Assembly (NCBI GenBank): GCA_964247055.1
Contig: OZ176055.1
Location: forward strand, 4,774,001 to 4,838,000
Direction: 5' to 3'
DNA length: 64,000 bases
From: Paragordius varius
Lineage: Eukaryota; Animalia; Nematomorpha
The position numbers and the translations under genes were made by a program. Shown here in pieces: positions 1 through 64,000 of this stretch (within the stretch, counting starts at the first letter, position 1; each line of letters opens with the position of its first letter). The notes under the pieces are model-generated. The model searched no databases and had not been told where the DNA came from. It saw only the letters and a program-made list of their open reading frames with translations.

Positions 1-39
1 ATTTAGTATTTTTAAAGGACGATATAATAATGATGATAC

Positions 40-3000
40 CTAAATCATATAGTTTTAGATCGACATTGGATAAAGGAGCAGATATGCTTGATTTATATAA
101 AGGGGATGCCATGAGCCGTTTAGTGAGATGTCCTCGAGCGCCTTCAGCGAAAAGAGTCAGTTTTGCACGAATTTCCATTCCTCTTTCAAAAGAGGCTTTT
201 GGGGAACCATCTTGAGCGATTCCGACATCGTTTGTTGCAATGCCTCGGACATACCTCACTTCATTCAAGCGGTCATTGATATCGGAAATTCCGTCATCAT
301 TGTCATATAATATCTAAAACATTTGACTATTACAGGTTTCAATCAATTGCAACTTTTAATAATAAATATTTTATTATAGGGTTAAATAAAACTTATGTGA
401 TTAATTTAGACATTTCTGTACGACATCATGTTAAATTTTTTACATCTGTAAAGTGTTTGCATTTGGCGATAACAGGTAATTTATATATCGCGTAATATTA
501 TTTTCTTGATGCATAGGCGAGAGCTAAAATAAAAAAAAGCTTTATAACGCTGTGCGGTAAAAATCGCACTTTTGCGCCAGTGTAAAAGATTAATTGAATC
601 ATTATACATCAATTATTTAGATAATATTTACCAAATATACTGCGTTTAAATGATCTAAGTCCAATATAAAAAGGAAATTTTATTTTTGCACCTAAGCTAA
701 GTAGCGTATAATTTTTATAAGACATCCAATTACATATTATATATACTTTTTCTATACAATTGGATGCAACTTCTATAGATTCAGAATTTAGGGAGTTATG
801 CCCAAAAGCCGGAATTAATAGCTAAATATTGATGTAATGTTTTTTTTCCAGCTATATTGGAGGTTTTGTAAAATTTATACGCTACTTTTGCTTTGTTAAA
901 ATTATCTAAAAATTTCTTTTTATATAAAGTTTAATATTTCACAATATATTGGGTAAACTTTACTAGATAGTAAATATACATGATAATAATTACCCTTTAG
1001 AAGAAAAGGAAAAATAAAATGCTAAATTTATTGTTAACATTATACTCTATTGATATATCGATTAGCAATGTATTTGAAATACCAGGTATATTAAACATTA
1101 AAAATATCATAATTATGTTTTGATGGTAATAAAAATAGTGATTTCTTGGAAATATATCCAAAAGGAATACAGTATGCATGTTAATGGTTGCTTATATCAC
1201 ACTATAATTTAGCAATTCGGATCACACTAACTTATGGAAAAAAACAACAAAATATTGAATAAAATAAACAAGTTTAAAAAAGGAAAAAATTATTCATCAA
1301 TTTTTATTTTTTCTATGCACTACTGTGTTACAGACCCAACAATAGTGTGATATAAGCAACCATTAAAATGCATACTGTAATTTAATAAAATGCTTATAGA
1401 TCAGTGATCCTCACCTAAAATCTGGACGGCCGCATAAAATATCTTTTTTGGCTCAAGGGATACAACCCAGTACCAACAAATACTACACTTCGCAAATCAG
1501 TACATCGAGATTTTTTGCGGTTAATACACAAATATTTTATAATAAAATCCTCTAAAAAAGGACATATTTTGAAATAAATCAATATTTTTGACAAATCTGG
1601 TTAAAATAACAAACCAATCAGTTCTACCACCATCCTTTGCAATTATTTTAAATATTACTTGTAAACTGGAATCATTATGATCGATGAATTCAAATGCGTA
1701 TGATCAAAAGAGAATAAATTTAAATGAAAAAAGCAATTCTTCTAACAAATATTACCGAATCAAACAGAATTTTATGTACTAAAAAATTAACAAATAAACA
1801 TCGATCGCGCTCAAAATTCTAAAAACCAAAAAAACTTTTTCGGGACCATAAAAAAGTACTTTTAAATCGGAATGCGGTCCATGCCGCGGTTTAAGTATCT
1901 TTGCTCTACAATCTTTTAGTAAATCAAACGCTTTTAACACTAGAAAATACACTGATAAATTATAAAAATAATTTTTTGTATGATTCATGCCATTCTTTTT
2001 TCTTTATTTTGGAAGGTGTAGGTTTTTTACCAATGTTTAGACATAAATTACTGAAAGAACATATTCTTAAAAAGTATATCAAAAACAACTGTTTTACGTT
2101 ACTATTTCGGACAAAAAACTAATTACGCAACTTCAAGCCATTTATTAATGGTAATTTAATAAAATATAAATTTTAATCTAGCGTATTTTATAATCGATTC
2201 TATGTACATAATTTTCGCTTAGCCTGGCTACACCTAATCTACTTTGTCTAAATAGAAGACGAATCATAAATCAAATAAGAAAAATTAGACCTATAAATTC
2301 TCACAAAAAATAATCTATGAACCTGATTAGCAGCAAATCCCGTATATATTTCCACTCCCATTTCTTCAGCTTTTTGACCGAGCCATTTGACAAAATGTCC
2401 CAATCTCACAATATAATTTCCAACATTATAAATAGGCATCCCTGCACAGATAAAAATATTATAATGCATGAAAAAATTTTATACAATTAAAATAAATAGT
2501 AAGATTAAATAAATAGGTGAATATGTATATAATAAATATTAAGTTTTTTTAAGTGGTAGAAAATATATAATATCTTATTGTAAGCACCAAAAAATGATAG
2601 AATTTGCCCGAATTATAATAGAATAATATATGACATAAAATAATTTTGATATTTAAATACTATCGTTTTTGGCTTATTATCATGTATCCTGCGGTATCCA
2701 AAGAGAAATTAGGAATGTACTTCCAGATTTAATCATCCCATATATTACAATTACGCAAATATTTAAATTCTGTTTTATCACCTTGATGATCATTAGTTTT
2801 AACATTATAGGTTATATTGGTGAATCAATATATAACCAAAAAAATAGGTTTAAAAGCCAAACTAAATTTTCTACAAAAATAATTATATTTATTAATGATC
2901 GATGGTTACATAACCAATATGATAATGAAAAATTATAAAATGGATTAAAATAAATTTGAGAATTAAAATGTTATACACCTTTAAAAATAGGCAGTCTCAT

Positions 3001-3973
3001 TGAAGAATTCTCCATAAGATAATAAAATGATTCTTCAGTTACTGTGGTAAAATGTGGCATCTATGCAATATTTACATAATATATATACATATATTGTATA
3101 TACTTTTATATGAAAATATCAAATTAATATTTGGCAAAGCTTAGACATAATATTTTATTTTGTAATATTATGCTCTGTTATGCCACTAGTTAGCAAAAAA
3201 TAATGTTCAAGAGTGAAATTTATCACCAGGTGTAGCCATAAGTGTTTACTGTTTTTTGGCAAAAAACATGTAATCTTAAAATAAATCAATTATTAATTTT
3301 ATTTAAAACATTTTCCATCGGATACTATAAATTTGCACATTTCTCGGGTTAGCGATTATTTATTAGTTCCCTAGAATTTGTTTCTATTAGAGGTTAGAAG
3401 TATTCTATATATCCTTCAGATATTATTTTAAATAACGCTTGGTCCCTGAATTTATTAGTAATATAATAAATGGGCTACAAATTATATAATATATTAATCC
3501 TAAATTTATCTAAATTTTAGTCTAACCAAAATAGTACAGGGCTTTCGTTAAAATAGTGATTACAACTATTACATTAAATTTGCTAGATGGCAATAAATTG
3601 TCAAGTAAATAATTAGTAATATACTTGAAGAGTTTTCCATTCAGGTATTAATTCGTCCAAAGCTTTAGTTTCAATACAGGCTCCTGATAATGTATGGGCT
3701 CCAACATAAGGACCCTTTTCTATAAGGCATACCCGTAATTCACATCCATATTTATTTGCCATTTGTTTTAACCTAATCGCTGCCGATAATCCGGAAGGTC
3801 CGCCCCCAACAATAACCACGTCACATTCTTCGACATGTCTCTTCATATCAATACCTATAATTAAAACATGCATTACTCTTCCACCTCAAATCTTTTTCTC
3901 TTGGGAATCGCGAAAAGTGAGTCGTAACTGCAGTTCGCTTTATTACGGAAAGAGTTTTCCTAACTATAAGCAT
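40..3973 (-). CDS. ETFDH: Electron transfer flavoprotein-ubiquinone oxidoreductase, 5' part (gene continues beyond position 1)
   Basis: Exons (minus) 3973-3877, 3854-3625, 3060-2979, 2441-2323, 313-40, all GT-AG and phase-consistent. Translation [63 protein letters not shown] (FAD-binding GxGxxG) ...LSGACIE... [26 protein letters not shown] ...[40 protein letters not shown] matches the recalled ETF-QO sequence. The basic, Ser/Thr-rich N-terminus resembles a mitochondrial presequence. Confidence 0.95.
1402..1903. mobile_element. Old non-autonomous hAT (Buster-type) derivative in an ETFDH intron
   Basis: Left end CAGTGATCCTCACC resembles the left TIR of the 15022-17448 element (CAGTGGTACTCACC). 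Right end GCCGCGGTTTAAGTATCTTTG resembles its right end GCCGCGGTTTGAGTATCACTG. The flanking 8-mers ttatagat and ctctacaa are TA-centred but only 4/8 identical. Confidence 0.6.
3855..3876 (-). other. 22-nt spliceosomal intron (ETFDH)
   Basis: GTAATGCATGTTTTAATTATAG. Removing it gives RWK-S-IDMKR, colinear with recalled human RWEGVNMER. Read-through hits a TGA. Confidence 0.85.
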
Positions 3974-4033
3974 CCCTGCTGAATTAATGTTTGAACATAT
4001 TCCATATGATCAGTTATTTTCAGCACAAGATCA

Positions 4034-7000
4034 ATGAATAGTACAACTAATGTAGATAATCTAACAACGATTAATAGGATAGAAAATGACAAGATTCCCG
4101 ATGAACAAAAAACAATTAAAAATTCGATTTTGAATCTTAATGGAATGAATAAAGTCCTATCAAAACTCACAAACAAAAACACCGAAGAATTATTAAACCT
4201 TGATGATGAAGAAGATTCTGTTGATTTGTATTCTCATACCTCAGATATTAACAAAATAATAAACGGGACAAATGATATTTTGTTTTCCGAATATGTCAAA
4301 AATATTCCCAAGATACAAATGTACCGTGGTATTTTACTTCAAGGGTTTTTGATGCCAAAAAAACTTTTAAAGGGTTTGGAAAATTTGGAAATACGATCAG
4401 ACGACGTGGTTATTACATCTTATCCCAAATCGGGTAATTTTGTTATAATATTTACCAAATTATGATATAAAAATGCAATATCTATAATTAATCTCTATTC
4501 AATGTGTTATAGTTCATGGTCACCACCTAAAATTACAAAGGTTAAAACAGCTTTAGATATAAATAATTTTCTCTGTTATCTCATAAATTTCTGGTTAAAT
4601 AAAATAATGATATTATAGCAAATACCAGAAAATTTAAGTTTCATGATTGACTCTTTTAATTTCTACAAGATATTTTTGGAAGCAGATGGTTTAAACCCTT
4701 AAAAAGGCTAAAAACCACGCCCCCAACAGTGCTTTTTTATGGCCGCTATATTTTTTTAATTATTGATTTTGAGTAAAAATATCTGGTTTGTTATAAAGCT
4801 ATAAATTCTTCGTCCTTTTGGGAAACCGCTTTCAAATCTTGATCAAGCTTTAAAGCCACCATATCAAAAAAATAATTTATGACTTTGTTCCATGTTAAAA
4901 TATTTAATAAATAATTTTGCGAATCTTTACCATCTCGAAATCTAATGTCCGGTTGTATTTTACAAAGGAACGATTTGTATTATTGTGAGTTCCAAATATA
5001 TGCTTATATTCCATTTTTAGCCTAAATATATCAATAACAATCAAAAAGGTATAAAAATTTCCACCAAAGAAATCAATTGTATATTACATTTTTGCTTGTA
5101 TTTTTTTGCTATTTCCTCATACGTAGGTGTACCTCTTATCCATTTTTTTAATTAAACTGCAATTTTGACATGTTTCTCAAAGGTTAAATAAATTTATAGC
5201 AATAGCAAAAAATTATTATGCTTAAGTGTGTTTACATCTATATGTAAGATTAATAGTATTTTTTGGAAAACAATTTTTTGCGTTCCGGCTTCTAAATTTG
5301 CTCTAGAAATTATATCTCCCTTTATAATATTTAATTTTTTATTAATTTATTACTTCTGTTGAAGGGGATTCATTGTTATAACTAAAGAAAAAAATTGGAT
5401 ACAAAAATTCGTTACAGGATTAGTTCTAAATGCGCGTGAAATGAGCTGTTAATGTTGGTTTGATTGCTTTGTTCAAATTGCCGATCCAACGCATATATCG
5501 CGTTTTCTGGAAGCCTATACTTTTCGTATCATGAGCTGTTTTTTAAAGTTTTGGCTTCGGTGATATGGCCAAAGAAGGAAAGTTTCGTTTTAAGGCACGA
5601 GCCGAACAGGGATATTTCCGGTTTGATTTTGTCAATAATACTTTTAATCTCTTCATTTTATCTAGAGCATCCTTTTCCAACACCGCATTTTGAGATAATT
5701 TATATATCTTTTGTGCTAAATTTTTTATAAAATTTAGCTTCTGCTTATTACAGGGTAGGATAGGCTTTTAACCAATATCAAATTGAATCGGTCAATTTTA
5801 TTCACTAAGCAATATTGACAAATATACTAGATATAAAATACTAATTTGAGAATAAGTAAATAGAGGACTAGATTTATGTTTGTGTGGTTTTTGATCAATT
5901 TTAAAATCTGGTATATAAAAATGTCTTAATTTGTAACAAAAGAATAAAAATTGATAAGCTCTTTATAAAAAAATTTGGATAAAAGCAGGTACCAAATTTG
6001 TTAAATTGAGATTATTTTTTCAGTGATTACTGTAATATTAACTTTATTGATATAAAAATAATATTATATGGACATACGTTTGAAAGACCGTAACATCTGT
6101 TTTGACGTTCACGGTCATGAAAGCATTTTTGACCCGTTGCAAAACAGTGAATGGGTTATCAGCATAACAAAGTTATAAGTTATTAAAATTTAATAATAAT
6201 ATTATATAAAAGCGATCCCTATCAAGCCCTTAAACGCGCTATATACTTTTTCTCTTTTAACCAAAATTTAGGCACGGTTTTTATTTAATTTGCAATTTCT
6301 GATCACTAATTCGCTAAATTTAAATTGCTCCAATATAAAATGAAATGTTGTTTATTTTTAATGAAAATTTTGGCAAAAGGCGAAAATTTAAAATTATTCA
6401 TAATTGTTAAAATTTATGATTACACTTATTTAATTATGTTTAGGCACAACATGGACTCAGGAAATTGTATCCCTACTGTACAATGATGGAAATGTTGAAA
6501 AAATTGCCAATAAAAATTTAATAGATAGAGTTATTCATTTGGAAGTTGGGCGACCGTTATTTCCGCTTACATTTCTGAATAACCTAAAAAGCCCTCGATT
6601 ACTTGCAACTCATTTTGCTTATCATCTCTTACCGTCTCAGATCAGAAACCGCAAATGCAAAGTTTATCAATTTTCCATATTTATTTTTTAAAACCATTAG
6701 TATATTATTTTTAGGGTTTTAACAACATAATTGTTTTTATATTAGAATTGTAGAATTAAATGATTTATAAATTACAATTAATTACATGAAAGCGACGAAA
6801 AATAAATTTTTATCACTAATCAATTAATAATTTGGTGCAGAATTTTAATTAAAAACTTAATGACGGTTTTAATTCAAAATTACACTTCAAAATTATAACT
6901 AACAACCTTTTATTTTACAAGTAAATTTAATCAAAATTTTAGCTAAAGCATAAACTCAAAATTATATGTTAAATAAAGTTTTAAATAAAATGGGGTTTTT

Positions 7001-8968
7001 AATTGTGAACACAAATAACTGTTTTATAGGTAATTTATATTGCCCGAAACCCTAAAGATAATGCAGTCTCATATTACCATCATCATAAAACTGCTTCTTT
7101 TTTGGGACATTACAAAGGGACCTGGGATGATTTCTACCATTTGTTTATCAATGATAAATGTAAGTTTCAATATTTATTGAGTGATAAATCATTAGCTCAC
7201 TTCAATTTAATATAAGTAATTGCTGAAACTTATATTATAAAATATAAAATTTTGTCATATTAGTGATTTATGGTTCATGGTTCGATCATGTCATTAAATA
7301 TTGGGAAGTTTCCTTAAATTATCCGGAAAATATTCTTTTTTTAAAATACGAGGATATGAAACAGGTAATAATTTACCTTAAAATTAATTATTTATTTTTG
7401 AACTTAAATTTAAAATTATAACTTATACATTTAAAGGATTTGAATCGTGAAATCAAGAAAATTGCAGCATTTTTACATATCGACATTTCACCAACTCAAC
7501 TCGAAAAAATAGCTCAACACTGCTCTTTTGACAAAATGAAAAGTAATCACATGGTTAATCGTGAGGTCCTTCCCATTCAGATATTTGACTTCTCAAAAAC
7601 GAAATTTATGCGAAAAGGTTTTATTATTAAATAAATCTTTGTTCCCGGTTCCTTGATTTTTAGCGTTATTCTATTTTAATTTTCCGTTTTATTAGCTTGT
7701 CGGGATTGACTTGGTCTTATTTTATTACGCGTTTTTCGATTTTTAAAAATTCTTATAATATTGAATAATTTTTGTCCGTACAATTAAACTCATATTAATT
7801 TTAAACCAAGTTTTTCATATTTTTTTATATTGGCATTCAAATATATAAGCTCTAAGAATTTGTACAAAAAGCTTATTTAATTTTTCAAAAAGCCGGTTTG
7901 CCCAATTAATACATATTAAATTTGTGATAAAAATTAATTTTGCTTGCAAAGCGTTTAAGTTACATCTTAACCAAGGGATAATTTATAATTAAACATTTGC
8001 ATAAAGAACAATTTCTATGCACAGTTAGATTAAATTAAAATCTAACATATCATAAATTTGGTTCATTACCTTGTTTTCAAACTCGCAACCTCAAATTTTT
8101 GATATCAGATTAAAAACTTTCTATAGGAGAATTATTTTTATATTTTATTGACCTGGGCATATTGTATCAAATATAGCTTAAATGAAAATTACCCGAAAAT
8201 ATTCTTTTCTATACTAAATTTTTAAAGCTATATGTTTTGTTATCTTCATATACATGATATTATAATTGTTTTATGGTAACAATTATAAAATTTAACAATT
8301 ATCGCGTGATCTATTGTCATACTTTAAAGCTCTGCTAAAAAAATAAACCTTGATAAAATTTCGTTTGTAAATAAATTTAGCGGGCACGTTTTCTTTTATA
8401 TTTGTTATACGATAATGTGCAAATGGTTTTAATTTTGACTGATATCAAAATCTGTCAAGAATGTTTTCCTAATATAAAACAGCGTCTATCATCGATCTTT
8501 TATTGAAGCTTTCCTATGATAGATACAACATATTACATTTATATTTTGTGGGCTTCAGGTTATATGTTGATCAATATTTACCAATTTGCATTTTTGCTAT
8601 AATGAAAAAATGGACTATTTGTTTTCAAAATTAATATTTTCAGATGGTAAAAGTTTTTTACCATCAATTTGGTTTATAAAAAGCACCGCTTAACGATTAG
8701 ATCGGTGCATCGCGATTTGACCAGTTTGGAATTTACTAGTCTACTTGTTGCGATATGTTTCTCCTTATTTAGTTTTTTATTTGCTTAATTTACAACTTAT
8801 TGTTTTTTATAATATTCAATATGTATAAAATATATTTTAGGAATTGTGGGAGATTGGAAAAATTATTTTAGTCCACAACAAAATGAACAATTCGAACGAG
8901 TCTATGTAGATCGTATGAAGGATGTTAAAGGTGGTCTTACATTTGATTATAATTCGAAAACGTTATAA
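4034..8968 (+). CDS. Cytosolic PAPS-dependent sulfotransferase (SULT1-like), about 385 aa with an N-terminal extension
   Basis: Exons 4034-4433, 6444-6661, 7030-7159, 7264-7364, 7437-7617, 8841-8968, GT-AG and phase-consistent (1158 nt). Motifs: TSYPKSGTTW (5'-PSB), PRLLATH, IARNPKDNAVSYY (3'-PB), YGSWFDHV, LKYEDMK, FMRKGIVGDWKNYF. The start codon could be a downstream ATG. Confidence 0.93.
5440..5720 (-). mobile_element. 3' fragment of a BovB-like RTE LINE in sulfotransferase intron 1
   Basis: The minus strand reads KMRCWKRML*IK...IDKIKPEISLFGSCLKTKLSFFGHI, which matches the RTE/BovB C-terminal pattern (WCWRRML...PE.SL...LKL.YFGH). It contains stops, and the boundaries are approximate. Confidence 0.65.
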
Positions 8969-11070
8969 TCTTCATATATTAATCTTTTTATATAATTTAT
9001 GAAAGATAGTTAAAATGAGAATATTGTATGTCCGTATTTTTTTGAGTGCATGGTATTAAAATGAAATTATTCTTTATATTATTCACATTTTTTATTATGA
9101 TGCTACGACTATAAAGCATTATGTATACTTTCAAGTATTCCATTGATCAAGTGCAAATAAGATTTGTGCAAATAATTATTGGCAATTTATTACTATGTAC
9201 TGTCCTCACATAATAGGTATCATGCATCCTTTTTTAATTCATTACTATTCCGCAACACCCAAATGTTATATATAAATATATAATCATTGTTGAAATAAAA
9301 CATCAAATATTGATTGTGTTTCTTAGTATAACATTGGAAAAGGAACCTGTGAATTAAATTATGTAGATTACATTTTTAGTTGATTATTATGAGATTATTT
9401 TCAGAGCGCTGTAAAACGTTTTAACATTATTAGAGAATATTTGCAAAGAATTTTGATGTAATCAATACATATATAATTTTAATTATATCTATAAAACCAA
9501 ATTAACTCTTAGCTTTTGAAATTCAAACAGGAAAAATATCTGATTGAACGGAATCAATTTGGTTCTGGTTCCGTTGCTTTTAAACCCGTCTTTTTCTTTT
9601 TTAATTGCTCTCCAATTAAATTATAATTCTGCAACTTATTATTCCGTATTGGGACCGCGACAAAGATCTTTGCTTATTTTTTAGCAAAATATTGCGCTAT
9701 AAATACCAAAAAGTTCGATCATTTTCAAATCTTTCTTAAAAGAGAGATGTTAAATTTAGCCTGTAATTCTATAATTTATAAATGAATATATTTTTGTTAA
9801 TTTATGGGATATAAACTTTATTATAGATTTGACCTTATTATGCCTGACAGTGCCTAATTATGAAATAAAAGTTTAAAATTTTTTATTACAAAAAGATTTT
9901 TTCATAAAATTCTTAGCTATATTATAAATCCGAATATATTCTACTTATTTATATGATATACACGAGTATATAACTCAGAATCTCTTACGCGAGAATAAGG
10001 TATTACGGTGATTAAAAAATTGATTTATCAAAACGGTCCTTATTGTTAATTATTTTTAAAATTTGATTAATTGAATAATTTGGGATCTTATAAAAATTGT
10101 GAGGAGATTTTGAATATGTGGAATTTTACCCTATGGCGATTTCAAATATGAAAAAATAGTAATTTTGATATTGGGCCAAATTTAAAAATATATATTATAG
10201 GCGCCTTATACCAAAAATATTTTTAAAAAACCCTTATCTCAAACTTTTATAGCCAAAATTATATTAATTTTTTTGGAGGCTTAAAAGTGACAAATTTGAA
10301 TGCGTTTAGGATGTCTGTCTAAGGTTGAGTTCAACTTGTGGTAAAATACTATACTTGTCCAAATCATCACGGTACCATTTGTTTTAGTTCCAAGATATTT
10401 GCTTATTATTTGAGAACTTTTTATGGCACCTTTTCTAGGCATTATCGCTAGCATTATATTTTTAACGAAGCATTTGGGCCTAGCTATATGACTTTCGTTA
10501 AGTGGTGGCGTATTATCTTAAAAATATTATTGTTGTCAATCTTATCATTCCAATATCTTTTTCCAGTACCATAGCAAAAGTTTTAATAAGTTTATTAAAC
10601 TTGATTAATTTTTATATTGCTTTTTTGAAAGCAAACTTTTATAATTATAAACGCTTAATTATTGTTTGGGGCAGTTTTGTAACCAGCTATTTAAAATTCC
10701 AATACCTTAAAAAGTATTTAAGATAATGCGTCACATTTTAATATATGCGTTCTACCGTATGATTAATTACCCTAAGAAAGTCTTTAAATTTTAATTTAGT
10801 AGCAAGTATATATTTTGATCTTTTAAATCAGCCGTATTTAATCAGGTTTGATGAGCTTTAGCATTTAGAAAACTGTAAACAATATAGGCTTTTCATCTAA
10901 TATAGAAGAAAAATGTTTAATAATTATGCTCTAATCACAAGAACTTTCAAAACAATTGTTTATTTGCGAGATTAAGCTCTGGGGTACAAACTTTTCCAAA
11001 AGGTAAATTAAGTGTTATTTTGAATTGCCTGTTTGATATAAGTGGATTTGAATGCTAACGGCTATTAGAA

Positions 11071-11342
11071 CAGGGATGTCAAACAAAATGTTTACGGGCC
11101 GTATTTTTGGCTCCAAAAATTCGGCGCGCCGTTTAAATATATATGGGTATTAATATATAATTTATTCGATTTCAAACATAAAACCGCTAAATGCCAATAT
11201 TACAATTTTTTTCCTTTTGCGAAAAGGGTGACTTTTAGTAAAAAAAAATTCAAAGATTTTGTGAGCATATTTTTGCAAATTATATCAAATTTTTCGCGGG
11301 CTGCACATAAAGTCTAGGAAATCCGCATGTTGAACACACATG
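11071..11342. mobile_element. hAT MITE
   Basis: Imperfect TIRs CAGGGATGTCAAAC / GTTGAACACACATG. 8-bp TSD tattagaa / ttttagaa (7/8, TA-centred). Confidence 0.7.
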
Positions 11343-12213
11343 TTTTAGAATATAGAACTTAAAAATTTTAAAAATAATGTTAATGATATTTTGGTCAAAA
11401 TACTTATATATTTTTAGGTTTCGAGAATTTAATAATCCCTAAAAGTATACAAAAATGTACATGTATATTCAATTAAAATTTTTTTCGAATAATATACATG
11501 ATCTGTTATTGGGTATTTATTTACCCTAAGACAAAATATTTGAAAGTTTCTATGACATTGGGCTGTATTCTATGGCATTATATACAAATTCTGATGCTTT
11601 TTCTCTGTCACATTATATTTTTTATAGGACATTATTTTTTACCTTTTTTGTGATTATTTACAATTTTAAATTTTATTTATACAAACATGCCCTTTTAAAT
11701 AATTTATTTTATTGAATGTAATATATTTTTAATGGATATAAAGTTGACCCAATAAAACGCGTTTAATAAAGTTGGTTAAGAAAAAAGTTATTTGCCTATT
11801 AATAGCCCATAATTCCAATTTTTTAGTTTAACTTTCACGCCAAAAGTTCTCGTGTTATCATCTATAATTATTTTTTTACCTAATGTGTGACCAAAAGCAC
11901 CATGATTCTGATACATTTTACTTTTTGTCTCATACACAGAGGGTCTAAAAAATAATATATTTAACACAATTTCATAGCGTTGTTAGGATTTTGCTTTTAC
12001 ATTTTTGGGACAATTTATTAGACGTTTAGAACAAGCTTTTAATATCCGGAAAAAATAAGACAAGGCAGTAAACGCCAAAATTCGAAATGCGTTAAACATT
12101 GGATTTTTAGTAATTTGAATATTTTTATAAAACATACGATTAAATTTTATAATAATATTAGTTATTTACGATTAGTTTTAATTGAATAATTACGCATTCA
12201 TTCTTATGACACC

Positions 12214-12864
12214 TAGGGTTGTGCTGACCAAGTCATGAATTAATTTTTTGACCATAGTTATTTAAAAAAAAACTGTTTTTTCTAAAAATTGCTAGTAAAT
12301 TTTTTTGAAAGAGAGGTAGTAAGATTTTATTGTTTTATATATTTAAAAAATTAAATATTGAAATATAGTAAATAATCGATATTTAAATATGCTTATTTGA
12401 CAATATATATATATTGTTAAACATGCATCCTTAAAACATTAGCATTTAAGCATAACCAGTTATTACGAACAAAACAATCTATCCTTGTGCAAAATGCAAT
12501 TACATATATGTGGACCAATAAAATGAAAAAACATTTTATATTTGGATATTAATTCATTGCTGAAAAAAAGTGTAAAACAAACTCGGTAAAACATTTTTTT
12601 ATGAAATATCCAGTAGTAAAAGCTATGTATTTCAAGATTTAGAAGACCACAAACATGTAGTTGAATTCATTTGAAAAGAAAATTCTTGATTGATTGCATG
12701 TATTTGTAAATAATAAATAAAAATGTTTAATTTAAACTTTTAAGAAAAAACATGACATTATTTGTGAAACGTAAGTTTTAGCATTATTTTTACAATACTT
12801 AAGTAACAAGTGGTCATGATTATGGTCTGACTGGGTCTGACAAGCAGTGAAATGCACAACCCTA
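12214..12864. mobile_element. hAT MITE with TAGGG termini
   Basis: TIR TAGGGTTGTGC / GCACAACCCTA and a perfect 8-bp TSD atgacacc (12206-12213, 12865-12872). Confidence 0.85.
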
Positions 12865-14425
12865 ATGACACCTCCAAAAAAATCATTTGTATGGATTATA
12901 AACAGTTTTTTATTGAAAAAAATATATATGAAATTTATTTATGTTGGTGTATAATTACAGCAACGCTCATGGTATAGCTAATATATTTAAACATTTTTAG
13001 AATCTATAATTTATTTATTAACTCAACAATCATATTTAAATTGATTGTAGAAAATTTTACACATTTACTTTTAAAATTAATTAGAAAATGAAGCGTAAAT
13101 CTTCTTTTGATTAAATAAAAACTAACTCAAAAAACAAAAATTATCTCAAAAAGCATCCGAAACAAAAATAAATTGATAAAACGTAAATCCGAATAAAACA
13201 CAATTAAAACGGATATACAACCAGCGAAACCCCTACAAAAAAATGAGCTAAAAAACGGAAAAATTAGGATTAACAAAATTGCTAAGAAGACGAATAAATT
13301 TAATGCATAAACCTAGAGAATCGTTAAAAAATAAAACCAATATTTCGCCAAAGGTAAAAAACGAAAATAAAAACTCAAAAACGGACATTATCCGCAAAAA
13401 CAAACAGTCCATACATAAAGCTTGTCACTCTGGTAATAAAACGTCCAAAAGGAATAAGAAAGTAAAGCAATAAACTTGCAAGAGCTGGGAAAAGGGTCAT
13501 AATCTGCCAGACATAATGGAATCTGCTTGGCCCCTATATTTTCTACCCATGTACACTATAATATATTTTTAACGAAAGTGTTTGGTATTTAAATTTTTTA
13601 TAATGTCTGTACTTAATAAGTAAAAATCTGAATATTTGCATACAATTTAATTCAAAACAACTTTTTGAAATATGACTAACTTTATATTTATCTAATATTT
13701 TTATTTGACATTTATGTTAAACTTTGTGTAGATTTCCAATCCCTATCAACAATCGAATTATTAAATCATATTATCACAATATTTATTATAATGTATTTTA
13801 TGCTTGTCCTTACATCCGCTTATAATTAAAAAACAATGAGCGATTAAATCCTTTACTTTCGTGAAGGCCTAATGAAATCAATACAGCTGTACACTATTGT
13901 CCTTTTATATTTCATTAATTAACAATTTTCTAAATCAATATGTACTCAATATATCTCTTAGCCAAATATCAAAAATAAAATATTTACGGACAACAAAATT
14001 AAGTAAGTAAATTACTTTATTTTTTATAAAAAAGAGTTTATGAAAATCTGGTATATGAAGCTAACATCAATGTTAACTACTTTAAAAAAATGCATTCTTA
14101 TTACCCAAGTGAGCAAGATTCATTTCCAAAAAACACTCTGTAAGCATAAACAACCAGCAATCAAGTTGAAAATTGAATATTGGAAAAATAAATGTCATCT
14201 TAATGATGTTTAGTTAAATTATAATTGCATTAAATAAAGGAACATCTAATATTGTATTTTTATGGAAATTAAAAAGGCAATTAATTCCACAATTCTCTTA
14301 TTTTAACGCCAAACATTGCTCACCACTCATTTAGACATAAAGCTTCCCTTACATGAATAGTCGTAAACGAACGTAGTATTAAAGCGTCAAGAGACATAAT
14401 TCCTTCCTGATTAGTTCTTCAGATA

Positions 14426-14473
<48 letters not shown>

Positions 14474-14474
14474 A
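14426..14474. repeat. Compound (AT)n(GT)n microsatellite
   Basis: Seen directly in the sequence. Confidence 0.95.
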
Positions 14475-15021
14475 TAAATAACAAGGGGTTTCAGACACAC
14501 ATTTAAAGCGTCTCATGCATAATATGTAAACTGCCAGTTTATTATTAAACAAAATGCATGTTTACATTGAATATATGTTGAAAAAAATACTAAAATACAT
14601 ATGGCTATATTTTAGTTTTACATATATATTTTTTAACACTTCATAATCCTTTTACTTTTTTTCTTCCAGTTGACATGAGACCGATGTAAACGAATTCTGT
14701 TTTAAAAATTATTTTAGTAAAAAGTTAATGTTCTCATGTTTTTGTTAAAAACCTTATATTTTTACAGTTTTGCGACTAGAGTCTAAAATTGGGTCAGCTC
14801 CAAAACACGATGGAAACGAACAGCTGATTTTAAAATCTTATAAAGTTTTTGCTGGTTAAATGTAGCTTGAAAACTTATTCAGGTAAAATACTTACATTTT
14901 CCATAATATAAATTTATTTGTTGTTGCATTAGTGATTTAAAAATTTATGGGAAAATGGCATTAAAAAAGAGTAGAGTATTTTTTACAATTTTTAGAAAAA
15001 AATTGTGGAATGCGCCTAAAA

Positions 15022-17448
15022 CAGTGGTACTCACCAAAAAAATTTGACGGGCCAAATAAATATTTTTTTTTCGAGGGCCATGAACCTTATAATGGCAATT
15101 ATCCATAGCTATTTGACACATACGCACATATTTATACTCTAAATCAGCACAATGAATTTTTTGCGGGTCGCATGTAAATGCAGCTAAAAATTCGTTTTGC
15201 ACCATTTAGTTTTAAAAATTAAAATATATTGATAACAACATTTATTTTAATATTAACCAATAATTTTTGACAAATTTGGTTTCGCCTCATGGCAGGCCAT
15301 TCTTAATACGTCGTCCATATGATCATTAGTTAAGCGATATCTGTAAGTATTCTTGATATACTTCATTTTTGAATATGCCGTCTCACGCGTGTAAGTTGAT
15401 GGAAAAATAGTTAAGATAACTTGAGCACATTTTTTTATATTTTCATATTTATTTGGCACAACTTGCCAAAACTCTACATATCTTCTCTACGGTTTTCCTT
15501 AAATATAGCTTCCAAATTGGAATCATTTTTAAAATCAACGAATTCTTCAGTGATAACCGCCTGATCAAAACCGAAAAGCTCAAGTTGCTTAATGTTGGAT
15601 ATATCCATATGCCATGGATTTTCCACTAGTTTTAAGCAATTTTTTATATTTTTTAATTCTTTAAATATGAATTTTATCTCATTAGATAAAAATGTTAAAT
15701 GTTGTGTATTATTAAATTAATATCCGCGGTAAATTCCATATTTTCTTTATAAATCGTTTTAAGTGTAGGAAAATGTAGGAGTGTTTTATCTGTAAAATCT
15801 TGTTTATATATTATTAATTTTTCTTCAAAAGCAAATATATGATTAGCAAATTGGGTTTTTATTTTGCTCCCTTGGACTTGTATTAAAAGTACTAAGTTTA
15901 TAAGTAATGTCGCAAAGGTAGGCTAATAAAACCCACCATTTGTCACTATTAATTTCCTCGTCAAACTGTTATCTTTTATAAATAATAGAATTTCATGTCT
16001 TAAATCAAAAAATCTATTCAATACTTTGCTAAGGCCTAGCCATATCACAGCGGTGTACAAAAGAATATCATCAAACTCACTGTGGATATCTTTAAGAAGG
16101 TTTTTGAATTTACGGTGATTGAATTCTCTGCCACGGATGTAGTTAACTATATCCACCACCGTTTTAATTACTAAATTTAATGATTCATCTTTTACACGCG
16201 AAACCAAGTTTTGCTGATGAATAAAGCAGTGAAAGGATAATAGATTTTGCAAATTATATTTGTTTTAAAGAGGAATAAACCCTTTGTTTATTCCAATCAT
16301 AGAGGGACAGCCATCTGTGCAGATCGAAACCAATTTTTCATAGATATACCATTATTATCGAAAAAAGTGCTAATTACTTCAAGAAAATCACTGCCTTTTG
16401 TGGTATTATTCATTGGTAAAAATTTCAAATATTCCTCGTTGATTATGTTGTCGTTGCAAAATCTCACGAAGAGCGCACATTGAGATGTTGAACTTATATC
16501 AGTGCTAGAATCGATTGCAATACTGAAGTATTTGCAATTTTTCAGAGCCAATAATGTATTGTTAAAAATATATTTAGACATATCTTCAATGCGTCGAGCA
16601 CATGTTGAATCAGAAAGTTGAAGTTTTTTAATTTGCCTCATGATTTGATCTTTATTATGGAATTTATCAAATAAAAAAGTACCATTTATTAAACATTCTT
16701 TTATTAGTTGGGAATCAGTAAACGGTTTCATATTTTTTCCTAAAATATAGCAAATTTCATAGGAAGCTAATGTTACAGCTTTTTCCTTGGAAAAAGCTAT
16801 GGCCATAATAGATTTTTCTTTCTCGTATAATTCCTTAAAATTTTTATATTTTTCATTTCTTTCCTCAAGATTTTCTGGTAATTTATGAGAATGATGGATT
16901 TTAAAATGTCTTTCAATATTGTATTTTTTTATAATTATATCCTTGCATATAAGGCAGGTAGCAACACTGTTATTTAAAACGACAAAAAAATTATTTTCCC
17001 ATTCTTTTTTAAAGGAGCGATTTTCATCGGATAATTTACGTTTTTTGGCATTAGATGTCATCCTTTGAATTTATGTTTAAATATTATGTAAAAAAAATAG
17101 GAATATAAATTGAATTATGCTATAAAAAACAGGTCGAAATTTAATGATATTGAGTTGAAAATATTTTATGGGAATGAGTTTTAAAAATGATGCAGGATAG
17201 CAATGAAATGTATGTGCACTGGGTGAAAACAAAAAAGAAATGCAATAAAAATTTCAAAAAGAAAAGAAAAAAACAACGTGTGCCCATAAATCATAAATTT
17301 TAAAATCATTTTAAGGGAAATTTTTCTACATTTCAAATTGGGTAAAAAATAAATATTATTTAAAAAAAATTAAATATCAGTCATAGTGCATTTTTAAAGC
17401 ACACTTAGGGCCGCATGCGGCCCGCGGGCCGCGGTTTGAGTATCACTG
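15022..17448 (-). mobile_element. Full-length but decayed hAT DNA transposon (Buster / GTF2IRD2-SPIN-like)
   Basis: TIRs CAGTGGTACTCA / TGAGTATCACTG. Perfect 8-bp TSD gcctaaaa (15014-15021, 17449-17456) with the nnnTAnnn pattern typical of Buster hATs. Subterminal GCGGCCCGCGGGCCGC palindrome. Internal transposase remnants. Confidence 0.92.
15253..17061 (-). pseudogene. hAT transposase pseudogene
   Basis: ORF pieces 17061-16297 (KRK...F+.EW, BED finger CLIC...RHFKIHH, FSIAIDSSTDIS, LFVRF), 16252-15923 (HCFIHQQNL, W...KVL.RF) and 15459-15253 (FPSTYTRETAYSKMKYIKNTYRYRLTNDH). Several frameshifts and a stop separate them. Confidence 0.9.
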
Positions 17449-17470
17449 GCCTAAAAGGTTAACATTAAGG

Positions 17471-18490
17471 GTGGGGTGATAAAAAAGTCGCACTTGACTT
17501 GTAAGCCAAGTGTGGCAAGTTGAGCAAGATTACTTAAGCCAGCAAGTGTACACTTGAAGATCGGTGATAAAAAAAACACTTAAGTCAAGTCTTTTGCTTA
17601 TGAATGTAACATTTTTTTGCTACCCAATTCGAATTTTATGGAAACTTTTTTGATCATTTTCAGCCAATAAGGCACAAAAAGATAAACAATTAATACAATA
17701 TGCAATATTTAAGTTTTTCAAACTCATTGGCACTTATCTTATTTAATATTATAGAGTATTCTAAATTTTGAGCCTGGTAATAATTTTTAGATTGATGAAA
17801 CCATTCGCCCTTAAAACACTTTCCATTATTTTACCACACTACTTATTTTGTTTAGAGTCCAGTTGCAAAAATAATGGGAAGATTGTTCATACAATATAAC
17901 CTATTATTATTTTTAATTGATTATCAACATTACATTCGAAAAAAATTTATGATGAAATAAATTCTTTACATTAGTTATTAGTAAAGTAACCTTTAGCGTT
18001 TAAATGAAGATTGGAAATTTAATAAGAATAATATTTATTTATTAAGTTTAAGAAATTTTCGAGAATCAAACTTTTTTTCTTTCACGAAATAGATAATTTA
18101 GCAAAGTTTTATAAGCCATGATTAGCAGAATTTTTCAAAAAATTTATACACTTTTGTATCCACCCAATGAATAGATTAATTAACCAAAATTTATCAAATT
18201 AACAATTTATAGCATTAACAACGGTTTGAATTACATATAAAACCTTATTTTTATACATAAATAGTTTCCAAAATAATTTTATCCATATTTTTAAATCTGT
18301 CAAGTGTGCCCTGCACCACACTTGCAAAATCTATAAGTTTTATTTGATCATATGATTTTTTATCACCTCCATATCAAGTTTTCATGTTTGACTTAAGTCG
18401 TGTAATGCTAAATTCTTTTTATCACATGAAAGCAAGCCATGACTTGCAAAACTTGCAAGTCAAGACAAAAAATTTTTTTTATTACCCCAC
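17471..18490. mobile_element. Non-autonomous TIR element (superfamily unassigned)
   Basis: Terminal inverted GTGGGGTGATAAAAAA / TTTTTTTATTACCCCAC, with subterminal repeats of GGTGATAAAAAA and CTTGCAAG/CAAGTC. No clear TSD. Confidence 0.6.
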
Positions 18491-18819
18491 AAAATAAGCT
18501 TTAATATTAGCCTTAAAATTAAATTGCTAATAATATAGTATAGAAACTGCGTCTAAAATCGGCGGTAAAAAATAATCTGATAATATATATTGTGATAGGT
18601 GAATGTATTATTATTGGTGCTTTTGGGCTTTACGAGTGATATAACAAGGTTATTTACTTTTTTGTGGTAAGTGCTCCAGATGAGAAAATGGCAAAATATA
18701 CGAACATTTTTTAAAATAAATATTTTGGTAAAAGCTAATTACTTCAAGAAAAAGTATCACTAAAATATTAACAAATCTATAAAAAGCAAAACACTAAACT
18801 TTAATTTATTCATGTGGGG

Positions 18820-21680
18820 TCCAAAAGTCCCAAATCTTTTTGCTCTTCTAAAATTGGCTAGTTCTCTGAAAATTCCAGATTCGCACGGTAAAATCTAAGA
18901 ATATAGCAATTAAAATATTTTATAAATAACCCATATTTTTTACTTAATTTTATCAAATTTTGTTGAAGCGTACTTCATACATTTTTGAGATAGGATGAAT
19001 TTTAATAATAAAAAACACTTTTTCTCTATAATTTGATGATGCTAACATTCTTGTTCCACAATAAACGTTTACTTAAAACTTTGCTGAATTTATGTAAAAA
19101 ACACAATTAATTACCATATATTTGAAGACGAATAAATAATACTTTAATAATCCTTGAGGTTATAGAAATGTTCAGTATCATTAAATGATTAAATGTTTTA
19201 CCGTTTCCATCATCCTCAAAAATGTATGAGGCATGCTTCAATAAAGTTTGACAAAAATCAATTTTTATATGCATTTTTTCACAAATTTTGGTTGATATCA
19301 AAATGTAGATATTAAACATTTTATGGCGCAATCCCTGCATTTTTGCGTTTATTTAAAACTTGGATACAGCACATTCATTTCAGTGCTTCGATTAAAATCA
19401 TGGTAGTTAGATACCCCAGGCCTGTTTAAAATTAAATACATTAAATATGAAATAAATCGAAAACATGGCAAAATTTTGCACTTATTTAACATTAATAAAC
19501 CGAGTATAAATATTTTTATTCAAAAATACTTGATATTACTTATTTGAATGCAAAACGGAAAGGTAAAAATTGTTAACGTAACATATGTGTATTGGCTAAA
19601 TAAGAAAATATAAAATAAACCACTTTTTCTATTTTTATCAATGTTAGATTTGATTTAATTAAAAATTTGCTTTAATTTTAACGTTAGAATCAAATCTCGA
19701 TATTTTGTAAAAAATTTGTAAAATAAAACTGGCGTCGAAGTAGTTTGACATAAAACCTTTTTTTTAAAAACAAAATTTTATTGAGATATTTTGGCATATT
19801 TCTATAATTTTTATTAGGATAGCATAAATCTAAATTGGGACCGTTTCCTTTAGTAGTTTTATAAAATCCTAACATAAATTTAGCTGGGGTATTTAGATAC
19901 CCCAATTTGAATCGAAGTGTCAAGAGAACCACCCATATTAGAAGAGCAAAAAATTTTGGGACTTCCGGAGCTCAAATCTAAAAATTAAATTTTTCAATTG
20001 TTGTGCTTTTTATAGGTAGTTTTTAATGTATTTTATCAATTTTTAGAATGAAGCATTTGGCTTTCACCAATTCTTTTTATTTAGTTTATTTTTTGATCTG
20101 GATCACTAACAGAAAGTAATTAACACCATGATAATCCAGATGCATTATCCTCTCAGAATATTACCATTTTACCAGCAAATTTTCGAATTTTGGTTCAAAT
20201 ATCAGCGGTTTGATCCTATTATGTTTTGGGGCTATCCAAATTTGGGTATAAGTTAAAAAATGTATAAATTCTAAGTTCTTATCTAATATAGGAGAAGAGG
20301 TTTAGATAAAATTTAATACTTCGATTGAAATTGGGGTATACTTTAGTAAAGGGTAAAAATTTAGAGACATGTGTGCATAAGCTAAATGCAGCAAAATATA
20401 CCACTTTTTCTGTTTATTTTAATGTTAAATGTGATTTTAATAAAAAAGAAAACTCAATTTCAGCCTAAAAATCAAATAAATACGATGCAAAAATGATGTG
20501 AAATAAAATGCCATTCAAGTAGTTTGATGCGGAATTTTCCTCCAAAACTAAATTTTGTTTACATATTTTGGTTTATTTATATCATTTTATTTAGGATAGA
20601 AGCATAAATTTAAATTAAACCGTTTCTTTCAGTAGTTTTTTAAAAATATCACTATATTAATTGTCTGGGGTATTTAAATACCCTAATTTAAATTGAAGTG
20701 TTAAAAATAATACAAAATAAAACAATTTTCTCTTTCTTTCAATGTTAGAAGGGATTTAAATGAAAAATAAATTTAAGCTTGGCTTTTTAACACTTTGGTT
20801 CGAATTGGGGTATCTAAATACTCCAGACTAAATTTCAGTTAGGATTTTTAAAAAACTAGTGAAGGAAACAGTTCCAATTTGAATTCATACGTCTATCCTA
20901 ATAAAAATTATATAAATATGCCAAAATATCTAAATAAAATTTGGTTTTGAAAAAATAGTTCCATGTCAAACTGACGCCATTTTTTTTACAAAATTTTTGC
21001 AAAAAATCGTCTTCATTTAATTTTAAGGGTAAAATTAAAGCTAATATTTTATTTAAAATACATACATTGATAGAAATAGAAAAAGTGGTTTATTTTGTAT
21101 TATTTTTCAATTTTACCAGTGCACATATGTCACGTTAACCAAATTTTTACCTTTCGGTTTTAGCTTAAAATAAGTAATATCAAGTATTTTTGAATAAAAT
21201 TTTTTATATATTTCGGTTTATTAATGTTATATAAATGCAAAATTTTGCCATGGTTTCGATTCCTTCCATACTTTTTAAAGAATTTAATTTTAAACAGGCT
21301 AGGGTAAACTACCCCAATTTGAATCGAATGAATAAAATGAATGTGTTGCATCCAATTAAAATAAAAATGGCATCGAGCAGTTTAATATCGGGCTTTTGTA
21401 AAAACTAAATTTTATTTAGAGATTTCGGCTTATATATATATTTTGTATTAGGAGAAGTATAAATTTTAGTTGGGGCCGTTTCTTTCAGTAGCTTTTTAAA
21501 ATATATACTTAATATAGTCTGGGGTATTTAGATGTCTCAGTTTGAATCGAAGTGCTCAAAAGCCGCCTAAAGAAACGGTCCAAATTAAAATTTATGCTTC
21601 AATCCTAATTAGAATTATATAATCCGAAATAACATAATAAAATTTAGTTAAGAAAAAATACAAATCGACGCCTTTTTTAT
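18820..21680. repeat. Cluster of foldback/MITE-like repeats upstream of AQR
   Basis: A unit of about 600 bp at about 19345-19960 (+) recurs inverted at about 20780-21370. A subunit of about 130 bp (GATAGAAGCATAAATTTAAATTGGGACCGTTTC...GGGGTATTTAGATACCCCAATTTGAATCGAAGTG) recurs in both orientations at about 19820, 20590, 20780, 21450 and 21560. 18835-18875 is the inverted complement of 19925-19965. Boundaries are approximate. Confidence 0.75.
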
Positions 21681-22528
21681 TTTACAATATTTTTCTTAAT
21701 AAAAAGAAAAAATGGCGGCGAAAAAAATTGGCAGAATTTTGTATAAAATTATCTTTTTTTCTATCATACGCCTAAAAAGCTAAAAAAGCATATTTATATA
21801 GGAGCCCTATACTATTTTTTAATTATGTAAATTATAATGGGACTGGAAAACCCAAGAGATGTGTTATTACAGATTACCTCTGGGGTAGTTTTATATCGCG
21901 CGATTTCTAATTTGATATCTTAAAGCTGTTTAATATATTAGTCTGAATTTAAGTACACTTTTTAGTATTTTATTCGTATTATATAATTTTTTAAAAAATG
22001 TAAAATTGTAAAAAAATTCTCATCTTACACTCTTTGCAGCTATTTTTTATTTTTTGAACCGCTAATGCAACAAGCAAATAATTGTATATTACGGTTAGAA
22101 AATGTAATAACTTTAAAAGGCTTCAAAATTCTTTTAACGAGTAAAAATTGGATATATTTTGATTTTAATATTAATGCTCGTTTCAATTGTGTTTCGGAGC
22201 TGCAATATTAGTCTCTATAAGTAATAAAAGTATATAAAATGTAAGCTTTTTATGAAAGACATGAGACTATTTGTTTAAGTGTTAACTATTATAACTTACA
22301 TATGATTTACAGCACATTCAAGCTCTGTGATAAAATTCGAATAATTAAACTAAGATAAAAAATGAAAAAGTAATGGCGTATAATATAAAAGCAAAGGCCA
22401 TATTAACGTTGGCAAATTCTATATTTTTAAATAATTTTTATTATAAATAAAAAGTAAAATTAACAATTTTTTCTATTGGTCATGGTTTTTATAAAAACAG
22501 TCAAAACACATTTTTTAGCTGAACTAAC

Positions 22529-25500
22529 ATGGAATTCAAAAACCCTACAACATTTAATCGGGATCAAATACTTTCGATGTACAATGATATATTTATGGGG
22601 TAAAATAAAATGTTTATTTAGAAATAAAATTAATACAACAAAAATACATTTTTTAGAGTTTTCACAAATTTTGGAAGAATATTTATGGCCAAATTATAGT
22701 CACATCACAGTATATATATATATATATTATATATAGACATCAAAAGAGTATATAATATTAATAGTTGCTATTACAAACGAAAAGATCAGGCAAAAAATTG
22801 CAGCCTTAAAAGTTTTTTTAAAAATAAAACCTAGGTATTTGAATGCGAATCACGTTTTGAATTATTTTTCCATGAATTCCTTAAACTTTTTTCAGAGGAT
22901 ATTAAATTTGCGGAACTTACACAATTGATATACTTTTTAAATTATGCATTCAACAGTCTGGTATATCTTAAATAATTTTAGGAAATACAATATGTTCGAA
23001 AGTACACACAGAAAATGGTGTCGTTAATTACCTGGAAATTTATTCGTGAGGTATGGTATCTGTTATTATTCCGCTACATATTTTATATCATAAAAAATAT
23101 GGTTTATTTTTATTATATGAAAAGCTCTTTTAGCTCTTCTTTATGACCCCCTTCCTATGTGCGTTTTTTTTAAAAATAGCATATACTTATTAGATCATGA
23201 TGACAGTTATGATCGTATAAAAATGAGAACATCTACTCTAAATTATAATTCTCTTTAAAATAATTTTTATATCTAGGATAGTATTAATTCTTATATATAT
23301 AATTTTATATTTTTTAAAAAGGGGTCATTATGCGGATAATGTCAAATGTCTTTTCACAATCGGGTTAATTTGTTTATATATTATTATTTTTCATCCTGTT
23401 GCCGCTATTTTTTTTAAAACCTGTCAATAAAATATATTTATGGTTTTTAACAACAAATTTACTTTTAATACACTCAATAATACAAGCAACTTTTAAATAT
23501 GGCACTATGATCAGTATCTTTAAATCAGAACTTTTAATTTATTCAAAATTTTAATTCGGGAGTTTTAAAACATAAAATGTACAAACTGCATTTTGAATCG
23601 TATCTAATTACATCAATTATAAAATTATGTTAATAGACAAAATTGTTTAACACTAGCTTTGATTGATAACACCTTATAAAATCTTTTTGTTGAGCATTAC
23701 AAAATAATAAGGGAAAACTACAAAATTATATTCGGTGATGCAACAAAGCAAAAATATAATATGACATGGTTCAAACCACTCTCAATGACAAATGGTTTTA
23801 ACTTATCATTTGTTAAGAGAAAAGAAACAACAATAAACGTTTTTAAAAATTGTATATAAAGAACCATTTTATCCATACTAATTTTTATATATTTTTTTGC
23901 GCTGAGGACGGACACACGTTAAAATGTCCGAAACCGTTCGCGAATTTTATTTATTCTATGATATGTTTTAAATAAATTTCTATATTTTTATACTATTCAC
24001 GTGTCGAAAATAATTTATATTCTTCAAAAATATAATAACCAAATATTGGGCTAGACACTTTCTAACCCGCATTAATTAACGAAATGAATATGGATTCGCT
24101 TTAATGTTGTTTATTTTTATAATTAAATATGTATATTTTATATTGTTTTATTAATAATGAATCACACAATCAGAATCGCCGAGAACAAGAATTTAGAAAA
24201 ATCCCTAAATTAAGGAAACTATACAATGCTTTCTTAAAAAAGGATGCTGCTGATACTCTTAACAAACCTCATGAAACAATTTACCAATCATTTTTGCGTA
24301 ATTTAATGGACAACTTTTTACACGTTGTTCTGCGAGGTTTATCAATATTTTGTTTGCTTATAATTTTATCACTCTCAAATATATTACACAATGTGCCAAA
24401 TTTTTCGATTTAACACTTGGATACAACACACTCATTAGGGGTAGTTGGATACCCCAGGCCTGTTAAAAATTAAATACTTTAAAAAGTATGGAAGGAATCG
24501 AAACCATGGCAAAATTTTGCACTTATATAACATTAATAAACCAAAATATTTAAAAAATTAATTCAAAAATACTTGATATTACTTATTTTAAGCTAAAACC
24601 GAAACGTAAAAATTTCGTCAACGTGACATGTATAAAATTGTAAAATTAAAAAATAATACAAAATAAACCGCTTTTTCTATTTATATCAATGTTAGATGTC
24701 ATTTATATAAAAAATTAGTTTTAGTTTTACGCTTAAAATTAAATGAAGACGATATTTTGCAAAAATTTTGTACAATAAAAATGGCGGCGAAGTAGAAACT
24801 TTTTTTTCAAAACAAAATTTTATCAAGATATTTTGGCATATTTATATAAATTTTATCAGGATAGAAGCATAAATTTAAATTGGGACCGTTTTCTTCAGTA
24901 GTTTAAGTTTTAAAGTTTTTGGAAAAAAAGGGTCACTTATTAGAATTTTATAATGGTTAAAAACAGATTCATAATTTATAAATTATTTTTAATAGAAACG
25001 TTTTTTTAAACCAAGTTGTTTTGTTTCCCTTAGATATCGATTCAAAAATTATTAAATGTATATCTGCGAACGACAAAAATTTGTGCAAGGAATTATCTGT
25101 GCCTATCAAATATGCTGAGCATTTTTTGGAATTGTTAATTGATTTAGAGGCTCATTTACCTAACAGAAGATTCTTCAATATTGTGTTGGATGATTTCCAT
25201 TTCATAACAAGTTGCGATTTGAGTCATTTGAATTATGCGTCGAAAGGAAAACATCATTTTAAAATTTCCACCATAATCACGAATGACTCAAATAAAGTAT
25301 TTAATGAATTACACTCGCGATGCAAGTTATTTGGTCAGGTATATATTTATTTCTACGGTATATAATGCTATTTCGAACATATTTAAATTTTTTTATATAT
25401 TTAGCTTTTGGATAATCTTAAATTTTATCATTCATTTGAGATCGATGATATATCAGGCGAACCTTACACAGAGGACGAAATGATTAATTATCATTATGAA

Positions 25501-40500: not shown

Positions 40501-43500
40501 CTAAATTTCATTTATAAATATATAAAAAATATAGGTAATTTTTATACAAAACATATATTTTATATTTGGGTCAATTTGAAGTGTAAATGGTAATTAGCAT
40601 ATTGATATTTTATATTAAAACTTCTTTTAATGCTGATATCTACATCTCATTTTAATTTAAAAATGACTTTTATATTAATCCTAAAATTCAAAAAAATTTT
40701 ATTAATATTTACAATTAAAATATTTTTAAAAGATTCTTTGTCGCGGCTTCATCTTTAGAAAAAATCACAGCATATTTTTACAAATTTTCGCAGTACAAAT
40801 CTTTTGTAGCCCTTTGAAAAAAATAATTTCAATAACTAATTTAAGTGCAGGATTTGCGATTTTGGGCTAATATGGGATCATTGGCCTCACAACAAAAAAC
40901 AATGAGACCTTTTTAAATAGCCCATTTTTTGGAAGAACCTTTTAATTAACATTCATTAGTAAATATAGTGCATTGCAATTTTATATGTCGCTTCATATTT
41001 TGGTGATCGCAGAATATATTTATATGCTAAAGAGAATTTAATATTTTCCAATGATATGTTGGGATAATTAATAAACCAAACATGCTGTTGGGTTAATGAT
41101 AAATGATTTTCAATAAAATTTTTGAACATAATATAGGGACATTAAGCTTGCTTGACGAATCTCACTTGCTTCGACTCGGGCACGGAGAGACTCAGCTTGA
41201 AACAGAAAAAGATTTCAGTAAATACGGTCGTGTCAATTTCGTTCTCCGGGATCGCCTGACTCTCTTGAACGAAGCAAATTTATTGCGTGATAGCTTATTT
41301 GGTTTAAATTCTTTTTCTGAAAGTCTAAACGGTTCATCAGCTTTTATTGGGCAAAATCTAGAGAAAAATATATCATCAAATGTTATAACATCGGATCCAA
41401 AAGTACAAGGTAGAATTTTTATATTTTTACAAAAATATATACAAGGATGTTTTATTAAGCCTTATATACATATATAAAAATGGAGTTAGGCTTGTTTTTT
41501 TTAGGTGGCTAGTTAACTTTCCCGGATCTTTTTTGAAAATAATAACAAAGATATGAAATACGTAATGGTGGCGTTAATTATTACTACATGCGCCAATGTC
41601 ACAAAATATAAATTTTTTCCTCTCTTTGGTTAATTTCCAAAAAATGAACAAACTTGATATATATAAAAATTTTTGAGATGCTTTGGGACAAATAACCCAA
41701 AGTATGATATAGTTATAAATATTTAACATTTTGCGTATGACTGATAATCAGATACAAATATTTAATTTTTATTTTTAAACTATGAAAAATTGTTTTTATA
41801 AAAAATTAAGTTGAAAATGGATGGCATTTACTAATTTTAATGAATTTTTTTGGGATTAAACATATGCATAATCCTTTGTATATTCAAAATTAACATTTTC
41901 ACATCATATATTATTGAAATCAATTTATAAATATTTTTGTATGAAAAGGAGAAACCACCCATTCAAATGATGATTTCATCGATGCTGACCTAAATGAAGG
42001 CGGACAAACTCATATTACAACGTAAAATAACTTAATATAAAAATAGTTCTCATCATATATTTCTTTCTTAATTATTTATAATTTTGGATGATTTAATTTA
42101 ATTATATAATTTGATAAAAATGTCCTTAATATATTGCTTGGTAAAACATGTTGGATAAAAGCGATGACATTTTATTAGTAACTTAATTATTACTTCTTTT
42201 ATCATTTTCCCTCTGGTATATAAATTAATATGGATGAAAATATTTATTGTTAAATTATGGATATTTTTAATACAATTTATTAATTTTAACCGTGAGGAAT
42301 TTTTAAATAAATTAGTGTTTCAAAATAATATGCAAAAGATTTTTTAAGATGTTATTGCTAATTGTTTCCCTAATAATCTTAATTTTTTAGTATTAGGTTT
42401 TCTCTTGTCAATAATGACACGGAAAATGTGCATATTTTATGTATATTTTATTATTTAAATTTAACTGGGTCTATTTAAAAACATAATTTAATTTTTTAGC
42501 GCTATTAAGCAGAATGACGAAGGGCATTATTTAGCCAGTGACACAAATTATTATAAAGCCCCGGGTATCAAATTTACATGTGAAACAGCCCTCTATTTTT
42601 ATCAATACGAAGTTTTACCTAGATGGAAAAGATACACAACATTGCTAGAAAAATATAAAGTAATATTGAAATGTTATCTTGAGTAGTTTTTAACGGAATT
42701 TCTTTGAATGTTTATTTGTATTGACTTTATAAATTTACAAATTATTCTATATTGCAGGCGGAAAATATGTTGAAACTTAAAATAGAACTTAAGATTGATT
42801 CTGATGCTACAAATATGCAAGCAAAACATTTCCATTTTTTGATGAATGAGAAAATTGTTAGGGAATTTCCCTTTACTGCGTACATAAGTCATATGTTGAA
42901 ATCGATGAACCAAAATCCTGACGTTTACAATATGGTTCGAGAAAACTATCCTTGGGTTAAAAGTGAAAATCTTGATATGTGGGATCAAACAGATGGGATA
43001 GAATATTATCTTAATCAAAACATTGCACAAAATTATTATGAGGCTATCAAAAAAATATTTGATAAAATACAGGTTTGAAAATATTTTATTTAGCATAATT
43101 TATTTTTTGAAAACCCTTTAAAGAATTAATAGATTTTGGATTTTTTATTTTATAAGGTTTAGAAATTTATAAATATATTTAATTAAAAATGTTAAAACCC
43201 AAATTGAAAAGTGTTAAATATGTAATAAATATTATTATTAAAATAGCTAGAGCAAATGACTTAATTTGGTAAAATTAATTTTGACTATAAATTTAATGCA
43301 TTAATATGAAGAAATATATATATATATATATATATATTGAAAAATTAATCAATACTACTTACTTAGTATTTACTAATTAACGATTTTTGTTATAGTAGGG
43401 GTTTATTTCTTTTATTGGACTAATAACACGATCACAAAAAAAAATCATGGCTAAATTCCTGTATGGTTTAATTGATATTATTAGAGTATTATTACAATGC

Positions 43501-44219
43501 CCCTAGAAAACATATTTTGGGCATTTGCTTTATCCATTCAAAATTTTTGACCACGTTTTGGAAATTTTCCAGAATAGATTAATCTTTTTTTTGAAAGCTA
43601 CATATGTTTTTGCCGCATTAGCTAGCTTCATGAATCTGATTTCCTTACTGTCTGATACGATTATCAAAGTGCAATACAGATAGAAACATAACCTTTAAAT
43701 ACCTATTTTTTAATGCATACACCAATAAAATAGGAGTACCATGCTTTTGAAATCCTGCGAAGCGGGGTTGAAAGAGCCAATTATTTGTTGATCCATACAG
43801 CCCGTATAATAGCTATGACGTGCACACATGCTGCTTTGAGACGGGAAGATTTGCTGAAAGCTGGATTCAAATACGATACTCTGATTGTCGAAGAAGCAGC
43901 CCAAATTTTGGAAATCGAAACTTTTCTCCCCTTACTTTTGCAAGTATGACATTGTGTCACATCACATAATATGGATATTACATTAAATACCAATCTCCTT
44001 AGTTCAAATACGAAAAATGTTTAATGAATATACTTTTAAGCCATATTTTTTAAAATTTTACATTTTCAAAAATATTCATTAATAAGTTTACTATGGTTAA
44101 AATAAAAATTAAAAAAGAAATATAATTAATTTATTCTTGTTGCTATTATAAAATTTTGACATCGTTTATTTCTTATTTTGGTTTGGTTTGCTTTGAGTAT
44201 TATTTGTGACATATACATT

Positions 44220-44254
<35 letters not shown>

Positions 44255-47200
44255 GCTACAATCTCAATTTTTACAATCACGCACTCAATAATTAGCTTAT
44301 GCTGCATGCTCATTTCCGATCTAATATTATACGATGCAACCGTTTAAATGCGTTTACTATAACAAAACTAACCACTTGAACAAAAAATATTTTTTAAAGT
44401 GTTATGGTTGGGATCTTTCCCCATATTTATGAGTGGACTCTGATATTCCAATGATAATAATGATTTAGTCTATTATTTAATGTTATTTCTTTAATATTTC
44501 TTATTTTCAAGTCTTTATTGTTAGGCTTTTTGTTTCGCCAGGTTATCTATGATACCTAGTAAATATTACAGCATTTATATTATCTATTTAATTATTAGAA
44601 CACCAATGATAACGTAAATCGTCTTAAACGTTGCATTATGATTGGCGATCATAATCAATTGCCTCCAGTAATTAAAAATTTAGCCTTCAAGAATTACGCA
44701 AATATGGATCAATCTCTATTTACTCGATTGATTAGATTAGAGGTCCCATCTTATACTTTAGATGCGCAAGGACGTGCCAAACCTTCGTGAGTTTTTTTAT
44801 GCTTTACTTTATTCATATTTTGTAACGTATTTAATATTAAATAACGTCTTTGACACATTGGGCCATGCTTATAGTGCATCCGTTTTTAATTCAATTTTGA
44901 ATAAAAACGAGGGGTCCAAAGTCCGACTTCCACCTCCCCGTTATGCACCCTGGTTATTACTAACGGAAGCGGCATAGAGAAGAAATCATCTGTGTGATGT
45001 GTGGTGGAAAAAGAAAATCTTTTTTTCCTATAAAATACCACAATACCTGCATTCACACAGATGATAAAGCGGGTTGGCGCTATATCCAGTTGCTAGAAAA
45101 AACCAATTAGTAATATATGTAAGCCGAGATTGACTCCGTAAGCCCAGAAAGGCGATTCCATAGGTTAGGGACCCCGAAATAGTCTCTTAATTTACAAAAG
45201 CATGCAAATATTAAAAAAATCCCCTTAACTTAACCATATATGAAACTGAAATGAAACACTTACTAATAATGATAAAAAATTTTAAAATGATGATTTTGAG
45301 TTTAAAAATAATTATATTGATGATGGTTATAATAAATATGATAATTTCAATTTTTATAATAATATTAATTTACATGATAACAATATTAATGCTCTAAAAA
45401 ATCACAAACAAAAAACACCCAACAATATGATAAAACCACTGAAGATTGGCACTTGGAATATCTCGACACTAATCACTAGATCAAACAAAGAGAAAAACAT
45501 TGACATCTGTTGACAAGATATAAATCTGAAGGAAAGTAATTATTGACAACTATACAATATTCTACAAAGGTCAAATAAAACGCTAACATGGAGTGGTTAT
45601 AGCTATTGAAAATGAATATTGTGATAATCTAATAGAAATAAACAGACACAACGAAAGAAATCCAAATACGTAACGGCTTTAAAAAACTTTCCATCTATTC
45701 AGTCTGGATTAACGAAGCAACCAAACAATACTTTTGGAACCAACTATACAACATTTCTCATGCAATAACTCCAAATGACAAAATTTTCATGGGTGGAAAA
45801 TTCCCACGTTGGCACTAATGGTCAAGACTATATGAGAATACATGGAGGAAACGCTTTTGACAGCCGTAACAAAGTTTATAATTATTAGAATACAGCACAT
45901 CTTTTTGGCTTACTATCTGCAATACCCTCTTCACGAAACCAGCAAAAAAATTAATAACTTATACAAGTCATAATCAAAACTATGGTAGACTACATTTTAA
46001 TACCTATACAAGATAGAAAACATATCTAACTGATACACAACATAATATGATTGTAGAAAAAATAACAATAAACATTTCCTATTACCACAGTAACCAGAAA
46101 CCCAAAATAATTTTGAAAAGCTACACCTTCCTGATGTTAAACTAACTCTAACAAACTGTTAATGTAGCGCTTAGCTTCAACCACAAAACATCTGAACAAC
46201 CTTGGGAGAATCTTAAAAACATCATCATCCCAAATGTACAAAATTTTTGGGGCATAAAGAAAACATACAGGTAAAAGCAACAATTAAATTTGTGGTGATC
46301 AGAATCTCTAAAACCTTTAATCAAAATTATACGTCATGAATACAAAATACGGAAACAAACAAAAGATAAAAGAGACTTGGAATCATTTATTGAATTAAAT
46401 TACAACAAGCCATCAATAAAAAAACTAGAACAAGATATGAAAAATCTTATGGTACAATAAAATCAGTTAACAATAATAAAGACATTAAACAAATTATCTA
46501 TATTAAAGACAAACATCTAGCAACTGATTGGATAGACATAAGCAATGTCTAGACCACATATTACCAAGAACAATTCGGACAAATAAAGATTTTTGGACAA
46601 TAAACCAACCACCAGCAATTGGTCCTTGATCAATTGATAACAACAGACGATGTAAGAGATGCCATAGCCAAGATGAAAAATATCAAAGCAGCAGCCCATC
46701 TGAACTCAGCTCCGACATGATTTAAGCTTTCCCCAATGCATTCCACATTTAATTAATATATCTGATCTAATCTTGTCAGCGAATCGCATCCCTAAAGATT
46801 GGTCAAAAGTATCATAATACCTGTTAAAAAGGGAGACATGCTCAATCGTTCTTCCTACAGACCGCTCAAGTTATTGGAGCACCTGTTTAAATTTTTTGAG
46901 ACCATTAAATCAAAACTGAGATCAATCAGTAGCATACAGAAATCCCAATATGCTTATAAACCAAACAGTAGCACAATTGATGATATCTTCATTTTGAGAA
47001 GATTACGAGAAAATTATTTATTCAAAAATAAAAAACTTTAATAGGTTTTTATAGACTTACAAAGGGCTTTTGATTGTATCCCCAGGAAATTAATTATATC
47101 CACATACGATACAGCAATGTAGATGATTGGATAATCAAATCTATAGAAATGATGTACTACAAAACAACAAATTGCGTCAGATAAACGCTAGGCAACACAG

Positions 47201-50200
47201 CTTTTGTTCCAAACGAATCTGGTCTTCATCAAGACTCTCTCCTAAGCCCTTTACTTTTCATTTTAATAATGGATTACCTAACAAAAGATTAAAACAAGAC
47301 CCACCATGGGAACTTATCTATGCTGACGACATCGTCCTTACCGCAACATCAATGGAGGAATTAAATCAAAACTACAATATAAAATCACACCTAGAAAAGG
47401 GTGGAATGAAGAAAAACATAAGCAAAACAAACGTGCTGATAACGGGTAAAACTGTATATGAACAACCGTTTCCATGTGTAGTATGTAATTTAGATTTAAT
47501 CCTATGTACATCTTGCAACAAGTGGGTACACAAGAAATGTTCGGTTATAAAAGGGGCATTAATCAACAATTATAAATTGTATGTGAATCATGCAAAAATA
47601 AAACATCACTCACTACATCATTACTTTTATGTCAGACGCCCAAATGAGTGGTTAACAATTTTAAATACTTGGGCGATGTCATACATTGCCTAGGTAAAAT
47701 AAACCAGACAGTTTAGTATAGATCCCAACATGCTTAGTTAAAATACCATCAACTTAAAATATTGCTAAAAATAAACAATATCTACAAAAAACAAAGGCCT
47801 GATATACAAAGATGGCATACGTTCCACACTCCTTTAAAAGCGAGACATGGCTAATGACAGAATTAATAGAGGAAAAACTAATGAACATAGAAAAGCGGAT
47901 GCTAAATTTATTTGACCCCAATTTTTAAATAACAGTTAGTTTTAAAAGTTCTGCCTAAATTATATATGTAAAGCGTTTTTATTGAAATTTATAATTATAA
48001 TCTGGGATGTTTTTAAGTTCCCAAAAAGCTAATTAGGAAATAAATGTGGCTTTGAATCGTCCACACAAAGTTAAAATGATCATTGAATAAAAACGATTTT
48101 TTTTCTGTTTGCTAAGGCTAACCAATGATATTTTTCAATTTTATTCTATTGATATGAATACTTATTAATTATAAATACTAATTTCATATAGCCTATGCGC
48201 CTTATATGCGTGGAAATACCCACAACTTGGTAATTTGCCCCATACATTAAAGGATGCTGAATTTTTGACAGCCAATCCGGGTTTCATGTATGATTGTCAA
48301 TTAATCGATGTTCAAGACTTTAATAATGTGGGGGAGAGTGAACCATCATTACATTTTTTCCAGGTTTTGTTATCTATTTGATATATTATACTGTATATAA
48401 ATATTTTAACATTTATGTTTTCTTTAGAATTTAGCAGAAGCGGAATACGCTGTTGCATTGTTTACTTATATGCGCCTTTTGGGATATCCAGAAAATAAAA
48501 TTAGCATATTAACCACTTACAACGGGCAAAAACACCTAATAAGAGATATAATACAAAGACGATGTGGTGAGAATTCCATCATTGGAAAACCATTCAAAGT
48601 AAATTATATTATATATATCATATGTATGATGTTATAGGCTCCGTTAATAATTTTTGAACCAATTTAAATGTCCTAAAAAATTATTTCGGTCCATATTAAA
48701 CTATATTTTTAGTTATTGAAATAATAATTAATATTCATATTTTTTTAAAAAAACGAAAAATAAAAATGGCTGTTTTGAATGATATTAAAGCTATAACAAA
48801 GTGTTTTCAAGAAAACTCTCTTATGTTATCTTTTTAAGACATTCATTGCCATATACATCAAGTTTAAGCTATTTTCATCTATGAGTTTTAAATGTATTAA
48901 TTAAAAAAACCTGGCTTCGCGGGTTTGTCGCTTCCTATGTCCAATATTAACTATCGATGTAAAACATATTAGTATGTATTTTATAGAGTTTTTATTACTC
49001 TTTCGAATGATATATTGCAAATGGGCATTTAAAACATTTTTTAGTAAATTTTGATAAAGAAGGCGCATAATCATAAAAAATCAAAATAAAAATTCTAAAA
49101 TGGGATTATGATTTTTATTTCAGCTATACTGTTAAAATGATAGTAAATATTAGAAAATTTAAAAAAAACTCTAGTGGCAGAAAAATTTCTTGTCTAGTGT
49201 TATTAAGCGTTAATTTTTACTACATACACAAAATTATAATAATGCTAAAATAAAGTATACCATCTTTATTTCTTATTGCAAGCCAAAACAATTAATTATA
49301 TTTAGAAAATCACGGTTTAAAAAGTATGGTTGTCTTTTTAAAAATAATTGTCTCTAGTTTTTATGTTTTATCTGCTTAATTTCAATTTTTAATATAAGAA
49401 AGCTTGAGCGTACGCGTTGAGATATCAAGAGATTTATTAGGGTCTAATTATGGTTCAATCCGCCAAAATATATTTTTGGTATGGCGCTTTTATTACCTAT
49501 ATTAAAAGTAATAATCAAAATATAAATGAAACTTTTTTAATATATATTTTGTTAGATCTTAAATTGTTTATTGATTCTTAAAGCACATCTATTTTGTTTC
49601 TATATTTACATTGCTTTGCATATATATTTTATTATAAGGTGACTACAGTGGATAAATATCAAGGTCAGCAAAATGATTACATTATTTTGAGTTTGGTTCG
49701 TACAAAAAATGTTGGACATTTGAGAGATGTTAGACGGTTGATAGTTGCTATGTCACGAGCTCGGCTTGGTCTTTATATACTGGCGCGTGTCTCCTTATTT
49801 ACAAGATGCTTGGAACTTGGTCCCGTCTTTAATCAAGTATATTTTTAACATTTTACAAAGCATAAAGAATATGCATAAATCACAAATTAAAACATGTTGG
49901 AAATTTATTATTTTTTCCAATCTTTGTCCACTTACCTCCCTGAGATTTAAAACGATTTGTCGGCCTAAAACAGCCAACACCGTTTAAGACACGAAAAAAT
50001 ACCGTTTTTGTATAAAATAATTTGCACATCCTTAAAAATACATTAACTCTAAATTAAATAATTAATTACAACATTGTTGCAAATAATAATGATATTAGAC
50101 TTTAAATTAACCTTTTAGACTTTATGATTATAACAAAATATTTTTAATGTATTTATTTTAAAATAATATTTATATAAATATTATTATGATAATTGATTTT

Positions 50201-50820
50201 GCACTGTATCTTTACATCAATACACATTTGGCTAGAACCACTCTATGCCATCAGATAATAATTATTTATATATTATCTTTACAGTAATGTTTATATTTTT
50301 TGCGTCAAGCTGAAAATGAATCCATTACAATTACACATTTTCCCTAACGAGGCATATCCACCGAAAAGAAAATTAGATGAACCTATATGTATGACACCTT
50401 TGATTGTACAAAATATGTCTGAGATGTGCAATTTTGTATATCAACTTTACATGGAAACGCGGAAAAATTTCGATCCAGTATATTTTTTTTAATTTTGCTT
50501 AGGTTAAAAATATGGATAATTCGAATGTCTCCTCAGTTGTTGAAACCCAAGAAGTTCTGGAAAATATTTCTCAACGCGTTACTTCCAACCCTAATGATGC
50601 AAACGTTGTATATGAAGAAGAACAAATAGACATATCAGATAGTACTAATCAACATGGGGTAAATGATGTAACATTGTATAATCACGAAACGGTTAAAATC
50701 ACAGACGAAGGAGCTACTCATGATGATTCTCAAAACGAACAAAATTTTTATCCATCCTCAATCAAAGCAAAATTAAACCATGAGTTAAGCGATAGCAGTA
50801 GTGGTGATGAAGAATATTAA
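22529..50820 (+). CDS. AQR: RNA helicase Aquarius (intron-binding protein IBP160), 28 exons, about 1721 aa
   Basis: Exons 22529-22599, 22622-22709, 22737-22811, 22835-22960, 22982-23050, 24174-24336, 25034-25338, 25405-25518, 25582-25833, 26734-26854, 26960-27101, 27928-28271, 29691-29906, 33812-34063, 34167-34410, 37782-37943, 38540-38715, 41137-41409, 41949-42021, 42500-42659, 42758-43072, 43734-43943, 44599-44786, 48192-48363, 48428-48598, 49639-49836, 50310-50477, 50503-50820 (5166 nt, all GT-AG, phases consistent). Motifs: [98 protein letters not shown]. The extreme N-terminus is uncertain. Confidence 0.96.
22600..22621 (+). other. 22-nt intron (AQR intron 1)
   Basis: GTAAAATAAAATGTTTATTTAG. 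Read-through gives TAA immediately. Removing it joins ...[22 protein letters not shown]. Confidence 0.8.
22710..22736 (+). other. 27-nt intron (AQR intron 2)
   Basis: GTATATATATATATATATTATATATAG. It contains an in-frame TAG. Removing it joins NYSHIT-TSKEYI, matching recalled human NYSPEVSSKAYL. Confidence 0.85.
22812..22834 (+). other. 23-nt intron (AQR intron 3)
   Basis: GTTTTTTTAAAAATAAAACCTAG. Removing it shifts into the frame ...[11 protein letters not shown]...FLNYAFNSL. Confidence 0.8.
22961..22981 (+). other. 21-nt intron (AQR intron 4)
   Basis: GTATATCTTAAATAATTTTAG. It contains an in-frame TAA. Removing it joins AFNSL-EIQYVR, matching recalled human CFNSL-EVDLIR. Confidence 0.88.
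24408..24905 (+). repeat. Third copy of the 19345-19960 repeat family, in AQR intron 6
   Basis: Shares GATACCCCAGGCCTGTT...CATGGCAAAATTTTGCACTTAT...GATAGAAGCATAAATTTAAATTGGGACCG with the copies at about 19.4 kb and 21.2 kb. Confidence 0.8.
26253..26675. mobile_element. hAT MITE (GAACCGGAACC family) in AQR intron 9
   Basis: TIR CAGGGATTAGAACCGGAACCG / CGGTTCCGGTTCCAATCCATG and a perfect 8-bp TSD ctatattt. Confidence 0.88.
27320..27866. mobile_element. Degenerate MITE of the CAAGTTGGTCCT-repeat family in AQR intron 11
   Basis: Left-side TTCAAGTTGGTCCTT repeats and a right end TTGAAGTGCAAATGG, as in 57542-58113. Boundaries are approximate. Confidence 0.55.
28620..29541. mobile_element. Left-truncated copy of the CACTA-ended MITE family in AQR intron 12
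   Basis: Colinear with 55782-56621 (TTTGGCCCCGATTTAACA...AAAAAGCTTTTGGTTTGC...GAGGGCTCATAATCA...TGTCTAGTG). Confidence 0.75.
29975..30246. mobile_element. Degenerate hAT MITE related to the outer element at 57496-58311
   Basis: CCAATACAAATGGCTTTGCAAGCCG...GCATTCTCAAAATTTATGGGCAT matches the reverse complement of 58226-58311. The right end is GGGCCGCGTGTCGGACCCC. Confidence 0.55.
30368..33529 (-). mobile_element. RTE-clade LINE family B, near full length, frameshifted; antisense within AQR intron 13
   Basis: APE endonuclease motifs (LKIGTWN; AGDFNAHIG; [12 protein letters not shown]), RT remnants ([21 protein letters not shown]), PHD remnant and C-terminal LRYFGH. Highly similar to the inverted copy at 53017-55444. 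The 3' end is approximate. Confidence 0.9.
33454..33529 (-). ncRNA. HDV-like self-cleaving ribozyme at the 5' end of RTE family B (predicted)
   Basis: Minus-strand RNA: GGGACAUC(P1) GAAA CGCCAUCCCC(P2) ACC(P3) UGUACGC(L3) GGU(P3') GAUACCC(P1') GC(P1.1) A AUCCC-UCCUU-GGGAU(P4) A-C-UAA-C GGGGAUGGCG(P2'). The nested double-pseudoknot order matches HDV-like ribozymes. P1 has a 1x2 internal loop. Confidence 0.72.
34900..37480 (+). mobile_element. Heavily decayed RTE LINE family C in AQR intron 15
   Basis: Remnants TGVGFFI, NERII, YAPQNG (APE), [14 protein letters not shown]...WIHKK (PHD) and LRWAGHI (C-terminus). Many stops and frameshifts. Boundaries are approximate. Confidence 0.8.
39351..40128. 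mobile_element. hAT MITE (GAACCGGAACC family) in AQR intron 17
   Basis: Starts TAGGGTTTGGAACCGGAACCG, ends ...CCGCCCTG, and has dense GGAACC/GGTTCC subterminal repeats. Perfect 8-bp TSD tttcagga (39343-39350, 40129-40136). Confidence 0.8.
44911..44972 (+). ncRNA. HDV-like ribozyme (degenerate) at the 5' end of RTE family A (predicted)
   Basis: GGGGUCC(P1) AAAGU CCGACUUCC(P2) ACC(P3) UCCCCGU(L3) UAU(P3') GCACCCU(P1') GG(P1.1) UUAUUA C-UAA-C GGAAGCGG(P2'). G1.U wobble, canonical L3 and CC/GG P1.1 are present. P3 has two mismatches and P1 has one. Confidence 0.62.
44911..47920 (+). mobile_element. RTE LINE family A, 5' end present, 3'-truncated, frameshifted; sense within AQR intron 23
   Basis: [13 protein letters not shown] (about 45430), [33 protein letters not shown] and PCVVC...[12 protein letters not shown]. 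Colinear with the inverted copy at 60860-64000. Confidence 0.9.
48740..49199. mobile_element. Right-half copy of the CACTA-ended MITE family in AQR intron 25
   Basis: AAAATGGCTGTTTTGAAT...ACTATCGATGTAAAA...CATAATCATAAAAAATC...TTGTCTAGTG, colinear with 29140-29541 and 56180-56621. Confidence 0.75.
50478..50502 (+). other. 25-nt intron (AQR intron 27)
   Basis: GTATATTTTTTTTAATTTTGCTTAG. Read-through hits TAA. Removing it joins ...RKNFDP to the open acidic last exon VKNMDNSN...DEEY*. Confidence 0.7.
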
Positions 50821-52028
50821 TTACATCTTTATTATATTATATTGAATGTTGTAAATATTATCATAATAAATTTTTTTTATCATTTGATTAGCCTATTCAC
50901 ATGTAATTTATATTCGAATTTGCAATAAAACGATTGAGTTATTGACGCAATTTATTTTTATAGGGGTGTGAGAGGTGTCTACTGCTACTGAGAACCACAC
51001 GTAGGGCATTCCTACATTATGTTTGGGATAGGCGGCGACTTTGTTTCTAGGGAATTGTTTTTTATTCAAATTCTACAACAAAGTATATATATTTTATTAT
51101 ATTGTAGATACCGAACATTAATCACATGTTGATATACTTAATAAATCAATGTTTAAAAATGAACATTTATCTGCAAAATATTAATTTTTCAATATTACTT
51201 TTATAATATAGTTTATATTATAATTTGATGATAGTTTTTTGAAGGATTAAGCTTTCACCAAATTTTTATTATCATGTACGCAAGTTTTGCGATTTTCCGA
51301 TATGGAGCAATTACCGCTGTAATATAAGGCTCAAAAGCACTATTTGAATCCTGACGCATTTTCGACCAGATATTTTTTATAATTCCCGATTAGGCGCGTG
51401 AAATAAGTTATTAATCTACTTAGTCCAAAATTAGAGGTGTCCCCCACAAATGGCTTTACGGGCAACATTTTTAATTCAAAAATACCGACGTGCCGCATTT
51501 GAAAAATATATGAAGTTTAATAAATATTTTATTAAATTACAAACATGAGACTGTATCGTGTAAACACAATAAAACATTTCCTAGTTATTGGTAAATTCGT
51601 TTAATGAATATCTATTTTGCTATATTGGAGCTATTTTTGAAAATTTGGATTTTCAAGTTTTTCGCAATAGACACTGCTGGTCTATATATGTATTTGCAAG
51701 TTGATTTAATGATTTTTGATAAAAACCTTTGTTATATATTAATAAAAATAAAATACATATTTATCTTTTTAAAAAAGTCGATATACTATCCAAAAATTTT
51801 AAGGGAAGTTTTGTAATATTTTAACGAATTTCGCAGTTTGCTTGTAGTTTCTGATTCAAATTAAAAGTTTTCTGATTTATTATGGATTTAGTTAAACCAA
51901 GCCTTTTAAAATTTATAGCAACTGCAGGATGAACGCACATAATTTATATATATCATAAATTTATTTATTTTAAAGAAGTAAAGTAAAATGTAACCTAGGC
52001 TATCGTGTTTTTTTGTAAAAATAATATA

Positions 52029-55000
52029 TTAATCCTCAATAAAGGAAACAGGGATGGACAACACCTTTTCAATTAGTTGATGTGCCTTTTCAAGACTAAG
52101 GCCATACCTATAAATAAATGAAAAAACGCAAAAATAAGATTAAAAAATGCCTATTAGTCTGATTGTAAAATTTTTATACGAAAAAAATTATTAATAATAA
52201 TGTATCGAATCGAAGTCACCTTTTTGCGTTTTGAGGATTTAAAGTTTAAAATAAAACGATGGATTATCAGAACAAAAAATGTATTTTAGACAAAATATCA
52301 ATGAGGAAAATTGCCTTCAGCTAGTAGCTTATTATTAGGAATTTGTTACTTTTTAGATGTAAACTGTTAAAATTTTTATTGAATATTTTCAAAAATTTAA
52401 AAGATCTACCCAATGTTGTCCAATTTATTTTTACAAAAAGCATTCTTAAAAGTTTGTTAAAAATAATTTTAAAACTATAGTATATATATATATGAGAAAA
52501 AAAAATTAAAATTAATTTTCCTCAAAATACCGAGTTATCTCACATCTTATCCAACTATAAAATGAAGTTATAAAAATTAAACGGCTAAAAAATCGACCTT
52601 TTAGCAAACAATCATTAAGGTTTAAGAAATTCAAGCAAGGGGTACTTTTCATATAATGCATACAAAATTTAATATCTATATTTTTTTATTAAAATTACCA
52701 ATATACAATCCAATTTTCGTCTAAGGATGGGGAACTGTTATAGATTTGATTTTTGATATTTTGGTTGCTCCAACTGCCTTCGCAATGTTTAAAATACCAA
52801 GGGTTTATTTTATTGTTCGAAGTAGAACGCCAAATGAGACATTTATATTTAGACCGAATTAAATTCCATAAAGTTTCACTAATTCCTTGGCCCTTATAAT
52901 TTAATAAATATATTATAAAAAATATTTGATAAATGTTATTAAGCGGAATTAGTCAAGTCGAGTGATACCAGAAACGGATTAGTTACTAGAGAATTACCGG
53001 TTTAATTCTTTAAGAATGAGAAACTCTGCCGAATTTTGCTCATCTATACAACTCCATATTGCTAATTCTCTTTTCATTAAAAAAGACAGCAAACTGATTA
53101 CCTACACATCAGGCTAACAATAATCAACAATCGATTATATATTAACAGGAGAAAACCTGAGGCATCTGATTCAAAATACAACTACTTATAATACGGATAC
53201 ACAACACAAATTACTTGTAAGTAAATTAAAATTGAAAAAATTCAAACCTACACCACAACCATTCCTACCCAAAATAAATACCTCCAAACTAAAACACACA
53301 GAAATAAATAATAATTTTGTTAGTAGTACAACAAACGAAATTAAAATGGATTTTCAATCAGTAGAGGAAGGATGGAATAAACTACAAACAAACGATAATG
53401 AATAATGCTGAAAAATGGTGTGGAAGGAAAAAGAAAAGCTCGTGACAACCCAAATGGTGGTGGAATGACAGCGTGAAACCCTTACTCCTGAGAAAAAACG
53501 AGCTACATAAAAAATGGAAGAAATCAAAAAATAATAAGGACCAAATCATATACAATCAATATAAAAACTGGTAAACAAAACTATTAAGGATTTAAAAAAT
53601 AAACGTAACTCGGAAATGGCGGACGAGCTGGAAAAGGACATAAATAATATGACAATATTTAGAAAAATCAAAAACTACAATCAAAACCAAAAGGATATTA
53701 AAAATATTTGTTGCGTTAAAGATGATGATCATAATCTTATCAAACCCAACGACATAATAAACAGATGGGAAAAATTTATGAAAACTAAATTTAACCCCCC
53801 TGAATCTAAGGTTACTCATGAAAATCCTGTCATACAAGGTCCCATTCAGGATTCACCCCAGAAGAAATAGCAATAGTAATGAAAAACATGAAATCTAACA
53901 AAGCCACTGGGCCCTCTGAGATCTCTGCAGATTTAATGAAGGCCACACCGATAACTGTTAAATTTTTGGTAGTTTAATTTGGTATAAAAAAAACAATACA
54001 ATACCAACCGAATGGGACAAAAGCAACATTTATCCCGTTTATAAAAATAAAGGAGATGCCCTTGATTGCTGCAATTATCGCCCACTAAAACTTTTGGAAC
54101 ACGGTATGAAAGTCTTTGAGACAGTGATGAAAAATAGAATTAAAATATAACAATAAATAAAAATCAATTTGCTTTTCAAGAAGGTAAAAGCATATCAGAA
54201 CCCATTTTTATTTTAAACCGCCTGCAAGAAAAATACCTAGCAAAAGGTCAAAAACTGTTCCACATCTTTATAGATATGGAAAGAACGTTTGACACTATAC
54301 CCAGACACCTCATAATTGAGACATTAAGGTACCAAAAAATCGAAGAATATATAATAAAATTAATAATGATCCTGTATGAAAATGCACAAAGCTGCGTTAA
54401 AACACCAGTCGGAAACAATTATTTTAATATCAATATAGGCCTCCATCAGGGCTCAACTCTAAGCCCACTACTGTTTATAATAATAATGATTATGTAAGCA
54501 GAGACTTTGCAGTTGTTCCACCATGGAACATGCTGTACGCCGATGATTTGGTTATAACAGCAAAAACAGCACATGAACTGAAAAGTTCATACCTTAAATG
54601 GCATACCTGCTTCCAAAAACATGGTCTAAAAATAAACATAGAAAAGACAAAGGTAATGATCACAGGAGATTTGAAAAAAACCATAAAATACCCCTGCTCT
54701 ATTTATTACAAAGGTTAAAACAAATTCCATTTTAGGTACATCTTGTAAAATGTGGGTCCATAAAAAATGCACTAACTTGAAAGGAAAATTAATTGACAAT
54801 AAAAATTTTAAATGCCAAAGCTGTATATCAGGGAAACCAAACATCCCTAAATCAAGGGAGTTTAGTATCGAAGATTGTAGGTTCGAAATTGTCAACGATT
54901 TCACCTATTTAGGTAATATCAGTAATAATAATGGGGATTCTAAAACAACCATATCAAATAGAATCAAACTCAGCTGGGAAAATTTCACCAACTCAAATAT

Positions 55001-58000
55001 GTATTAACACATAAAGACATAACCGTAAAAAATAAAATCAAAATGTATAAAGTGGGTGTCCGCCCTACCCTTACCTACGCCTGCGAACCTGGGCAATCAC
55101 AAAAACATTAGAATCGAGATTGAAAAGAACGAAAGACAAAATGCTAAAATATATGATGATAAATTCTACCATAAATGAACTAGAACCAATAACAGCTTTT
55201 ATCAGAACAAATAGACTTCGGTATTTTGGACACATAGACAGATCCAGTATAGACTCACCTGCAAAGAAAATTCTTGATTTACAGATTTCTGCCCCCAACC
55301 GAAAAGGGGGGCCTAAAACAACTTGGACTCAAATCATAGAACAAGACTTTAAATTCCTGAACATACCTCGAAACGCAACAAATGATAGAGACATATATCG
55401 TAAATTAATCCATCCCAATAACTGGGCCAAACCAATAATACCTAGTATGTGTGTTAACCCTTTGATCATAAAAAAATTATTAAAACCCATTTTATTTGTG
55501 CCAGTTGATGACATCAATAAAACAAATTTTAAGGTTCTCTTGACATTAAAAACCAATCATTTATAATTAAGAATAAATTAATATTAAGGCGTGCATCTAG
55601 ACAATGGATAAAATAAAAAATATAACAATTTTTATTAAATTTAATTACACTAGACAACAAATTTTGACCTTTTTTTTGACTGTCATTCTTTTAAATTTAA
55701 AATTTATTTAAAGTATATAAATAGTATATCCAAAAATATTGGTCTTACACTTTAGAATTTTTTTAGATTTTATTGAAAATTTTGGCCCCGATTTAACAGT
55801 AAACTTCGAATTTTCAAAATTAACAGTTATTGATATAGAGCCATGAATTATATATAATGGTTAAAATTTTTAACCCTTAAAGAAGTCAACTATTTCACAG
55901 ACAACTAATTTGAAAATCATATAAATAATTTTAATATAATTAGGGTTATAAGTATAAAATTAAAACAAAAATCTTTGAAAAAGCTTTTGGTTTGCTTTTT
56001 ATTAAAAATTATTATTTCAAAATTATACCTTGTGAATACTAAAATGCATAGTTATAACTGTTAATTCACATATTGGTTATAAAAGATTAAGAATATAACG
56101 TATATTTTTAATCTTTAGAATTTTGAAATTATCAGAAAATAAATTAATATTGATGAGATGGTATTTTTTTGAAACAAAAAAATTTATAAATGTCTGTTTT
56201 GTATGACATAAAAGCAATAAATAGTTTTAATCAAAAAAGTTTCTTGTGTTATCTTTTTTGGTTATTCAATGCCATCTGGACAAAGTGTGAGCTATTATCC
56301 ATTAGTTTTAAATACATATTAACAAGAAAAACGCTCTCGCAGCGCGTTTGACGATACCTATATCCAATATTAAATATCGATGTGAAACATATTAGTATGC
56401 ATTTTATAGAGTTTTCATTACTCTTTTGAATGATATATTACAAATGAGCATTTGATTTTCAAAGAATACATTTTTAAAATTTTGTTAAAGAGGGCTCATA
56501 ATCATAAAAAATCAAATTTTCAAAATTTTTAGGTGGAATTTAATTTTTATTTCGGATTTAGTGTTAATAGTAATTAGAAAATGCAAAAAACTTGAGAGGC
56601 AGAAAAATTTGTTGTCTAGTGTTATTGTGTGAAAATTATTTATCTGTATTTATATGTATGCTAAATTATATTTTTTATAAGTTTAGAAAATTGATGAACA
56701 AGTTGATGAATCGTCAAATAACACAAAATTGAGATCGAGAGAACGAGGAAGAGATCTAAAAAGAAGAGTAACAATGGATTTTCGACGCTGAGAATAGAAG
56801 CGGAATCGAAATTAACGGCCATGCCAATTAAATAAACTATGATTAATGAATCTAAAGAGTTTTCTTTGGCGAATCGAATATTATAGTGCAAACTAATTTT
56901 TAATAAAAAAATAATTTGGCATATCCTTTTTTATTGGTGAATTAGGTTTAATATACCTGAATATCAAATGCAACAGCAAATTTGTTTAAATATGGAACAT
57001 CCAATTGATCTTCTTTGGTAATTATTGCGGCTGCCATATAACTATTGTTAAAATTCTAGTACTTTTCGCTGACAATAATCTGATCCAACTTTTCATTCAA
57101 ATTAGTAAAATAGTCTGGTTTTAGCGATTTTCCAAACGCTCTGTGATATATAAATTATATCCAGGACTTAAGTATGAAAATATGGAGAAAAATTATATTT
57201 GTTTATATATATATATAGATATAAATATATATATCTTTTATCAACTACTAAACACTCAAACTTTTAATTAACGAACACTTTTTAATATAAATTTTCAATA
57301 AAAATATGCTTTTATTATAAAAAAACATGTGTATGTATTAAGTTATATAGTCCAATATTTTTAGTTTACCTACTCAAGTTATTTGTCACAATACTTCTTT
57401 TATTGTTGACTTATTGTTAATGTAGTATCTTATAGTAAAAAACAACTTCTATCTTTTAAAATATTTTATGAAATTAAGGATAAACATTTATAAAACAGGA
57501 GTGTCCAACACGCGGCTCGCGGGCAGCATGCATTCCATATATACCATTTGCACTTCAAGAGTGACCTGAACACTTCAAGTTGGTCCTGGAACACTTCAAG
57601 TCCTTAAACATTTCAAATTAGTCCATGAACACTTCAAGTTGGTCCTTAAAATTTTTAAATTTTGATTTATTTTTTAACTGAATTTTCTTTATTTATTATA
57701 TATTTATTCATTTAAAAATAAAAAATATTCTAACATTTTTTTGTTTCAAACTATTTTTATCCAATTTAACGAATTTATTAACTTTTAAATGTTTCCAATG
57801 AAAAATTGTAAATAATAACCCAGAAAACTTATATTTTTTATTACGTATTAAAATCTTATAATTATCCAAAATAATTTTAGGAAATTAATAAAAATATACG
57901 GTTTCGCAGATTAAAAGTTTCTATTGATTTAAAATTTATATTAAATAATAGAAAATAGGTTAAAACGATAAAATAGATGAATGATATACGATTTGATATA

Positions 58001-58850
58001 AAAATTAAAAACAAAACAAAAAATTCAAGGGACCAACTTGAAGCGTTCAAGGACCAACATGAAGCAAGGACCAACCTGAAGTATTCAAGGACACTCTTAA
58101 TGTGTAAATGGTATAATTCTGCAGCCCGAAGAAATTTTAAATATAAAATATTTCTGTTTGGCAAAAACTAACAAAAATATTAAATAGTAGTTTTTACAGT
58201 TCATTGTTTAAAATTTAATACATTTATTGATGCCCGTATATTTTGAGAATGCGTCCAATCGGTTTTTTGACTAAAATGCGGCTAGCGAAGCCATTTGTGT
58301 TGGACACCCTGATTTAAACCATACGGTACTGTATTACTAATTAGCTAATAATGTGAGTTGGCAACAATATGGGAACTTTATTCCAAAAAATCTGATTTAA
58401 ATATCGACGGTTTTTGAAATAAAGGCAAATGATTTTATTATATCTAATGATTTGCTAAGTTTTAACCATTTTTATCAATAAATAAATTTTTTAAAACTAA
58501 TTCCACAACAACTTAAATTTAAAAGCATATTTTCTATTTATATATTAAATAGTTAATTATATTAATAAAGAACTAACCAAAAGCGATTTTTTTAAAATTA
58601 AAGAATTTTCGATTTTCTAATTTACAAAGAATGAAATTGCTGTTTAAACGGTATGTCAAAATTAAAAGCTACTTGAGACTGCCATGAGGCGTTTAAATAA
58701 AATTAGTCCAAATTTATTTGTTTAAACGAAAGGAGTATAAAAACCAAGTATAATACCTATTGAGTAAATCCATTAAATTGTGCTGATTAATGTCTATGAG
58801 ATTTTTCGATTGTATGAAAGTGTCAATACGTTTAAACAAAGTTCCAGATC
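52029..58850 (-). CDS. NAGS: N-acetylglutamate synthase-like, C-terminal acetyltransferase (NAT/DUF619) domain; 5' exons not found in the window
   Basis: Exons (minus) 58850-58757, 57140-57063, 57041-56957, 52892-52699, 52107-52029, GT-AG and phase-consistent. Translation GSGTLFKRIDTFIQSKNLIDINQHNLMDLLNRAFGKSLKPDYFTNLNEKLDQIIVSENYMAAAIITKEDQLDVPYLNKFAVAFDIQGQGISETLWNLIRSKYKCLIWRSTSNNKINPWYFKHCEGSWSN...WIVYWYGLSLEKAHQLIEKVLSIPVSFIED* is colinear with recalled human NAGS (GSGTLFK...SFGKKLRDDY...IYVSEGYNAAAILT...PYLDKF...GQGSGQMLW...LFWRSR.TNPINPWYFKHSDGSFSN). Confidence 0.9.
53017..55444 (+). mobile_element. RTE LINE family B, 5'-truncated copy, antisense in a NAGS intron
   Basis: Inverted homologue of 30368-32640. 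Motifs [32 protein letters not shown]...CQSC and RLRYFGHI...GGPKTTW. Confidence 0.9.
55648..56621. mobile_element. Complete non-autonomous CACTA-type (CMC/EnSpm-like) element
   Basis: TIR CACTAGACAACAAATTTT / AAAATTTGTTGTCTAGTG with a 3-bp TSD tta on both sides. Internal GC-rich hairpin AAAACGCTCTCGCAGCGCGTTT. Confidence 0.8.
57042..57062 (-). other. 21-nt intron (NAGS)
   Basis: GTACTAGAATTTTAACAATAG. It contains an in-frame TAG. Removing it gives IIVSE-N-YMAAAII, matching recalled human IYVSEGYNAAAIL. Confidence 0.88.
57496..58311. mobile_element. hAT MITE carrying a nested element, in a NAGS intron
   Basis: TIR CAGGAGTGTCCAACAC / GTGTTGGACACCCTG. Flanks ttataaaa / atttaaac (TA-centred, 5/8). 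Confidence 0.7.
57542..58113. mobile_element. Nested TA-flanked MITE with tandem subterminal repeats
   Basis: Termini TACCATTTGCAC / GTGTAAATGGTA flanked by TA. Tandem GAACACTTCAAGTTGGTCC units on the left are mirrored by GGACCAACTTGAAG units on the right. Confidence 0.7.
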
Positions 58851-58929
58851 CTAAAGAATATATTATAATTAATGTTGGAAACGGACTGTTGTTTTTTAGA
58901 TATGTAAAATTGATAATATATTATTAATA

Positions 58930-59960
58930 TACCATTTCCCAGTCAAAAAACATTTTCCCAGTCAATCAAATTTTTTCCTAAACGAAACTTTTCCTAAACA
59001 ATCGATACGATTTTCCAGTCAATCGAAACATTTTCCCATACAAAATAACATTTTAACAATCAATAAAAACCGTTTTATTTTTGATTACAAATTGCAAAAT
59101 AAAATAGAAATAACTTTTTATTATTTGTGCATACTTAAAGAATATTCTTTTTGACATTACTGCATTTTTCTTGATATTTTTAAGTTCAATATTGCGCAAT
59201 CATATGAGTGAGTCTTATGAAATTTCATTTTTTTTAGGTTTAACCATTTACACCTCGAATATGACCGGTAACATTTCATATTTAATCTTAAACATGTCAA
59301 ATTCCCCTTTAAATTTTATAAATTTATTATTAAAATAATTTGAGTGTTTCAGAAATTTTACTCAATCAAGAAGTTGGAATAGTTTATCTTTTCTGTTCCC
59401 TTTTAGCAAGTATGATAATTTTTATTTTTCGATTAATCTATTTTAACTCAAATTAAAACATTGTTTATAAAAGCAAACCATTAAAAAAATCGATTTATAT
59501 TTATTAAAATAAACATATTGTCTGGATGAAGCAGAATAAGGCTTAATCTACTAAAAGCAAAATCTTTAATAGTTAGTTAATTAAGCTCAAAAAACATTTA
59601 AATTTTTTTAGGGTAAATTTAAAAGAGGAGAATCAGATATGTTTAAGAATAAATATGAAATGTTTAATTCAAGGTGTAAATGGATTACACCTAAAAAAAT
59701 AAAATTTCACAAGACTGAGTCAATTAATAATTGGCATTATCGGTGTTAAAAATAATGAAGAAAAATGCAGTATATGACAAAAAATAATGTTATATTTAAT
59801 ATGATCATAATACAAAAATAACGATATATTGATTGGGAAAATGTTTTTATTGATAGAAAAAAGTATTTATTAATTGGCAAAACGTTTTGATTGACTGAGA
59901 AATTAATTAAATTGACTGAGAATATATTTCGATTTAGTGGGAAAATGTTTTTTATTTTGG
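58930..59960. mobile_element. Foldback-like element with long imperfect inverted arms
   Basis: 58930-59290 is an imperfect inverted complement of 59630-59960 (for example AGTCTTATGAAATTTCATTTTTTTTAGG / CCTAAAAAAATAAAATTTCACAAGACT, and TTTTCCCAGTCAA repeats / TTGACTG). Boundaries are approximate. Confidence 0.65.
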
Positions 59961-60039
59961 TAAATTCTATATTTATGTCGACTCGTTCGTAGTTTTATTT
60001 CAAATTAACTGTATTATTATAATGGATAAAGCATGCGTG

Positions 60040-60365
60040 TGGTGTATAAAAGAATAATTGCATCAATAATCAATTTGATCCTTATAAAATCCTCAAGTTC
60101 ACTGCTCTTGAACCCTTTTTAAGAGCCAAAAGACTAAGATGGGCTGGTCACATCCATTGTAGACCACCAGATAATTATATACATATAATGATGTCCTACT
60201 CCACATCTAGCTCAAAGCAGGCCTTTCAAAAGTTGGATCAGTACTATATATGATGATCTTACTGAGGCCAAACTAAAAGAAGATGCGGAAAATAGAAACA
60301 ATTGGAAAACAGCAATAAAAAATTATCTCAAATCAGCTACCTTCAACTCTGAAGATCAACAGCTT
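60040..60365 (+). mobile_element. 3' fragment of RTE family C
   Basis: Colinear with 37200-37480 (ACTGCTCTTGAACCCTTTTTAAGAGCCAAAAGACTAAGATGGGCTGGTCA...). Confidence 0.8.
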
Positions 60366-60492
60366 TGGTGAGAAAATTTCAAATAAAACAAAAAAAATTT
60401 ATTCACAAAAGATAGTATAGAGTTGGGCAAATTACACGAAGTAACTGTATAGTACACATTGAAACACTTTGCTAAATAATATACGACAGACA

Positions 60493-60860
60493 TTCCATTT
60501 GCACAAGAGTGTATAATCCTTGAACACTTCTTCAACACTCAAGTTGGTCCTTAAAATTTTTTAAGTTATATTTAACCATAATTTTTGCATTTATTTTAAT
60601 TTTTATTATTTTTAACCAATTTTATTTGTTTATCATATTTTTATTCGTTTAAAAATAAATTTTTTATTCAACAACCACTTTTTTAGTTTCAAACTAGTTT
60701 ATCTAAAATTATTACCTTATAAATATTCTTAAGAAAATTCTAATTAATAACCAAGAAAACTTCTATATTTTTTAATTACATGTTAAAATCTTATATTTAA
60801 ATTGAGAAATTTATAAAGATAAACGGTTTCTGAATCATTAAAATATTATATTGATTTAGA
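60493..60860. mobile_element. Left part of a CAAGTTGGTCCT-family MITE, ending at the 3' end of the adjacent LINE
   Basis: CCATTTGCACAAGAGTG...CAAGTTGGTCCTTAAAATTTTT...AATAACCAAGAAAACTT, colinear with 57542-57910. Confidence 0.6.
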
Positions 60861-63800
60861 GTTTCATCGTATCGTCTTTGTGTAATGGCTAGCCATTGTA
60901 TCCGTATAGAAGCTGTCTGTAATATTTGCGATCCTGCCAGGCGTTATCATCAATGTTGGCAACACTTAAATCATTATTTATTGTTTTTTCCCAGTTGAAT
61001 GTTGGTCTGCCCCTGCGATTGTTACCTTCGGGATGTAGGGATAAAATTTTATTTGTCCATTGTTCTGGAGCACGTTTGATGTGTCCGAAATATCTAAGCC
61101 TATTTTTTCTGAGCATGACATTTAGAGGTTCAATTTGGTAGAGTTGATGTAAATTTGAATTTGACTTATTGGGTTGGAATAAATTTAGTATCCGTTTTTC
61201 TAAGTTCATTAGTTTTTTCTCGATTGAATCTGTCATCGGCCACGTTTCGCCATACAGGAGTATGGGACGTATGCCGGCTTTGTAAATCAAACCTTTGTTT
61301 TTTGCTGATATGTGTTTATTTTTGAGGACAAATTTAAGTTGATGATATTTTACCCAAGCCTGTTGGGATCTATATTTAACTGATTGGTTTATTCCACCTA
61401 GGCAATGTATGACATCGCCCAAGTATTTGAAATTATTCACCAATTCGATTTTGGTGTCTGCTATATAAAAGTAATTTAGGGAAGTGGATGAGTGATTTAT
61501 TGTTTTATTTTTACATGATACACATATAAATTTGTCATTGTTGATTAATTTCCGTATTATAAGCGAGCACTTTTTGTGTACCCACTTATTGCATGATGTA
61601 CATAGGATTGAATTGAGTTTAACATCTAAATCACATACTCCACATGGAAAAGGTCGTTCATATACAGTTTCACCCGTTATCATCACCTTTGTTTTGCTTA
61701 TATTTATATTCATTCCACCCTTTTCTAAGTGTGTTTCCATGTGTTGTACTTTTGATTTAATGCTTCCATTGATGTTGCGGTGAGGACAATGTCGTCCGCA
61801 TAGATAAGTTCCCATGGTGGGCTTTGTTTTATATCTTTTGTTAGGTATATCCATTATTAAAATGAAGAGTAGAGGGCTTAGGATAGAGCCTTGATGAAGA
61901 GATTCGTTTGGAACAAAAGCTGTGTTACCTAGTGTTAATCTGACGCAGTTTGTTGTTTTGTAGTACATCATTTCTATTGATTTAATTATCCAATCATCTA
62001 CATTATTGGCTCGTAGTGTGGATGTGATCAACTTCCTGGGGATACAATCAAAGGCCCTTTGTAAATCAATAAAAATATGATATAGTTTTTTATTTTTCGC
62101 TAAATAGTTCTCTTGCAATCTTCTCAAAATGAAGATTGCATCAATTGTGCTACTGTTTGGTTTATAGGCATATTGTGATTCCTGTATACTAACGATTGAT
62201 CTTAGTTTTGATTCAATAATGGATTCAAAAATTTTTAACGGGTGTTCCAACAACTTTAGTGGTCTGTAGGAGGAACAAACGAGTATGTCTCCTTTGTTTT
62301 TATAAATGGGTTTGATGGTGCTTTTTGACCAATCATTAGGGATGCGATTCGTTGATAAGATTAGATTGAATATGTTAGTTAAATGTATAATGCATTGTGG
62401 TAAAGCTTTGATCATGTCACAGCTGAGTTCAGATGGACCTGTAGCTTTGTTATTTTTCATCTTGGCCAAGGCATCTCTTACATCATGTTGTTATCAATGG
62501 TCGAGGACCGATTGCTGGTTGTTGGTTTATTGTTTCAAAATCATGTTTTTGTGCAAATTGTTCTTTGTAATACGTTGTCCAGACATTGCTTATGTCACTC
62601 CACTCATTTACTAGTTGTTGATCTTTATTTTTAATATAGGAAATTTGTTTAATGTCCTTTTTATTATTGTTAACTGAATTTATTGTTCGAAAAATCTTAA
62701 GAATTTTCATGTCTTGTTCTAATTTTTTAGCTAAATCCAAAGCTTTTTTGTTGGCTGAAATATTGATGGCTTGTTGTAAATTTTTATTTGATTTAATATA
62801 TGATTCCACGTCTCTTTTATCTTTTGTTTGTTTCCATCTTTTATAGTTATTGCGTTTAATTTTAATTAAAGGTTTTATGGATTCTGACCACCACAAATTT
62901 GATTGTTGTTTTTTCCTGTATATTTTCTTTCTGCCACAACAATTAAGCACATTTGGGATGATGCTGTTTTTAAAATTATCCCAAGCTTGTTCAGATGTTT
63001 TGTGGTTGAGGCTAAGCGATGCATTAACAGTTTCTGAGAGTTGAAGTTTAAGATCAGGAAGGTATAGTTTTTCTAAGTTTATTTTAGGTTTCTGGTTACT
63101 ATGGTAATAGGATTTGTTTATTATTATTATTGCTACAATTAATTTATGTTGTGTGTTAGTAAGGTATGTTTTAGAGTCTTTATTGAATTTTCTATCTTGT
63201 ATGGGTGTTAAAATTTAGTCTACCATAGAATTTTGATTACCACTTGTATAAATTATTAATTTCTTTGCTGGTTTCGTGAATAGGGTATTGCAGATAGTAA
63301 GTCTAAGAGATGCGCAGTATTCTAATAATGTATCACCTTCTTTGTTACGGCTGCCAAAAGCGTTTCCTCCATGTATTCTCATATAGTCTTCACCATTAGT
63401 GCCAAAGTGGGAATTAAAATCTCCACCTATAAAAATTTTGTCATTTGGAGGTATTGCATGGGAAATGTCGTATAGTTGGTTCCAAAAGGCTTGTTTGGTT
63501 GCTTCGCTTAATCCAGACTGGGGAGCATAGATGGAAAGTATGTTAAAAATTTGTTTTTTAAAGCCGATACGTATTTGGATAATTCTTTCGTTGTGTCTGT
63601 TTACTTCTATTATATTATCACAATATTCATTTTTAATAGCTATAGCCACTCCATGTTGGCCTTTCATTTGACCTTTGTAGAAAATTGTATAGTTGTCTAT
63701 ATTCAGCTTTCCCTCAGATTTATATCTTGTTTCCTGCAGGCAACAGATGTCAATGTTTTTCTCTTTTATTTGGTCGATAACTAAGTTTGATCTACCGACT

Positions 63801-64000: not shown

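Follow-up and report, generated by a model that had tools for sequence, protein, structure and literature searches.

Animal introns shorter than 30 nt have been published only for dicyemids and myxobolid myxozoans, two parasitic and reduced lineages in which they are linked to genome compaction (PMC13644364, September 2026). The myxobolids with ultra-short introns are Henneguya, Thelohanellus, and Myxobolus (PMC13644364), and for the ultra-short introns of Dicyema japonicum that paper cites Lu et al. 2019 and Zverkov et al. 2019. An earlier note on the DNA described here correctly named dicyemids among the few lineages with introns of this size, but its list is out of date, since the myxobolid myxozoans were added by the 2026 paper (PMC13644364). 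In myxobolids and Dicyema, as in the four putative micro-introns at the 5’ end of the Aquarius (AQR) gene treated here, the introns are nuclear, have GT-AG ends, are about 20–30 nt long, and carry signals reduced to about ‘GTa’ and ‘AG’ (PMC13644364). Both sets also lack a polypyrimidine tract, have A residues at loosely defined places ahead of the AG, occur together with a canonical U2 snRNA, and consist of short introns that adjoin other short introns. The AQR introns thus have the length (30 nt or less) and the reduced motifs of the ultra-short class, while the tiny size is not the median within AQR: in myxobolids and Dicyema it is the median of all introns, whereas here it belongs to four of about 25, counted in AQR alone. 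Published accounts call the myxozoan genomes compact and fast-evolving, whereas AQR here also carries introns of several kb with retrotransposons.

Outside animals, tiny introns are found in Paramecium (about 20–34 nt), in Stentor (15–16 nt), in the chlorarachniophyte nucleomorph (18–21 nt), and in microsporidia. The ciliates, the nucleomorph, and microsporidia remove introns far below the classic minimum with a U2-type spliceosome, and their introns with a length that is a multiple of three tend to contain in-frame stops, as is the case here. These systems are unicellular, with dense genomes and a uniform class of small introns, and do not have a gene with two intron classes such as AQR has here.

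The AQR gene lies on the + strand of the window (the whole stretch of DNA that was analyzed, 64,000 nt), starts at the ATG at 22529, and is intact and single-copy. Its Pfam domains are colinear from 22623 to 49845 in the order Aquarius_N_1st, N_2nd, N_3rd, AAA_11, and AAA_12, which is the arrangement of an Aquarius/IBP160 orthologue, with three N domains followed by an SF1 helicase core. Helicase motifs are present downstream and the gene is intact through AAA_12. Among solved structures, the gene product matches human AQR and that of C. elegans best, and the top PDB match is human AQR, with E 9e-35 for one exon pair. The domain order is identical to that of human AQR/IBP160 and C. elegans EMB-4 (PDB 4PJ3, 5MQF, 8RO0) and the sequence is close. 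The protein is well conserved, with conserved exons of the mid-region roughly 80% identical to human AQR in alignment. The five domains in order and the PDB matches bear out the identification of this gene as the spliceosomal helicase AQR, which had been proposed from the letters alone. Pfam and PDB searches were made with each exon alone, and the joined translation was computed in a script for the stop check. A retrocopy, that is a spliced form of AQR in DNA, was sought in this genome and none was found, and a word search for the AQR locus of a relative with positions 25021–25365 gave no match. A similar search with 26713–27168, under a length filter, yielded distant fragments only. The parts of the gene are as follows.

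22529–22599, + strand, AQR exon 1, 71 nt: ATG, 23 codons, and 2 bases of a Gly codon shared with exon 2
22600–22621, + strand, putative micro-intron 1, 22 nt: GTAAAA...TTTAG, phase 2, shifts the frame
22622–22709, + strand, AQR exon 2, 88 nt: Aquarius_N_1st 38–62
22710–22736, + strand, putative micro-intron 2, 27 nt: GTATAT...TATAG, phase 0, essentially (TA)n, terminal in-frame TAG
22737–22811, + strand, AQR exon 3, 75 nt: Aquarius_N_1st 66–87
22812–22834, + strand, putative micro-intron 3, 23 nt: GTTTTT...CCTAG, phase 0, shifts the frame
22835–22960, + strand, AQR exon 4, 126 nt: Aquarius_N_1st 95–133
22961–22981, + strand, putative micro-intron 4, 21 nt: GTATAT...TTTAG, phase 0, in-frame TAA inside
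22982–23050, + strand, AQR exon 5, 69 nt, 23 codons: placed by spacing and codon usage
23051–24173, + strand, first ordinary AQR intron, about 1123 nt: GTATGG...ATCAG
24174–49845, + strand, rest of AQR: at least 21 further exons, with introns between 62 nt and about 3.9 kb in length
25339–25404, + strand, short ordinary AQR intron, 66 nt
25520–25581, + strand, short ordinary AQR intron, 62 nt
26855–26959, + strand, short ordinary AQR intron, 105 nt
34064–34166, + strand, short ordinary AQR intron, 103 nt
48364–48427, + strand, short ordinary AQR intron, 64 nt

Four intron-like segments of 21–27 nt are present in the 5’ end of AQR. The span 22600–22981 given in the earlier note extends from the first base of segment 1 to the last base of segment 4. 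Direct reading and a script return the lengths given there, 22, 27, 23, and 21 nt, between exons of 69–126 nt, and the note’s description of GT-AG ends and almost pure A/T holds as well: all four segments begin with GT and end with AG, three of the four begin with GTA, all four end with TAG, and their G+C is 0.07–0.17 against 0.22–0.33 in the exons. Besides the terminal GT and AG, segments 1 to 4 contain 1, 0, 2, and 1 G or C, respectively. The ATG at 22529 is the first one past an in-frame TGA, which lies three codons upstream.

The four tiny introns occupy the first four of about 25 intron positions in AQR, and no AQR intron falls in the range of 28–61 nt. Since all later introns measure 62 nt to about 3.9 kb, the tiny class is discrete and located at the 5’ end. 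Some of the later introns contain retrotransposons, while those of 62, 64, 66, 103, and 105 nt resemble the minimal introns of ordinary animals (about 50–90 nt). The micro-introns measure less than half as much as that minimal class, and the empty size range lies between the two.

Removal of the four segments yields 429 nt, or 143 codons, with zero stops according to the script, whereas the longest open stretch of the unspliced region is 68 codons. Exons 2, 3, and 4 are each in a different reading frame. The claim that every one of the introns is required stands in large part, as segments 1 and 3 shift the frame and segments 2 and 4 carry in-frame stops, but the sequence does not strictly oblige segment 1 to be an intron, because an open frame from the ATG at 22482 or 22584 crosses it into exon 2.

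Exon 2 matches Aquarius_N_1st positions 38–62 (E 5.7e-7) and, among structures, residues 58–80 of C. elegans EMB-4 (E 1.2e-4) and residues 62–82 of human AQR. Exon 3 matches positions 66–87 with E 0.07 against all Pfam, and residues 5–42 of exon 4 match positions 95–133, as far as the exon’s end, with E 0.028. The weak E values of exons 3 and 4 come from a search against 24,736 families, yet both matches belong to the one family that was expected and lie where they were expected. At the joint of exons 2 and 3 the profile runs from about 65 to about 65–66, and at the joint of exons 3 and 4 from about 89 to about 91. With matches at 38–62, 66–87, and 95–133, at most about two profile positions are therefore unaccounted for at each joint. 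Exons 1 and 5, searched singly in Pfam and PDB, gave no match. The exon that starts at 24174 matches positions 155–210, and the 23 residues of exon 5 span the gap in the profile from 133, where exon 4 ends, to about 157 in that next exon. Colinearity with AQR after removal of the segments, which had been claimed for the whole region, is thus found for exons 2–4 in Aquarius_N_1st, while exons 1 and 5 have no match of their own.

A codon-usage model trained on 1,165 downstream AQR codons favors the predicted frame in exons 1, 2, 4, and 5; exon 3 gives values near zero for the predicted frame and for a second one alike. Exon 1 scores +6.3 bits in the predicted frame and −3.4 when it is read in the frame that crosses segment 1. 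For exon 5 the predicted frame has +3.9 bits, and the two alternatives have −3.2 and −0.6. The four micro-introns score negative in every frame. For putative introns 1 and 4, the support for colinearity consists of spacing and codon usage.

Open-frame statistics are less telling. An open path of 429 nt was reached in none of 200 dinucleotide shuffles (mean 179, maximum 365), in which up to four GT..AG removals of 18–30 nt were allowed. In the AQR region itself, control dinucleotide pairs are nearly equal to the real one (GT..AG 450 versus CA..GA 437), and GT-AG ranks 21st among all 256 dinucleotide pairs and first, by a small margin, in the subset of 144 pairs made of rarer dinucleotides. A homology-free scan for micro-introns, which considered flanking open frames and chains of two or more in the window and about 217 kb of other DNA of the genome (about 280 kb), showed neither an excess of GT..AG nor a length peak relative to control pairs. 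The claim that the pattern exceeds chance rests on protein colinearity, because the open-frame statistic is weak and control pairs come close to it.

The reading that survives best beside four introns has only three, with segment 1 as ordinary coding or 5’ sequence and with translation in the exon 2 frame from an upstream ATG, either 22482 or 22584. That frame is open from 22476 through segment 1, and exon 1 has no homology match that would oppose it. The residues gained by reading through, however, do not raise the Pfam score (29.2 versus 29.3 bits), and with them the PDB score drops (22.1 versus 24.6 bits). The bases of exon 1 prefer the spliced frame by the codon-usage values given above, segment 1 itself scores −3.6 bits, and it has the GT...TAG ends and the low G+C of the other three. 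A gene with three micro-introns is accordingly unlikely, and putative intron 1, which is supported by codon usage and by the logic of the open frame, is less secure than the other three.

Splicing could also use different junctions, for example an in-frame intron of 84 nt at 22812–22895 that replaces the 23-nt intron 3 or alternates with it. It would start at the GT at 22812, end at 22895 with a strong pyrimidine-rich TTTTTTCAG acceptor, and keep the frame. It would also skip the first 20 codons of exon 4, roughly profile positions 91–111 of a conserved domain, while residues 5–42 of this exon align ungapped to positions 95–133 and the whole exon has positive in-frame codon usage, so such junctions are considered improbable.

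The DNA was compared with other sequencing runs. Contigs from a DNA run of a different study (X5; Logan contigs) reproduce 22562–22700 with no differences and 22742–23171 with two, none of them inside introns 3 and 4. One of the two, T>C at 22873, falls on a third codon position of exon 4 and is synonymous in the predicted frame. The X5 contigs break at the low-complexity stretch 22701–22741, which includes intron 2, so the independent re-reading covers introns 1, 3, and 4. A search with 22300–28299 of three presumed RNA runs under the same species label gave only spurious short low-complexity matches, and none of the sequencing runs listed as containing this DNA is recorded as RNA.

Decay of the 5’ end, in which the frame breaks are mutations in a stretch that has ceased to be translated and the working protein starts downstream, would fit the weak conservation of the N-terminal part, where exons 1, 3, 4, and 5 have weak matches or none. 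But each of the four breaks starts exactly at a GT and ends exactly at an AG, all belong to one size class, the exons between them are colinear with the profile, and the gene is single-copy and otherwise intact. The sole natural variant in these exons is synonymous, and the region is kept in human AQR, which leaves decay a very improbable account.

Removal by a process other than splicing, either somatic excision of DNA as with the internal eliminated sequences of ciliates or translational bypassing, is suggested by size, as the shortest eliminated sequences of ciliates and the mitochondrial ‘byp’ elements are similarly small. The ends of the four segments are GT..AG and not TA..TA, the X5 DNA contigs keep the segments and contain no joint at which they are missing, and the genome has canonical U1 and U2. 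In the animal cases of this size that have been published, the introns are spliceosomal (PMC13644364), and a non-splicing process is given hardly any weight here. Assembly or sequencing error, a concern raised in the earlier note, has a negligible chance, since X5 contains segments 1, 3, and 4 unchanged, with intron 2 outside its coverage, and GT-AG-ended insertions of 21–27 nt are no known type of error.

The original reading of the four segments as introns is therefore supported at the level of sequence, and it is probable that they are genuine GT-AG spliceosomal introns of a functional AQR, removed by the major spliceosome in a host with two intron size classes. The host is an animal with a very AT-rich genome, which would have two separate classes of introns: a micro class of about 20–30 nt, which in AQR would be restricted to the first four intron positions, and an ordinary class of about 60 nt to several kb, partly filled with retrotransposons. 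The ordinary major (U2-type) spliceosome would most likely remove the micro-introns, and each of them would be recognized as a unit from very reduced signals, namely a 5’ GT(A), a 3’ (T)AG, and one of the interior A residues, 5–13 nt upstream of the AG, that would serve as branch point. Removal at the RNA level, the branch-point A, and the role of the major spliceosome are what we infer from these features.

That introns of this size are too short for U1 and U2 to occupy them simultaneously, as the earlier note stated, is an inference. Components of the major spliceosome are found in the genome. The U1 snRNA (124 bits) has the canonical ACUUACCUG for pairing with the 5’ splice site, and the U2 snRNA (178 bits) carries GUGUAGUAUCUGUUCUUAUCAG with the canonical GUAGUA region that pairs with the branch site. 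The lack of a recognizable branch-point consensus, which had been remarked on before, holds in that the four AQR micro-introns have no common motif, although each has A residues 5–13 nt before its AG. A 21-nt GT..TAG segment is also present in SRP54, 25 kb downstream, and its removal joins human-equivalent residues 26 and 27 exactly. The motif T(T/A)TAAT is absent from the four AQR micro-introns and from the SRP54 intron. None of the four micro-introns has U12-type features (5’ end RTATCCTT, TCCTTAAC-like branch site). A U6atac (66 bits) is present in the genome, where a U12 snRNA was sought and not found.

The tiny size class known from myxobolids and dicyemids occurs here in AQR, a conserved housekeeping gene, and in a genome of 110 Mb that is rich in repeats. 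Within the gene it is confined to the 5’ end and stands beside introns of several kb. If RNA confirms these introns, the shortening of introns can be local and polar and not genome-wide. A further proposal is that two splicing regimes act on one transcript, in which micro-introns proximal to the cap are recognized as whole units from hardly any sequence signal, while ordinary and very long, retrotransposon-filled introns are handled in the conventional way. The micro-introns would then represent a third independent animal origin of introns below 30 nt, in a genome that is not compact, and would argue against genome streamlining as their cause; this proposal is speculative and seems unlikely.

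The gene in which the micro-introns lie encodes a protein that itself acts on introns. Hirose et al. 2006 reportedly place the action of AQR about 33–40 nt upstream of the branch site, a distance that does not exist within an intron of 21–27 nt. If the unlikely proposal of two regimes were true, the micro-introns would have no room for this upstream contact, and the first four introns of AQR would be removed without the usual grip of AQR. The part of the intron on which human AQR acts has been reported to lie upstream of the branch site (PMC10208982). The AQR micro-introns are in this respect a natural test of the intron length that is needed by the spliceosome, and by AQR in particular.

Gene finders and BUSCO-type tools that use an intron minimum of 30–40 nt would probably break or miss genes of this kind, and some reported ‘gene losses’ in the group may need to be checked again. 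Among the ordinary introns of AQR, the one of 105 nt, at the Gly/Cys codons that correspond to residues 430/431 of the 4PJ3 chain, has a position in common with vertebrate genomic fragments.

AQR (Aquarius), a splicing helicase described as engaging the intron 5' of the branch site in catalytic activation (PMC10208982), starts at an ATG at 22529 on the plus strand, with an in-frame TGA three codons upstream, and its matches extend from there to at least 49845 on the same strand. The Pfam domains are colinear along the gene in the order Aquarius_N_1st (positions 38 to 387), Aquarius_N_2nd (positions 6 to 171), Aquarius_N_3rd, AAA_11 and AAA_12. The open frames show the conserved helicase motifs, and the exon pair at 26713-27168 matches human AQR residues 389-479 with an E-value of 9e-35. 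AQR is a single-copy gene in the 110.56-Mb, 44-contig genome, in which no processed AQR copy was found. An acceptor-like TTTTTTAG at 22511-22518, 11 nt upstream of the start codon, may mark the 3' boundary of an intron in the 5' UTR or serve as an acceptor for trans-splicing.

Four GT..AG segments, the putative micro-introns 1-4, separate the first five exons, which are 71, 88, 75, 126 and 69 nt long by direct reading and by script:

22600-22621, plus strand: micro-intron 1, 22 nt, shifts the frame
22710-22736, plus strand: micro-intron 2, 27 nt, in-frame TAG at its end
22812-22834, plus strand: micro-intron 3, 23 nt, shifts the frame
22961-22981, plus strand: micro-intron 4, 21 nt, in-frame TAA inside

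All four start with GT (three with GTA) and end with TAG, and their G+C content is 0.07-0.17 against 0.22-0.33 in the exons; the window is strongly AT-rich (G+C of 0.24-0.33 in 2-kb bins). Their removal leaves 429 nt, or 143 codons with no stop, while the longest open run of the unspliced DNA has 68 codons. The coordinates, lengths and frame arguments given for these segments in an earlier note, made from the sequence alone, all proved correct on direct reading and by script.

Protein colinearity is the main evidence that the four predicted introns exceed chance. The exons were submitted to searches singly, not as a joined spliced protein. Exon 2 matches Aquarius_N_1st positions 38-62 (E-value 5.7e-7), and also residues 58-80 of C. 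elegans EMB-4 and 62-82 of human AQR. Among 24,736 Pfam families, exon 3 matches positions 66-87 of the same profile (E-value 0.07) and exon 4 matches positions 95-133, through its last residue (E-value 0.028); placement in the expected family and at the expected coordinates would be far less probable by chance than these E-values imply. Exons 2-4 lie in different reading frames, yet at most about two profile positions are missing at each joint. Exon 5, searched alone against Pfam and PDB, gave no match; its 23 residues fit the interval from profile position 133 to about 157, where the following exon (from 24174) takes up the profile.

Codon usage was scored after training on 1,165 AQR codons from further downstream; per codon, the leave-one-out mean is +0.30 bits for the true frame against -0.29 for the off frames. 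The score backs the predicted frame in exon 1 (+6.3 versus -3.4 and -6.5), exon 5 (+3.9 versus -3.2 and -0.6), exon 2 and exon 4, and does not separate the frames of exon 3 (-0.8 versus +2.0 in one other frame). Segments 1-4 score below zero in all frames. Open-frame chaining was dropped as stand-alone evidence, being too permissive in DNA this AT-rich. When up to four GT..AG removals of 18-30 nt each are allowed, 200 dinucleotide shuffles all fall short of an open path of 429 nt, with a mean of 179 and a maximum of 365. This result is not relied on because other dinucleotide pairs come close, GT-AG being only narrowly the best of 144 rarer-dinucleotide pairs (450 versus 437) and equalled by A/T-only pairs, and because, in about 280 kb of the genome scanned without use of homology, GT..AG showed neither an excess nor a length peak over control pairs.

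A second case is found in SRP54, which starts 20-29 kb beyond the window, in DNA fetched as L005 (contig C6 of the same genome, G000):

L005:4799-4819 (G000 C6:4862799-4862819), plus strand: predicted first intron of SRP54, 21 nt, GTATAT...ATTAG, in-frame TAA

The exon at L005:4721-4798 corresponds to human SRP54 residues 1-26 (E-value 1e-7), and residues 2-60 of the exon at L005:4820-5017 correspond to human residues 28-86 (E-value 2.5e-19), so removal of the 21 nt would join residue 26 to 27 exactly. This putative intron is cleaner than any AQR micro-intron, and it shows that the genome holds a predicted micro-intron class in the highly conserved SRP54, there too as the first intron.

The segments do not carry equal confidence. 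Micro-introns 2-4 are each very probably genuine; micro-intron 1, the weakest, has a good probability of being so, and it is likely that all four are genuine together. For segment 1, translation could instead start upstream in the frame of exon 2, since this frame is open across the segment and has ATGs at 22482 and 22584; the residues so added bring no gain in Pfam (29.2 versus 29.3 bits) and lower the PDB score (22.1 versus 24.6 bits), and codon usage puts the spliced frame ahead by about 10 bits. Intron 3 may also have an isoform in which 84 nt (22812-22895, acceptor TTTTTTCAG) are cut out in frame, but this version would remove conserved profile positions. Sequencing artefact, which the earlier note had named as a refutation, is contradicted for segments 1, 3 and 4 by their unchanged presence in an independent DNA run. 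The note's observation of four tiny introns is confirmed at the DNA level by frame logic and the colinearity of exons 2-4, and its interpretation is supported with two reservations: its case for intron 1 is weaker than it stated, and the splicing is a prediction.

The independent run (X5; Logan contigs from a different study under a different organism label, about 5x depth) is identical to the window at 22562-22700 and has two differences at 22742-23171, of which 22873 T>C alters a third codon position in exon 4 and is synonymous. No joints excising the segments were found in its contigs. The first 250 nt of the long intron after exon 5 carry four substitutions and one insertion in this run and are more variable than the block of exons and micro-introns. 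Micro-intron 2 is close to a (TA)n microsatellite, and the contigs are interrupted there, at 22701-22741. If its length varies among individuals, this would be tolerable for an intron and not for coding sequence. None of the public runs listed as matching the AQR-region DNA is recorded as RNA. Three runs guessed to be RNA (X9-X11), under the species label of the best-matching DNA runs, gave only spurious low-complexity matches to a 6-kb AQR stretch, even at 88% likeness; their contig sets comprise 19-30 million letters, and they may be very shallow or stem from another species that carries this label.

The genome encodes U1 snRNA (124 bits) and U2 snRNA (178 bits) with canonical pairing regions for the 5' splice site and the branch site, respectively, and the four AQR segments have no U12-type 5' end, so ordinary U2-type splicing with minimal signals would be the likeliest mechanism of removal. 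An A residue among those 5-13 nt ahead of AG would serve as the branch point. The four AQR introns and that of SRP54 share no branch motif and all lack T(T/A)TAAT, in agreement with the absence of a recognisable consensus remarked on earlier for AQR. A U6atac gene at G000 C2:4857045-4857187 (66 bits, cut-off 33) suggests that a minor spliceosome may be present; U12 snRNA was not found among 42 scored candidates, which proves nothing on its absence. The U1 copies cluster at G000 C6:565000-634000 and the U2 copies at C3:257000-528000, with a wide range of scores, and are apparently arrays with decayed copies. AQR is said, from work of Hirose et al. in 2006, to contact the intron about 33-40 nt to the 5' side of the branch point; with an intron of 21-27 nt, this position would be in the upstream exon. 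As speculation, AQR may act on micro-introns in another way, or these may dispense with that contact.

Introns below about 30 bp were formerly thought absent in animals, and among 51 genomes they were found only in myxobolid myxozoans (median 22-27 bp) and Dicyema japonicum, where the signals are reduced to 'GTa' and 'AG' with loose A residues before AG and U2 is canonical; further lineages were predicted (Hadjez et al., Mol Biol Evol, September 2026, PMC13644364). The AQR micro-introns match this size and these reduced signals; their kind is already published for two other animal lineages. In contrast to those lineages, they are a minority, clustered at the 5' end of a long gene that is rich in repeats and encodes a conserved protein. 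This variant, which combines 5' polarity with two size classes inside a single gene and lies in a non-compact genome, is without description in the literature searched; the genome paper of the hairworm Gordionus, whose G+C is 26.9%, nowhere mentions introns.

The AQR introns measure, in order, 22, 27, 23, 21, ~1123, ~750, 66, 62, ~880, 105, ~860 and ~100-120 nt, ~1.4 kb, ~3.9 kb, 103 nt, ~3.4 kb, ~0.6 kb, ~2.4 kb, ~1.2 kb, ~100-190 nt, ~0.67 kb, ~0.68 kb, ~3.4 kb, 64 nt and ~1 kb. The range of 28-61 nt is empty, and among some 25 introns the tiny ones occupy precisely the first four places (chance odds about 1 in 12,000). AQR thus has a two-class, 5'-polar intron arrangement and is not a compact gene. 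Several long introns contain RTE-type retrotransposon ORFs. Such open frames (endonuclease and reverse transcriptase), some inside AQR introns, at least one of them in sense orientation, and some downstream of the gene, were read at:

32555-33191, minus strand: RTE-like ORFs
45215-47693, plus strand: RTE-like ORFs
54626-55566: RTE-like ORFs
60889-63844, minus strand: RTE-like ORFs

A repeat at 24300-24900, in intron 6, is a very high-copy short element, with many internal joints and a word depth of up to ~31,000 in X5 against ~5 for unique sequence, on the order of a thousandfold. Two adjoining ORFs of 254 and 109 aa at 15923-17061 on the minus strand look like a zinc-finger/hAT-type transposase remnant. 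The 105-nt in-frame intron at 26855-26959 separates a Gly codon from a Cys codon, the counterparts of residues 430/431 in the 4PJ3 chain; in three vertebrate genomic ORF fragments (P0001, P0002 and P0013) the open frame continues across an intron at the matching place, which makes this an ancient intron position.
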